Shown here piece after piece: positions 1 through 64,000 of a stretch of DNA of 64,000 nucleotides. The translations under genes were made by a program, and so were the position numbers. Where the stretch lies: assembly GCA_963849325.1 (NCBI GenBank), contig CAWKHF010000007.1:288001-352000 (forward strand), in the 5' to 3' direction. Position 1 is the stretch's first letter; each line of letters opens with the position of its first letter. This stretch comes from an uncultured Planctomycetota bacterium. Lineage in GTDB: Bacteria > Planctomycetota > Planctomycetia > Gemmatales > Gemmataceae. Below the pieces are notes generated by a model. That model did no database searches and was not told where the DNA came from. It saw only the letters and a program-made list of their open reading frames with translations.

Positions 1-943
1 CTTCTAGCTCTTTCCAGCGGGCCACATCCTCCGCGGCGGTCAGGACCGGTTTCGCCTGCGTCCGCGGCACAACCGAAATCGGCGTTGGTAGGAGGGTCCG
101 TTCAATCGGCTTCTCGATCACCCCCTTGGTAATGGGCACCATCTTTTGGTCGGCGGCCGCCTGACCCGGCTTGGCCATTTTCTTCAAAGCTTGTGCCTGG
201 CCGCGATGATAAGCGCGGACCAGCAGGTCTCGATTCGCCTCGGAGCTGGCCTGAGCGTTTTTAGCGACCGCACAAAGAAGGCTGAGTTGAGCCACATATC
301 CGGACTCGGTGTATATCCCCGGCAGTGCATCCACCACCAAACCGTCGGGAGTGCAGACCGAGCTGAGGATGTTGCCGTGGAGGGTGCGGGTCAGCACCTT
401 GCCGTTGCCGAAGTCGATCCGCACGATCGGCACCGGACGCACGCTCTCCCACACAGGCTCGAACGATTGGTTGATGAAGTCGGCGACGCGGTCCTGGGAG
501 AACAACACGGTTCTCGCGAGACGAGCGTTCGTTCAGCAGAAGCGGTCGTCGAGCCGGCCCATCATCTGAAAGAGCAGCACGGGCTTGCCCGACTTCTTCG
601 CCGCCGCGCAGGCCGTGTCCAAATCCTTGTGCCAGCGGACCTTGCCGGGCTGGACCTTGGGGTTGACGAACGTATCACCGGGAGGGGTCGCGGCCGGGAC
701 GGTTCGCGCGGCCAACACCTTCTCGGTGGGGACTTCGATGACGTATTTGCTGAAATCGCGTATGTCGATGACGTTCGGGACGTTCGGTGCCGGTGCGGCC
801 ACGAGGTTCATGGCCGGCTGCGGGGTGGGCGGCTTCGGGGGTCTGTCGCCGGCGAAGGCACGCGCCAGGAGTAGGACGGTCAGTCCGACCACTCCGACTT
901 CCACGATACACGAGAGACGATGGCGCCGTAGGGTTCGTTTCAT
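1..943 (-). CDS. Putative secreted thioredoxin-fold selenoprotein (SelN-like, Cys-Sec motif); in-frame TGA at 533-535; runs off the window edge
   Basis: GGAGG RBS then ATG at 943; signal-peptide-like N-terminus; thioredoxin-like WHKDLDTACAAAKKSGKPVLLF; then GRLDDRFC-TGA-TNARLARTVLFSQDRVADFINQSFEPVWESVRPVPIVRIDFGNGK... with no further stop to position 1. Confidence 0.75.
491..522 (-). promoter_or_regulatory. Candidate bacterial SECIS hairpin
   Basis: mRNA GUCU-CGC-GAGAAC-(CGUGUU)-GUUCUC-CCA-GGAC starting at nt 11 after the UGA; perfect 6-bp upper stem, G at loop position 2, 4-bp lower stem. Confidence 0.5.
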
Positions 944-1070
944 GACAAGAATCCTCCAGTACGGGATTAACCGGCTCGGAAGGCGAGCAACGGGTTTCCG
1001 GGAGGATTCTACCCGCGGACGTGGGAGGATTGCGCAACAAGTTGGTAACGAGTGAAGGGAGGTCTCGGCG

Positions 1071-1612
1071 CTACTGGATGCGGAGGCTGCGGACGTACTC
1101 GGCCTCGCGGGCGATCTCCCCGTCGGAGAGGCCATCTTGCCGCTGGTCATGTCCAGGGCCATGACGTCGATCAGGCCGTTGCTGCCGACGCCGCCGCGCA
1201 CCTGCACCGGCGCGGCTCGGCCCGGCTGTAATCTCTCCGCGCGGTACAGCCCCGCAAGATCGCGCAAGCTGTCCGCATAGCACGGATTCGCCGTCGAAGG
1301 AGACGAACGGATCGGTGATGGTGTCATCGCCGGCGGCGACGAGGACTTCCTCGCGGCCGTTGGGATGGAGCAACATCAGGTCCGAACCCGGCTCCCCTCG
1401 CAGCGGGCTGAACACTTCCGTCCAGGCGATTTGCTTGTCGTCGCCCCGGCGCGGTGCCCGCACGTAGACGAGGTCGTAGTCGTAGCGAATGGATTGGTCG
1501 GCCGCGAGGGGCGGCGGGTTGACGTTGTACACGCGGTTTTTTTGTCCGGCCCGGCCGAAACCATCGCCGACAGAAGGGCCATCACCAGGATGGCAAAAGC
1601 GACTCGCTTCAC
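1071..1612 (-). pseudogene. Truncated/frameshifted secreted protein; N-terminus resembles HzsA/TolB-like beta-propeller proteins
   Basis: Signal peptide MKRVAFAILVMALLSAMVSAG (1376..1612 ORF) continues in another frame as YDYDLVYVRAPRRGDD...GSDLMLLHPNGREEVLV...DPFVSFDG, then decays. Confidence 0.5.
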
Positions 1613-1639
1613 CGTCTTCTCCCCTCGGAAGTACCAGGT

Positions 1640-2995
1640 TTACTTGTTTGCAACCGCTCCAGGTAGCGCGGCAACCGGCACGGGAACCAGCGATTGGAGG
1701 AGTTTACCGCTGGGCAATTCGTAAAGCTGAACGAGTCCGCTCTTGCTACCCAGGGCGAGGCGCGAGCCGTTGGCATTGAGCGATACCGCGTACACCGGGG
1801 CGGGCGCCTTGCTGAGGAGGGCGACGCGCTGACGGTTGGCGATCTGGTAGACACGAACTTCGCCGAAATGGCCGGCGACGGCCACGAGCTTGCGATCGCC
1901 GCTGACGCCGAGGGCGTGGACCTCGCCCGGTTGCGCCTCGAAGTTGCCGGCATATTGATTGCGCGGGACGCCGCTCAGAGCGGTCTTCAAGGTGTAGGCG
2001 CTGAGGGTCCGCGCCCGGCCGGCCGAGATCGCATAGAGATCGTTGGCGGCCACGGCGCCGATCAACTCCGGCGAACTGTCGATGGTCCGCAGCAACTCGC
2101 CGGTCTGGGCGCTGGCGACCTTGGTGGCCTTGTCGCGTCCACCGCTGACGAGCATCTTGCCGTCGGGCGTGTAGGCGACCGACAACACCCAATCGCTGTG
2201 CAGCTCGAAACGGCGGAGCGGCTGCTTCGGGTCAACGGGGACGACGTACACGGCGCCGTCGGCGCCGCCCAGGGCGATCGCTTGGCCGTCGGGAGCGAAG
2301 TTGCCGCGAAAGAGCGTGTCCTTGCCGATACGGCGAGCGGAGACGAGTCGGCCGTCCGCCGGGTCGAGGAAGCGAGCCTCGCCATACTGACCGGGCGTGC
2401 CGCCGACGGCCGCCAACAGCTTGCCGTCCGGGCTGAACTCGACGTGTGTGACCAGGTCGCTGGCCGTCGGCACGCGCGCGGTCGGCGCCGTTCCCTCCAC
2501 GTCCACCAGGACGACCTCACTGCGGCAAGCCGCCGCCAGGCGCTTGCCGTCGCCCGACAGCGCCACGCTCGTGACCGCCGGCGCGAACGTGTACGTCTTG
2601 GGAGCCTTGATTTCGATGCGCGGCTTGTCGGCCGGCGAGTCATCGGGAGCGCCGACCGCGATCCACTTGCGGAGTATCTCGATCTTTTGAGGCGACAAAG
2701 GTGGCTGCTTCTGCGGCATGGCCGGCTCGGGGCCGCTGATGGCCTCGATCAGCAGGCTATCCTCGGGCTTGCCGGCCTGGAACAACGGGCCGCTGCGGCC
2801 ACCCTTGCGCATGTCGGCGACCGTGTCCAGGCTCAACTTGCCCTTTGGCTTGGCCGAGGAGTGACAACCCCAGCAGTGTCGTTTCAAGATCGGCTGCACC
2901 TCGTTGCGATAGCTGACCGCCGGCTCGGCGCTCCGCGCCGGCAGGACCATCCCGAGAAACAGACTTGCAGTTATCAGCATCGAGCGGCGTCGCAT
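1640..2995 (-). CDS. Planctomycete cytochrome c (PSCyt1) domain + WD40-repeat protein
   Basis: Signal peptide, PILKRHCWGCH heme motif, MP...WI..GA, followed by WD40 repeats (FSPDGKLLA, VAYTPDGKMLVSGGRD). Confidence 0.9.
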   Translation of the reverse strand: MRRRSMLITASLFLGMVLPARSAEPAVSYRNEVQPILKRHCWGCHSSAKPKGKLSLDTVADMRKGGRSGPLFQAGKPEDSLLIEAISGPEPAMPQKQPPLSPQKIEILRKWIAVGAPDDSPADKPRIEIKAPKTYTFAPAVTSVALSGDGKRLAAACRSEVVLVDVEGTAPTARVPTASDLVTHVEFSPDGKLLAAVGGTPGQYGEARFLDPADGRLVSARRIGKDTLFRGNFAPDGQAIALGGADGAVYVVPVDPKQPLRRFELHSDWVLSVAYTPDGKMLVSGGRDKATKVASAQTGELLRTIDSSPELIGAVAANDLYAISAGRARTLSAYTLKTALSGVPRNQYAGNFEAQPGEVHALGVSGDRKLVAVAGHFGEVRVYQIANRQRVALLSKAPAPVYAVSLNANGSRLALGSKSGLVQLYELPSGKLLQSLVPVPVAALPGAVANK

Positions 2996-3027
2996 GGCCC
3001 GGATCTCCAATCCTCGTGGCGGGACAG

Positions 3028-5486
3028 TTAATGGACCAGGAGGAAATCCTTGCTGTTGAGCAGCGCCCACATCAAATCCTGGGCCGCCTCCGTCCGTTTC
3101 GCGCTGCCATAGGTTTGGAACAACTGGAGCGACACCTGCTTTTCCTTGTCGCCGGGTCGGCGGCACAGTGACCACAGGTAGATCTGTTCGACCAACTGCT
3201 CGTCACTCGGTTTCGCCTTGAGGAGTTGAGCGAGCCGGCCGTTGGCGGCGTTGACGCGGTTGACGATGACGTTGCCGTTGAGGAAGTGCAGCGCTTGTAG
3301 CATGTTCGAGCCGTCGTCGCGTTCGCACTCGCACGCCTCGACGCGCTGCGGCTTGCCGAACAGGTTGAGGAATTCGCTCTGGACCTCGGCATCGGGCAGC
3401 TGCTTGGCCGTGAACCCCGCCGGTGCCCCGCCGAAACGCTCGGGGACGCCCGTGGCCTGTACCAGTGCGTCGAGCAGCGACTCGGCCGGCAGCCGGCGTG
3501 GCACCATCCGCGAAAAGTTCATGTCGTCCTCGGCATTGGTTTCGTTGGGGATGCTGCTGCGCTGGTAAGTGCGTGAGTTCACGATGGTCCGCATCAGATG
3601 GCGAACGTCGAACTGATGGGCGACGAAATCTTTCGTCAAGGCGTCGAGCAACTCGGGATTGACGGGCGGGTTCGTGGTGCGGATGTCGTCCACCGGGTCG
3701 ATGATGCCGCGATGGAAAAAATAGCTCCAGACGCGATTGGTCAGGCTGCGAGCGAAGAACGGATTGTCCGGCGACGTCAGCCACTTCGCATAGGCTTCGC
3801 GGCGATCGACGTTAAGAAGGTCGATGTCCGCGCCGCCGAGGAAACGCGGTTTTTGCAGCTGTCCCGAGCGCGGGTTGCGCGAATAGCCGGCCGTCTTGCG
3901 GACGAGGATGGCCCGCGCCGTGGGACGCTGGGGAGTCGCGGGTCGTCCTTGGCGGCGACCTGGTTGAAGAAACTGTGCAGACCGTAGTAATCGGCCTGCG
4001 TCCAGTTCTCGAAGGGGTGGGCATGGCAGCGGGCGCAGAGCATACGGATGCCACAGAAGACCTGCGTGACGCGCTGCAAGGAGTCGTCGGCGTCCTTGCT
4101 GATGGCAAAATACGCCGACGCCGGATCGTCGGCGACGCCGCCGCGGCTGGTCAGCAGGCGACGGGCGAACTCGTCCAACGGCATGTTCGAGGCGACGACG
4201 CCGCGCAGCCACTCGCGCAGGGCGTACACAGCCGGTTCGCTCAAATGCTTGCGGCTGTTCTGCAACAGGTCGCCCCATTTCAGCGACCATTGATCGACAA
4301 ACTCCGGCCGTCGAAACAGGACATCGATGACCTTCGTGCGCTTGTCCGATCCTTTATCGCTCAGAAAGGCGAGTACCTCGTCGGCAGTCGGCTGGACGCC
4401 GATTAGGTCGAGATGGACGCGGCGGAGGAAGGTGACGTCGTCGGCCAATTCGGATGGCTGAAGGCGCAGATCGTTGAGCTTGCGGGCGACGAACTTGTCG
4501 ATGAGATTGTCCTCGGGCGGCGGCGCCGGTTGGAAGCTGGGGTTGGGCTTGAGGACGATGAAATTGGCCGTGGCGAAGACGCGCTCGAAGCGAGCGGATA
4601 CCGCCGTCTCGCCCAGCTCGCGGGCGGTGACAAGTCCGGCTTCCTCGACGCTGGCGACGCGCTCGGTGTTGACGGTGTAGATGCCCAGGCGCGTCACGTC
4701 GCGGACGCTGCCGTCGCTGTAGCGGGCGAGCAGTTGCAACGGGTGCTGCATACCGGGTGAAAGGACCACTTTTTGCGGAACGATGTCGAGGCCGACCATC
4801 TTGACCGGGTCGTCGAGGTCGGCTCGCGCCCCTTCGCGGACCCAGCCGAACAGCGCTTGATGCAGCAGGCCGTCGCGCGGGAAGCGGATGCCTCCCTCGT
4901 GCGGCACGTCACCGAGCGGCTTGGTCAACAGCAGACTGGCCGGCGGGTTGTGGCGGTTGACGCGGCGCTCGAAAAACTCGTCGGTGAGCCATTGGTAATC
5001 GTCGGCCGGGTCGGCGCCGCGCAGCGACAGTTTGAAGCCGTTCTTGCCGAGAGAATAGCCGTGGCACGCCCCCTGATTGCAACCGCCCTTGGACAGGACC
5101 GGCATGACCTCGTGACGAAAACTGTAGGGCGGTTCCTTTCCGGGCAGCTGGACCTCGACCTTGACCACGGCCGACTTGCCCCCGGCCGCGATGGTGATGT
5201 CGGCACGGCCCGAGCCGATCGGCCGCGCCCAACCGTGTACATCGACCTTGACCACCTTGTCGTTGCTGGAGCGATAAGCCGCCTGCGCCGTCAGGTCGAG
5301 CGACAGGCCGTCGGCGGATCGGCCGGCGACAAGCAGGGAGTGCGGCCGGCGCGGATGCGTCAGCCGCAGCGACGCCGGTTGCACGCGCAGGTCGCCCACC
5401 GGAACAGGCGGCGCCGCGGCCTGGACCGCCATTGCCGCCAGCAGACTTCCGACGATCCCGTATCCACTTCGCATCGGCGTGAACAT
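3028..5486 (-). CDS. DUF1549/DUF1553 protein with Ig-like domains (frameshift near 3910-3950)
   Basis: GCNQGACHG, FLRRVHLDLIG, CARCHAHPFENWT, NRVWSYFFHRGIIDPVDD, CECER, WALLNSKDFL across two overlapping ORFs. Confidence 0.9.
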
Positions 5487-5509
5487 ATCTTGCTTCTCCG
5501 CGCGATCGG

Positions 5510-7854
5510 TTACTTCTTCGCGGACGCTGCCGGTTGCGTGAACCGCACACGCACCGTCACGGAATCACTCCGGTTGAGCAGCGGCGTGGTCGGACGGTAT
5601 CTCCCCGTGGCGAAGACTTCGAGCGCGTTCCACTCCAGCGCCTTGAAGGTGCCGGGGAACCGCAGAGTCAGCTGGAAGTCGGTCTTCTCCGCCTTGACGA
5701 CTGCCGACGGCACGGCGACCCCCGCCGGCACACCGGCCAGCGACACGGTAACGTCGCCCTTGAAACCGCCCCGGCGTTCGACCTTGCCCGTCAGTTTGAC
5801 CTCGGCCCCCGTCTTCGGATCGAGCGGGACCGTGAGGGACGATGCCGCCAACTGCACGGCCAAGGGATTGAGGACGGCGAAGCGGCGCACCGGCGTGAAC
5901 GCCTGGGCAATGACCCGCGTGCGGTCCTTGCTGAGCAGATCGGCGCGGAAGGCGAGATCCTGCGGCACGCTCGGCAACGTCGCCGGCAGCACCACTACGA
6001 ACTCGCCCTGCGTCTTGCCGGCGGGCAGGTCCAGGAAGGGGCCTTGGTCCTTGCGCAGCGCCTGGTTGGGGTCGGGCCGGCCGTTGACGAGCGGCGGCCG
6101 ATGACTGCTCAAAAGATAGAATCGAACTCCTCCATGTTGTTCTTTAGGAGGCGTGAACTTCAGGGCAGCCTTGAAGGACGAACCCGCCACCAGTCGAGCG
6201 TCGTCCGGCGCATCGCCCCAGTCGGCGGTGAAGGCGAGCGTTTCCTTCGGCGTCAGGGCGACCGCCAACTCTTCCGCGAGCCAGGGTTGCAGCTTCCGCA
6301 ACGGGTGGTCCTTCTCCTGTGCCACGCACGTCCTCTTCTCCTTCGGATCGGCGCTCGTGCCGCGTAGGGACATCAAGCCCGCCGTCGGCGTCCGTCCGGT
6401 CCCCGTGAGAACGAGCAAAGCGCCATTGGCACCGGCCGGGACATCCAACCCCTGCTCCTGGACGCCGGCCGGCAAGCCATCGAGGGCGAGGCGGATCGGC
6501 CCGGCGTAGCCGCGACGCTCGACATCGACCTCGGCGACGTGATGACCGCCCATCGGTACGTTCAGCGCGGCACTCGGAAGGAACACACGAAAGTCCTTGA
6601 CGCCGGCGTCCGCGCCGATCGGCCGAACCACGACGCGGTAGATGAAATTCGCCTGGCCGCGGCCGTGCAGATCCTCGACGATGACGACGAGCGCTTGCAG
6701 ATCGACCGGCACGGTGAAATCGAGGGCTGGATCGGGACTGTCCGGCGCGTCGTCGGCCTGGGCGAGCAGGGCGCCGTTGTCGCGCTCCAGCTTCAGCACC
6801 GCGTCCATGGGCGAACCGATCCGGTCGGCGAAGACCTCGAAACGGAGCTTGGCGCCGGGCTGGACCTGGAGGCGAAATCGATCGCTCTCGCCCGGCCGGA
6901 CGATGCGGCCATTGAGGGCCGCGGGCAAGACGGTCACTTCCGCAACGCCGCCGTCCTTCTCGACAATCTCGGGCAGATCGCTGACGAGGACGCGCGGCCG
7001 CATCCCGCTGGCACTTGTCGGCTCGGACCAGGGGAGCGGCACGACGGAAGCATCGCCGTCGGCCTGGACCTGAACGCGCTGCCCGGCGCTGCTGCCGACC
7101 AGTTCGATCGTGCTCCGCGCCCCGGCGCACGGCGGGAGGGAAAACGGCGTCCACGTACTGCCAGGCGCCGAGCTTGAGCCGGACGTTTCCGGGTGCGCCG
7201 GCCGCGTACTGCGCATCGTGTACCTCGACGGTGTACAGACCATCGGCCGGCAGCGTGACCGTGAGCCGGGCGTCGCCGCCGAGCGACGGACTCGGCGCAG
7301 GCCCACGCCCGTTGTCGGCCGCGTTCGTCGTAGAGGTGCAATATCGGCTTCACCTTGCCGCCCAGCCGCTGCGCCTCGACCTCGCAGAGGACTGTCTGTC
7401 CCGCCTTGCCGGCGAACGCGGTTACGAGTTTGCCGCTGCCGGCCAGCGTCCCGTGCAGCGACACCGGCAAGTCAGCGACCTTCGGCCCCCAGGTGTGTTG
7501 CGGCAGGTGATCCACGGCCACGACGCGCCCGGCCGACACGCCGTTGGCGTTGGCCAGGCGAAGATTGTACAGTCCCGGCACCACGGCCTTGTCGAGCGTG
7601 ACCTCGATGGCGACGCGATTGGCCGTGCTCCCCGGCTGCACGACCTGCTTGACGATCGGCACGGACAGAAGGAGCTTCGGCTCGGGCAGCAAGTTTTCGC
7701 CGTCGAGGGTCAAGATGGTGCGGCCGCCGATTTGAATACCCGGCCGGTCGAGATTACGAAGCGTCGGCGGCGCCGCGCGGACAAAAGAAGGAGCCGCCAA
7801 GACGCCAAGGACACCAAGAAAAAGACGCCAAAACAATTCTCTTTTAACTCTCAT
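5510..7854 (-). CDS. Secreted PPC (pre-peptidase C-terminal)-domain protein of the DUF1501 cluster (frameshifts near 7150-7300)
   Basis: Signal peptide; CEVEAQRLGGK..P.L.LYD and FEVFADRIGSPMDAVL..DDAPDSPDP PPC-like repeats; lies between the DUF1501 and DUF1549 genes. Confidence 0.8.
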
Positions 7855-7900
7855 TCTTTGCTCTCTTATTTTTCCTTGGCGTTCTTGGCGTCTTGGCGGT
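7793..7900. repeat. Inverted repeat with 8-9-nt periodic arms (CGCCAAG units)
   Basis: gccgccaagacgccaaggacaccaag (7793-7818) versus cttggcgttcttggcgtcttggcggt (7875-7900). Confidence 0.85.
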
Positions 7901-7907
7901 TTTTCCT

Positions 7908-9299
7908 CTATGCAATCAGCTCCGGAATCGGCTCGGCCTCGATCAGGCGGATCGGCCGCCCGCCGGGGCCGGGCATCATCGTCGTGTCGAGGTCGATGCC
8001 CATGCCGTGGTAGATCGACGCCAGCACCTGCGGCGGCTCGATCGGGTAGTCGTGCGGCGCGGCGCCGATCTTGTCGGTCGAGCCGATCGACCTGGCCGCC
8101 GCGGATGTTGCCGCCGCACAGGAAGTTCGTCCAGGCGGCGGGGTAGTGGTCGCGGCCGCCGCGGCCGTTGAGCCTGCGGCGTCCGGCCGAACTCGCTGAG
8201 CACGGCCACCACCGTCTCCTGCAGCAGGCCGCGCTCTTCCAGGTCCTCGATCAGGGCGGTGAAGGCCCAGTCGAACTGCGGGCACAGGTGCCGCTCGTAA
8301 TCGAGGTAGGTGTTGTTCAGGCCGCCGCCGTCGGCGTGCATGTCCCAGCAGGAGAGGTTGAAGACCGTGTCGAAGTGGTTGACCGTGACGTAGCGGACGC
8401 CGCCCTCGATGAGCCGGCGGGCCATCAGGCAGCTCTGGCCGAAGGTGTTGCGGCCATAGCGGTCGCGCAGGCGCGTCCGGTCTCGCGGTTCAGGTCGAAC
8501 GCCTTCTTCGTCCTGCGGCGAGGTCAGCAGGCGGAAGGCGCGCTCGTAGGCGCTGTCGTGCATCTGCGTGCTGCTCGGTCTCGGTGCGGCGCTGCAGGTC
8601 GTCGAGCTGCGTCGAGCAGCTGCCGGCGGGCGTCGAGCGCGGAACTCGCTCAGCCCCTGCGGGCACTTCGAGGTCGGCGACCTGGAAGTCGGGCCGGGCC
8701 GGGTCGGCGTTGAGGAAGAACGGCTCGTGGGCGCTGCCGAGGTAGGCCGGCGGTCTGGCCGTGCAGCGGGCCGGCGCCGGTGTTGCCGATCGGGCCCGGC
8801 AGGACGACGTTCGGCCGGCAGCTCGCCCTTCGGGCCGAACACGCGCGAGATGACGCTGCCGGTGTGCGGCTTGACGCTGTCGGCGTTGAAATCGTGGCCG
8901 GTCATCATCCAGCGCTGGCCGTTCTCGTGCGTCGCGCCGGTGTTGTGGTGCAGGCTGCGGATCAGCGCCACCTTGTCCATCATCCGGGCCATGAGCGGGA
9001 AGTGCTCGCAGATCTGGATGCCGGTCACGTTGGTGCGCGATCGGCTTGAACTTGCCGCGCACCTCGGCGGGGGCGTCGGGCTTCATGTCCCAGGTGTCGA
9101 GGTGGCCCGGCGAGCCGACCAGGAAGATGCGTGATGCAGTTCTTGATCTTGGCGCGGCGCCGTCCACGGCGCCGGCCTGCTGGAGTCCGAGCAAGTTCGG
9201 CAGCGTCAGGCCGGCCATGCCGGCGGTGCCGACCTGCAAGAAACTCCGCCGCGTCATGCCCGCGCACAGCGGCACCTGGGCGTTTCCGATGTTCAGCAT
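7908..9299 (-). CDS. DUF1501 domain protein (multiple frameshifts)
   Basis: TRRSFLQVG, GSPGHLDTWDMKPDAPAEVRGKF, RDRYGRNTFGQSCLMARRLIEGGV, SEFGRTP, EPIPELIA. Confidence 0.9.
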
Positions 9300-9302
9300 G
9301 GC

Positions 9303-9629
9303 TCACTCCCTTGTCCGGGGCCTTCCAATCCGGTAGGAGACCTTGTTCGAGACGTCGATGAACTGGCTGTTGACGAATTCGCCGTCCTTGCCTTTGCGGT
9401 AATCGACATACTTCCACATTTGCAGGACGATCTCGTAATTTCCGGGCGTTGGATCGGGGTGTTCGTAGCTGTCGGAGGCGCGGGCCGGCACGGCGGCGAC
9501 CACCTTGCCGTCGCGGCGGACCAGCCATTGCAGGCGCGAGCCCCAGTCGTTGACGACCTCGCCGCGAACGACGCGGCGGCCCTCCAGGCGGACTTCCGCT
9601 TGCGGCGTTCCCTCAAACTTCTGATCCAT
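9303..9629 (-). CDS. Small hypothetical protein co-oriented with the DUF1501 operon
   Basis: GGAGG upstream; protein-like sequence (YEIVLQMWKYVDYRK...SNKVSYRI); stop adjacent to the DUF1501 start. Confidence 0.7.
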   Translation of the reverse strand: MDQKFEGTPQAEVRLEGRRVVRGEVVNDWGSRLQWLVRRDGKVVAAVPARASDSYEHPDPTPGNYEIVLQMWKYVDYRKGKDGEFVNSQFIDVSNKVSYRIGRPRTRE

Positions 9630-9929
9630 GACGACATACCTCCGCACAAAGGATCGGACGGCAGGTTCGGATCGACGGCGTGGGTTTGGTCCAGGGTCGG
9701 AAAGCTATCCGGCAGGGGCGTACAGGGGAGAGTACAAGGACCACCTAGGGCAGCGAGGGGTGATCCAAATGTGAACGATACCTCATCGTCGCGGGGAAGT
9801 CACGCGCGGAAATGCCGTCCGCAACAAAAAAAGACGCGAGGGCCGTCCATACAGCATCGCCAAGTCGGCCTGGGATGTCGAGCGCTGGGGCCGTCGGACG
9901 TGATACTGGCTGACCGTGGACCCGGCCGA

Positions 9930-10110
9930 CACGCCCAGCCGCGGCGTGCCAATTCCTGCACCACCGGCAACAGCGCTTGATGCTCCAGGTACAAGGCAAA
10001 GATGGCACGCACCCGCGTGGTCGCGTGGTTTCTTGCTCATTGACGTGCAATCGTCGGCCGCGGGGATCGAGGTCATAGCCGAGCACGGGCATGCCTCCCG
10101 ACCCTAGCGA
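9930..10110 (-). pseudogene. Large serine recombinase fragment
   Basis: GGMPVLGYDLDPRGRRLHVNEQE then, in another frame, RAIFALYLEHQALLPVVQELARRGW, typical of the recombinase domain; no intact N- or C-terminus. Confidence 0.75.
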
Positions 10111-10169
10111 AGGCATGCCGGCGACAGAGCCAAAGTTGTCGCCGACGGCGGACAGCGGGGCCGCAACCC

Positions 10170-11216
10170 TCAAATCGGCACTTCGCTCACGGACGAACGG
10201 AGATGAAGAGTCTTTTTCAGCAAATTGTGCTCGGAATTCAGGTAGCGTACCGTGCCGCTCCGCGAGCGCATCAGCAGGGAATGCGTGACAGCCGTTGCCC
10301 CATGGACCTCGACGCCCTTGAGCAAGGGACCGTCGCTGATGCCGGTTGTGGTGAACAAGATGTCCTCGCCGCGGGCGAGGTCGCGCGAACGATAGACGGT
10401 TTCCAGCCGATCGCCCCAACCGCTTTCCCTCAGGGAGCGACGTTCGGCGTCATCGCGCGGCCAAATCTGGGCCTGCATGCCGCCGCCCAGACAACGAAGC
10501 GCTGCGGCTGCCAGAACCCCTTCCGGGGCGCCGCCGATGCCGGCGTAGAGATCGACGTTGGAACGGCGCAAGGCCGGGGCCAGCGCCGCCGCGATGTCCC
10601 CGTCGGCGATCATGCGGAGCGACGCTCCCGCGCGGCGGACTTCCTCGATGTACGGCTGATTGCGTGGGCGATCGAGGATCATCACCACCACGTCGCGGAT
10701 CTTTTTACCCAGAATTTCGGCGGTGATCCGGATTACTTTCTCCAACGGGGTCGCGACGCTGATGGGGATCGAAGGGTCGGCCACCCAGGCTTTGCGTACT
10801 TCGGGCGGGTAGGCCAGCTTCTTCATGTAAAAGGCGGGGATGTCCTGCAGGCCCGACCGGCCCTGATCATCGGGAGTGGCCGCCGCGATGCAACTGATCG
10901 AATTCGGCATCCCTTTGCTGAGGTTCGTCGTTCCGTCGATCGGATCGACGGCGATGTCGAAGCGTGGCGCACCGTCCCGCCACATGCCGAGCCGCTCGCC
11001 TCGGAAGATCCCCGGTGCCTCGTCTTTGATCCCTTCGCCGATGACCACCTCGCCGCAGATGTCCGTGATGTCGAACATACCCCGGATGGCGTCACAGGCG
11101 GCCGCGTCCGCCGCTTCCTTGTCGCCCTTGCCCATCCACTGCATGCAATTCAAGGCGGCGATTTCCGTGGCACGAAGAAAATCGAACTCGACGAGGCGTT
11201 GAATGTCGAACTCCAT
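10170..11216 (-). CDS. glpX: Class II fructose-1,6-bisphosphatase
   Basis: RATEIAA...GKGDKEAADAAA, VVIGEGIKDEAP, DIAVDPIDGT, ILDRPRN, GIGGAPEGVLAAAALRCLGG. Confidence 0.95.
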   Translation of the reverse strand: MEFDIQRLVEFDFLRATEIAALNCMQWMGKGDKEAADAAACDAIRGMFDITDICGEVVIGEGIKDEAPGIFRGERLGMWRDGAPRFDIAVDPIDGTTNLSKGMPNSISCIAAATPDDQGRSGLQDIPAFYMKKLAYPPEVRKAWVADPSIPISVATPLEKVIRITAEILGKKIRDVVVMILDRPRNQPYIEEVRRAGASLRMIADGDIAAALAPALRRSNVDLYAGIGGAPEGVLAAAALRCLGGGMQAQIWPRDDAERRSLRESGWGDRLETVYRSRDLARGEDILFTTTGISDGPLLKGVEVHGATAVTHSLLMRSRSGTVRYLNSEHNLLKKTLHLRSSVSEVPI

Positions 11217-11450
11217 GAGACCACCCCCTTCCGCGTACTGCGAACCTCGGCCGCCGGTAGGTAGACAGTATAGGAGGGCCGAAAGGAGTTTCCCGCCCCT
11301 CTCTCTTGCGTTCGGTGCCTGGGACGCCGTTTACAACCGCTTCCGTCACGGAGCCCACTCCGGCAACATGGCACGTTTATTGGAACTACGGACGGCCAGC
11401 TCCCCGAGTGGCAGGGGCTTGTCACCCCCGAATGAAACGACCGCCGTAAA

Positions 11451-11591
11451 CTCAAGCACGACATTGTGTCGGCCAACGTCCCGGTCAACCTGGCCTACCA
11501 CCACGACCGCATCGAGAAGAACGGCCTGGTCCTGCTCGCCGTCGGCCCCGAGTTCATGACATCGGCGCTGCTCCTTCGCCGTTCGGGCTGA
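11451..11591 (+). pseudogene. Possible C-terminal remnant of a FabH-like ketoacyl synthase
   Basis: Start-less frame DIVSANVPVNLAYHHDRIEKNGLVLLAVGPEFMTSALLLR* resembles the KAS III C-terminus. Confidence 0.3.
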
Positions 11592-11722
11592 CACGCTGTC
11601 GTCATCCGGCTTCCCTTCATTCAAGTTCTCGTAACGATCCGGGCTATGGACTTCGCCTCCCTCAACGATTACTTTGGAGGGCGTCTCTCCAGAACGGAGA
11701 AGTTCGCTGGGAGCCGACGATC

Positions 11723-14700
11723 ATGGCGCACGGTCCTTGTCCCCGTTGCCATTCCCTGAGCGACCGGGAGACGGTTGGTCCCATCGGGACAGGCCCCTGT
11801 CCCCTCTGCGGCTACCACGCGGCGACCTTCCAGGAGCCCGGCCGTCCGACCGAGGCGGATCGCCTCCTCGAGAACGAACACACGGTCGATCTTTGCCGAG
11901 ACGGAGAGCCGGAACCTGCTGGATCGGCCGTCTCCTCCCTGGTCTTCGGGCCTTATCGCATTCTGGGCCTGATCGGCAAGGGCGGGATGGGCATCGTCTA
12001 TCGCGTGCGCCACGAACCGACGGGTCGAGAGGCGGCGCTGAAGACCGTCCGCGCCCGCCGGCGGGAGATTTTGCACTGGTTCCGGCGTGAGATGCACGCC
12101 ATGAGCCGCATCCGTCACCGAGGCGTGGTGGCGGTCCTGGAAACCGGGCAAGCGAAGGGACAGCCCTGGTATGCAATGGAGTTGCTCCAGGGGGCGACCC
12201 TCCACAACTATTTGCAGACGGCGTGGGACCACTCCAGCCCGGAGGCCGGCCTTGGGTCCGGTTCCGTGCCCTCCTCCCGGACGCCGACCGAGCCGTTGCT
12301 CGATCCGCACCACCTCGACGGCCGCGCCGCGAGCTGGTGCGGACCACCCTCGCGGCCCATGCCCCTCACCGCCGGCGCCCTCCAGGACTTCCTGACGCTG
12401 ATCGCCCGCCTTTGCTCGGTGCTGGCCTACCTGCACGGCGAGGGCATCGTCCACCGGGATCTGAAGCCGCGCAACATCGTCGTCCGCCCGGACGGGACGC
12501 CTGTGTTGTTCGACTTCGGTCTGGCCTCCCACTTCGGTGCCGCGCGGGCGGGAGAGCTTGCAAGTCGGCGGCAAGCTCGAAGGCACGCCGGAATACATGG
12601 CCCCCGAGCAGATCCTGGGCGAGTACGTGGATGCGCGGGCCGACCTTTACGCGATCGGCTGCATCCTTTACCAGGGGGTGACGGGCCGTGTGCCCTTCCC
12701 GTCGCGGACCACGCCCGGCCACCTGGAAGCGTGTGTCCGCGACGACCCGGTCCCTCCCCGTTGTCTGGTGAAGGGCGTCCCCCATCTGCTGGAGGAGTTG
12801 ATCCTTCGCCTGCTGGTCAAGCGGCCCCGCGACCGGATCGGGCACGCCCGCGCCGTCATCGCCGTGTTGGCCCGCCTGGGCGGTGAGGTCGGCGACTGGG
12901 GGGCCGAGCCGGTCGGGCGCGACTACCTCTATCGCCCCGGTTTCGTCGGCCGCGACGAGGTGCTGGATCCCCTGGAACACCGCGTTGGCGACGGACGGGG
13001 AGGTTTCGGCCGCTGTCTCTTCCTTCGCGGGCGGAGCGGCTCCGGGAAGACACGCACCATCATGGAACTGGCCCGCCGGCTGGAACGTTCCGGCCAGACG
13101 GTGATTACCGGCGAATGCTTGCCGCTCGGCGCCGGCGGCGCCCGACGAAGGCCCCGGCGTCCGCTCGCGGCCGCTGCACCCGTTCCGGGCCTTCCTGCAA
13201 GTCGTGGCCGACGCCTGCCTCGAACGAGGAGAGGCCGAGACCGATCGGCTGCTCGGCCGCCGCGCCAAGATTCTGACGGTGTGCGAGCCGTCGCTGGACT
13301 CCCTGCCGGGGCGGCGGCGCCACGCCGACCCACCGCGACCCTCGCACGACGACGTGCGGGCGCGACTGATGGACGCGCTGGCGGAAACCCTCGCCGCCTT
13401 CGCACGCGGCACGCCGTTCGTCCTGATGCTCGACGACCTGCAATGGGCCGACGAGCTGACGTTGAACTTCCTCTCCCTGTTCCATCTCGGCACCTGGGAG
13501 GCGCCCGGCGTGGCCATCCTGGGTACCTATCGCAGTGAGGACGCCCGGGAAGTCGCGCGCGGCTGCGGCTCCGCCTTCGCGGACATCCCCACCGTGGACC
13601 TGGCACCCTTGGGGGAGGAGAGCCTCCACGACATCATCCGCGAGATGCTCGGCTCCGACGAGCCGCACGAACCATTCGTCCATCAACTCGCCCGCCGCGC
13701 GCAAGGCAATCCGTTCTTCGTGGCCGAGCTGTTGCGGGCGGCCATCGCCGAGGAGATACTCTACCGCGACGAGGACGGGCGCTGGCGCGTCCGGCTGCCT
13801 CGGGAGGCGGCGGGCGACATCCTGCCGTTGCCCGACTCGTTGACCGAGCTGATCGTCCGTCGGCTCGACGGGCTGTCGCCGTCCGCCCGCGCGATTGTGG
13901 AACTGGCCGCCGTCTTCGGCCGGGAGGTCGAGGCCGACCTGCTGGAGGGGGCCGGCCTGTTCGACGCCGACCGGATGACCGCCCTCCAGGAGTTGCTCGT
14001 GGCGCAAGTGCTGGAAGATTCCCCCAACGGCGTGTTCCGCTTTCTGCACGACAAGCTCCGCGAGGTCGTCTACTCCCAAATCCTTCCGGATCGTCGGCGT
14101 GAACTCCACCGGGTCGCCGCCGAGGCCATCGAGACCTGCTTCGCCGGCCGCGCGGACCTGCGAGCGCCATTACCCGACGCTGGCCCATCACTGGCACCAG
14201 TCGATCGGTGAGCGCGAGGCCGAGCCGGATCGGTCGGCCCGCGCGATTTTTTACCTGGAAAAGTCGGCCGTCCAGGCGACGCAAAGCGGCCTGCAACTGG
14301 AATCCGTCACGCATGGCCTGGCCGCGGCGCGGCTGCTGGGCGCCGACGTGCCCCACACGCCGGAAGCGGTCGCCGTTGCCCTGCTGGCCGAGTTGGAGAA
14401 CGTCCGCCGCTTGATGGCCGGCCGCCACCCCCTGGATCTGCTCCACCTGCCGCTTGCGGACGACCCGCGGATCGACCGGCTCATCGGCCTGCTGCAAGCG
14501 ATGCACCCGGCCGCCCACACGAGCAATCAGCACCAGCTGTCCGCCTTCCTGGCGGCCAAGAACTTGTGTCTGACCCTCGAGCACGGCCGCGGGCGCACCG
14601 CCCCTTGTGTTTACGCGCTGTTCACGATCGTGGCCCGCAACGTGTTCGAGGACAGCCGCCTGGCGGACGCCTTCAGCCGCCTGGCGATGGAAGAGGACGC

Positions 14701-15691
14701 CCGCCAAGGACACGCCCTGACGTCGATCGTCGCCTTCCTCCGTTCCTGGTTCGTCGGCCACTGGGTCGCGCCCTTCCGGGACAACCTGGAAACCTGCCGG
14801 CTCAGCATCGAGGCCGGCCGGGCCTCGGGGGAGGTCCAGTATCGCTGCTTTTGCCACGCCAACTACGTCATCTGTCTGGCCGCGTCGGGGCCGCCCCTCG
14901 CCGAGGTCATCCGGGCGGCGGAAGAGCACCTCGCCCAGATTGCCCGCCGCGTGTGGACCCCTCACTATCATTGCGTCCTGGAGCGACAATTCGCCCGCGC
15001 GCTGGCCGGCGCGACGAGGGGACCGCTCAGCCTGACGGATGACGCCTTCGACGAGGAACGCGACCTCGCTTCCGTCTGCCGCACGAATAACGCCACCCAG
15101 ATTGGCTACTACCACACCTACCGTCTCAAGCTGCATTATTACCGCGGCGAGGCGCGGCCGGCGCTCGCCTGTGCGGAGCGGGCCTTGGCGGTCCTGCCAT
15201 GCTTCCAGGGGACGCCCGGCGAGATCGATCTGATCTTTTTCCGGGCCTTGACCCTGGCGATGTTGGCCGTGGACCCGGAGGAGACGGCACGTGCTGATCA
15301 CCTCGAAGCGGCCCGAGCTTCACGGACCACGCTGGCCCGATGGTCGGCCGATTGCCCGGCCAACTTCGAGCACAAGGTTTGCCTGCTGGACGGGGAGATC
15401 GCCCGCGCCGAGGGACGCGACGGCGACGCCCTGCGTTGCTACGCCGAGGCCGCTCGCTCGGCCGACGCCTTCGGCTTCCCGCAGCACGCGGCCCTAGCCT
15501 TCGAGCGAGCCGGCCGACAACACGTCCGCGCCGGCGATAGCTCCGCTGCCAAGGCCGCTTTCCGCGCGGCGATCGCTCGTTATCGATCCTGGGGCGCCGC
15601 GACCCTGGTTGACCGCCTGAAGGTTTTCGAGCATTGCGCGATCGCCAACGCTTCGGCGACCTCATGGCCCACCAGACGCAATTCCGACTGA
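11723..15691 (+). CDS. Ser/Thr protein kinase - AAA/STAND ATPase - TPR-like protein (frameshifts near 12545, 13150-13190, 14160); C-terminus overlaps an IS remnant
   Basis: IGKGGMGIVY, HRDLKPRN, DFGLA, GTPEYMAPEQ; FVGRDE, GRSGSGKT P-loop, LDDLQWAD, GNPFFV, FLHDKLREVVY; helical C-terminus ending YRSWGA. Confidence 0.85.
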
Positions 15692-15860
15692 ATGCGTGGT
15701 GCGTCCCAGGTTGGATTTTCACGGGCCATGCGCTGAATGAGCGTCTGGATGTCCTTGGCCAGCGACGGTCTCCCGACTTGTTTCGCGCGTGACTTCCAGC
15801 GCCACCACCAGCGGAAGCCTTGCTGATGCCAGCGAACGACGGTCTGCGGCTGCACCACCA
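15645..15860 (-). mobile_element. Transposase/integrase-core IS remnant
   Basis: VQPQTVVRWHQQGFRWWWRWKSR...GRPSL..DIQTLIQRMARENPTWDAPRIQSELRLVG, the N-terminal region typical of rve-type integrase-core IS proteins. Confidence 0.8.
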
Positions 15861-16259
15861 GTACACGAGCGCTGCCTCGATGTCCTCCAACCCGATTGCT
15901 GCCACACCGGCGGTATCACGCAGATGAAGAAGATCGCCGTCCTGGGGGAAGCCTATCAAGTGCCCATCGCGCCGCACTGTACCGCCAGCCTGCTGGGCAT
16001 CGCGGCCAGTCTCCACGTCGCCTGCTCCGTGCCGCTGTTCCTCATCCACGAGTTCTACCCGGACAACAGGGGCTTCAATCCAAAGGGGTTGGTGAAGATG
16101 TCCTACGCGGTGGACAAGGACGGCTACGTCACGCTGCCCGCCGGACCAGGCCTGGGCGTGGAGATCGACGAGAAAGCCCTGGCACAAGCCGCCAAGAAGC
16201 CTCAGACGTACAAATGGCCCGGCGCGAAACTGACGGACGGCTCCATCGCGGATTATTGA
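15861..16259 (+). pseudogene. C-terminal fragment of an enolase-superfamily (mandelate racemase/galactonate dehydratase-like) enzyme
   Basis: LDVLQPDCCHTGGITQMKKIA...IAPHC...FLIHE...PGLGVEIDE; 5' part replaced by the IS remnant. Confidence 0.85.
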
Positions 16260-16397
16260 CGATTCGCAGGGAGAAGCGCCAACGCGCCTCGCAGATGTGA
16301 GCGACTCCGGACCCCTCTACAAGAGGAATCAGACCATAGCCGATTGCGACGGGGAACGGCTCCAGGAGAGTTCGTCTCAACACCGCCGGCCCCCAAC

Positions 16398-16931
16398 CTA
16401 TCTTCTCGTGAAGTCCACACGGATATGGGCGCCGGCCGTGACGCGTACTTCGCGGGTTGCCGTGACGGTTTGTCCCTGTTCCCGCCACTGGGCCCAGACC
16501 TCATAGACGTAGCGACGGCCGGCCGTCAGCGGCGGGGAGGCGAATTTGCGGACGGTCCCCTCTTGCCCCGCCACCTTCGTGCCGTTGAACGAGAGTTCGG
16601 CGTCCGCGGGCACCAACACGATGAGATGTGCCATGAGGTCGGGGGGAGGCTTCTCATCCTGGGGGATCCTGGCCAGGTGCGGAATGGAATCGTGGGACAG
16701 ATGGTAATGCCCGCCATACCTGGGACTGGAGCGATACCCGAAAGAGGGATGATAGGAGGGGAGCGAGCGGTAAGCGGGAGCAGGATTGTAGTAGCCGAAG
16801 TTCGGCAAGGCACTATGAGGGGGTTGATAGATGGGGATGGGTTGTTGGGCGCTGCTCGTTAGCGGCAGTGCCAAGAATCCACCGGTTGCAACGATCAGAA
16901 CCCTCCAGAAGGAAAACGCACGCCTGTTCAT
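16398..16931 (-). CDS. TIGR03000 planctomycete domain protein, secreted
   Basis: GGAGG RBS, signal peptide, VLVPADAELSFNG...VRKFASPPLTAGRRYVYEVWAQW...V.AG..VDF. Confidence 0.9.
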   Translation of the reverse strand: MNRRAFSFWRVLIVATGGFLALPLTSSAQQPIPIYQPPHSALPNFGYYNPAPAYRSLPSYHPSFGYRSSPRYGGHYHLSHDSIPHLARIPQDEKPPPDLMAHLIVLVPADAELSFNGTKVAGQEGTVRKFASPPLTAGRRYVYEVWAQWREQGQTVTATREVRVTAGAHIRVDFTRR

Positions 16932-16984
16932 GGTTGTCCTCCCAAACAATACTCCTTTATCTCATTATACCCTTCTTGTCCTCT

Positions 16985-17045
16985 CTCCGTATGCGAGAGG
17001 CCGGAGATGACCGTGAAATCGTCCCGAAAGTTCTTGAGCACCTCG
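16985..17045 (-). pseudogene. Very short DUF1552-like fragment
   Basis: EVLKNFRDDFTVISGLSH in an intergenic gap. Confidence 0.4.
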
Positions 17046-17172
17046 TCGTCGTGCCGTTGGCCGTCACCTTAGGCCTGGCCGACCTACGCGGGAGCTCTTG
17101 GTAATCCGCCGCGATGGCGTCGTGGTCGTGTGCCGTTGCCGAATGGAGCAGCGTCCGAACCGGGTGACGTTT

Positions 17173-18603
17173 CTACGCCATCAACTCCTTGATGATCTGA
17201 CCGCCCGTCTGGCTGAGCTGTTTGAATCGGCCTTCATGGAAATAGGTCAACTTGTTGTCATTCAGCCCGAGCAGGTGAAGGAGCGTCGCGTGCAAATCCT
17301 TGATCGGATGGACCACTTCGACGGCCCGGTCGCCCAACTCGTCCGTGGCCCCGATGACCTGTCCGGCCTTGACGCCGCCGCCGGCGAACCAGATGCTCAT
17401 GGCCTTGGCGTTGTGGTCCCGGCCGGCGCTGGTGGCTCCGCCGCGCAGACCATTATCCGGTGAACGGCCGAATTCGCCGCTCCAGATCACGAGCGTGCTA
17501 TCGAGCAGACCGAGCCGTCTCAGATCTCTTATCAGCGCGGCCATCGGCCGGTCCACGGCGCGGATGCGGGCCGCGTGCGAGCGCTCCAGGTAATCGTGCG
17601 AATCCCAGCCGCTGGCGTAAATCTGTACGAAGCGGACCCCTTTTTGCACCAATTTGCGCCCAGCAAACAGCGGCGGCCGAAGCTGTCGGTCTCCGCTTGA
17701 CCGATGCCGTACAGGGACCGGGTCTGGGCGGTTTCGCCGTGGACATCGAGGAGGCTCGGGACTTCGGATTGCATACGAAAGGCCAGCTCGTAAGCTTCCA
17801 TGCGCGCCGCCAGGTCGCTGTGGTGGGGATGCTTGTGCAAGTCGGCGGCATTCGAGCTGGGCGAGTAGATCCAGATTGGCCCGTTGCTGCTCGGCGCGGA
17901 CTCCAGCGGGCGGGTTCAAGTCGAGGATCGGCGCACCGCTCGGCCGCAGGGGAGTGCCCTGATAGGAAGCGGGAAGAAATCCGTTCGACCAGTTCGCCGT
18001 CCCTCCTTGGGGGAAGGCGACTTCCGGCAGCACCACGAACGCGGGCAGGTTCGCGGATTCCGTGCCCAGACCGTAGGTGATCCACGCGCCGACGGCGGGA
18101 TCGCCGCCGAAGCGATTGCCCGTGTTCAGGTGGTAGCAAGCGGTGGGATGATCGATCGACTCGGCGACACAACCGCGATAGACACACAGTTCATCGGCGA
18201 CGCCAGCCAGATGCAGAAAGTGCTCGCACAGGGCGATGCCTGCCTGCCCCACCTTCCGGAAGCGGAACGGACTCCGCACGTAGTAGCGCTTTCCACTGGC
18301 CATCGCCGAGGCGAATGGATCCCGGCGGACAAATTCTTTCATGTGCAGATCGTGCAGCCGGGGTTTCGGATCGAAGGTATCAATGTGGCTCGGGCCGCCT
18401 TCCATGAACAGAAAGATACAAGCCTTGGCCTTGGCCGGGTGATGCGGCGACCGCGGGACGAGCGGACCAGCCGGTTGCGGAGTCGCTGGGGCCGCCTCGC
18501 CGTGGAGCAAGGCATGGAATGCGACGGTGCCCAGCGTGGCGCCGAGTCCGTACAGGAACTCGCGGCGATGGGGCAGCCCTCGGAATGCAGACCTGGGGTT
18601 CAT
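17173..18603 (-). CDS. DUF1501 domain protein (frameshifts near 17660-17850)
   Basis: RREFL, KAKACIFLFMEGGPSHIDTFDPKP, YELAFRMQ, GWDSH, WSGEFGRSP, GRDHN, DLHATLLHLLG. Confidence 0.9.
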   Translation of the reverse strand: MNPRSAFRGLPHRREFLYGLGATLGTVAFHALLHGEAAPATPQPAGPLVPRSPHHPAKAKACIFLFMEGGPSHIDTFDPKPRLHDLHMKEFVRRDPFASAMASGKRYYVRSPFRFRKVGQAGIALCEHFLHLAGVADELCVYRGCVAESIDHPTACYHLNTGNRFGGDPAVGAWITYGLGTESANLPAFVVLPEVAFPQGGTANWSNGFLPASYQGTPLRPSGAPILDLNPPAGVRAEQQRANLDLLAQLECRRLAQASPPQRPGGAHGSLRAGLSYAIRSPEPPRCPRRNRPDPVPVRHRSSGDRQLRPPLFAGRKLVQKGVRFVQIYASGWDSHDYLERSHAARIRAVDRPMAALIRDLRRLGLLDSTLVIWSGEFGRSPDNGLRGGATSAGRDHNAKAMSIWFAGGGVKAGQVIGATDELGDRAVEVVHPIKDLHATLLHLLGLNDNKLTYFHEGRFKQLSQTGGQIIKELMA

Positions 18604-18617
18604 CGGCAAAACTCCGC

Positions 18618-21461
18618 TCAGCGCACGTAGAGGAATTCATTGGAATTGAGCAAGACCAGACAAAGATCGGCTAGCGCCGCGTTTGCGGTCCCACGTCCCA
18701 GGGCTTCACGTCGTGCCGGTAATCCCGGAGTCCGTCCAATTCTTCTTCCCATTCAAACTCCTCGCCGGTCATCTCTTCGACCATTTTGCGTTTGACGCGG
18801 GTCGGCGGCTTGTAAGGGGTTGGCGGATGGCGCTGGTGATAGTTGGTCATCTTGGCCAAGTGTTCTCGGCACAGTTGGTATTCGGCGGCGACAGGGTCGC
18901 GGCCGTAACACCATCGGAAAGCCTCTTGGATGCGTCCGTCCCTATTCTCCGCCCTTTTCTCCAGGGCGACGGCGACAGCGAGCGCGCGGTCATGAACGAA
19001 CGCGCTGTTGAACAGGGCGAACACTTGCGGCGTCACCGTGGTTTGTCCGCGGCGCTCGCAGGACACGTCGCTGCCGGGCTGGTCGAAGGCTTCCAGCATC
19101 GGCTCGGATAGGGAGCGGCGGCGGAAAACGTAAAGGGTGCGGCGATTGCGCTTCCGGGGCCGCGGCGACGGCTGATACGCCGGCGCCACGGAACCCATAA
19201 TGTGTCGCGGTTGCAGCGCCACTTCCTCGTTGATTTCGGGAAAGACACCCGGCCCGCCCATTTCGCGGTTCAACTCGCCGCTGAGCGCCAACATGCTGTC
19301 GCGGATTTCTTCCGCTTCCAGGCGACGTGGCGAAAAGTACGCCAGCCAGTCGTTCTGGGGATCGATCCGGCGCAGTGACTCGAACGTCGGAGAGCGGGCC
19401 GCTCCGCTGATAGGCCGCCGACGTCATGAGGAGTTCGTGCAGTTTCTTGAGCGACCAATCGTGTTCGATAAACCAATGGGCGAGCCAATCGAGCAATTCG
19501 GGGTGGGTGGGGCGTTGGCCCATCTTGCCGAAGTTATTCGGCGTGGCGACGATGCCTTTGCCGAAGTGATACTGCCAGACGCGATTGACGAGGACGCGCG
19601 CGGTAAAGGTGTTCTTGGGACTGGCGATCCAGTGGGCCAGCGCGAGCCGGCGTCCCCTCATCGTCGCCGGGATGGTAGGGCCAGCCGCCGGCGCTGTCGC
19701 CTCTTGGGGGCCGACGACGGCGCTGAGCACGCCCGGCGTCACCGCTTCCGCGGGTGCCTCCAGAGAGCCCCCGGGAGTATGTGGACTACCTGGACCGGGC
19801 CATCGCGTTGGGCCGGCAGCCGGTTGAGGAGTCGAGTGGAGAGGGAATGGTTCGGTGGACCGTCATAGACGGAGAAGGCGAAGGGCTGATAGCGCATCGC
19901 TTCGCGCTCAAAGTAATCCACGCGCTTCTGATAGAGCTTTTCGAGGCTCCGCTCGAAGTTACTCAGGCCAAAAAAACGCTTCTTCGGACGTTCGTCAACC
20001 GGCAGGTCGGTGACTTTGGCGACGCCGCGCTCTTTCAGATAAGCGGCGAGAGCCTCGTCGCTTTTTTGGTGCAGACCATCGAGAAAATCTCGCGCCGCTT
20101 GCAGGCGTCGTTCCGCGATGGCTCGGCCCTGGGCGAACGAGGATGTGTTCTCGTAAGACGGATACGGCGCCGGCGCTCGGCGAACTGTACAGGGGCGAAC
20201 ACGGCCTGCATTCGGTAATAATCCTTGGTGGGCACCGGGTCAAACTTGTGGTCGTGGCAACGGGCACAGCGCAGGGCTTGACCGAGGAACACCACACCGA
20301 CCTGGTGCGTCACATCGTCGAGCCATTGCTGGCGCGTCACCGCGGCGACGCTCATACCCGTGTGTTCCCAGGGTCCCATGCGCAGAAAGCCGACGGCGAT
20401 CAGCAATTCGGAACTTTGTGGATCGATTTCATCTCCTGCCAGTTGCTCGAGGAGGAAGCGGTTGTAAGGCTTGTCCCGATTGAAACTGCGAATGACGTAA
20501 TCGCGATAGCGCCAGGCGTTGGGACGCTCATAATCGTTGGCGAAGCCGCTGGTGTCGGCGTAGCGCACCACGTCGAGCCAATGCCGTGCCCACTGTTCGC
20601 CATAATGCGGGCTGCTCAAGAGCCGAGCGATCACCCGCGCAAATGCGTCCGGCGCATCGTCGCTCAAAAAAGCGTCCACTTCCTCGGGAGAGGGGGGAAG
20701 ACCAATCAGGTCGAAAGTCGCCCGGCGAAGGAGCGTCCGCTTGTCCGCGGGCGGCGCGGTTCGTGCAATGCCCTTGTCCTTCTGTTTTTGCTGGAGAAAG
20801 GCGTCGATGGGGTTCCGTGCGGCCGCTGGGTCCAAACCGCGAACCGGCACGACGGGGCGTTTCAGGGGACGATAAGCCCAGAGGTCTTTCGGTTTATACT
20901 TGCGATGGCTCCACTCCGGCGAACGTCCGCCGCTGGTGGCGACGGTCACGCCTTCCGGTGCGGAATCATCCCATCCGGTAGCGGTTTGCTGGGAAACAGT
21001 TGGCCAGGGAGCGCCGGCGGCCACCCAGGCGCGGAGGACTTCGACTTCCGCTGCCGTCAACTGGTCATTTTCCTTGGGAGGCATCGCGAGGTTCTGGTTC
21101 TGCCGCGTGATCGCGACATACAACAGACTCTTGGCGGGATCACCCGGCACGAGTGCGGGCGAGCCGCTTTGGCCCCCTTTGAGCATTCCGGCGCGCTGTG
21201 CAGGTCCAAGGCACCTTTGATTTTTTTCGCGTCCGCGCCGTGACAGGCGAAGCATTTCCGCTTCAGCAAAGGGAGGACACGTTGCTCAAAGGACAGGGCG
21301 GCGTCCTTGGGGGAAAGGGTGGCAGTCCTCGGCCGATCGCTCGGAGGATCGGCGCGGCTCCACGGGACAAGGAATCCCGCCAGCAGCGCCAGCGCCAGAG
21401 CAATCCGCGCGATGAACGGCGAGGTCAAGGTCTTCCTCATGCTCTCGGAAAGCATTTCCAT
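18618..21461 (-). CDS. PSCyt1-DUF1549-DUF1553 (PSD1) protein (multiple frameshifts)
   Basis: [73 protein letters not shown]. Confidence 0.9.
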
Positions 21462-21577
21462 GTGAACCCAGGGCTTGGCGGCAGACGACTCTGTCGACGA
21501 TTTTCCCAGATGATTCCTTCAAGATCAAGCTGGCGGAGTGGGAGACCAGAAGAAGACTGGAGAATCCCTCTGTAGTC

Positions 21578-23227
21578 CTACGGCGCTTCGTATACGGGCA
21601 GCACGATTCTCGACGGGTATCTCAATGACAAGTGCAGCGTGTTCTTGGCGACCCTGGTTGCCTTGTCGGCGCGAAAGGGTTTGCCGGTGTTGGGATTGGC
21701 CTCGAACCGCGGCGAGTTGGAGGAGGAGACGGCAACTCGGATGCGGTGCCCCCTGTTGAATACCAGCGACGTGCTCCACAAGTCCACGTTCAGCTCGTAG
21801 ACACGGCCCGGCTCCAGAAACGATTCTTTCTCGAACGACTGGTGATAACGCGCCCGCAGGATGCCGTCGCTGACGAGCATCGACCGGCCGTCGGGATACA
21901 CGTCACAGAGTTTCACGGTGAAGTCGGTATCCGGGCAGTCGGACGAGACGAACAGCTTGGCAGTGAGGCGGCCGGTCACCTCGAGCGGTTCCTTCAAGAC
22001 GGGGGAAGAAAACAGCAGCACGTCGGGCCGCTTCTCGACGCCGCGCTGGTCCTTCGGTCCCAGGGGGACGCCCAGTTCCTGCCCGCCAACGGTCTTCACC
22101 GGATCCTTCGGGTCGTAAGTGTAGGTCTTGCGGTCGTCGCCCTCGGGCGGTTTGTCCTTCACAAGTGTGCCGTCGGCGTGGAAGTAGAACCGCGCCGGTC
22201 GGGAAGGAGGCGGCCAATCGTCCTCGTGCCGCCAGCGGTTGCCCGGGGCTTGCGGATCGGTCGGATCACCCATGACGTAATAATGGACGGCCTTTTCTTC
22301 GGCGATGGCGTTTTTCTTGCCGAGGAGGACATGGTCGAACCAGGTGAAGACGTCGCCGCACGCCGGACCCTGAGAGGCGCTGATCGGATATTTCAACTCG
22401 GTGATCGGTCCATGGCCGATTGGGCTGATGACGAGGCGGCACTTGCCCCTGGCTCGCTCGCCGCCGTGATAATGGATGGCCCGGAACGAATTGATGGTGC
22501 CTTGCAAAAAGATGTCGTACCACCCGCCCAGGAAGACCCCCGGCGCTCGTACCTGGGCCGCCCGCGTTTCCGAATTGAGTCGTTTCCAGAAATCATCATA
22601 GCGCGGGTGGGCCACGAACGTCGCCAGGTTCTTTTCGATCATGCCGTTGGATCGTAGCCAAGGTTCGAGGAGTTGGGTACGGAACGCGCCGCCCTGGTAG
22701 GCGGCCTGGCTGTAGTAATCGGAAAAGGCGAGGGCGACGTGCTGGGCCTTCAGCTCGGCAGGCGCCACGGGAGCCGTCATGTTTTGCGTGATGCCCAGGG
22801 CCGAGCTGCCCCAACTGCCGATCTTACCGTTGCACCAGGGTTGCTTGGCGATCCATTCGAGGGTGTCGCGGCCGTCCTGGTGCTCGCCCAGCCCCTCGTT
22901 GCCGAAGATGATGGCGTGGTGTCCCTCGGACTTGAAGCGGCCACGCAGATCCTGGATCACGAACGCGTAACCGTGTCGGGCCGACCGCGCCGCCAGGCCG
23001 GCGGCCCCCCGACTTTTGTCGTAGGGGGTGCGCGCGACAATGACGGGATACCTGCCGGTGCCGTCGCCAGGGAGATACACGTCCGTCGCCAAGCGGACGC
23101 CGTCCTGCATGGCGACCATGTGCGACACGGCCTTGGGAGCCTGTCTGTCCTGGCAACCCGAGCCGATCCCTACGGCCCCGAGGAGCAGCGTCGCCAAAGC
23201 CCACGCCTGCCTGTCAAGCCTGTGCAT
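21578..23227 (-). CDS. CocE/NonD-family hydrolase (probable lipoprotein)
   Basis: DGVRLATDVYLP, RTPYDK, QDLRGRFKSEG, WCNGKIGSWGSSALG, GGWYDIF, DTDFTVKLCDVYPDG, GHRIRVAVSSSNSPRF. Confidence 0.92.
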   Translation of the reverse strand: MHRLDRQAWALATLLLGAVGIGSGCQDRQAPKAVSHMVAMQDGVRLATDVYLPGDGTGRYPVIVARTPYDKSRGAAGLAARSARHGYAFVIQDLRGRFKSEGHHAIIFGNEGLGEHQDGRDTLEWIAKQPWCNGKIGSWGSSALGITQNMTAPVAPAELKAQHVALAFSDYYSQAAYQGGAFRTQLLEPWLRSNGMIEKNLATFVAHPRYDDFWKRLNSETRAAQVRAPGVFLGGWYDIFLQGTINSFRAIHYHGGERARGKCRLVISPIGHGPITELKYPISASQGPACGDVFTWFDHVLLGKKNAIAEEKAVHYYVMGDPTDPQAPGNRWRHEDDWPPPSRPARFYFHADGTLVKDKPPEGDDRKTYTYDPKDPVKTVGGQELGVPLGPKDQRGVEKRPDVLLFSSPVLKEPLEVTGRLTAKLFVSSDCPDTDFTVKLCDVYPDGRSMLVSDGILRARYHQSFEKESFLEPGRVYELNVDLWSTSLVFNRGHRIRVAVSSSNSPRFEANPNTGKPFRADKATRVAKNTLHLSLRYPSRIVLPVYEAP

Positions 23228-23271
23228 GAGAGGGCCCTTTCGCGGTGAAGGATACGGGCGCGATACGGCAC

Positions 23272-23365
23272 CGATCGATCCGCGCCTCCCGCCGCCGGGC
23301 ACCATCCTAACCCGACGCTACAAGGACGGCAACTGCACGTCCAGGTGCTGACGGACGGCTTCAAC
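23272..23365 (+). pseudogene. DUF2924 fragment
   Basis: DPRLPPPGTILTRRYK(G)RQLHVQVLTDGF over about 90 nt with one frameshift. Confidence 0.6.
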
Positions 23366-23572
23366 GTTTATTCGTCGCTCAAGGTTCTGGCGCCGTGCTC
23401 CCTGATTCGCGATCCGCCATCGGCTGCGCGACTGCTCCGATGGGATTTTTGATAGGGACACGGGTATCGTGATCGACTCGGCGGTGTCGGCCCCTCCCGC
23501 AAAAGCAAGGCACCGCCATGGTGTTCGGCGTGGTGTCGTTCACCGCCGGCGGCAGGGAGCGAACCGCAAAGG

Positions 23573-23733
23573 CGCTTCCCGAACGCCAGGCTGGTCTACC
23601 TGTCGAGCCGGACCTACGGCGGCTGGGCGAAAGCGCCGCCAGGCAAGGTCGGCGGATCGGGCAATTCCGAGCCGTACTCCTACGAGACCGGCTTTGCCGT
23701 GAAATGGCTGATCGAGCAGCAGCTCGCAGGCGC
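23573..23733 (+). pseudogene. Start-less fragment of a conserved hypothetical protein
   Basis: RFPNARLVYLSSRTYGGWAK...NSEPYSYETGFAVKWLIEQQL with coding-like codon usage and no start codon. Confidence 0.5.
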
Positions 23734-23871
23734 GGCACAACGGCGCGCAAGGATTTGGTCGCGCGGCGGTAGGACAAGCGTCGTGAATCTCCTTGCCGAC
23801 CATCTCCGGAGGGCGTACATTCGAATCATTCTCGCCCAGCCGCAATGCTCCCTCCTCGACGTAGCCTTCTA

Positions 23872-24581
23872 AGTACAGCTACGCATTGAAAGCAGCGCTA
23901 ATTGACATCAGCTGGGCAAGAAGGACAATCGGGGTTACGAGCATTCCAGGCTTTCTTTCCCCGGTGTTCCCATGCGCGGCCGCAAGAAAATGTTCTCCGT
24001 AGAATTAACCGATCCCCAACGAGCGGAACGGCTGCGCTGGCAGCGCTCCACCACCCTCCCCGCAGGGCTCGTTCGCCGGGGGCGACTGATCCTGCCCTTG
24101 AGCGAGGGCCGCTCCGTGACGGAGGCCGCCCAGATCGCCGGCCTGGCGCCCAACAACGCCCGCAAGTGGGTGCGCCGCTTCCTCGGACAGGGGACCGCGG
24201 GGCTAGACGACCAACCGGGGCGCGGACGCCGGCCGGTCTTTTCCCCCCGAGGTCGCGCTGCATCTGGTTAAGGTCGCCTGCGAACGGCCCGATCGCTACG
24301 GCCGCTCGCTGGCCCAGTGGGATTGCCAGGAACTGGCCCGCCAACTGGTCAACGACGGTTTGGTCGAGAGCATCTCGGCCGACACCGTCGGCCGGATGCG
24401 GAGCGGCTGGAAGCGTTCCTTCGGGAGTGGAACGAAGTCGCTCATCCGTTTGCCTGGAGTACGAAGTCGGTGGCGAAGATCATGGCCAAGTGCGAGCCGC
24501 GACTGCCGAACGAATCGAGCAGTCCGCCCGAACCCGCACAGGCCGCATGATTTCGCCACCTTTTCAATGCCTTTGTGTACT
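23872..24581 (+). mobile_element. Internally deleted IS630-like element
   Basis: Imperfect terminal IRs AGTACA-N5-GCATTGAAA at both ends; HTH ORF 23972..24271 (WVRRF...GLDDQPGRGR.PVFSP), second-frame EVALHLVKVACERP..SLAQWDCQELARQL, then directly the C-terminus EWNEVAHPFAWS; DDE core absent. Confidence 0.8.
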
Positions 24582-24594
24582 AAGGATCCTCCCC

Positions 24595-26965
24595 ATGCCG
24601 ACTCTTCCACAAAAGATGCACTCTCGGTCTCGAACGCCTCTCTATCACCCGCTGCTCTGCCTGGGTGTGATGCTGCTGAGCTGCTCTCCGGCCACTGCGG
24701 AGAGTCTCTCCACTGTGCTACGCTCGGCGCGTAGCGGTCCCTGGTCGTCGGCGACAACCTGGGAGGGCGGCAAGGTTCCCGGCGCGGCAGCGCGTGTCCA
24801 GATCCGCACCGGCCACCGTGTCGAGTACGATGTGGCATCGGACGCGGTGATCCGCTCCATCCACGTCGCCGGCGTCCTGAGCTTTGCCCGCGACCGCGAC
24901 ACGCGCCTCGACGTCGGCCTGATCAAGATCCAGCCCGGCGACGATGCCAGCGAGGACGGCTTCGACTGCGACGCCCACATTCCCTCTTCCGGTCCCAGTG
25001 CCGCACGGCCTGCCCTGGAGGTCGGCACGCCGGAGCGGCCGATCGCCGGCCGGACACACGCGCCCTGATCCGCCTGACTTACGTCGCGGGCATGGACAAG
25101 CAAGTCGTGCCCGGCCATCGTCTGCTGCGGCGGCCGCATGGACTTCCACGGCGCCCCCCTGAGCCGCACCTGGGTCAAGCTCGGCGACACTGCCAAGGCG
25201 GGCGACACTGCCGTGACACTGGCCGAGCCGGTGACCGGCTGGCGCGTCGGCGACCGCGTCATCGTCACGGCCACGCAGCGCTCTTCTCGCAGGCGTGGAT
25301 CGTTCACCGAGGAGCGCATCCTCACAGGCCATCGACGGCGACCGGCTCACGCTCGACCGGCCGCTGGAGCACGAGCATCTGGGACGCGGCGACTATCGCG
25401 GCGAGGTCGCCAACCTGAGCCGCAACGTCGTCGTCGAGTCGGCCGACCCCGCGGGCGAGCGCGGCCACACGATGTACCACCGCCGCTCGGCCGGCGCCAT
25501 CAGCTACGCCGAGTTCCGCCACCTCGGCAAGCAGGGCGTGCTCGGCCGCTACAGCCTGCACTACCACCTCGTCGGCGACACGCATGCGCGGCAGCTACGT
25601 CATCGGGGCCTCGATCTGGGACAGCGGCAACCGCTGGCTGACCATCCACGGCACCAACTACCTCGTCGTCCGCGACTGCGTCGGCTACAGGAGCGTCGGC
25701 CACGGCTTCTTCCTGGAGGACGGCACCGAGGTCTTCAACGTCCTCGACCGCAACCTCGCCGTCGGCGCTCGCGCCGCCAAGCCGCTGCCCAAGCAGGTGC
25801 TGCCGTTCGACCAGAACGAGGGGGCCGGCTTCTGGTGGGCCAACAGCCTCAACACCTTCACGCGCAACGTCGCCGCCGAGAACGACCACTACGGCTTCCG
25901 CTTCGAGGCCACGCCGAGCAGCGCGCTCAAGCTCACCTTCCCGGTGCATGCAGCCCGACGGCAGCCGCAAGGTGCTCGACATCCGCACGCTGCCGTTCGT
26001 CCGCTTCGACGACAACGAGGTCCACAGCAGCGTCGGCCTGTACGGCGTCAACCTCGGCGAGGGCGTCAACCGCGTCGGCCCGGACGCACGCCATCCGTTC
26101 ATCGTCCGCAACCTGAAAATCTGGGACGTCCACTACGCCTTCCGCCCGCAGGTGCCGTCGCTGCTGGTGGAGAACCTGACCATCCACCGGGCGGACTACG
26201 GCGTCTACCACCCCAACTACGACCACCACGTCTACCGCAACCTGACCATCAGCGAGACGAACACCGAGCCGTTCAACCGCGGCCACGACGACCTCAGCGT
26301 GCAGTACGGCGCCCTGGCCGTGGACGGCCTGACGTTCGCGGGCATCCGTTCCGGCGGCGAGATGCCGCTGATCCAGATCAGCGACGACAACCCGACCGGC
26401 ACGGCTGTCATCGCACTTCCGCAACGTCAAGATGGTGAACTGGATCGGGCAGCAAGGATCGGGCGCTGGTGAACCTGGGCGGCGGTCCGCGGCCGCACGC
26501 CGAAGACGGCGAAGGGCGTGCCGGTCTACCTGCACGACTGGTTCGGTCCCGGCCGGCACGCCAAGGTGGTCAGCACGCGCTCGCCCGAGTTCAAGGCGGA
26601 GGCCGGACAAGTATCGCGCCGGAGCCGCTGCTGACCGGCGACGAGTCGCGCGTGGCCGAGGTGCGAGATCGTGGCCTTCCCGAAGCTGCTCGACCCGGTG
26701 GACGACCTGCCGCCGGCGACGGTCATCACGCACGTCCGCGCCGCCGGCGGCAAGCTGGCTGGTGCGCGGGACCACGTCGGACAACGGGACGGTGAAGCGC
26801 GTGCTGGTCAACGGCAAGGAGGCTCGCGCCCTGGCCGAGAACTTCGCCGAGTGGGAAATCATTTTGGACGGCGTTCCCTCCTCCGGGCTGAAGCTGTCTG
26901 CCCACGCCGAAGACGCCGCCGGCAATGTCGAAAAACGGCCGCACGAATGGACGCTTGGACGCTAA
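24595..26965 (+). CDS. Secreted G8-domain / beta-helix protein (multiple frameshifts)
   Basis: RSARSGPWSSATTWEGGKVP, GWRVGDRVIVTAT, GEVANLSRNVVVES, AEFRHLGKQGVLGRYSLHYH, GHGFFLEDGTE. Confidence 0.85.
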
Positions 26966-26980
26966 CAGTCTGTTCCCAAA

Positions 26981-27100
26981 GCTCCCCTCTCCCCCTGTAC
27001 TCAGGGGGAGAGGGGTTGGGGTGAGGGGGTGCGGTTTCCGCAGGTTTCTCTCCCCCTCACCCCCAACCCCTCTCCCCCCGAGTACAGGGGGAGAGGGGCT
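26981..27100. repeat. Long inverted repeat (REP-like, CCCCTCTCCCC..GTAC..GGGGAGAGGGG family)
   Basis: cccctctccccctgtactcagggggagaggggttggggtgagggg versus cccctcacccccaacccctctccccccgagtacagggggagagggg. Confidence 0.9.
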
Positions 27101-27150
27101 TTCGAGACAGACTCTGACAGCACCCATCACTCAAGCTGCAAGATGACACC

Positions 27151-29409
27151 ATGGCCCGCTTAACACCCAGCGAAAAGCAAGACATCATCCGCTTCCTCGA
27201 AGCCGACAAGCCGTTGCCGGACAAGTATCGCTTTCTGCTTTTCGACGACAAACGCGAGGTCGAATTGGTCTGGAACGGCAAGACCAGCGAAGTTTGCAAC
27301 GTCGTTCTGCCTTTCCAAGTCATCGAGCAGGTGGACGAGCCGCGCGCCGAAGCGGTCAAGGAGCAGCCGACGCTGTTCAACATGGACGAGCGCGGCCGGC
27401 AGCTTACCGGCTGGACCAACAAGCTCATCTGGGGCGAGAACAAGCTCATCCTCTCCAGCCTCAAAAATGGCCCGCTGCGCGAGGAGATCGAGGCCCAGGG
27501 CGGCATCAAGCTCATCTACATCGACCCGCCCTTCGACGTGGGCGCCGACTTCAGCATGGACATCGAGATCGGCGACGACACCTTCACCAAAAAGCCCAAC
27601 ATCCTCGAGGAAATCGCCTACCGCGACACCTGGGGCAAAGGGGCGGATTCGTTTATTTCGATGATTTACGAACGACTGATCCTGATGCGCGATCTGCTGG
27701 CGGAAGATGGAAGCATTTATGTGCACATGGGATGGGGCGTGGCGCACTACGTTCGAGCAGTGTTGGATGAGGTTTTTGGTAAGAAGAATTGCGTCAATCA
27801 GATCATTTGGAAACGACAAACAGCGCACAGCGATACCGGCCAAGGTTCTGAGCACCTGGGGCGACTTCATGACGTTGTTCTTCTCTATTCAAAGAGCGAT
27901 CGGTTTCCATGGAACATGCAGTTCACTCCTTACGATGAATCGTATCTCCAATCTCATTACAGCCGAGTCGAATCCGAAACTGGCAGGCGATACCGTCTTG
28001 ACAACCTCACGGCCCCCGGCGGGGCAGGCAAGGGTAATCCTACATACGAGTATCTGGGCGTAACAAGATTCTGGCGCTATTCGCGGGAACGAATGGACGA
28101 ATTGTATCGAGCTGGCCGAGTGGTGCAAACGAAGCCGGGCACGGTTCCACAGTACAAGCGATACTTAGACGAAATGCCCGGTGTCCCAATTCAAGATCTT
28201 TGGACTGACCTAACATCGGTGAATTCTCAAGCAAAGGAAGCAGTCGGGTACGCAACACAAAAACCAGCAAACCTGCTTGAGCGGGTGATTTCTTTATCCT
28301 CAAACGAAAACGACCTCGTCGCCGATTTCTTCTGCGGCTCCGGCACGACGGCGGCAGTCGCGGAGAAACTGGGCCGCAAATGGATCGTCAGCGATCTCGG
28401 CAAATTCGCCATCCACACCACGCGCAAGCGCCTCATCGGCGTGCAGCGCGAGCGCAAGGCGAAGGACCAAACCTATCGCGCCTTTGAAATCCTCAACCTC
28501 GGCAAGTACGAACGGCAGCACTTCATCGGCGTCAATCCCAACCTGCGCGAAGAGGAACAGCAGAAGCAGCTCGAAGCGAAAGAGGCCCAGTTCCTCGACC
28601 TGATCCTCAAGGCGTACAAGGCGGAGAAGACGACTGGCCTGCGCGTCTTTCACGGCAAGAAGGCGGGTCGCATGGTCGTCGTCGGCCCGGTCAATCTGCC
28701 GGTGACGCGGCTGTTCGTCGAAGAGATCATCCTCGAATGCCGGCAGAAGCGCATCACGCAAGGTCGATCTGCTGGGTTTCGAGTTTGAGATGGGCCTGTT
28801 CCCCAATGTGCTCGACGAGGCGAAATCGAAGGGGATCGACATCCAGCCCAAGTACATCCCGGCCGAGGTGTTCGACAAGCGCGCGGTGGAGAAGGCTCAA
28901 GTGGTCTTCCACGACGTGGCCGCCATCGAGGTGAAGCCGCTTGTGAAGGGCAAGACGGTGGCGGTGCAGCTGACCGATTTCTCGGTCTACTATTCGCAGG
29001 ACAGCACCAAGGCGGCAGTCGAATCGCTCAAGGAGAAGGGGAGCAAGATCGTCGTCGAAAAGGGGCAAATCGTCAAGGTCGCGAAGGACAAGAACGGCAT
29101 CGTGACCAAGGAGACGTTGACGAAGCACTGGACGGACTGGATCGATTACTGGTCGGTCGATTTCGATTTCGAGAGCAAGAAGGAGATCATCCGCGTCAAG
29201 GACGAGGCGACGGGCGAGATGGTGGAGCGCTGGACCGGCGACTTCATCTTCGAGAACGAGTGGCAGAGCTTCCGCACGAAGAAAGACCGCAGCTGGAATT
29301 GACGAGCGCGGCAACGGAAGTGGACAAGAAGCGAGTGAAGATCGCGGTCAAGGTGGTGGACATTTTCGGCAACGACACGATGACCATTGTGGACGTATCG
29401 CTGCGATGA
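27151..29409 (+). CDS. mod: Type III-like R-M modification subunit, N6-adenine DNA methyltransferase (frameshifts near 28760 and 29293)
   Basis: IKLIYIDPPF motif IV, YATQKP, DFFCGSGTT motif I; C-terminal DWIDYWSVDFD...FENEWQSFRT...IAVKVVDIFGNDT; immediately upstream of the helicase-nuclease. Confidence 0.9.
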
Positions 29410-29589
29410 GCCGCGCACGCAGTAAGCGGTTTGTAGCTGCGCTTACTGCGTGCGCGGCTCGGAAACGCTTATGGCGTGCGCGGCTCGGAAACGCTTATGG
29501 CGTGCGCGGCTCGGAAACGCTTACTGCGTGCGCGGCTCGGAAACGCTTATGGCGTGCGCGGCTCCGACCGCTTACTGCGTGCGCGGCTC
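29408..29589. repeat. REP-like cluster: one inverted copy plus six tandem copies of a 26-bp unit
   Basis: gagccgcgcacgcagtaagc at 29408; gctta(ct/tg)gcgtgcgcggctc(ggaaac) at 29441, 29467, 29493, 29519, 29545, 29570. Confidence 0.95.
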
Positions 29590-29601
29590 TTTGGAGGAAT
29601 T

Positions 29602-32283
29602 ATGGCCCTGCATCCCAACTTTCCCGATGATCCGCAGGCGATTCTCGACCCGGCGATCCGCTGGTTTCCCGCCGACGAGGCCCTGCGCACGTCGAGCTTC
29701 GAGAAACTGTTGCCGCCCCTGGTGCCGACACTTCGCAAGGAAGTCAAGGAATGGCGCGACGGCGGCTACGAAGGGGCCAGCGCGACCAGCAAGAGCCTAC
29801 TGCGCTGGTGGTTTGTCGAGCAACATCTCCTACCGAGGGCGGATGGGACGTTGCAGGAGTTTCATTATTTCTTTGCGCAGCGCGAGGCACTGGAAACCAT
29901 CGTGTATCTTTACGATGTGATTGGCGTGAAGGACAAGTATGACCTGATGCGTTTTGACAGCTCCGGGGCCGTGTCCAGCGGCATGTTTGACGAAACCTGG
30001 CGGCGCTTCGTCGTGAAAATGGCGACCGGCGCCGGCAAGACGAAGGTGCTGAGTCTGATCCTCGCCTGGAGTTTCTTTCACAAGCTCTACGAGCCGGATT
30101 CAACGCTCGCGCGCAACTTTCTCGTGATCGCGCCGAACATCATCGTTCTCGACCGCATCCTCAAGGACTTCGACGGCTTGAAGATCTTCTTTCACGATCC
30201 CGTTCTACCCGATAACGGGTTTGAGGGCCGTAACTGGCGCGATGACTTTCAGCTGACCCTACACGTGCAGGACGAGGTGCGCGTTGTCCGCAAGACGGGC
30301 AACATCTTCCTGACGAACATCCATCGTGTTTACGCCGGCAACGAGTCGCTTCCGTCCGTGGACGACGAAGACACGATGGACTATTTTCTCGGCCCTCGGC
30401 CGACCGGGGCGACGACGGCCAGCAAGGTGGACCTGGGCACGATCGTGCGCGACATCGAGGAGCTGGCCGTCCTGAACGACGAAGCGCATCACATTCACGA
30501 TCCCAAGATGGCCTGGTTCAAGTCGATTGAGGACATCCACCATCGGCTTTTGCAGAAGGATTCGGCGCTTTCGCTGCAAGTGGACACGACGGCGACGCCG
30601 CGGCACAACAATGGCGCCATCTTCGTCCAGACCGTCTGCGATTATCCGCTGGTGGAAGCCATTTCGCAGAACGTCGTCAAGCATCCGGTCTTGCCGGACC
30701 AGGCGAGCCGGGCCAAGCTGCACGAGCGTCCGAGTGCCAAGTACACGGAAAAGTACGCCGACTATCTGCACCTGGGCGTGATCGAATGGCGCAAGGCCTA
30801 CGAAGAACATGAAAAGCTTGGCAAGAAGGCGATCCTCTTCGTGATGACCGACGACACGAGGAATTGCGACGACGTGGCGGCGTATTTGGAAGGAACCTAC
30901 CCGGACCTCAAAGGGGCCGTCCTCATTATCCACACAAAGAACAACGGGGAAATCTCGGAAGCATCAACGGGCAAAAGCAAGGAGGAGCTTGAAGCGTTGC
31001 GCAAGCAGGCCAATGAAATCGATGGTATGGACAATCCGTACAAGGCCATTGTCTCCGTTCTCATGCTCAAGGAAGGCTGGGACGTGCGCAACGTGACAAC
31101 AATAGTGGGCCTGCGGCCGTATGGCGCCCACAGCAAAATCCTTCCCGAGCAAACGCTGGGTCGCGGCCTCCGCAAGATGTATCCGGGAAGGGTAGAGGAA
31201 TACGTGAGTGTCGTCGGCACCGAGGCGTTCATGGATTTCGTCGAATCGATCCAGGCTGAGGGCGTGGTCCTGGAGCGCAAGGCAATGGGCGAGGGCACCG
31301 GCGCCAAAGCGCCGCTCGTGGTGGAAGTGGACAACGAAAACAAGCAGAAGGACCTGGACAAGCTCGATATCGAAATCCCGGTGATGACGCCTCGGACCTA
31401 TCGCGAGTACAAGAACCTGGATCTCATCGATCCGGCGAACATTGAGCACTCGAAGCAGCTCTACCTGCACTTCAGCGACGAAGAGAAACGCGAAATAGTA
31501 TTCAAGGACATCACCAGCGGCGAAATCACCCATACGACGGTACTGGACATTGCCGACGTAGCGGACAGCACCAGCGTCATCGGCTACTTCGCGCAAACCA
31601 TCATGAAGGATCTGCGCCTCGTGAGCGGATATGCCGTGCTGTACCCCAAGGTGAAAGCCTTTGTGCGCGATCATCTTTTCGGGCAAACCATCGAGATGGA
31701 AGACGCCAACACGCTTCGCAACCTGTCGGAACTCGCGGCGACCAAGACGATAATCGAAGGATTCAAGAAGGCGATCAACGCGCTCACCGTGCAGGACAAG
31801 GGCAACGCCGAGATACGCGATCGCATCAAACTTCGGCAAACCCGGCCCTTCGTGACCAAGGATCAGGGGTTCCTCGTACCGAAGAAAAGTGTCTTCAGCC
31901 GGATCATCGGCGACGGCAATCTCGAGCTCGAATTCGCCAGCTTCCTGGACCGATGCGACGATATTGTTTCTTTCGCCAAGAACTACCTCGCCGTCGGCTT
32001 CAAGTTGGATTACGTGAATGCCGATGGCGACATCTCGAACTACTATCCAGACTTCTTCGTGAAAGTCAGTGACAGAGAAATCTTCATCGTCGAGACGAAG
32101 GGGCGTGAAGACCTCGACGTACCGCTGAAGATGGCCAGACTGAAACAGTGGTGCAAGGACATCAACAAGTCCCAGGACAATGTGCGCTTCGATTTTGTTT
32201 TCGTGGACGAGGAAGGCTTTAACAAGTACCAGCCGAAAACATTCGCTGCCTTGCTCAAATCGTTCCGGGAGTACAAGGATTAG
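29602..32283 (+). CDS. res: Type III-like restriction subunit (SF2 helicase + C-terminal nuclease)
   Basis: GGAGG RBS before ATG 29602; KMATGAGKT, NDEAHH, TATP, MLKEGWDVRNV, EQTLGRGLR, YYPDF...IVETKGRE. Confidence 0.92.
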   Translation: MALHPNFPDDPQAILDPAIRWFPADEALRTSSFEKLLPPLVPTLRKEVKEWRDGGYEGASATSKSLLRWWFVEQHLLPRADGTLQEFHYFFAQREALETIVYLYDVIGVKDKYDLMRFDSSGAVSSGMFDETWRRFVVKMATGAGKTKVLSLILAWSFFHKLYEPDSTLARNFLVIAPNIIVLDRILKDFDGLKIFFHDPVLPDNGFEGRNWRDDFQLTLHVQDEVRVVRKTGNIFLTNIHRVYAGNESLPSVDDEDTMDYFLGPRPTGATTASKVDLGTIVRDIEELAVLNDEAHHIHDPKMAWFKSIEDIHHRLLQKDSALSLQVDTTATPRHNNGAIFVQTVCDYPLVEAISQNVVKHPVLPDQASRAKLHERPSAKYTEKYADYLHLGVIEWRKAYEEHEKLGKKAILFVMTDDTRNCDDVAAYLEGTYPDLKGAVLIIHTKNNGEISEASTGKSKEELEALRKQANEIDGMDNPYKAIVSVLMLKEGWDVRNVTTIVGLRPYGAHSKILPEQTLGRGLRKMYPGRVEEYVSVVGTEAFMDFVESIQAEGVVLERKAMGEGTGAKAPLVVEVDNENKQKDLDKLDIEIPVMTPRTYREYKNLDLIDPANIEHSKQLYLHFSDEEKREIVFKDITSGEITHTTVLDIADVADSTSVIGYFAQTIMKDLRLVSGYAVLYPKVKAFVRDHLFGQTIEMEDANTLRNLSELAATKTIIEGFKKAINALTVQDKGNAEIRDRIKLRQTRPFVTKDQGFLVPKKSVFSRIIGDGNLELEFASFLDRCDDIVSFAKNYLAVGFKLDYVNADGDISNYYPDFFVKVSDREIFIVETKGREDLDVPLKMARLKQWCKDINKSQDNVRFDFVFVDEEGFNKYQPKTFAALLKSFREYKD

Positions 32284-32321
32284 AAAATCCGTGTCGAAAA
32301 GAAAAAGAATCGAGACTACCC

Positions 32322-34696
32322 ATGACACGTTTTGGCCTGCTCGCCGGACTCGTGATTTGCTGGCCCGCCCTCTCGATCGCCGCGGACAGTCCGGCTGAAA
32401 AAGACACGGCGGCGCAGCTGCGCACTCTGGATGCCAACGTCTTTCCGCACGACGAGGATCAGGCCCGGGAACGGGCACGGATGCTGTCGCGCGACGTGCG
32501 GAGCCGGCTCCAGGCTGCCAGCGTGCGCGAGAACCGGGCCTGGCAACAAGTGAAGGATCGCGCCGGCTGGGAGAAGTTCCGCGATGCTCGTTTACAAGCA
32601 CTTCGCGCCTCGCTGGGGCAATTCCCCGATCCACCGAAGGACCTGCACGTGCGCGTCACGCGGACCCTCGAAGGAGACGGCTACCGCATCGAGAACCTGG
32701 TGTACGAGACGCGACCCGGCCTGGTGGCGACGGCCCATCTCTACGTGCCGGCAAAGCCAGGCCGATCCATGCCCGGACTTGTGATCGTCCACAGCCATCA
32801 CGCTCCCAACACGCAGGGCGAACTGCAAGACATGGGCATGTCGTGGGCACGGCAGGGCTGCCTGGTGTTGATACCGGAGCTGCTCGGCCACGGCGAGCGC
32901 CGTCAGCACCCCTTCCGCACCAGCACGGACTACGAGCGGCCCTTCCGCGTCGGTCGTCAGGATTACTACTTCCGCTACAACACTGGTTTGCAGCTGCACC
33001 TGATCGGCGACAGTCTCATGGGCTGGCTGGTCTGGGATGTGAGGCGCGGCCTCGATCTGCTGCTGTCGCGGCCGGGTGTCGATAAGGAGCGAATGGTTCT
33101 GCTCGGCGCGGTGGCGGGCGGCGGCGATGTGGCGGCGGTGACGGCTGCCCTCGATCCGCGCGTCAAGGCCGTGGTGCCCTTCAATTTCGGCGGCCCGCAG
33201 CCCGATTACGCTATCCCCGCCAATGCCGAACGCGACTTCTACTATTTCAGCGTCGCCGACTGGGAATCGACGCGCTGTCTGCGGCGGGGAGCGCGCGACG
33301 GCTTCGCCCACTGGCTGATCGTCGGCTCCGTGGCCCCACGACCTCTGATTTATGCTCACGAATTCGCCTGGGACCGCGGCACGATCCCGTTTGGCCGCGC
33401 CTGCAACAGATCTTCGGCTGGTACGATGCCGGCGGTCATTTGGCCGCGACCTTCGGCAGGGGCAGCGTCCGGGGCACGCCGCCGGAAAGCTCGCACTGCA
33501 CCAACATCGGCCCGCTGCACCGCAGCAAGATCTATCCCCTCCTCCAGCGCTGGTTCGACATACCGATTCCGCAGGAATACAGCAAGCGCCGGACGGCGGA
33601 CGAGCTACTCTGCCTGACGCCGGAGGCGGTCCAGGCGTTTCATCCGCGTCCGCTGTACGAGCTGGCGGCGGAGATCGAAGCGCGCCGCCACGCCGCTGCC
33701 CGCCGTCGCCGGGCCGACCTTGACCCCGAAGAACAACGCCGGCAGCTGCGCCAGGAGTGGGCGCGGCTCCTGGGCGACGTGGAGCCGAAGGTTGAGCCGA
33801 AGGTCCGCGCGCGGCAAAAGCAGACCTTGGAGAGCTTGACGATCGAGCGGCTGGCTCTGGAAGTAGAGCCGGACATCGTTGTGCCGCTGGTCTTGCTGAT
33901 GCCGCCGAGCCAGTCGGGCAAGCGTCCGCCGGTGGTACTGGGACTGGCGCAGGACGGCAAGCACGGCTTCCTGAAACATCGCTCCGAGGTGATCGCGGAG
34001 TTGCTCGCCGGCGGCGCGGCTGTCTGCATTCTCGATGTGCGGGGAACGGGCGAGACACGGCCTGCGGGCGACTCGCGCCGCCATACGGGATCGAGCACGA
34101 CGCTGTCGGCCACGGAGGCGCTGCTGGGTCAGACGCTCCTCGGCTCCCGGCTGCGTGATGTCCGCTCGGCACTGCGCTACCTGCGCGGCCGTCGCGACCT
34201 TGAGGCACGCCGCCTGGCCCTGTGGGGCGACTCCTTCGCGCCGACCAATCCTCCCGACCGGAATATGGCTGTGCCTCTCGAAGTCGATCCCTTCCCCGCT
34301 CTCGCCGAGCCGCTCGGGGGTCTGCTGGCACTGTTCGGCGCCTTGTTCGAGGACGATGTTCGCGTCGTCCACATCCGCGGTGGCTTGGCCAGCTATGATG
34401 CACTGCTGCACAGTTCGTTTTGTTACGTGCCGCACGATGCCCTCGTCCCTGGCGCACTGACAGCGGGGGATCTGAGCGATGTGGCCGCCGTACTGGCACC
34501 AAGAGCTTTGCGTCTAGAGGGTCTGGTCGATGGCCTCAACCACGAAGTGCCTACCGAGACTGTGGCCCGAATTTACGAGCCGGCTCACCGCGCGTATCGA
34601 TCCGGGAAAGCCGAAGCCCGTCTTCGCGTGGGAGGAAAAAAGCGACAAGCGGAGTCGGCCGGTCACTGGCTGCTGCACTGGCTGGCCGGCGATTAA
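32322..34696 (+). CDS. Secreted double alpha/beta-hydrolase (acetylxylan esterase-like), frameshift near 33380
   Basis: Signal peptide; YRIENLVYETRPG..TAHLYVP, LGHGERRQH, DLLLSRPGVDKER..LGAVAGGG; second domain LDVRGTGET, LWGDS. Confidence 0.8.
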
Positions 34697-34925
34697 GGCC
34701 TGGCAGTTGGCGCACGCTTGGTTGGCTTGGCTTTCCATGCGAAGCAATTCGACGACGCAGCCGCGAAGACGACACTACCGCCGTGAATCGCTACGCCGCA
34801 AGCGGCTTGAACAACCGGCGCGGCCGCTTGCGGTTTCCCTTAGGACGGCGAGCCGCTATCATAGGTCGCCCGCCGATGGCGCGGCAGGGATGGATCGATC
34901 CTGTTTTCACGGAGGAGTACGCGGC

Positions 34926-36275
34926 ATGTGGCAACGGCACGGACCTGGCGCGCTGGTGGCGCTGACCATCCTCATCGGTGGTTGCGGCAAAAGTGACGGC
35001 CCCTCGCAAGGGACGGCGAATCCCGCTCCCGCTGCCCCGGTGCAGATGAGCATCCCGTCCGGCGACTCGCCGGCCACCCTGGGACCGGACACCATCCAGG
35101 CGGCGATGGAGCGGGCCGGCACCGGCGTTCAGCTCGCCAAGCTCGACCTCAGCCCGGCCGGACTGCCCTTGACCATGAACGCACCCGAGGGGGCGAAAGT
35201 CCAGAAAGACAACCTGGACATTCAGGTCACGTCCGGCGATCGTTTCGCCGTCCGCATCCAACTCGGCAAGCGCCGCCTCGAACGCAAACGGCAGCAGATG
35301 GCGGGGCAACAAATCCTCGTCAACGCCAAAGACCTGGTCCTCGCCGAATCGTCGCTCCTGCTGGCGGTGCGCTGCGAGTTCGCTCGGCATCTGGTCGTCG
35401 GCCATCAGGATTACTGCGTCGAAAACGTCGCCCCGGTCTACGGCAAGCAGGTCAACCACAGCCAGGCCGACTGCCTGCTGATGCTCCACTGTGTCGGCAC
35501 CCTGGCGCCTTCGGCGCCACTGCCGGATGAACCCGTGGCCGCCCTCCAGCAGCTCAAGGCCCGCGTCACGAAGGGTGCCGATGGCCGCGCGACCGGTATG
35601 GCCCTCGCCGCCGATCAGACGACCGACGCCACGCTCGCCCTGGTGGCGAAGATTGCCGGACTCGAACGGCTGGACCTGCACGGCTGTCCGATCACCGACG
35701 AGGGACTGCCTCACCTCGCCGGCCTGACCAGCCTGAAGACCCTCATTCTGTCGGACTGCGAGTTCACCGATGCGGGCCTGTCTTCGCTGGCCGGGTTGAC
35801 CAACCTGGAGGAGCTGCGTCTGGCGTCGTCCTTCGGCGACAGCCCGCAAATCAAAGGGCCGGGACTCGCCGCCCTCGCCGGCATGACAAAGCTGCAAGTC
35901 CTCGTACTCGACAAGGACCTCGTGGACGACGCGGCCCTGGTTCATTTGAAAAACGTGAAGGGACTTCGCGAGCTGCACCTGGAGCTGACGCACGTGGCCG
36001 GTCCCGGTTTGGCGAACCTGAAAGAGTTGAAGGACCTCCAAACGCTCAATCTCGGCAACACGCCGTTGACCGACGCCGCCCTGGCGAACCTCGCGGGCCT
36101 GACCGGGCTGAAGCGCTTGCTCCTTGAAGGGACGCAGGTGAGTGACGCGGGGCTGGAGCACCTGCACGGGTTGAAGGGACTCCGGCAAGTGGCCCTGGCC
36201 CGGACGAAGGTGACGCAGGCGGGTGCGGACATGCTCAAGGCGGCCCTGCCGGGCGTCGAAATTACGATCAAGTAG
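34926..36275 (+). CDS. Leucine-rich-repeat lipoprotein
   Basis: GGAGG upstream; lipobox ILIGGC; C-terminal 24-aa LRRs (LxxLxLxxTxVTDAGLxxL). Confidence 0.88.
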   Translation: MWQRHGPGALVALTILIGGCGKSDGPSQGTANPAPAAPVQMSIPSGDSPATLGPDTIQAAMERAGTGVQLAKLDLSPAGLPLTMNAPEGAKVQKDNLDIQVTSGDRFAVRIQLGKRRLERKRQQMAGQQILVNAKDLVLAESSLLLAVRCEFARHLVVGHQDYCVENVAPVYGKQVNHSQADCLLMLHCVGTLAPSAPLPDEPVAALQQLKARVTKGADGRATGMALAADQTTDATLALVAKIAGLERLDLHGCPITDEGLPHLAGLTSLKTLILSDCEFTDAGLSSLAGLTNLEELRLASSFGDSPQIKGPGLAALAGMTKLQVLVLDKDLVDDAALVHLKNVKGLRELHLELTHVAGPGLANLKELKDLQTLNLGNTPLTDAALANLAGLTGLKRLLLEGTQVSDAGLEHLHGLKGLRQVALARTKVTQAGADMLKAALPGVEITIK

Positions 36276-36282
36276 AGGGCGT

Positions 36283-36349
36283 CGTTTAGCCGCGACGCGC
36301 AGCGGAGCGCGGGACAGACCCGCGCTCCGCTGCGCGTCGCGGCTAAACG
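36283..36349. repeat. Perfect 31-bp-arm hairpin (REP-like) between convergent genes, possible bidirectional terminator
   Basis: cgtttagccgcgacgcgcagcggagcgcggg-acaga-cccgcgctccgctgcgcgtcgcggctaaacg. Confidence 0.9.
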
Positions 36350-36744
36350 GACTCCGATAATTCGTCCGATTGTTCTTTTCTCGCCGGCCGATGGCGATAC
36401 ATGAGGACGCCGGCCGCCACGAACAGGAACAGTCCGACATAAACGGCCAATCGTCCCGGTATCTCGTAAGGCGGCGTGCGCCAGGGCGGCGTGACGTGTT
36501 CCAGACGCTCGGCCAGCGCCGGGTCGCCCTGTCCTTTCGCCGCTTCGCGCATCTCGGTTTGCCATCTCTCCTGCTCCACCTGTCGCGGCGTGAGCGGCTT
36601 CGGCGGAACGTAATTCATGACCATATAGCCGCCGAGCATCAGCACCAGGCCGATGCCGGCCAGCAGCAGCGGCCGGCCCCAACCGTCCGACGCCGGTTCG
36701 TGCTTGCGTTGCGGTTCGTCGAGTTCGTGATCGAGGATCGCCAT
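36343..36744 (-). CDS. Small two-TM membrane protein
   Basis: MAILDHELDEP..., hydrophobic segments LLLAGIGLVLMLGGYMVM and LAVYVGLFLFVAAGVLMY; starts just after the phosphatase stop. Confidence 0.75.
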   Translation of the reverse strand: MAILDHELDEPQRKHEPASDGWGRPLLLAGIGLVLMLGGYMVMNYVPPKPLTPRQVEQERWQTEMREAAKGQGDPALAERLEHVTPPWRTPPYEIPGRLAVYVGLFLFVAAGVLMYRHRPARKEQSDELSESV

Positions 36745-36751
36745 CTCGCAC

Positions 36752-38050
36752 TCAGGAAATCTTGGCCACCAGCAGCGTACGGTCGTCGTGGGCCGGCTGG
36801 CCGCCGGTGAACGCATGCAAGGCGGCCAGCACGGATTCCAGCAGGTCCGAGGCGCCGATGGCGCAGGTCTCCAGCACCTGATCGAGCCGCGCCAAACCGA
36901 ACATCTCGCCCTGTTCGTTGTACGCCTCGGTGATGCCGTCGGTATACAACACCAACTCGTCGCCGGGCACGAGCCGGTACGTCCGATCGCGGTAGGTCTC
37001 GTTCGGCGAGATGCCCAGCGGCAACCCGGTCGCGCCGTCCAGCAGGGCCAGCGTACCATCGACGCAGCGTTTCAGTCGAGGCGGATTGTGGCCGGCCGAG
37101 GCGTAGGTCAGCGAGCGCTCGGCGGGATCGTAGATGCCGTAAAACGCCGTCACGAAGGTGTCCGATTCGGCCGTGTAGCGGGCGGCGAGGTGACGGTTGA
37201 CGTGGGCGAGCAGGTGGCCGGGCGGCGTCGCCGGGCCGGGGTGCGTGTGAGCCAGGCTGTGCGTCACCGCCATGAGTACGGCCGCCGGCGTGCCGTGACC
37301 GCTGACGTCGGCGATGAGAAGACCCCATTTGCCGTCGGGAAGCGGGAAGAAATCGTAGTAATCGCCGCCGGCCCGGTGCGATGTCTGGTAGGAGGCGGCC
37401 AGCGACAGCGTCGGAATGTCCGGCATCCGATGCGGCAGCAGCGAACGCTGGATGTCGGCGACCGCTTTCATCTCGTAATCGACGGCCTCGTAGGCCGTCT
37501 TGAGCTGCTCGGACAGGACGAGGTTGTGCGTGGCCCGGCCAAACAGGTTGCTCAACCAGACGATCTCGGGGAACTGTTCGTGGCTGAAGGCGTTGGCCTC
37601 CTGGCGCATGAGCAGGACCATGTTGAGGGCCACACCCTGGTCGTACATCGGGATCGCCAGCAGCGCGCGCATGCCGGCGACGTATTCGGCGGCGGGGTCG
37701 TCGTCGGGCAGCCGCACGTCGTCGAAAAGGCGCGGCTCGTCGCCATAGAGCAGCTCGGCGAACAGACCGCCCCGCCGCAGCGGGAGACGATCGCGCTCCT
37801 TCCAGGGATTGATGGCCTCTTTCCACAGCGAGCAGCGCGTCACGCGGAACCAGGGCGATTGCAGATTGCGGCGGCTGATCGACACCATGCGGTCGGTCGG
37901 CCGCAGCGTCCGCATGCGCTGGCCGTAGACCCGGCTCATCTCCTGCGGATCGGTCTGCCGGCTCATTTCCTTCATGGTTTCCACGATCAGGGCCAGACGC
38001 TCGCGCCAGTCGCGGGCAACCTCGTCAAACAACCCCCGTGCCGTACTCAT
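36752..38050 (-). CDS. GAF + SpoIIE/RsbU-type PP2C phosphatase
   Basis: IQRSLLP, AGGDYYDFF, IADVSGHG, YASAGHNPP, LYTDGITEA, HDDRTLLV. Confidence 0.92.
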   Translation of the reverse strand: MSTARGLFDEVARDWRERLALIVETMKEMSRQTDPQEMSRVYGQRMRTLRPTDRMVSISRRNLQSPWFRVTRCSLWKEAINPWKERDRLPLRRGGLFAELLYGDEPRLFDDVRLPDDDPAAEYVAGMRALLAIPMYDQGVALNMVLLMRQEANAFSHEQFPEIVWLSNLFGRATHNLVLSEQLKTAYEAVDYEMKAVADIQRSLLPHRMPDIPTLSLAASYQTSHRAGGDYYDFFPLPDGKWGLLIADVSGHGTPAAVLMAVTHSLAHTHPGPATPPGHLLAHVNRHLAARYTAESDTFVTAFYGIYDPAERSLTYASAGHNPPRLKRCVDGTLALLDGATGLPLGISPNETYRDRTYRLVPGDELVLYTDGITEAYNEQGEMFGLARLDQVLETCAIGASDLLESVLAALHAFTGGQPAHDDRTLLVAKIS

Positions 38051-38101
38051 GTTGTTTCTCCGGGGCGGTGGATGGCGACTCCTCTCCTATTATTCGCAAG
38101 C

Positions 38102-38163
38102 CTACAAGCCCGGAGCGTCCGCGACGGGTTTTTCAACCCGTCGCGGACGCTCCGAGCTTGTAG
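38102..38163. repeat. REP-like hairpin
   Basis: ctacaagcccggagcgtccgcgacggg-tttttcaa-cccgtcgcggacgctccgagcttgtag. Confidence 0.9.
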
Positions 38164-38185
38164 AAAATCGCGCCGGAGAGCCGGC

Positions 38186-38214
38186 TTGACGCTGATGAGG
38201 AGCATGGGTATTAT
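38186..38214 (+). promoter_or_regulatory. Sigma70-like promoter upstream of ispE
   Basis: TTGACG-17 bp-TATTAT. Confidence 0.6.
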
Positions 38215-38367
38215 CGAACCCGGTTTGACGGAGAGATGCAACCCAGGTAAAGCGGATCGGTTGCCTCGCTCTCCCCAACCGGCCCACGAATGGACTGACC
38301 ATCGAATGCCGCTTGACTCGCCGGCCACCCATGGACGGGCTTCCCTTGAACCCTCGACTCGATCCTC

Positions 38368-39252
38368 ATGCTGATACGGCGCAGTGCGTCGGCGATCCGC
38401 GTTCGGACGCCGGCCAAGGTGAACCTGTTTCTGGAAGTGCTGGCGCGGCGGGCGGACGGCTATCACGAGCTGGCGACCTTGATGACGGCCGTCAGCCTGT
38501 TTGACACCCTGGAACTCACGGAGGAACCGACGGGAGCAACGACGCTCCACTGCGATCACCCCTCTCTCTCGACCGGACCCGACAATCTCGTCTGCCGTGC
38601 CGTGGAGTTGGCACGGCGGCGTTCCGGTCGATCCGACGGCGTGACCATTCGCTTGTGGAAGCGCATCCCGATGGCGGCCGGACTCGGCGGCGGCTCCAGC
38701 GACGCCGCAGCCACGCTGGCCGGACTGAATCGACTGTGGAGGCTGGGCTGGGACCGCGAGGAGCTGGTCCGGCTCGGCGCCGAGTTGGGCAGTGACGTAT
38801 CGTTTTTTTTCGCCGGCCCGGCGGCGTGGTGTACCGGGCGCGGCGAGCGAATCGAACCGCTGCGGCTGGGCCGAGCGCTCGATTTCGTACTCGTCTTTCC
38901 GCCGCGGGGCCTGTCCACGGCGGAGGTTTTTCGCGGCGTGACGGTGCCGACCGAGCCGCGATCCGGCGCGGCGATTCGCCAGGCCGCCGCGTCGGGCGAT
39001 GCGAGAGAACTCGGCCGAGCGCTGCACAACCGTTTGCAGGCGGCGGCCGAGCGGCTTTGTCCCGAGGTGGCCAACCTCACCGCCCGGTTGGCCGGCCTGG
39101 GGCCGGCGGGACAGCTGATGAGCGGCAGCGGCAGCACCGTGTTCGCCCTCTGCCGCGATCCTGGCGAGGCCCTGACCCTCGCACGCGCGTTGCACGCAGC
39201 ACGGGACGAGCTGGGCGGCGCGCGTGTTTCTGTCGTTGGGAGTTGCGATTGA
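38368..39252 (+). CDS. ispE: 4-diphosphocytidyl-2-C-methyl-D-erythritol kinase
   Basis: [53 protein letters not shown]. Confidence 0.96.
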
Positions 39253-39280
39253 GTGTGCCACAGAAAAAAGGAGAACAACT

Positions 39281-39871
39281 GTGGTCATCACCGAAGTCCG
39301 TATCAAGCTCATGGAAGACAACAACGAGAACGAGCGCCTGCAGGCTTTCTGCTCGGTGACGTTCGATGACGCCTTCGTCGTGCGCGACTTGAAGATCATC
39401 GAAGGCACCAAAGGCTCGTTCGTGGCCATGCCCAGCCGCAAGCTGACGGATCGCTGTCCGGGCTGCGGCAGCAAGAACCACCTGCGCGCCCGCTTCTGCA
39501 ATGCCTGCGGCGGCAAGCTCGACGAGGACCGCGCCACCCGCGACGCCGACGGCCGCGTCAAGCTGCACGCCGACATCGCGCATCCGATCAACTCGGCCTG
39601 CCGCGAGGTCATCCAGACCGCCGTGCTCAAGGCCTATAACGCCGAGAGGGAACGCTCCAAGCAGCCCGGCTACGTCTGCACCTACGACGACTTCGACAGC
39701 GATTACGACGGTCCCGCCGCCAGCTACACGCAGATCGTCAGCGAGATGAACGGCGGCCGCGGTTATCGCACGCACGGGTCCGGCCGTGCGTCCCACGGCA
39801 GCCCGGCATCGAGCCAGGTCGCCGGTCGCGAAGACAAGCGCTCCGAGGGCTTCGGCGCCGGCATTCTGTGA
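39281..39871 (+). CDS. spoVG: SpoVG-family nucleic-acid-binding protein with zinc-ribbon insert
   Basis: AAGGAG RBS, GTG start; ITEVRIKL...[50 protein letters not shown]. Confidence 0.9.
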
Positions 39872-40036
39872 CCGTCAGAGATGCGTTTCGCCGTGGAGCG
39901 TGGGAGCGATCCCGCGCTCCGCGGCGCGTCGCGGCGAAACCTGGAGCCTGAGGTCTCTCTCCTTGCGTTCGGGGATGGCGGAGCTACAATCAGCGGTCGA
40001 TGGTTCCGCAACCCCGCTCCCGCAAGTGAGAAACCC

Positions 40037-42116
40037 ATGCCGAACCTCCGCGTCTCGTCCGCGCTGCTGCTCCTCGTCCTGTCTCGGCGTCCCCCTGCAG
40101 TGCGGCCGAACACACGTATGATCTGGTCGTCTACGGCGGCACGCCGGGCGGCGTCACGGCGGCGGTCCAGGCCGCCCGCATGGGCAAGACCGTCGTGCTG
40201 ATCGAGCCGGGCAAGCACCTGGGCGGCATGACCTCCGGCGGCCTCGGCGCCACCGACATCGGCAACAAGCGAGCCATCGGCGGCATCGCCCGCGACTTCT
40301 ACCGCCGCGTCCGCCGACACTATCAGGACGAGGCGAGCTGGAAATACGAGAAGCGCACCGACTTCAAGGGACCGGGCCACGATCGCGGCGAGGACACCGC
40401 CTGGACCTTCGAGCCGCACGTCGCCGAGCACATCTTCAACGACCTTCTCCGCGAGTACAAAGTTCCCGTCGTCCTCGACCGGCGGCTGAACCGCAAGGAC
40501 GGCGTCCGCAAGGACGGCCCACGTCTCATTTCGATGGCGATGGAATCGGGCGAAATCTACCGCGGCAAGGTGTTCCTCGACGCCACCTACGAGGGCGACC
40601 TGATGGCGGTGGCCGGCGTCTCCTACCACGTCGGCCGCGAGGCCAACAAGACCTACGGCGAAACCCTCAACGGCGTGCAGGTGAAGAACGCCTTGCACCA
40701 TCAGTTCATCAAGGACGATCGATCCCTACCTCAAGCCGGGCGAGCCGTCCAGCGGTCTGCTGCCGCGCGTCCACGCCGGCCCGCCGGGCATCGACGGCGA
40801 GGGCGACCGCCGCGTGCAAGCCTACAACTTCCGCCTCTGCGCCACCGATCGACCCGAGAACCGCCGGCCCTGGCCCCGGCCGGACGGCTACGACGAGAAG
40901 CAGTACGAACTACTGCTGCGGAACTTCGAGTCCGGCGATCATCCGTCTGCCCTGGAACCCGATCCTCATGCCCAATCGCAAGACCGACTGCAACAACAAC
41001 TTCGCCTTCTCCACCGACGACATCGGCGCCAACTACGACTATCCCGACGGCGATTATGCTACCCGCGCCCGCATCTGGAAGGAACACGTCGATTATCAGA
41101 AGGGGCTGATGTGGACGCTGGCCAACCATCCGCGCGTGCCGGACAAGGTGCGCCGGCATTTTCAGACATGGGGTCTGTCCCGCGACGAGTTCACCGACAC
41201 CGACAACTGGCCGCACCAACTGTACGTCCGCGAGGCGCGGCGGATGGTCGGCGCCTACGTCATGACCGAGCATAACTGCCGCGGCTCACGCCGGGCGGAG
41301 GACTCGGTCGGCCTGGCGGCGTACACGATGGATTCGCACAACACGCAGCGCTACGTGACCCGCGAAGGCCACGTCCTCAACGAGGGCGACGTGCAAGTCG
41401 GCGGATTTCCCCCTTATCCGATCTCCTATCGGTCGATGGTGCCGAAGGCGGCGGAATGCACGAACCTCCTCGTCCCTGTCTGCCTGTCGGCGTCGCACAT
41501 CAGTTACGGCTCGATCCGCATGGAGCCGGTGTTCATGGTGCTGGGCCAGTCGGCGGGCACGGCGGCGGTGCTCGCCATTGAGGAAGACGTGACCGTGCAG
41601 AAGGTGGACTATGGCAAGCTGAAAGAGAGACTGCTGCGGGAGGGGCAAATTCTCGACTGGACGGGACCGAGGCGCGAGGGCGGCATCGACGCGAAGAAGC
41701 TGGCCGGTATCGTGCTCGATGACGGCGCGGCCGAGCGCCAGGGCTTCGAGCAGACCAGCAGCGCCATCCCGCCCTACGTCGGCGACGGTTATCGTCACGA
41801 CGGCGGCCACGATCGCGGCCGGCAGCGGGCGCGCTACACGCCGGAATTGCCGAAGGCCGGCAAGTATGAGGTTCGCATCTCCTATTCTCCCGGTTCCAAT
41901 CGCGCCAGCAACGTGCCGGTGATCGTCCATCACGCCGAGAGCGAGACGACCCTCACGGTGAATCAGCGCAAGGCGCCGACGCTCGACCGGGCCTTCGTCT
42001 CGCTGGGCACGTTCCGCTTCGACAAGGGCAAGACCGGCTATGTCGAGATTCGCAACACGGACGCCGACGGCCATGTCATCATCGACGCCGTGCAGTGGTT
42101 GCCGGTGAACGATTGA
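40037..42116 (+). CDS. Secreted FAD-dependent oxidoreductase with C-terminal carbohydrate-binding-like domain (frameshifts)
   Basis: [72 protein letters not shown]. Confidence 0.85.
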
Positions 42117-42353
42117 AGTTCCCCGCTTGCGAGGATGTGGTGCATCGGCCTCCCGACCGCCCGCTCCCGAAGTGTGGGCGAGGGGGGCAACAACTTCGAT
42201 TCCCACAAGACACGCGCGCACCCATTCTGACGAAGCGTGAAAGCCTCTCGAACGAGCGGAAAAGCGAGTTGCTCGGGCTTTGTGCATTTTCGTTTGCCGG
42301 AGGGCCATCGCGCTGGTACAGTGGCGTTTGGGTCCAGAGGGCGGCTTGAATTC

Positions 42354-42409
42354 CTACCTGGTATGTCCAAGTATTAGGGCGCGTCCTAATACTTGGACAT
42401 ACTAGGTAG
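42354..42409. repeat. AT-richer 25-bp-arm palindrome
   Basis: ctacctggtatgtccaagtattagg-gcgcgt-cctaatacttggacatactaggtag (one mismatch). Confidence 0.9.
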
Positions 42410-42537
42410 AAAATACGGGAAAACTCTTTTGCCGAAAAGCCGTTCCACCCAATTGACCCATTGGAAAGGTTGCGGATTAGGCCGCGCGCACCCTAATCAC
42501 CTGTTCGGCGAAGGAAGATCAGCGGGGTGTGCTTGAG

Positions 42538-43062
42538 ATGAAGCGATTCTCCTCGTGGGGCTGGATACTGGCCGTGGTTCTGCTCTCGGCAGTGCCACTT
42601 GGGTTCTACTTTCTCGATCGCTGGGGGGCGGAGGCCTGCACCCGGCGCGGGAAAGCCTTGGTTAACAGCAAGGAGTACCCCCAGGCGATTGAACTCTTCA
42701 GCAGGGCCATCCAGACCGACCCGAAGTACGCGCCGGCCTACCATGGGCGGGGGATGGCCTACTTAAACCAGGGAGAACACGACCGAGCCCTTGTGGATTT
42801 GAGCGAGGCGGTTCGCCTTGATGCCAACGATGCCCGCGCCCTATATCATCGGGGCGTGGCCTACTACCGGGTAGGGGATTATGATCGGGCGCTCACGGAC
42901 TTTACAGAAGCAATTCGCCTCAGCCCCGGTTCCGCAAACGGGTATCTGGCGCGAAGCAGTGTCTATGCCAAGCAGGGCGATGAGGCGCAGGCCAGAGCGG
43001 ATCGCTGCAAGGCAGTTGAGCTTGATCCCGCGCTGGAAAAGTCTGATGACGGGAAGCCGTGA
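42538..43062 (+). CDS. TPR-repeat protein with N-terminal TM segment
   Basis: AYHGRGMAY...ALVDLSEAVRLD, ALYHRGVAY...ALTDFTEAIRLSP. Confidence 0.85.
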   Translation: MKRFSSWGWILAVVLLSAVPLGFYFLDRWGAEACTRRGKALVNSKEYPQAIELFSRAIQTDPKYAPAYHGRGMAYLNQGEHDRALVDLSEAVRLDANDARALYHRGVAYYRVGDYDRALTDFTEAIRLSPGSANGYLARSSVYAKQGDEAQARADRCKAVELDPALEKSDDGKP

Positions 43063-43089
43063 GACGGGCCGAACCGTCATAAGGCTCTT

Positions 43090-43130
43090 GGTCAGAAAAA
43101 GGTGTCAGGAACCGTTTTCGATCCGAAAAG
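43090..43130 (+). repeat. 41-bp direct repeat, copy 1
   Basis: ggtcagaaaaaggtgtcaggaaccgttttcgatccgaaaag. Confidence 0.9.
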
Positions 43131-43348
43131 TATCCTTACACCTTTTCGCATCTCTTTTGAAAAAACCATTACGACTTAACGGCTCCCGGCACGGTATCTT
43201 GTGAAGAAAACGCGAAGAAAAGGGTCGGGAGTCGAATTAAGGCTAAAACGAGCCGAATAATCCGCTGCAGCGGACGCGGCGCGATCTTCGTCTGCGATAG
43301 ACTTCAGGAAACACTCGGACCAATTTTCTTGCCTGGCTGGGGGAGGCT

Positions 43349-43780
43349 ATGGGGACCGCAACGATGGGAAGGGTGCTGGTGACGGCCCGACTCGAGAACC
43401 TGGAAGACGTGTACAAGGTCGCCCAAGGTGCCTTGCCCGCCGAACAAGTGCGTGCCGGGGAAGTGACAGATGCCTTGGTCGATACGGGCGCCACGGGGCT
43501 CCGGGTGCCGCGTCGACTGATTGACCAACTTGGCCTGTCTCTGCTTCGAACGCGGCACGCTCGGACGATCGCGGGCAGCGTGGAAGTAGCAATGTACCGT
43601 GCGGTACGCCTGACCGTGCAGGGGCGTGACTGCATCAGCGATGTCGGGGAGATTGGTGACGAGTTCTCTATCGTCATCGGCCAGGTTCCGCTGGAGTTGA
43701 TGGATTGGGTGGTCGATCCGAAGCGACAGCGCCTGATGGGCAACCCCGAACACGGCGGCGAGCAGATGATCGATATCTGA
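43349..43780 (+). CDS. Retropepsin-like (clan AA) aspartyl protease
   Basis: GGAGG RBS; ALVDTGATGL; IGQVPLELMDWVVDP. Confidence 0.9.
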   Translation: MGTATMGRVLVTARLENLEDVYKVAQGALPAEQVRAGEVTDALVDTGATGLRVPRRLIDQLGLSLLRTRHARTIAGSVEVAMYRAVRLTVQGRDCISDVGEIGDEFSIVIGQVPLELMDWVVDPKRQRLMGNPEHGGEQMIDI

Positions 43781-43787
43781 GGTGGCC

Positions 43788-43828
43788 GGTCAGAAAAAGG
43801 TGTCAGGAACTATTTTCGATCCGAAAAG
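43788..43828 (+). repeat. 41-bp direct repeat, copy 2
   Basis: ggtcagaaaaaggtgtcaggaactattttcgatccgaaaag (2 mismatches to copy 1). Confidence 0.9.
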
Positions 43829-44006
43829 GTTGTTACGCCGGTGGACGATTGAGGTTCGCACGTTTCGAGAATGGGATGCATCTGCCATGACCTCTCTGCT
43901 ACACTGGAGGCAGGAATAACCGTCGAAGCGGTTTCCGACCACGAACCCGTCGCTCGCACTCCGGGCTTGTGGGGAAACGGTCTCTCGCGATCTTGGATCA
44001 GCACCC

Positions 44007-45487
44007 ATGCCAGCGATCTTCCCCTGTCCGAACCCGGCCTGTACCTATGCTTTCTCGCCCGAAGCGGTCAAGGGGGCGTCGAGCCTGCGCTGTCCGCGCT
44101 GCGGGACGGTGTTTCAGTTTGGGGCAAGTCCCTCCGCTCCTCCGCGAGCCGGCGGAACGATGAAGGCTCCGGCCGTGCCGAAGCCCGCCGTTCCCCCACC
44201 CGTCGCGCCTCCTCGGCCGGTCGCAGCCGCGCCGGTCGCTCCGCCGACAGCCCCGGCCGCTGTGCCCCTCGCCGTGCCCATCGCGTCCGAGCCGTCGAAT
44301 GCTTCCCTCAATTTCAACTCGATGCCCGACATGGTGGTGCCCCGCGTTCGCCGCGAGGCGACGAAGAAACGCAAGCGGCGGCTGGGTCCGGTCCTGGCCC
44401 TCCTCGCCGTCGTCCTCGTCGGTGTCGGCGTCGCCTGGCTGGGCTGGCGCTGGTGCGCCCACTTCAACCGCGTGGCCGGGACCGAGGAGATCCCACTCGG
44501 GCGGCCAGCCTGTTCAACTGCCGCTTCGTCCTGCCCGAGGCGCCGTGGAAACGCGACAAGGACATCGAGCTGAAATTCCACGTCAACCTCGGCCTGCGCT
44601 CCCCCGAGCGCAACAACTGCATGGGTCTGTATTTCAAGGACTACAAGACCCGTCTGCCCAGCGAGGCCGAGAAGGTGGACGAGGCGCTCGGCAAACTGCG
44701 CTCCTACTTTCAGGGTCTGGAATGGGAAGTGAAATCGAACGAGAAGGCCCAGCTCGGCGGCCGTCCCGCTTTGTTGATGGAGTTCCAGGGCGAAGACGCC
44801 GAACACATCCAGATGAACGGCGAATGCTGCATCCTGGCCTTCCGCGGCTACGCCTACTGGTTTTTCACCTGGGGGCCGCTGGGAGACCAGGAGCTGATTC
44901 GTCCCGAGTGGGACGGGTTGCGCGAGCGCTTCCGTCTGCTCGACGGCCGTAAGGGCTGGACGGAAAAACCGCCCGAGACCGAAAAAGTGCAGGGTAGCAA
45001 GGCCGCGTATCAGCTGGCCTATGTGAAGGGACTGTGGACTCGTCAGCCCGCGCCGGAAGACTATGACCCCTTGGCCGACCTCGTGCTACGCGGCGACGAA
45101 CCGGACCCCGAGCGGAAAAAACACGCCAGCAAGGCGGCCACCTTGCAAGTGCTCGTGCTGCCTCCGGCGGCCGACCTCAAAGCCGCCGCTGCGGCCGCGC
45201 GGGAGTATGTCGAAAAACGGCAGAAAGAACTCTATGCCAAGATCGACGTGCAGGTCATGAAGGACAAGAATGGTGCCCCGCTCGATCGCCCCGCCGACGT
45301 CGGCAATCAGCGCGGGCAGGTGACGAAACTGTACGTGCAGCTCGACGAGGCGGAACACTTCATGGTGCTGGCCGTCGTCAAACGTCCCGAGGGCGTGCTG
45401 GTCCTCCTGGGCGATTGCCTCTGGGACCGCCGCGATTTCTGGGACCGGGAGTTCGCACCGATCCTCAACAGCCTCAAGGCCCGCTGA
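44007..45487 (+). CDS. Zinc-ribbon, Pro-rich linker, TM, extracytoplasmic domain protein (frameshift near 44500)
   Basis: CPNPAC...CPRCG; TM LALLAVVLVGVGVAWLGW; continuation FNCRFVLPEAPW...LNSLKAR. Confidence 0.75.
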
Positions 45488-46067
45488 CACCGCCTGGAAC
45501 CGGCCGTGGCGATGTCGCGGCCGCAGGGACAGGGGGCGGTGTCGTGGGCGTTGGCCCGCCGAGCGTGGCGCCCTGCGGTGGAGGCAACGGAGTCGGCGGC
45601 GGCAGGTCCGGCGGCGGCTCGGAAGGTGGCGTCGGCGCCGGGGCGACCGGACGCGGCGCCGCCGGTACGCCGATCGACTTGCCACGTTCACGCAGACCCT
45701 CGGCGCGCTGCCGGACGTCGTCGGGCTGGACCGTCTGCAACGGCTGCATGGTGTAATGGAGGCGGCGAACGTCGCGGACCTTGAAGGGATAGATGTTCTC
45801 GGTGATGAAATCGATGCCCGGCAATTCGTACCACGGCGGCGGATACTTTTGCGGAACATCCAGCGTCTCGTAGCCCTCCCGGATCAGACGGAATTGCTGC
45901 CTGCCGTAGTAGGTGAAGTAGCCATCGACCGGCGTGGGGCCGAGGTAGTTGCCGTTGTGATAGACCAGCGCCCCGGGTGGGTTCGACTCGATGATGAAGC
46001 GACGCTCCACGCAACCGGCCGTCAGACATCCGGTCAGCAGCAGTGCCAGGCAAGCGTTTTGCTTCAT
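45474..46067 (-). CDS. PEGA-domain lipoprotein
   Basis: Lipobox LTAGC; IESNPPGALVY.NG.YLGPTPV...REGYETL; Pro-rich tail. Confidence 0.88.
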   Translation of the reverse strand: MKQNACLALLLTGCLTAGCVERRFIIESNPPGALVYHNGNYLGPTPVDGYFTYYGRQQFRLIREGYETLDVPQKYPPPWYELPGIDFITENIYPFKVRDVRRLHYTMQPLQTVQPDDVRQRAEGLRERGKSIGVPAAPRPVAPAPTPPSEPPPDLPPPTPLPPPQGATLGGPTPTTPPPVPAAATSPRPVPGGVSGP

Positions 46068-46204
46068 GGTTCTCTATCCTTGGCTCTCCGTCCCCGCGGA
46101 CGCCGGATGGCCGGTTGCTATCTTGTCAGAGAGGACTTGCCAACTCACCGGGAAAGGTGCATCCTGATACTGAGGCGGGCGTCGGCCGTCAACAGCAATC
46201 TCTC

Positions 46205-46325
46205 GAACAGGGACTAGGGAACAGGGACTAGGGACTAGGGCGCAGGGACTAGGGAATAGGGAATTCGGGAGGAGAGAAGAAGTCAGAATCTCTATTCCCT
46301 ATTCCCTAGTTCCTAATCCCTGTTC
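46205..46325. repeat. 7-nt tandem repeat (GACTAGG/GAACAGG, about 8 units) with an inverted degenerate block
   Basis: gaacagggactagggaacagggactagggactagggcgcagggactagggaatagg ... ctattccctattccctagttcctaatccctgttc. Confidence 0.9.
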
Positions 46326-46337
46326 AAGGGGGATGCG

Positions 46338-47681
46338 TTGAACCACTTCGATCAGATCGAGCATAGCTCCCTGACCGACGTGGGCGTCCGGCGCAGCCAC
46401 AACCAGGACAGCCACGCCATCCAGCTCGCCCGCGACGACGAACAATGGCGACAGCGCGGCCATCTGTTCCTGGTGGCCGACGGCATGGGGGCGCACGCCG
46501 TCGGCGAGAAGGCCAGCGAACAGGCGGCCGCCCTCATTCCTCACACCTATCAGAAGTACGTCCCGCAAGGTCCGGCGTCGGCCTTGCGCAAGGCGTTCGT
46601 CGAGGCCAACGCCAGCATCCACGCCTGCGGCCAGCAGAACCGCGAGTTCGAGGGCATGGGTACGACGACGACCGCCGTGCTCGTCCGTCCCGAGGGCGCC
46701 TGGGTCGGCCACGTCGGCGATAGCCGAGCTTACCGCATCCGCAACGGCGTCATCGAACAGCTCAGCTACGATCACAGCCTGGTCTGGGAATACGCTCGCC
46801 TCAAGCGCATCGATCCCGAGGAGGTACAGGACATCCCCAGCAACGTCATTCATCGCTGCCTGGGGCCGGAGCCGCTCGTTCAGGTGGACATCGAAGGCCC
46901 GCATCCGCTGCAAGCCGGCGACATCTTTCTGCTGTGCAGCGACGGCCTGAGCGGGCAGGTGAGCGATCCGGAGATCGGCGCCGTCGCCAGCGTGCTGCCG
47001 CCGGCCGAGGCGTGCCGCTTCCTCATCGACCTGGCCAACCTGCGCGGCGGGCCGGACAACATCACCGTCGTCATCGTCCGCGTCGGCGGCGTCTCCGCCG
47101 ACGCCAACGAGCCTCCCGCGTCGGCTGGCAGGCGGCGTCGTGCCTTCTGGCCGCGCATCCCCTGGTGGCCGGCGGCGCTGCTGGCCGGCACGCTGTTGGC
47201 GGTGGCGGCCGTCGATCTGCAAGTGCGGCAGGGGCACGCCATGGCCGCTGCCGCCTTCCTATTCGCCTTGGTGTCCATCGTCGCCGGGGTGGTCGGCCTG
47301 ATCCTGAACTACCGCCGCGAACGGCTGCGCTCGGCCACCGAGGACGAAGAGCTGCCGGCCCCGCGAATCCATCGTCGGGCGTCGTGCGCCATCGATCCGC
47401 CCCTGCTCGAACGCCTGACGCGGGCCGTGCAGGCGCTGCGGCAGCACGCCGACGAAAAACACTGGTCGCCGGACTGGAAGACCTATGAGGAGCATTCGAC
47501 GGCCGCGGATGAGCTGTTCCGTCAAAACGACCTGGCCGGCGCCTTCCGGGAATATTGTCGCGCCATGCTGCCGCTGACGCGGGCGCTGAGCAAACAGCGG
47601 AACAAGGAAGAGAGTTTTCGTCCGCTCTGGGAACGGCGTAACGGCAACTCCGCTCCAAACGCCTCCAAGCCGGAAGCGTAA
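46338..47681 (+). CDS. PP2C-family Ser/Thr phosphatase (Stp1/PrpC-like) with two TM segments
   Basis: TDVGVRRSHNQD, VADGMGAH, GMGTT, HVGDSRAY, LLCSDGL, RGGPDNITV. Confidence 0.92.
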   Translation: MNHFDQIEHSSLTDVGVRRSHNQDSHAIQLARDDEQWRQRGHLFLVADGMGAHAVGEKASEQAAALIPHTYQKYVPQGPASALRKAFVEANASIHACGQQNREFEGMGTTTTAVLVRPEGAWVGHVGDSRAYRIRNGVIEQLSYDHSLVWEYARLKRIDPEEVQDIPSNVIHRCLGPEPLVQVDIEGPHPLQAGDIFLLCSDGLSGQVSDPEIGAVASVLPPAEACRFLIDLANLRGGPDNITVVIVRVGGVSADANEPPASAGRRRRAFWPRIPWWPAALLAGTLLAVAAVDLQVRQGHAMAAAAFLFALVSIVAGVVGLILNYRRERLRSATEDEELPAPRIHRRASCAIDPPLLERLTRAVQALRQHADEKHWSPDWKTYEEHSTAADELFRQNDLAGAFREYCRAMLPLTRALSKQRNKEESFRPLWERRNGNSAPNASKPEA

Positions 47682-47690
47682 GAAGCTCTC

Positions 47691-47815
47691 ACAAAAAGAG
47701 CCTCACGCAAGGCGCAAAGAACGCAAAGGAAAAGAGCAAGGAAGACCCAAGCGACTCGCGTCTATTTTTTGTCTTTCTTTGCGTTCTTTGCGCCTTTGCG
47801 TGAGGCTCTTTTTGT
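47691..47815. repeat. Inverted repeat with periodic CGCAAAG units between convergent genes
   Basis: acaaaaagagcctcacgcaaggcgcaaagaacgcaaag versus ctttgcgttctttgcgcctttgcgtgaggctctttttgt. Confidence 0.9.
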
Positions 47816-47823
47816 TACAGGCT

Positions 47824-48468
47824 TTAGGCGGACTGAGGCACGAAGCCGCGGCTGCGCCAGAAATACCACGTCGCAATCGTGCGGTAGGGACGCCACGGTT
47901 CGGCTCGCTCCCGCAGTTCGGCCCGACTGGGCAAGGCCGGCAACTGATATGTCTCCTGCACGCCCGCACGCAGGCCGAAGTCGTCCACCGGCAGCACGTC
48001 GAGCCGGCCCAGCGCGAAGATGAGAAACATTTCCGCCGTCCAGCGGCCGATGCCGCGCACCGGCACCAGGCAAGCGATCACCTCGTCGTCGCTCATCTCG
48101 GACAGGCGCTCCAACGGCAACTCGCCGCTCCCGGCTCGGCCGGCGAGATCGAGCAGCGCCTGCGCCTTGGCCCGCGACAGGCCGGCGCCGCGCAACGCCT
48201 CCTCACCCGCCGCCCTCACCCCCGCGGGCGTCAAGCCATGCGGCTGCAACGTCGTTTCGACGCGGGCGGCGATGGCTCGCGCCGCCTTGGTCGAAATCAT
48301 CTGAGCGATGATGGCCCGCACCAGGGCGGGGAACGCCTCCGCGCCCGGCTGCAGCGTGCAGGGGCCGACCAGCTTGATGAGTTGCTTCAGGATCAGGTCG
48401 CGCCGCGAGAGATGACGCTGGGCCTTGCGAAAGACGTGCGGCGGTGAAACGCTGTCGATCGGGACCAT
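47824..48468 (-). CDS. alkA: DNA-3-methyladenine glycosylase II family (HhH-GPD)
   Basis: LVRAIIAQMISTKAA, GLSRAK, VRGIGRWTAEMFLIFALGRLDVLPVDDFG, WRPYRTIATWYFW. Confidence 0.88.
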   Translation of the reverse strand: MVPIDSVSPPHVFRKAQRHLSRRDLILKQLIKLVGPCTLQPGAEAFPALVRAIIAQMISTKAARAIAARVETTLQPHGLTPAGVRAAGEEALRGAGLSRAKAQALLDLAGRAGSGELPLERLSEMSDDEVIACLVPVRGIGRWTAEMFLIFALGRLDVLPVDDFGLRAGVQETYQLPALPSRAELRERAEPWRPYRTIATWYFWRSRGFVPQSA

Positions 48469-48621
48469 CCTGTCCTCTCCCTTCCTTTCTCGCCGCCGCG
48501 GGCATGTGATTTGCGATCCTATCCCTTGATACACGCTCTTCCGCAGTGCTCGGGGCACAGGGGGCGGGAGGGCGAATCGATCCCGAAGGGACTCGCTTCA
48601 CCTCATCCAGAGAGGAGCGTT

Positions 48622-48903
48622 ATGAAAAAGCATATCGATCTGACCGAGAAAGGGACCGGATTGATGGACCCTCAGGTAATCAATCCCGGTCCCGTTCCTC
48701 CTATCGGCGGCTCGCCTGGACAACCGACGAATCCGGGTCCGGGCGATAATCCGGGACCACACATCATGCCGCCGGTGCCCGGAACGCCACGCCCTGGCGA
48801 TCCGCCTCCGGAGCCGACGATCCCCCGACCGCCCTCACCTCCACAACCGCCGCCCACGCAGCCGCCCGCAGCGCCACCAAAACCGCCGACCATGGAAGGA
48901 TGA
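48622..48903 (+). CDS. Small proline-rich hypothetical protein
   Basis: GAGGAG RBS, ATG 48622, PG/PP-rich frame ending at an inverted repeat. Confidence 0.5.
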   Translation: MKKHIDLTEKGTGLMDPQVINPGPVPPIGGSPGQPTNPGPGDNPGPHIMPPVPGTPRPGDPPPEPTIPRPPSPPQPPPTQPPAAPPKPPTMEG

Positions 48904-48910
48904 AAACCCT

Positions 48911-49004
48911 TCACCACGGAAAACACGGAAGACACGGAAAAAAGAAAAGAAAGACCATTTGTGTCTCTTTTCTTTTTCCGTGTCTTCCGTGTTTTCCGTG
49001 GTGA
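48911..49004. repeat. Inverted repeat with 9-nt periodic CACGGAA units between convergent genes
   Basis: tcaccacggaaaacacggaagacacggaaaaa versus tttttccgtgtcttccgtgttttccgtggtga. Confidence 0.9.
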
Positions 49005-49014
49005 GGCTTCCGCG

Positions 49015-49938
49015 TCAATGGCGGACGGGTGTTACCTCGACGTTGCGATACGTCAACGCCTTCGATCCCGGTTTGCGGATGTCCCAGACCAGGCCCACGA
49101 AGCTCAGCAGGCGGATCAGGTAATAGCTGATGTCGATCTCCCACCAGAAGAAGCCCTGGTTGGCCGAACTCTGGTAGTGGTGGTGATTGTTGTGCCAGCC
49201 TTCGCCCAAGGTCAGCAGCGCCAGCACGAAGTTATTGCGGCTCTCGTCGTCGGTGGCGTAGCGACGCTTGCCGAGCAGGTGGCTCAGCGAGTTGATGGCG
49301 AAGGTGGCGTGATAAACCAGGACGGTGCTGATGACGAAGCCGCAAACCAGGGCGCTCCAACCGCCGGCCGTGCCACCCGTAGCCCAGCCGATCAGGAAGC
49401 AGGCGACGGCCAAAAGCACGCCCGGCACCCAGTGCAAGCGGTCCAGCCAGCGCAGCTCCGGATAGCGCGCCCAGTCGCGGATGACGTGCCAGGGCGTGTC
49501 CGTGTGCTCGTCGGACAGGATCCAGCCCAGGTGCGACCACCAGAAGCTGGTCACGTGCGGCGAATGCGGATCGTCCGGCGTATCGGAGAAGCGATGGTGC
49601 TGCCGGTGGTGCGACGCCCACCACAGCGGCCCCTTCTGCAAGGCGCTACAGCCGAGGCAGGCGATGAGGAACTGCATGACGCGGCTGGTCTTGTAGGAGC
49701 GGTGGGCGAAGTAGCGATGATAGCCGCCCGTGATGCCGAACATGCGCACGAAGTAGAAGACGCCGCACAGCAGCAAGGCAGTGGCATCGACGCCGGTGAA
49801 CAGGACAGCGAGGCAAGCCACGTGCAAACCGATGAACGGCAAGCACTTTAGCTCATTGGGCAGCAGGGAGGAAGATCGGGACTGTTGCTTTCGCACTAGG
49901 GCGGCTGGGCGGACGAAGGGAGAAGCGACCGTACTCAT
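49015..49938 (-). CDS. Delta-9 acyl-CoA/lipid desaturase
   Basis: His boxes GYHRYFAH, HRQHH, GEGWHNNHH; WWEIDISY. Confidence 0.93.
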   Translation of the reverse strand: MSTVASPFVRPAALVRKQQSRSSSLLPNELKCLPFIGLHVACLAVLFTGVDATALLLCGVFYFVRMFGITGGYHRYFAHRSYKTSRVMQFLIACLGCSALQKGPLWWASHHRQHHRFSDTPDDPHSPHVTSFWWSHLGWILSDEHTDTPWHVIRDWARYPELRWLDRLHWVPGVLLAVACFLIGWATGGTAGGWSALVCGFVISTVLVYHATFAINSLSHLLGKRRYATDDESRNNFVLALLTLGEGWHNNHHHYQSSANQGFFWWEIDISYYLIRLLSFVGLVWDIRKPGSKALTYRNVEVTPVRH

Positions 49939-50020
49939 GACTCGTTCCTTGATCGAAGCGAAGAAAGACCCCCGAACCCCTGGGGGCGTGCGCGATTGGC
50001 AAGAGCGGGCGGTCTCGGGA

Positions 50021-50224
50021 CTAGGGCTTGCGCGGTCCAGCCTTGGCCTTACGAATGGCACTCTGTTTGCGCAACTCCGCGCGGCGTCGCGCCTCGCAGG
50101 GCTTCTCGTAGTATTTCCGTTTTCGCAGTTCCTTCTGAATTCCGCTGCGTTCGAGCAGCTTCTTGAACCGTCGCAGAGCCAGGCCGATCGGCTCTCGTTC
50201 GTGGACGCGCATCCGTAAGGGCAT
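50021..50224 (-). CDS. rpsU: 30S ribosomal protein S21
   Basis: VHEREPIGLALRRFKK..ERSGIQKELRKRKYYEKPCEARRR. Confidence 0.92.
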   Translation of the reverse strand: MPLRMRVHEREPIGLALRRFKKLLERSGIQKELRKRKYYEKPCEARRRAELRKQSAIRKAKAGPRKP

Positions 50225-50426
50225 ACCTTCTCCTGACCAGTGTTTCTCTCGCGGGAAGCCTCTCGTCTCCACGCCGCACGCGGCGGAAACGTCCTCAACC
50301 GAAATAAGGACGACTATCCCCTATAATCTCGTTGTAGCACATTGGTCCCTGTCTGAAAAGTCCTTCTGCTCCCCGGGAGGCACGAGAACGGCTTGTGGAT
50401 ACAGCGGAGGAGGATAAAAGGGCTGT

Positions 50427-53234
50427 TTAGGGCTTGGCGGAGGTCTGGTCGATTTCCTTCCAGAACTGCGCGACCGGCTGGCCGTTGATCTGTTGGAGGT
50501 TTTTGAGAGAGCGCAGGATGGCGCGATTCTTCTCCTCCGAAACGTCACAGAAGAGATTCCGGAGCGACATCCCGCGCAGCGGCGACAGGTCGGTGACGTG
50601 GGTCCGGCGGATGGCCAGAAAGATAAGGGGCATTCCCTGAAGCGGAGAAAGCTCCACGACGCCCGTGCCCTCACAAAGCAGCCGGTTCAGGGGCATTCCG
50701 CGCAAGGGCGAAAGGTCCGTGATGCCGTTGTTGCCGCTGCAAGACAAGAGGTTTAGGCTCATGCCCTTGAGAGGCGACAGGTCCGCGATCGAGTTGTTCC
50801 CGCACTGGAGTTGTTTTAAGGGCATTCCCCGCAGCGGCGAAAGGTCGGCGACGTGCGCGAAGCTGCAATTGAGGTGGATCAGTCTCATGCCCCGCAGCGG
50901 CGACAGGTCCGCGAGGCGTCTCTTGCGAACCCCCTTCCCCCCCGGACACAGAAGGGTACGCAAACGCGGCAGGGCATGCACCGGACTGATGTCCGTGATG
51001 TGATCGCTGGAAAACTCCAGGCGGATGACGGCCCCGTCTTCCTCGGCCCAATCGACGATCTGGCCGTCGAACCCGAGGTTGCGTTTCTTCAACTCCTCGG
51101 CGACGGCCTGGACCTGCTCGGGCGGCTTGCGGGCCGCCACCGTCGTACTCCAGGCGAAGAAGTTGGCTCGCTCCGCGTCCACCTGCTTCCAGAACTCGGC
51201 CGCCGGCTGGCCATTGATCGTGGCCAGCGTCTTCAGGGAACGCAAGAGATCCGTATCGCGCCAGGGTTTGAAGTCGCACGTCAGGTTGCGGAGCGGCGCT
51301 TGGTGCAGCGGCGACAGGTCCGTGACCGGACAGCTGACGCAATTCAACTGGGTCAGCGGCATCCCCTGGAGGGGCGACAGGTCCGAGACGCCGGAGCCGT
51401 TGAGTCCGAGGATTTCCAGGCGCATGCCTTTCAAGGCCGACAGGTCCGCGACCTTCGTGGACGAAAGGCCCAACGTGGTCAGGCCCATGTCCTGGAGCGG
51501 CGACAGGTCCGCGAGAGGGCGCCGGTGCAGTACAGGGCGGTCAGGGGCATGTCCTTGAGCGGCGACAGGTCCGTAATCGGGTTCTCCCCACAAGCCAGGA
51601 TGGACAGGCGCATGCCCTTGAGCGGCGACAGGTCCGACAGCCGACCCTTGCCCGCCGCGCTGCCCCGGCAGTCGAGTTGTTTCAAGCCCGGCAGCGCACG
51701 CACCGGGCTGATGTCGGTCACGCGATCGGTCCCGAACTCCAGCCGGACGACGACACCCTTCTCGATGGTGGACTTGACGGCACCATCGAAGCCGGGGTTG
51801 CGTCGTTTGAGTCTGACGGCGACCTCCTCGACCTGCCTGTCGGCGGGGAGGTCGGCGACGTGCCGCAGCCAGTCGTCGAAGGTCTGGACGGCCGGTTGCT
51901 CCTTTCTTTCCCGTGTCAGGACCGCGGATGGCGGCTCGGTCGTGGCTGGGGTCGTCCCGCCCGAATGGAACAGGAGTAGGCCAATCAGCCCCAGGATCAC
52001 CGCGAGGCCGGCGACGACCGGCCACATCCAGCGCCGTTTCTTGGCTGCTCGCCGTTGCCCCGAGGACGAACTCGTCTCGACCGTGGCCGGCGTCGAAATA
52101 ATGGACGACCAACTCGGGGCGGTATCCTCCATCGCCCGCGCCGGCGTCGCGGCCGGCGCGAACGTCTGCGTCACCGATACGGCGGAAGCGGCCAGAGCGC
52201 TCGGATCGAGGGTCAGGGCGGCGGCCGCCTCCGCCGGCGTCTGATAGCGCTCCTCGGGACGCTTGGCCATCAGCCGCCGCGCGATGGCGGCGACCGCCGG
52301 CGGCACGTCCGGACGCAATTGCTCCAGCGGCGTCGGCTGATCGAACTGGTGCCGGAGCAGTTTCTCGGTCGAACTGCCAACGGGGAAGGGCACGCGGCCG
52401 GCGAGCAGATAATAGAGGGTACAACCCAGGCTGTACAGATCGGCCCGCGTGTCGGCGGTATGAGCGTTCCGCGCCTGCTCGGGCGCGATGTAGTCCAGCG
52501 TTCCCATGACGACGCCTTCCTGCGTCATGATGCTGGCGGCTTCGCCCGCCTCGTCGGTCTGATTCAGCCGCGCCAATCCCATGTCGAGGACTTTGATGAG
52601 GGCGTGTCCGTCGCTGGTCCGCGACAGCAGGAGATTGTGCGGCTTGACGTCGCGGTGGACCAGGCCGCGCTCGAAGGCGTGCTGAAGTCCCAGCGCCGCC
52701 TGGCGGACATAGTCGCAAGCGTCGCGCACCGTCAAGGGTCCGTGCTGCTTGACGAAGCGGGCCAGGTCAACGCCCTCGACGTACTCCATGACGAGGAAAT
52801 GCTTGCCGCCGGCCTCGTCGCAGTCGTAAGCGTGGACGACGTTGGCGTGGTTGAGCTGAGCGGCGGCGCGGACCTCGCGCTGAAAGCGACGCACGGCGTC
52901 GGGGTCGGTCAAGCGTTCCGCGCGGACGAGCTTGAGGGCGACGGTCTTGCCCAGCTTCCAGTTGCGGGCCTTGAAAACCTCGCCCATGCCGCCGGCGCCC
53001 AGCCGCTCGACCAGGACGTACGATCCCAGCAGCAACTCGTCGGCGCGTCCCAGGAAGAGCTGGTTAACTTGGTAGGGCGTCAGCCAGTTGCGGCGGATGA
53101 GTTCGGCAGCCAGGGCGGCGCGGTTCGGACGGATGGGCCGTCAGCCGGCCAGTGAGTTCGTCCAGCTGCGCCGGCTCCAGCAAGTGGCTCTGGCGGAGGA
53201 CTTCGGCGAGATCGGTGACGGAGTCCACGGGCAT
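50427..53234 (-). CDS. Membrane Ser/Thr kinase with C-terminal LRRs (frameshifts near 53110 and 51520)
   Basis: LGAGGMGEVFKA, HRDVKPHN, DMGLAR, GTLDYIAPEQ; TM WPVVAGLAVILGLIGLLLF; two blocks of V.DLSPL.GM.L..L repeats. Confidence 0.9.
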
Positions 53235-53405
53235 CACACCGTCTCGGACGACGACTGTCGAACACGGCTTGAAACTCAGGGATGATTGTAACGGGGAGAG
53301 GGAGGAGAAACCAGTGCCCAGGCCAGCGCTGTCTTTCGGAGCCGGAAGCGTGAGCGACGGATGCTCTTCGCTTATTACCCTGGCACGAAAGAAGCTCACG
53401 GGTCT

Positions 53406-53464
53406 GTGGCGGCACGTTTTCAACTTGCCGAGAAGATGCCGGCACGTTGGAAACGTGCCGCCAC
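53406..53464. repeat. REP-like hairpin
   Basis: gtggcggcacgttttcaacttgccg...cggcacgttggaaacgtgccgccac. Confidence 0.85.
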
Positions 53465-53522
53465 AACTCCGTGACCTACTTTCCGGCCGGCGTAATTCGC
53501 TTCCGGCTCTGTTCTTATCGGT

Positions 53523-55499
53523 TTATTCGCTCGCCGTTCGCACTTCGATGTTGCGAATTCCGGCCTGCCGGCAGGCCTTGAGGATGGTCTTCAGGACGGC
53601 GTAGTCAACGGATGCCTCACAGGTGATGCACAAGCCGGCCGCGCCTTTGTCTTCTTCGATCCAGGCGCGAAGCTGGTCGTTCAGCACTTGCAAGGAGGTG
53701 GTTCCCGTTGGTTGGCCGGACAGCTTCATCACTTCCTCGCGGCGGCGCATCTCCAGGGAGGTATTGTTGAGGGCGATGTGGATGGGGGCCGGAGACGAAG
53801 ACGCTGATTTGGCATCGTCGGCGGGGCGGCTTTTTTTCAACCATGGCGTGGTGAAGAGTCCGGCCGCTTGCTCGGCCGATAGCTCGTCGATCCGAAAATT
53901 GCTGAACTGAAGTCGTGCTTCCACACGTTCGCGCGGAAAACTCAGGACTGCTTGTTCCGTGAGGCGCGCTCCCGTTTTCTCGTCCGTGTGTACCCTGCGG
54001 ATGTCGGCCCGCACGAGTACCTCGCCGTCGAGGTTGGTCAAGAGGATCGAGATAACCCGTCCGCCCTTCCGTCCCACCTTCGAGAACACCAGCACCTTGC
54101 GCAGCTGCTCGCCCAGGGGCGAAAACACCCTTTCCTCCACTTCCAGGCCTTGCTTTCCGACGGACTGAGAATAGTTCCTTGTCGGGTCGTACTCCGCCAT
54201 GCCGAGAACGTCCAAGAGCCATTCCGGCCTGTACTCCACCGGCCAGTGTTGGGGGTTTCGGATCTCTTCTCTCCGAAAACCGCGCCAAACGTGCCAATAG
54301 CGGCGCGGTCCCATCTTGATGGCCGCGAACCAGTAGGCTTCCTCATTGCAACCCAGATCGAGAGCCGGTTGGCCGAGGATCTTGGCCTGGACGTGGACGT
54401 CCCGAGGCCGTCGGCAAGCAAGTTGGCCGCTGAGGCCGACCGTCATCTTTTCGATACGGCAGTCGAGTACCACGTCGCAGCGGAGTCCTCGAACGAGGCG
54501 GGCATTTCGATTCAATTCCTGGATCAGCTCGCGCGCGGTTGGCAGAGCATCCGCCGGCATCTCCGCCGCTTTCGGCACGCGCGCGGACGAATCGGCCGAT
54601 GCGGCGGAATCCTCCCGCGGCTCCGACTTCGCCTTTGTCCCCGCCGCATCCAAGGCGGCTCCGAAGCCAATACTGACGGCCAGCACGAGCGCCGCCATCC
54701 TCCGCAGCTGGGTCATCCACATGGCTTTCAACACTCCTTGCGTTAGGGCCGCGATGGAAGCGGCTTCCTCGGCCACTTTCGCCATCCCCGCCTCGAGGAA
54801 CGTCCGTGCCAGATTCATCGTCGCCCGGATGAGCGGGGACGCGATACCCGCGAAGGCGGCGTTTTCCGCGAACGCCGCACCGAGCACGGCCGCGGACAAC
54901 GTCAGGCCGCGCCGGGTCAAACGCCGGGCGAGCAGGTCGCGGCCGCGCCACAATCGGCCCGAGACGGTCCCCAGCGGCCAGCCGAGTTCGCGGGCGGCCT
55001 CCTTGTGGGTCCGTCCTTGCAGATCGCACAGGACCAACGGCACCCGGTATTTCTCGGGTAATCGATTCAGCTCCTCATCGAGCAGTAGCCGCCAATCCTC
55101 CTCGCCTGGCACGGGGTCCGCCCTTCGTTCCTGCCCGGCTTGCCTCTCCTTGGTACGTCGCCGGGCCCGTGCGGTTCGGCGGCGCAGGGCCGTGCGCTGG
55201 GCGACGCCGTGCAGCCAGGGACCGACGGCCTGACGCGGGCGGATCGACGATGCCTTGCGCAGCAGCACGAGGAAAGTGGCCTGAAAAGCGTCCTCGGCGT
55301 CGTGGCGGTTGCCCAGGACGCGACGACAGACGCCGAACACCATCGGGCCGTGTCGGCGCACCAAGGCGGCGAAGGCGACCTCCTCGTGCCGGCTCAAAAA
55401 CGCCTCCAGCAATTGCCCATCGCTCAAGCCGTTCGACTCCTGCCGTAGCACGGCTTGGCGAAAGTTCTGCAAGACGCTGTTCAGGGAACGGGACGGCAT
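53523..55499 (-). CDS. Planctomycete ECF sigma-70 factor with long C-terminal extension
   Basis: SDGQLLEAF, AFAALVRRHGPMVFGVCRRVL..HDAEDAFQATFLVL, LDEELNRLPEKYRVPLVLCDLQG.THKEAARELGWPLGTV. Confidence 0.93.
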   Translation of the reverse strand: MPSRSLNSVLQNFRQAVLRQESNGLSDGQLLEAFLSRHEEVAFAALVRRHGPMVFGVCRRVLGNRHDAEDAFQATFLVLLRKASSIRPRQAVGPWLHGVAQRTALRRRTARARRRTKERQAGQERRADPVPGEEDWRLLLDEELNRLPEKYRVPLVLCDLQGRTHKEAARELGWPLGTVSGRLWRGRDLLARRLTRRGLTLSAAVLGAAFAENAAFAGIASPLIRATMNLARTFLEAGMAKVAEEAASIAALTQGVLKAMWMTQLRRMAALVLAVSIGFGAALDAAGTKAKSEPREDSAASADSSARVPKAAEMPADALPTARELIQELNRNARLVRGLRCDVVLDCRIEKMTVGLSGQLACRRPRDVHVQAKILGQPALDLGCNEEAYWFAAIKMGPRRYWHVWRGFRREEIRNPQHWPVEYRPEWLLDVLGMAEYDPTRNYSQSVGKQGLEVEERVFSPLGEQLRKVLVFSKVGRKGGRVISILLTNLDGEVLVRADIRRVHTDEKTGARLTEQAVLSFPRERVEARLQFSNFRIDELSAEQAAGLFTTPWLKKSRPADDAKSASSSPAPIHIALNNTSLEMRRREEVMKLSGQPTGTTSLQVLNDQLRAWIEEDKGAAGLCITCEASVDYAVLKTILKACRQAGIRNIEVRTASE

Positions 55500-55739
55500 C
55501 ACTTGGTTCTCCGTGGGCGAGGAGGCTCCTCCTACTATTCCCCGGAGGCAGGCGGATTCATACGATTTTTTCCGCGGCGCGGAAGGAAGCGAGGATGCGG
55601 ATTGTCCGGGACGCACTCAAGATAACGGGCCGACTCCAGGAGAGACCGATGGAATTGGCACCGGAAAACTTGCCGGAACGGAGAAGGGAGGGAATGGTTC
55701 GACAGGACATTCCCCCCTTTGCCAAGGAAGGTTTTCGAC

Positions 55740-56108
55740 ATGCGTATCCACCTCTGGTTGGCGGCCGTGTCCATCGCGGCGCTGGGGCTGATCGGCCTGG
55801 GAGCGGGGCGCGGCGAGGCCGGCAGTTTCTTCGGACCTTGCTGCTACGGCGCCCGTTACGCCTACGAATACCCCAATCGTGCTCACAACGTCTTCGGCTG
55901 CGGCCCGTGTTGCCGGTGTACGGCCTGGCATCCGACCTTCCAGCACGGCTGCTCCCGGAAAAACTCGTGCGGTTCGGCCGACGGGGCGGGGATACCACCG
56001 GGTCCGGCCATCGCGGAACGAATCGCTCCGCTCCCCGCCGGACAGCCGGCGGTGCCCACGCCATCCGAGGGCGTCTCGGCGGAGCGAACGTCCTGTCCTC
56101 CGTTCTGA
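55740..56108 (+). CDS. Small secreted Cys-rich protein
   Basis: AAGGAAGG RBS; signal peptide MRIHLWLAAVSIAALGLIGLGAGRGEA; GPCCYG, GCGPCCRC. Confidence 0.6.
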   Translation: MRIHLWLAAVSIAALGLIGLGAGRGEAGSFFGPCCYGARYAYEYPNRAHNVFGCGPCCRCTAWHPTFQHGCSRKNSCGSADGAGIPPGPAIAERIAPLPAGQPAVPTPSEGVSAERTSCPPF

Positions 56109-56181
56109 TACCATCCAGACGAGCGGGGTCGCATTGGCACTCCGAGAGACGCAAGCCCTCGGTATCGGGAGAAGCACGGCG

Positions 56182-57197
56182 ATGAGTGCGGAAGCGACCG
56201 TCCGCGCGGGGCGGGTGCTGGTGACCGGGGCGGGCGGCTTTCTCGGCGCCAACTTGGTGTGGACGTTGCGGGAACACGGCTTCATGGTTCGCGCCTTGCT
56301 CCGCCGTCCGCCGCGTGGCCCGCGGTGGACGGGCCTGGACGGCGTCGAATTTGTGATCGGCGACATCCGTAATTCGGCGGACGTGGCCCGCGCGGTCGAA
56401 GGCGTGACGGGCGTCCTGCACGCCGCCGGCCTGATGCGGCTCATCCCCCGGCCGCGCCGGGACGCCTACCGCGTCAACGTGGAGGGCACGCGGACGGTTT
56501 GCGCCGCCGCTCGACGGGCGGGCGTGCGCCGCCTGGTGTTCACCTCCAGCGCCTCGACCATCGAACCGGGGACCGCCGAGCGGCCGGGCACCGAAGAATC
56601 GCCGGCCAACCGTGGGCCGATCCGCGCCCCTATTCCGACAGCAAACGCCTGGCCGAGAACGTGGTCCACGAGTTCAACGCCCCGGGCCTGGAGACGATCG
56701 TCCTCTGTCCCACCTTCGTCCTTGGACCGCGCGACGCCCGGCCGACGACGAACGAGTTGCTTCTGCACGCGGCCCGCTGGCGCCGGCCGATCCTCCCTCC
56801 CGGCGGCATGAACATCATCGACGTGCGCGAGGCCGCCCTGGCCCACGTCCGCGCCTTGTGGCTGGGTCGTCCCGGCGAGCGCTACATTCTCGCCGGGCCT
56901 TATCTCCGTTACGCGGACCTCGGGTCTATCGTGAACCGCATGGTCGGCGGCCGCGGCGTCTGGACCCTGCCGCGCTGGACGCGCCTGGCCGGCTCGATCC
57001 CGCTGGCCATCGTCTCGGGCGTGTGGCCGGACATGCCCAACGGCTTGACGGTCCCGAGCTTCCAATACGGCTTTGTCTGCTACCACCTCTCGGGAGCGAA
57101 GGCCGACGCCGCCTTCGGCCTGACGCATCGCTCGCCGGAGGAGACGGTGGCCGACACGCTGCGCTGGTTCCGCGTATCATTAGGGTTTAGGGTTTAG
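56182..57197 (+). CDS. NAD-dependent epimerase/dehydratase (HpnA/DFR-like), frameshift near 56628
   Basis: VLVTGAGGFLG, VNVEGT, VFTSS, PYSDSK, GGMNIIDVRE, GRPGERYILAG. Confidence 0.88.
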
Positions 57198-57273
57198 GGT
57201 GAAGAATTCCAGCCCGTGCCTGACCAGCTCCACCTCGAAACCTCGGACCCTAAACCCCAAACCCTAAACCCTA
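57180..57273. repeat. Inverted blocks of TTTAGGG heptamer repeats between convergent genes
   Basis: ttagggtttagggtttagggt (57180-57200) and accctaaaccccaaaccctaaacccta (57247-57273). Confidence 0.85.
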
Positions 57274-58226
57274 GATACGATGCGGGCTAACTCGCGCAGG
57301 TCGAGGTTGCCGCCGGAGAGCACGCCGACCACGGTTTGGCCCGCCAGCTGTTCGCGCAGCCGCAGGGCCGCCGCCGTCGAGGCGGCCCCCGCGCCCTCGG
57401 CAAGATTGTGCGTCACGCGCAACAGCAGGCGGATCGCCTCGCGCAGCTCGTCGTCGCCGACAAGTATCATGTCATGAACATATCGACGAATGATCTCCAG
57501 CGTCATGTCCGCCGGCATGCGCGTGGCCATGCCTTCCGCGAAGGTGGTCGGCGTATCCGTCTCGATAGGCCGCCCCTCGCGCCACGATAGCGTCACCGCT
57601 GGCGCCAACTCGGACTGCACGCCGAGGACGCGCGTCTTCGGACGACGCGCCGCCGCGACCAGGGAGACGCCACAAATGCCGCTGCCCAGGCCGACAGGGG
57701 CGAGAATGACGTCCGGCTCCGGCAGATCGTCGAAAATCTCCAGGCCGTATGTGCCGACGCCGGCGATCAGGTCCGGCTCGTTCGCCGAGTGGACGTAGCG
57801 CAGTCCCTCGCGGTGGCGGATGGATTCGCAGTGCGCTCGCGCCTCGTCATAGTCGCGGCCATGCTCGATCAGTTCGGCGCCGAGAGCGCGCATGGCGGCG
57901 ACCTTGTCCGGGTTGTTGTTCTCCGGCACCACCAGCACGCAGCGGACGCCGAACAGACGGCAGGCGTAGGCGAGCGATTGCCCGTGATTGCCGGTCGTAC
58001 AGCCGAGGATGCCTCGGTCCTTCTGCTCCGGAGACAGCCGGCTAACGAGATAGATGCCGCCGCGCACCTTGAACGCCGTCGTCGGCGTGTGGTTCTCGTG
58101 CTTGAGAAAGTAACGGCAGCCCAGCAAGCGCGACAGAGCCGGCCACTCGTAGAGCGGCGTCGGCTTCAGATAGCGATGCACCACCGGAGCGGCAGCCACC
58201 ACGTCGGCATACGTCGGCAAGTTCAT
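57264..58226 (-). CDS. PLP-dependent threonine/serine dehydratase (short form, no ACT domain)
   Basis: LKHENHTPTTAFKVRGG, TTGNHGQSLA, PVGLGSG, AEGAGAA, LSGGNLD. Confidence 0.92.
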   Translation of the reverse strand: MNLPTYADVVAAAPVVHRYLKPTPLYEWPALSRLLGCRYFLKHENHTPTTAFKVRGGIYLVSRLSPEQKDRGILGCTTGNHGQSLAYACRLFGVRCVLVVPENNNPDKVAAMRALGAELIEHGRDYDEARAHCESIRHREGLRYVHSANEPDLIAGVGTYGLEIFDDLPEPDVILAPVGLGSGICGVSLVAAARRPKTRVLGVQSELAPAVTLSWREGRPIETDTPTTFAEGMATRMPADMTLEIIRRYVHDMILVGDDELREAIRLLLRVTHNLAEGAGAASTAAALRLREQLAGQTVVGVLSGGNLDLRELARIVSRV

Positions 58227-58329
58227 GCCCCTCTCCTCCTACTGATATTGATCGCATGTTCACGGTTATGGTAATGTGTACTTCCGTACATTGGTGGCGG
58301 TGACGTGACCTCACACAAGGAAGCCGGGG

Positions 58330-58521
58330 ATGCAGATCAACACCCACGCACCACAGGAAAGCCCATCGCCCGATGACACGCCCTCCCGTTCGCCGCAATG
58401 TCCCCTCTGTGACGGGCTGCTAATCCCGTTGCGCAACGGCTATCGCTGCTCGCAATGCCAGTACCCCCTTTGCGCCGGCTGCGAGTCGTTGGAATGTTGT
58501 CCCGTTCCCGAGGCCACCTAG
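58330..58521 (+). CDS. Small zinc-finger-like protein
   Basis: CPLCDG...CSQCQYPLCAGC in a 63-aa ORF filling an intergenic gap. Confidence 0.55.
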   Translation: MQINTHAPQESPSPDDTPSRSPQCPLCDGLLIPLRNGYRCSQCQYPLCAGCESLECCPVPEAT

Positions 58522-60657
58522 CCGAGAGGCGCGACCGGCCGATTCGTCCACGGCGCCCCGATCTCTTGACGAATGCGCGCGACGGATTCTTCGGCGTCCC
58601 GCACGCGGGCATCATCGCGGAGAACGCCGGCGATGGCCGCGACGAGGATCAGACTATCCGCTTCGAGGATCGGCATGGCGTACTGGCGGGCGAGATCGAG
58701 AGCGGCGCGGTTGACGTTGCTGGCCTGGTCCATCTCGCCCTCGGCCAGCAGCCAGGCGGCGTAACTCAGGCGCGTCAGGGTACGCTCGAAAGGCAGACCG
58801 CCGCGGTCGTAAGCGTCGAGCAGCTCGCGGTATTCGATCCCCAGGTCGATCTCCTCGGCGCCGCCGGCGACGCGCAGGTAATCGGCACGCATGCGGCGAC
58901 GGGCGAGGTCGGCCCAGCGGTGTTCGCCGCTGTGCGGCGGCCGGAAAAGAATGCTGCGAACGTCCAGCGCCGTCAGTTGTCCGGCGCGTAGGAGGCACTC
59001 GAATACATGGACCCACTCGTACACATCCACCGGCACCAGCGTTTTGGCCAGGGCGACGGCTTCTGCGGTGCGTCCGGCGAGGCAGAGAGCGTGACAGCGA
59101 TAGGCCCGCCACAGCGTCTGCCAGGGCGGCGGCACTTGCAGTTGTTCGAGGAGCGGGTCCAGACGACCCAGGGCGATCAGAGCGTCGCCGCGCAGGGCGG
59201 CGTCGGCGTCGCGGTAGGCGGCGAGGGCGTCGTCGAACTGGCCGAGCAGCTCGAAACAGATGGCCAGGCTGCGGAAGCGGCCAAAGCCCGACCACAGCGG
59301 CGAACGACGCCAGTCGCCGCTCGGAAAGAAGCGCAGCAGCAGGTCGCGTTCCAGCACGGGAGCGAGGAAACGATGCTTCGGATTGTCCAGGGCGACGAAG
59401 GCGCTGTCGGCCTCGTTCCACAGGCCGGCGTCGGCGTAGGCGTGGAACATCTCGACCTCTTCGCGCGCCTCTTCCAGCGTGTCGGGGCGGCGGCGATCGG
59501 GCCGACCGCGCAGAAAGCCGGCGCGCGTGCGAGCGCTCTGCCGCTGTCCGCCGGCGCCGAGGGCGTGTTCGAAAGCCCGGCGCACCAGTGGATGCGCGTC
59601 GATGACCGTGGCCGTTTCCGCCGACATCGTCGCGGGGCGGCCGACGCGCTCCAGCAGGCGCAGGTCGATCAACTCCTGCAACCGCGCCGCCAGCCAGGCC
59701 GAGGACCGCCGGGAGAAGGGCGGATACGTGCGCCGCCAGGTTTCGTGCAGCAGTGTATGGACGGGTTCGCTGGCCAGGTATTCGAGCAGCCGCGCCTCGG
59801 CCGGCGGATCGCGGAAAGCAGTGGCCAGCGCGATGACGTCCTGCATCTCCTGCGGCAGCGCCTGCTGGTAAGCGGCGAGCACGCGAGCAACGCGGTGCTC
59901 TTCCTCACTGGCTCCCTCGGCGCGGCGGCCCCGGCAAATCCTGATGGCGGCGAGCGTCACCCTGGTGATAGCGGACGAGGAAAGTCCCTAATAGCTCCAC
60001 CGCCTTGGCGTGATGCCCACCGGCCGTCGCCGCCTCGTCCAGTACCGCGGCCTCGCCCTGGACGCCCAGACTGGTCAGCAAGGCGCGGGCGCTCTCGGCA
60101 TCGAGTCCGCTAAGCGAGAGCAAGCGCGCATGACGACGTGTTGTCAGCGTCGGCAGTGGAAAGCGCGTCGTCAACACCACGACGCCAGGCAGCGGCTCGG
60201 AGGACAGCTCTTCCAGCAGCCTACCTAGTTCCGGGTGCAGGAAGCGTCCCAGCCACGAGCCGCTGTCGTACTGCGCTACCTCGGTGCCATCGAGCACGAT
60301 CGCCCAGCGCCTGGCGGCGCAGCAGCGGCAGCAGATGATCGACGCAATAACTGGCCGACAGGTCGGGCGGCTGCTCCAGTCCCTCCGCGTAGGCGTACAG
60401 CGAACGGAGGCAGAGGTCGGCGTCCTTGCCGCGATAGAAGCTCCACAGGAACACCCCCTCGGGGCGATCCGCCGCCGTCAGCATGGATTCGAGCCAGTGC
60501 TGCACGATGGCCGTCTTGCCCTGTCCGCCGGGACCGATCAGCGCAATCACGCTCTCCGGCCCGCCGCGCAGCGCGGCGTCGAGCCGCGCCAGCTCCGCGG
60601 TGCGCCGAAGAAGCGATACGGTTCGGACGTGCAGTGATGAATACAGACGGGACGCAT
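58518..60657 (-). CDS. STAND-like P-loop NTPase with helical/TPR C-terminus (frameshifts near 60605, 60310, 59940)
   Basis: MRPVCIHHCTSEPYRFFG(R)TAELARLD, GPGGQGKT, FLWSFY, VLDGTE, LTTR, GHHAKAVELLG, DAHPLVR. Confidence 0.75.
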
Positions 60658-60736
60658 GAAAAAGAAGAAGCATCACCCCGGACTATGGAAGTATCCACTT
60701 CGCCCCATTCACTCCTCGTCCGACATCTCACTCCTC

Positions 60737-61342
60737 TCACGGCCGAGCCTCGTATTCCTCTTCGCGCCGCTTCTCTTCCAGGCATTCGATGTAATCGCTC
60801 CGCACAGACGGATGCAATCGATCCGCGAACGATTCATCGAGTTGATGAACGCGAATGAGTGAGACGACATCGGCGAAGTCCTGATGGCGATGCGCCGCCA
60901 GTTTCAATTGCACCAGATTCAGTAAATCCAGGACCTGGGCATCGTCGATTGTTTCTCGAACGATGGCCGGATCAGGATAAGCGATCGGGCCGGGTTTGCC
61001 GCTGCCGGGGAATAATCCCGTAACCAGGAAATCGATAGTTATTTGATTCGTGCAATCCGTAAATCGTCGGGGGAGTCGAGAATGCTTCTCATACTGTTTC
61101 GGGACGAACCGCTTGCAAAACTCGGCCAGTCCCTCGGCTGTCAGAAGGACGTCCAAGTCGTCCGTCGTCCGGTGGTGGCCATGAGCGTTCACCGCCATCC
61201 CCCCCACAATGGCGTAGGGGATCTTGGCTTTTTCCAAACGTTTTACGACGCGGCGCATCGACTTGTGGACCGCATCGTTCTTCTGGAAAAACATGTCGAT
61301 CTCCTTTAATCGTTTCCAGAAATTGAACGGTGCCGTCTTCAC
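60737..61342 (-). CDS. Nucleotidyltransferase-fold protein
   Basis: GGAGG RBS; IPYAIVGGMAVNAHGHHRTTDDLDVLL; LKL...R.QDFADV. Confidence 0.8.
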   Translation of the reverse strand: MKTAPFNFWKRLKEIDMFFQKNDAVHKSMRRVVKRLEKAKIPYAIVGGMAVNAHGHHRTTDDLDVLLTAEGLAEFCKRFVPKQYEKHSRLPRRFTDCTNQITIDFLVTGLFPGSGKPGPIAYPDPAIVRETIDDAQVLDLLNLVQLKLAAHRHQDFADVVSLIRVHQLDESFADRLHPSVRSDYIECLEEKRREEEYEARP

Positions 61343-61401
61343 GAAATGCCCTCCTTCTTCTGATCCCGCTTATTCTCCAGCAAGTTGAACATCTCTTGTA
61401 A

Positions 61402-62772
61402 TCAAAACAGTTCTTTGATCGGCTGCGCATCGTAATCGGCCAGCGGCAGCGGGCGGTTCTGCGGTCCCGGCAGTTCGCGGTGGGGATCGAGTCCGAGTCC
61501 CTTGTAAATCGTCGCCGCCACCACGGCCGGCGAGACCGGCCGCGTCTTCGGCGCGTAGCCCAGCTCGTCCGATTCGCCGACGACGCGGCCACCCTGGATG
61601 GGACCGCCGCCGAGCAGGATCGTCCACACGCCGGGGTGGTGATCGCGGCCGCCGGCCGGGTTGATCTTGGGCGTGCGGCCGAACTCGCCCATCGCCGTCA
61701 CGATGGTCGTCTTGAGCAGGCCGCGATCGTGCAGGTCTTCCAGAAGCGTGCTGTAGGCGCGATCGAAGTCCGGAGCGACCAGGCGCGACATCTCGGCGAT
61801 GTCGGTGAACGGCCGAGAACCATGAATGTCCCAGGTGATCTCGTCGAAGACCGTTTCATACATATTGACCGTGACGAAGCGAACGCCGCGTTCGATGAGG
61901 CGGTGCGCCAGCAAACAGCTCTGGCCGAAGCGTGTCCGGCCGTAGCGATCGCGCGTGGCGGCCGGCTCGCGGTCCAGTGCGAACGCCTCGCGGGCTTGCG
62001 GGCTGGACATCAAGCGATAAGCCAGATTGAAATTCTCGTCCAGTTGCTTGGCCTGCGCGTTCGTTTCGAACGACGCCAGAGCGCCTTCGACGGCGTCGCG
62101 CATCTTCTGACGTTGGCCGGCGCGGACGGCGGAGATGTACTCGGGCGGTAGCAGGTCGGGCACCTTGAAGTCCTTGGCCGACGGATCGGCATTGAGGACG
62201 AAGGGGTCGTAGGGCTTGCCGAGGTAGCCGGCGCTTTGGCCATGCGGCATGTTGCCGCCGGTGCGTCCCATCGGCCGCGGCACCAGCACGTGCGCCGGCA
62301 CTTCGCCACGCTGTCCCTTCAGGTAGCCCAGCACGCAGCCGACGTGCGGGTGCTCGATGCCGCCGCTGAACAGCCGGCCGGTCTGCATCATCTGATGGCC
62401 GGTGTCGTGGACGGCGGCGGCTGTGTGGTAGACGCTGCGAATGAGCGAATACTTGTCGGCGTGCCGGGCCATCTTCGGGAAGATCTCGCTGATCTGAATG
62501 CCCGGCGCGTTGGTGGCCACGGCCTTGAAGGGGCCGCGAACCTCGGCCGGCGCCTTGGGCTTGGGGTCCCAGGTGTCGATGTGACTGGGGGCGCCGAGCA
62601 GAAACAGCATGATACAGTTGACGTCCTTGTCCGGGGCCGCGGCGGCGGTCCGCCGGGCGAAGAAACCGGGCAGCGTCAGGCCCAGCAGCGGCAGTGCGCC
62701 GGCGTGCAGGAAATCGCGTCGCGTCAAACCATCGCAAACGGACACGCCACGGTCGGCTTCGAGGCGCAACAT
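61402..62772 (-). CDS. DUF1501 domain protein (intact)
   Basis: CDGLTRRDFL, GAPSHIDTWDPKP, RDRYGRTRFGQSCLLA, GEFGRTPKIN..GGRDH. Confidence 0.93.
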   Translation of the reverse strand: MLRLEADRGVSVCDGLTRRDFLHAGALPLLGLTLPGFFARRTAAAAPDKDVNCIMLFLLGAPSHIDTWDPKPKAPAEVRGPFKAVATNAPGIQISEIFPKMARHADKYSLIRSVYHTAAAVHDTGHQMMQTGRLFSGGIEHPHVGCVLGYLKGQRGEVPAHVLVPRPMGRTGGNMPHGQSAGYLGKPYDPFVLNADPSAKDFKVPDLLPPEYISAVRAGQRQKMRDAVEGALASFETNAQAKQLDENFNLAYRLMSSPQAREAFALDREPAATRDRYGRTRFGQSCLLAHRLIERGVRFVTVNMYETVFDEITWDIHGSRPFTDIAEMSRLVAPDFDRAYSTLLEDLHDRGLLKTTIVTAMGEFGRTPKINPAGGRDHHPGVWTILLGGGPIQGGRVVGESDELGYAPKTRPVSPAVVAATIYKGLGLDPHRELPGPQNRPLPLADYDAQPIKELF

Positions 62773-62894
62773 CGGAGATTCTCCACGGAGAATGGGCAGA
62801 TGATTCAAGGTAACGCCCGGTGCGAGGGGATGCAATTCGTTTCCGCAGCGCGGTGACGAGGACCACGTTTTTTCGGCCATGTTCGCCCACTCGC

Positions 62895-63720
62895 TCACGG
62901 GGCTGGACGCGCCGAAGTATACGTCAGGTCATCCAGGTAGATACGCACGAGTTGCCCGCCGATGGTCGAATTGAACAGACCGAAGCGATCGAAGCGAGCG
63001 CCCTCCGTTTTCAGACCCTTCTTCAAAGCGAGCGTCACGGTTTCTTTGCCCAGCGTCACGCGCAGCTGGCCTTGGCCATCGTTCGCGGTGGGATCATACA
63101 ACAACGACCAGTCAAAGACTTTGCCCGGCGTGAGCACCGGGCCTTTTTCCACTTTGGCCATCGTCCCCTTGGCCGTCGCGCATCGGGGGATGAAGTAATG
63201 GCCTATGCGCGTCGGCCCGCCTACGTGAACACCGAGGAAATTCCCCGATTCGACAGGCGGCCTCGTTTTGTCGGTGCTGCTGAACCAGCCGAGATAGACG
63301 TTGGAATCGGGCGCCCCGACCTTCAGCACGACCTTGCCTCTCGCTTCCAGTCGATCCTCGAGGCTCAGAGGGCCGATCCGGTCGGCGTAGTAGCCGTACT
63401 TGCCGCTGCGCCAAAGGTCGCCGCCCATTTCGCCGCGCTGGCCGCCCGCGAAGCTCGTCGTTGGGCTGAAGCCGAAGTCGTGGGCGCCTACCGGCGGATT
63501 CTCGATTTTCGCCCGATTGTTTGCACCAACCCAACCGGGGTCTTTGGTGAAATCATCGGCCATGCCGTCGTACTCAAGGTCGCCAAAGTAGATCGTCAAG
63601 GCGTTGCCCGGCTTGGTCATGTTGAGAAGGCCGAAGCGGTCGAAGGTAGTGCCTCCCTTCTTGAAGCCGACGGGAAGATCGACGGAGAAGGCGTTCGTGT
63701 TGGGAAAGTGGCTGAGGGCG
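62895..63720 (-). pseudogene. 3' part of a hypothetical protein interrupted by an IS
   Basis: Internally repeated FDRFGL motif; coding-like frame extends upstream (HFPNTNAFSVDLPVGFKKGGTTFDRFGLLNM) to the IS end near 63721. Confidence 0.65.
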
Positions 63721-64000
63721 AATGGCGTTCGGTTAAGCGTAGCTTCTTTTGGGCATTGACGTTCGGTCGATCTTGGAAGGTTGGCGGCCTCCTGCCATGA
63801 TGGAGTTGTTCGGCCAACATCATTTCAGGAGGCCACCATGTCCAATATCTCGCAAGCGCTCCAACGCATCAAGGGCGATACCGCTCGATTCGTGGACCCA
63901 CCCCTCATCCACTCCCTTTGCCGGCAACTGCAACTCCGCGGACGCAACCGCCTGCTAACACCGGTCGTCACTACCCACCTGTTCGTCCGACAGGTTCTGG
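63721..64000 (+). mobile_element. Left end of an IS4-family element; transposase starts at 63838 and runs off the window
   Basis: End-like sequence aatggcgttcggttaag; GGAGG RBS, ATG 63838 MSNISQALQRIK...LCRQLQLRGRNRLLTPVVTTHLFVRQVL (R.R.L.P..T..LF..Q.L pattern of IS4 N-termini). Confidence 0.7.

Follow-up and report, generated by a model that had tools for sequence, protein, structure and literature searches.

Mammalian thioredoxin reductase, a flavoenzyme, carries a vicinal pair of cysteine and selenocysteine (Sec, U) in a C-terminal Gly-Cys-Sec-Gly centre on its flexible C-terminal tail, and uses a vicinal selenenylsulfide. Selenoprotein N (SELENON), a type II ER membrane protein according to PMC10650576, has an EF-hand calcium-binding domain (PMC8584023, PMC10650576) and an S-C-U-G motif that has been called reminiscent of the thioredoxin reductase centre (PMC8584023). 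For prokaryotes, Table 1 of PMC13188914 (May 2026; 119 selenoprotein families) contains the thioredoxin-like VPGUxxT family with one Sec (NF041383, NF041382; entered as 'OS_HP5'), and lists neither a selenoprotein-N-like family nor a thioredoxin-fold family with a CU motif. A literature search for bacterial selenoprotein N returned no paper describing one; supplements, for example table S9 of PMC4807772, may list members. Under the bacterial SECIS (bSECIS) model in section 5 of PMC13188914, the stem has 4-16 bp and the loop 3-9 nt, with G among its first two nucleotides; the UGA-to-loop distance is 16-37 nt and the minimum free energy (MFE) at most -7.5 kcal/mol. Exported domains of the Thioredoxin_7/DsbH type were represented in our comparisons by 3f9u, 7tkv, DsbH (2ju5), the DsbD C-terminal domain (1vrs), HP0377 (4fyb), AGR2/3 and the UAS domains 2dlx and 2ec4.

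The locus analyzed here lies at the start of a 64,000-nucleotide stretch of a Planctomycetota genome (G000:C7:288001-352000, hereafter the window). It is very probably a real selenoprotein gene of an apparently uncatalogued family, and the genome also has members of three families paralogous to it. As argued below from sequence comparisons, its in-frame UGA very probably encodes Sec and the product is very probably one protein.

The reading frame and the conservation of its TGA codon

The gene is encoded on the minus strand. As read from the translation and the flanking DNA, the part within the window (1..943, minus strand) comprises codons 1-314 of 383, beginning with ATG 943-941, passing through TGC-TGA at 538-533 and remaining open to the window edge. 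A Shine-Dalgarno-like GGAGGA, whose role is presumed from the sequence, is located 8 nt before the ATG (952..957, minus strand). The preliminary description had reported that the ORF from ATG 943 stops at TGA 533-535 directly after a Cys and that the frame then continues free of stops for about 177 codons. Both observations were reproduced; translation gave exactly 177 codons within the window after the TGA, and the peptide quoted on either side of the stop matched the translation letter for letter. When TGA was read as U, U137 was the sole non-standard step in 314 residues, and the frame was otherwise open as far as base 2. Beyond the window, 69 more codons lead to a TAA at G000:C7:287792-287794, giving a full product of 383 amino acids. 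The first in-frame start 3' of the TGA is a GTG nine codons on (506..508, minus strand; ORF 2..508), which is located within the hairpin loop described below and gene callers use as the false start of the downstream piece (P0003). The earlier statement that no restart backed by a ribosome binding site follows the TGA holds, because no GGAGG-like site was seen by eye before GTG 508.

Searches of protein collections indicated how this frame has been recorded. A search of a collection of 5.8 billion proteins returned 952 matches at E <= 0.001, and 2354 cluster representatives (50% identity) matched at the same threshold. The suspicion that callers would split the gene was borne out: 119 of the best 120 matches consisted of the piece after the TGA only (222-290 residues, 60-62% query coverage), among them the 238-residue P0003, which is 100% identical and covers 62% of the query, and only one (P0095, 363 amino acids) extended over 83% of the query. 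N-terminal pieces exist as separate entries (P0211, P0215), and in each of 15 loci compared the downstream piece begins 27 nt past the first base of the TGA. Homologue names in the database were all 'hypothetical protein', and the ten full-length homologues that were looked up were 'hypothetical protein' or unnamed. In a protein atlas, the full-length homologue P0131 fell into unnamed clusters, commonest in Myxococcota and Cyanobacteriota; no named cluster was found for it.

The codon at the Sec position was compared among orthologous loci. Peptide context was carried by 27 fetched loci, two of which (L015 and L019) represent the same contig, leaving 26 distinct loci, the window included. A TGA was present in the same column in 25 of these, and the 26th (L039, genome G082) had TGT, encoding Cys, at that position; the homologue alignment proposed in the preliminary description thus gave TGA or Cys between conserved flanks. 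The same-genus neighbour of G082, G147 (L038), has TGA. Judged from these sequences, recurrence of the same TGA in the same column in 24 of the 25 other distinct loci is more than would be expected by chance. The preceding codon (TGC in the window, 536..538, minus strand; Cys136, immediately 5' of Sec) specifies Cys in 26 of 26 loci, 24 with TGC and two with TGT. F-C-U-T was found in all 25 Sec-form loci, and the longer stretch FC-U-TNARLARTVLFS is conserved through the stop in the orthologues, with no start codon between.

The pattern extends beyond close relatives. Matches were obtained in 74 of 151 genomes of the same family, and nearly every match spanning residue 137 held exactly one TGA. 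Among 400 Planctomycetota genomes sampled from outside the family, 43 matched at E <= 1e-20; the 45 match rows from these 43 genomes contained one TGA in 31 cases and none in 14. The protein family occurs in many Planctomycetota families. Twenty full-length database homologues had Cys (16), Ser (1), Trp (1), Gly (1) or Glu (1) in the Sec column; since Ser, Gly or Glu stands there in a few of them, some members would work without a redox residue at this position.

The hairpin downstream of the UGA and the Sec machinery

The putative core SECIS hairpin (498..515, minus strand) has a 6-bp stem formed by 515-510 with 503-498 and a 6-nt loop, CGUGUU (509-504). It begins 17 nt after the UGA and its loop begins 23 nt after the UGA. 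Folding of 60 nt (MFE -18.1 kcal/mol) predicted an extended stem-loop around the core (484..531, minus strand), the lower stem of which is not conserved in the alignment. The structure agrees with the bSECIS model on all four counts, with a 6-nt loop, a 6-bp stem, G-U at loop positions 2-3, 23-nt spacing and an MFE of -18.1 kcal/mol. The folding energy of the 60 nt was not better than that of shuffled sequences (z -0.52; 54 of 200 shuffles folded as well).

All six stem pairs were kept in 25 of 25 Sec-form loci; four were invariant and two varied only by an A to G change that gives a G.U pair. No pair had changes on both sides in these 25 loci, and compensatory covariation is absent because the hairpin is invariant. 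The codons in this stretch were similarly restricted: Ala at +6 was GCG in 25 loci and GCA in one, Arg at +7 was AGA in 21 and AGG in five and never CGN, Thr at +8 was ACC in 24 of 24, Val at +9 was GTG in 25 of 25, Leu at +10 was TTG in 24 and CTG in two, and Phe at +11 was TTC in 26 of 26. By comparison, equally conserved Ala, Arg, Thr, Val and Leu columns elsewhere in the gene use 3-6 codons, with an entropy of about 1.3-2.3 bits. Support for the predicted hairpin is its invariance and the frozen synonymous sites, not covariation. In the Cys-form orthologue L039, the hairpin stretch carries two changes, one outside the stem and one in the loop. No Rfam match was obtained in positions 1-1500 of the window up to E 1, and a scan for promoters and terminators gave nothing usable.

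Three paralogues in the same genome carry a TGA at the same profile column. The paralogues on contigs C6 and C12 have a CGUGU-loop hairpin 18 nt after the UGA, and the third has an AGUU loop. A genome-wide scan for TGA followed by a CGUGU-loop hairpin gave 14 matches, only two of them, this gene and the C12 paralogue, being convincing; a reversed-sequence control gave none. Motifs seen in paralogues are F-T-U-N-N-A, R-C-U-N-G-A-R, F-A-U-M-G-S and H-C-U-L-A-G. At E 0.01, no NCBIfam model matched the three paralogues or two full-length homologues.

The machinery for Sec incorporation, the presence of which had been proposed as a check, was found in this genome. It includes a tRNA-Sec with anticodon UCA (C6:239940-240031), and selA, selB and selD, all on contig C12 and each above its curated cut-off in a profile search. 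In this assembly, selA is broken over three frame pieces and selB over two (G000:C12:1294158-1297495). All five relatives that were checked, among them a member of the same genus and G082, the Cys-form genome, have an intact selA, and we therefore read the breaks in selA and selB as probable assembly indels. A frameshift is likewise apparent in the gene immediately upstream of ATG 943. The assembly consists of 14 contigs with an estimated completeness of 84.7%. TGA ends 859 of 1465 long ORFs in the genome, making it the commonest stop, and is not reassigned genome-wide.

Public sequencing runs were also searched. None contained the sequence of this organism itself; at best, a share of 0.21 of the sampled words was found in a run. 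Contigs of relatives covering positions 300-800, from four runs of four studies, included five records that bridge 533-535 with no listed difference there; 24 lesser differences lay outside those listed. These contigs belong to relatives, and one of the five came from a metatranscriptome library, which as an RNA library may hold DNA; they are weak independent support for the TGA.

The predicted fold and the proposed chemistry of the Cys-Sec pair

AlphaFold, run with an alignment of 37 sequences, gave a mean pLDDT of 79.3. The predicted structure starts with a helix (residues 2-30), basic then hydrophobic and ending in ARAFA/GD, followed by a disordered Pro-rich stretch (about residues 31-95), a confident thioredoxin fold (residues 96-212) and a helical C-terminal domain (residues 213-383) with a low-confidence linker at about residues 255-300. 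The N-terminal segment (residues 1-31; 851..943, minus strand) may be a signal peptide or a signal anchor, as suggested by its sequence, the predicted helix and the similar hydrophobic N-termini with which the orthologues begin. A single N-terminal membrane or signal segment would place the Sec domain on the non-cytoplasmic side; this orientation, like any cleavage, is our inference. The thioredoxin-fold domain, of the Thioredoxin_7/DsbH/UAS type, occupies 308..658 (minus strand), and in the prediction one such fold spans the TGA. The C-terminal helical domain starts at 2..307 (minus strand) and runs on outside the window.

The nearest solved folds were exported Thioredoxin_7/DsbH-type domains, a result of the fold search with which Foldseek agreed. 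The fold-search score was highest for 3f9u_B (11.1, with an rmsd of 2.4 A over 107 residues), followed by 3ira_A (9.9), 7tkv_B (9.5), AGR3 (9.2), DsbH (8.8), the DsbD C-terminal domain (8.0) and the UAS domains (8.0 and 7.8). The Pfam models Thioredoxin_7 (PF13899, 15.5 bits) and Thioredox_DsbH (PF03190, 12.5 bits) both scored below their gathering score of 27, and Thioredoxin_7 was matched at E <= 0.1 by 10 of 21 family members. The profile and structure searches that had been suggested earlier therefore yielded a thioredoxin fold across the TGA, with Thioredoxin_7 as a sub-threshold Pfam match. Searches of the PDB by sequence, with the protein and with the family profile, gave nothing relevant.

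In the model, strand beta-1 comprises residues 122-128 and helix alpha-1 residues 138-147; Cys136 and Sec137 (TGA, 533..535, minus strand) would therefore lie at the N-terminus of alpha-1, the usual site of the attacking Cys of CxxC proteins. This placement is taken from secondary structure and not from residue-level superposition. There is no Cys at +3 after Sec137. The residue before the Sec column is not constant in the superfamily; it is Thr or Ala in paralogues and Ser in a distant Cys-form clade (S-C-A-N-S-R; 13 of 20 homologues), whose residue at the Sec column is Cys. As the Cys136 position is not constant, the main residue can presumably act alone in relatives.

We propose that a single gene would give rise to a 383-residue exported or membrane-anchored protein, in which UGA codon 137 would be recoded as Sec by SelB and tRNA-Sec, directed by the hairpin 17 nt downstream. 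Sec137, at the N-terminus of alpha-1 of a Thioredoxin_7/DsbH-like fold, would take the place of the attacking Cys in CxxC proteins. Its selenolate would attack an oxidised substrate outside the cytoplasm, which may be a disulfide, a sulfenate or a peroxide; Cys136 would resolve the adduct to form a vicinal selenenylsulfide, and a reductant would recycle the latter. The thioredoxin reductase centre provides a chemical precedent for such a cycle, with a vicinal Cys-Sec pair and no homology implied; the pair here would differ in its position at the start of alpha-1 of a thioredoxin fold. That the protein acts in thiol/selenol redox chemistry is, in our judgement, probable. Of the exported redox selenoprotein put forward in the preliminary description, the Sec gene, the Cys-Sec pair at the thioredoxin active-site position, the N-terminal export or anchor segment and the splitting by callers stood, and the redox activity is retained at the strength just given.

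Different accounts of the TGA were weighed against Sec insertion. If it were a true stop, as the gene callers' annotation has it, the locus would yield an anchored N-terminal piece of 136 residues and a piece of 238 residues restarted at GTG 508, and the entries consisting of one piece alone (the downstream piece in 119 of the best 120 matches; the N-terminal piece in P0211 and P0215) are those that two separate proteins would leave. However, the nine codons between TGA and GTG are conserved as protein, full-length Cys homologues and the TGT orthologue L039 exist, and the GTG, by eye, is without a GGAGG-like site, so that two proteins are very improbable. In an assembly with only 84.7% completeness and with apparent frameshifts in selA, selB and the gene upstream of ATG 943, one might suspect that the gene is decaying and that its TGA arose by nonsense mutation or by assembly error, but those apparent errors are indels and not substitutions, the frame downstream is intact and conserved, and the same TGA recurs in 24 of 25 other distinct loci from other assemblies and, among the 45 match rows obtained for 43 further Planctomycetota genomes, in 31; we regard this origin of the TGA as extremely improbable. 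The conservation of TGA or Cys is a pattern that nonsense mutation, assembly error or separate genes therefore cannot explain. Readthrough of the UGA by another route, with a near-cognate Trp, Cys or Arg or by a local change of the code, could be suggested by the homologue P0124, whose Trp at this column may derive from TGG or from TGA under another table. It is difficult to reconcile with TGA as the commonest stop (859 of 1465 long ORFs), with the presence of the Sec machinery, with a hairpin at the position and with the loop expected of a bacterial SECIS, and with Cys, the usual partner of Sec, as the alternative residue in 16 of 20 homologues, and we hold it to be highly improbable.

The main functional rival accepts Sec and assigns the Cys-Sec pair to binding of a soft metal or metalloid (Cu, Hg, As or Se) for trafficking or detoxification in place of redox cycling. 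Several of the CU-motif families in Table 1 of PMC13188914 have a connection with metals, namely HgcA, the MerB-like SaoL, a CopZ-family 2Fe-2S-binding form and MbdU, which is entered there as a metal-binding double selenoprotein, and a resolving Cys at +3 is missing here. Against these points, the fold is that of thiol-disulfide oxidoreductases, to which the closest solved structures (the DsbD C-terminal domain, DsbH, HP0377 and AGR2/3) also belong, and Sec is predicted at the classical nucleophile position. Furthermore, the neighbouring Cys gives way to Ser, Thr or Ala in relatives whose main position is still Cys or Sec, which argues against an obligatory two-ligand site, and no conserved metal genes were found nearby in 15 loci. 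Metal binding is thus considered unlikely, and redox chemistry is the function that we favor. The gene neighbourhood of the same 15 loci gave no functional hint, as nothing apart from the gene's own two halves was widely shared; a phosphoglucomutase-like gene was observed downstream in four loci and a two-component pair downstream in three.

Possible relation to selenoprotein N, and significance

The product resembles SELENON in that Sec directly follows Cys in both and in that each carries one membrane or signal segment, at its N-terminus, and the Sec part on the non-cytoplasmic side, a topology that is predicted for the bacterial protein. It differs in its motif, F-C-U-T-N-A-R in place of S-C-U-G, and in a family-specific C-terminal helical domain; unlike SELENON, it had no EF-hand among its Pfam matches up to E 1. 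The human SELENON sequence cited in the preliminary description would presumably align at about one third identity around Sec. Neither the PDB sequence searches nor the fold searches returned an entry named selenoprotein N. Kinship with selenoprotein N, as suggested in the preliminary description, is plausible and is offered as a lead rather than as membership.

Comparison with the remaining systems was as follows. The VPGUxxT models were the only selenoprotein models with a signal (NCBIfam release 20; E 4.2e-5 and 6.9e-4, residues 94-164 including Sec), scoring 23.3 bits against a cut-off of 275 for NF041383 and 19 bits against 350 for NF041382; no NCBIfam model matched at its cut-off. The protein shares with that family a thioredoxin-like character and a single Sec, and differs in that its motif is not VPGU. 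With the Thioredoxin_7/DsbH-type proteins it shares the subtype of thioredoxin fold, and it is distinguished from them by C-U-T-N for CxxC, by Sec, by the extra helical domain and by a score below the Pfam gathering score.

It is possible, although we hold this view only tentatively, that the family and its paralogues represent the bacterial side of a selenoprotein N superfamily and have radiated extensively in Planctomycetota as exported Thioredoxin_7-like selenoproteins. Such a superfamily would include the paralogues with Sec in the same column preceded by Cys, Thr or Ala, some of them with two Sec residues in tandem, and its signature may be G-x-L-D-x-x-x-[C/S/T/A]-U-x-x-x-R-x-x-R.

In the literature consulted, animal selenoprotein N is the only protein described with vicinal Cys and Sec where a thioredoxin fold has its nucleophile. 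The gene analyzed here is widespread and is recorded as two 'hypothetical proteins'; its recognition would add a selenoprotein family without a name among current NCBIfam models, and this genome alone would contribute three more, paralogous to it. The TGA orthologue of G147 and the TGT orthologue of G082, which occur in one genus, offer a natural comparison of Sec with Cys. If the relation to selenoprotein N is true, the family would provide a tractable microbial model for the chemistry of SELENON, a human muscle-disease protein.

In-frame TGA codons in paralogues and the Sec column in database homologues

Outside the window, the source genome carries three further genes of the thioredoxin-like superfamily with an in-frame TGA, located on contig C6 (177631-178647, plus strand), on contig C12 (861929-863011, minus strand) and on C7, the contig of the window itself (475650-476846, plus strand). 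In all three paralogues the TGA falls in the same profile column as that of the selenoprotein gene (the Sec column), within the motif F-T-U-N-N-A in two genes and R-C-U-N-G-A-R in the remaining one, and a hairpin is present 3′ of each TGA. No NCBIfam model matched any of the three at an E-value of 0.01. In four full-length database homologues (P0124, P0095, P0151 and P0156), the Sec column is occupied by Trp, Ser, Gly or Glu; the Trp, in P0124, may represent a TGA translated under another table.

Apparent frame breaks in selA and selB, and the genes around the selenoprotein gene

The selA and selB region of the source genome lies outside the window (C12, 1294158-1297495). In this assembly selA is divided into three frame pieces (frames 2, 0 and 2) and selB into two (frames 1 and 0). 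An unbroken selA was found in five of five relatives, and the breaks in both genes are probably assembly indels.

The gene immediately upstream of the selenoprotein gene (window 944-1532, minus strand) also appears frameshifted, in agreement with the preliminary description, which had attributed the other gene breaks of the window to indels. Here the selenoprotein frame reaches upstream as far as 1327 and overlaps an ORF at 1071-1532 that lies in a different frame, both on the minus strand. Further upstream, minus-strand genes typical of planctomycetes occupy window 1640-5486: a PSCyt1 and WD40 protein (1640-3175), a PSD1 (DUF1553) ORF (3028-4290) and a PSCyt2 (DUF1549) ORF (3777-5486), the latter two overlapping in what looks like a single gene split by a frameshift. 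Just downstream of the selenoprotein gene sits an IS110-family transposase fragment (C7, 286503-287210, minus strand; positions 3-710 of locus L001; Pfam DEDD_Tnp_IS110, E 1.3e-8).

Tandem domains and a linker insert in other Gemmataceae

Proteins with two tandem domains of the superfamily were observed in other Gemmataceae genomes. Both domains contain a TGA in locus L046 (G088:C265; motifs F-A-U-M-G-S and H-C-U-L-A-G), and in L042 (G066:C272) the first domain has Cys (S-C-M-G-S) and the second a TGA. In one sub-clade of orthologues (L035-L040, from genomes G125, G068, G146, G147, G082 and G145), a long, Gly-rich, low-complexity insert of GGFGGG repeats separates the thioredoxin domain from the C-terminal domain, which fits a flexible linker joining two modules.
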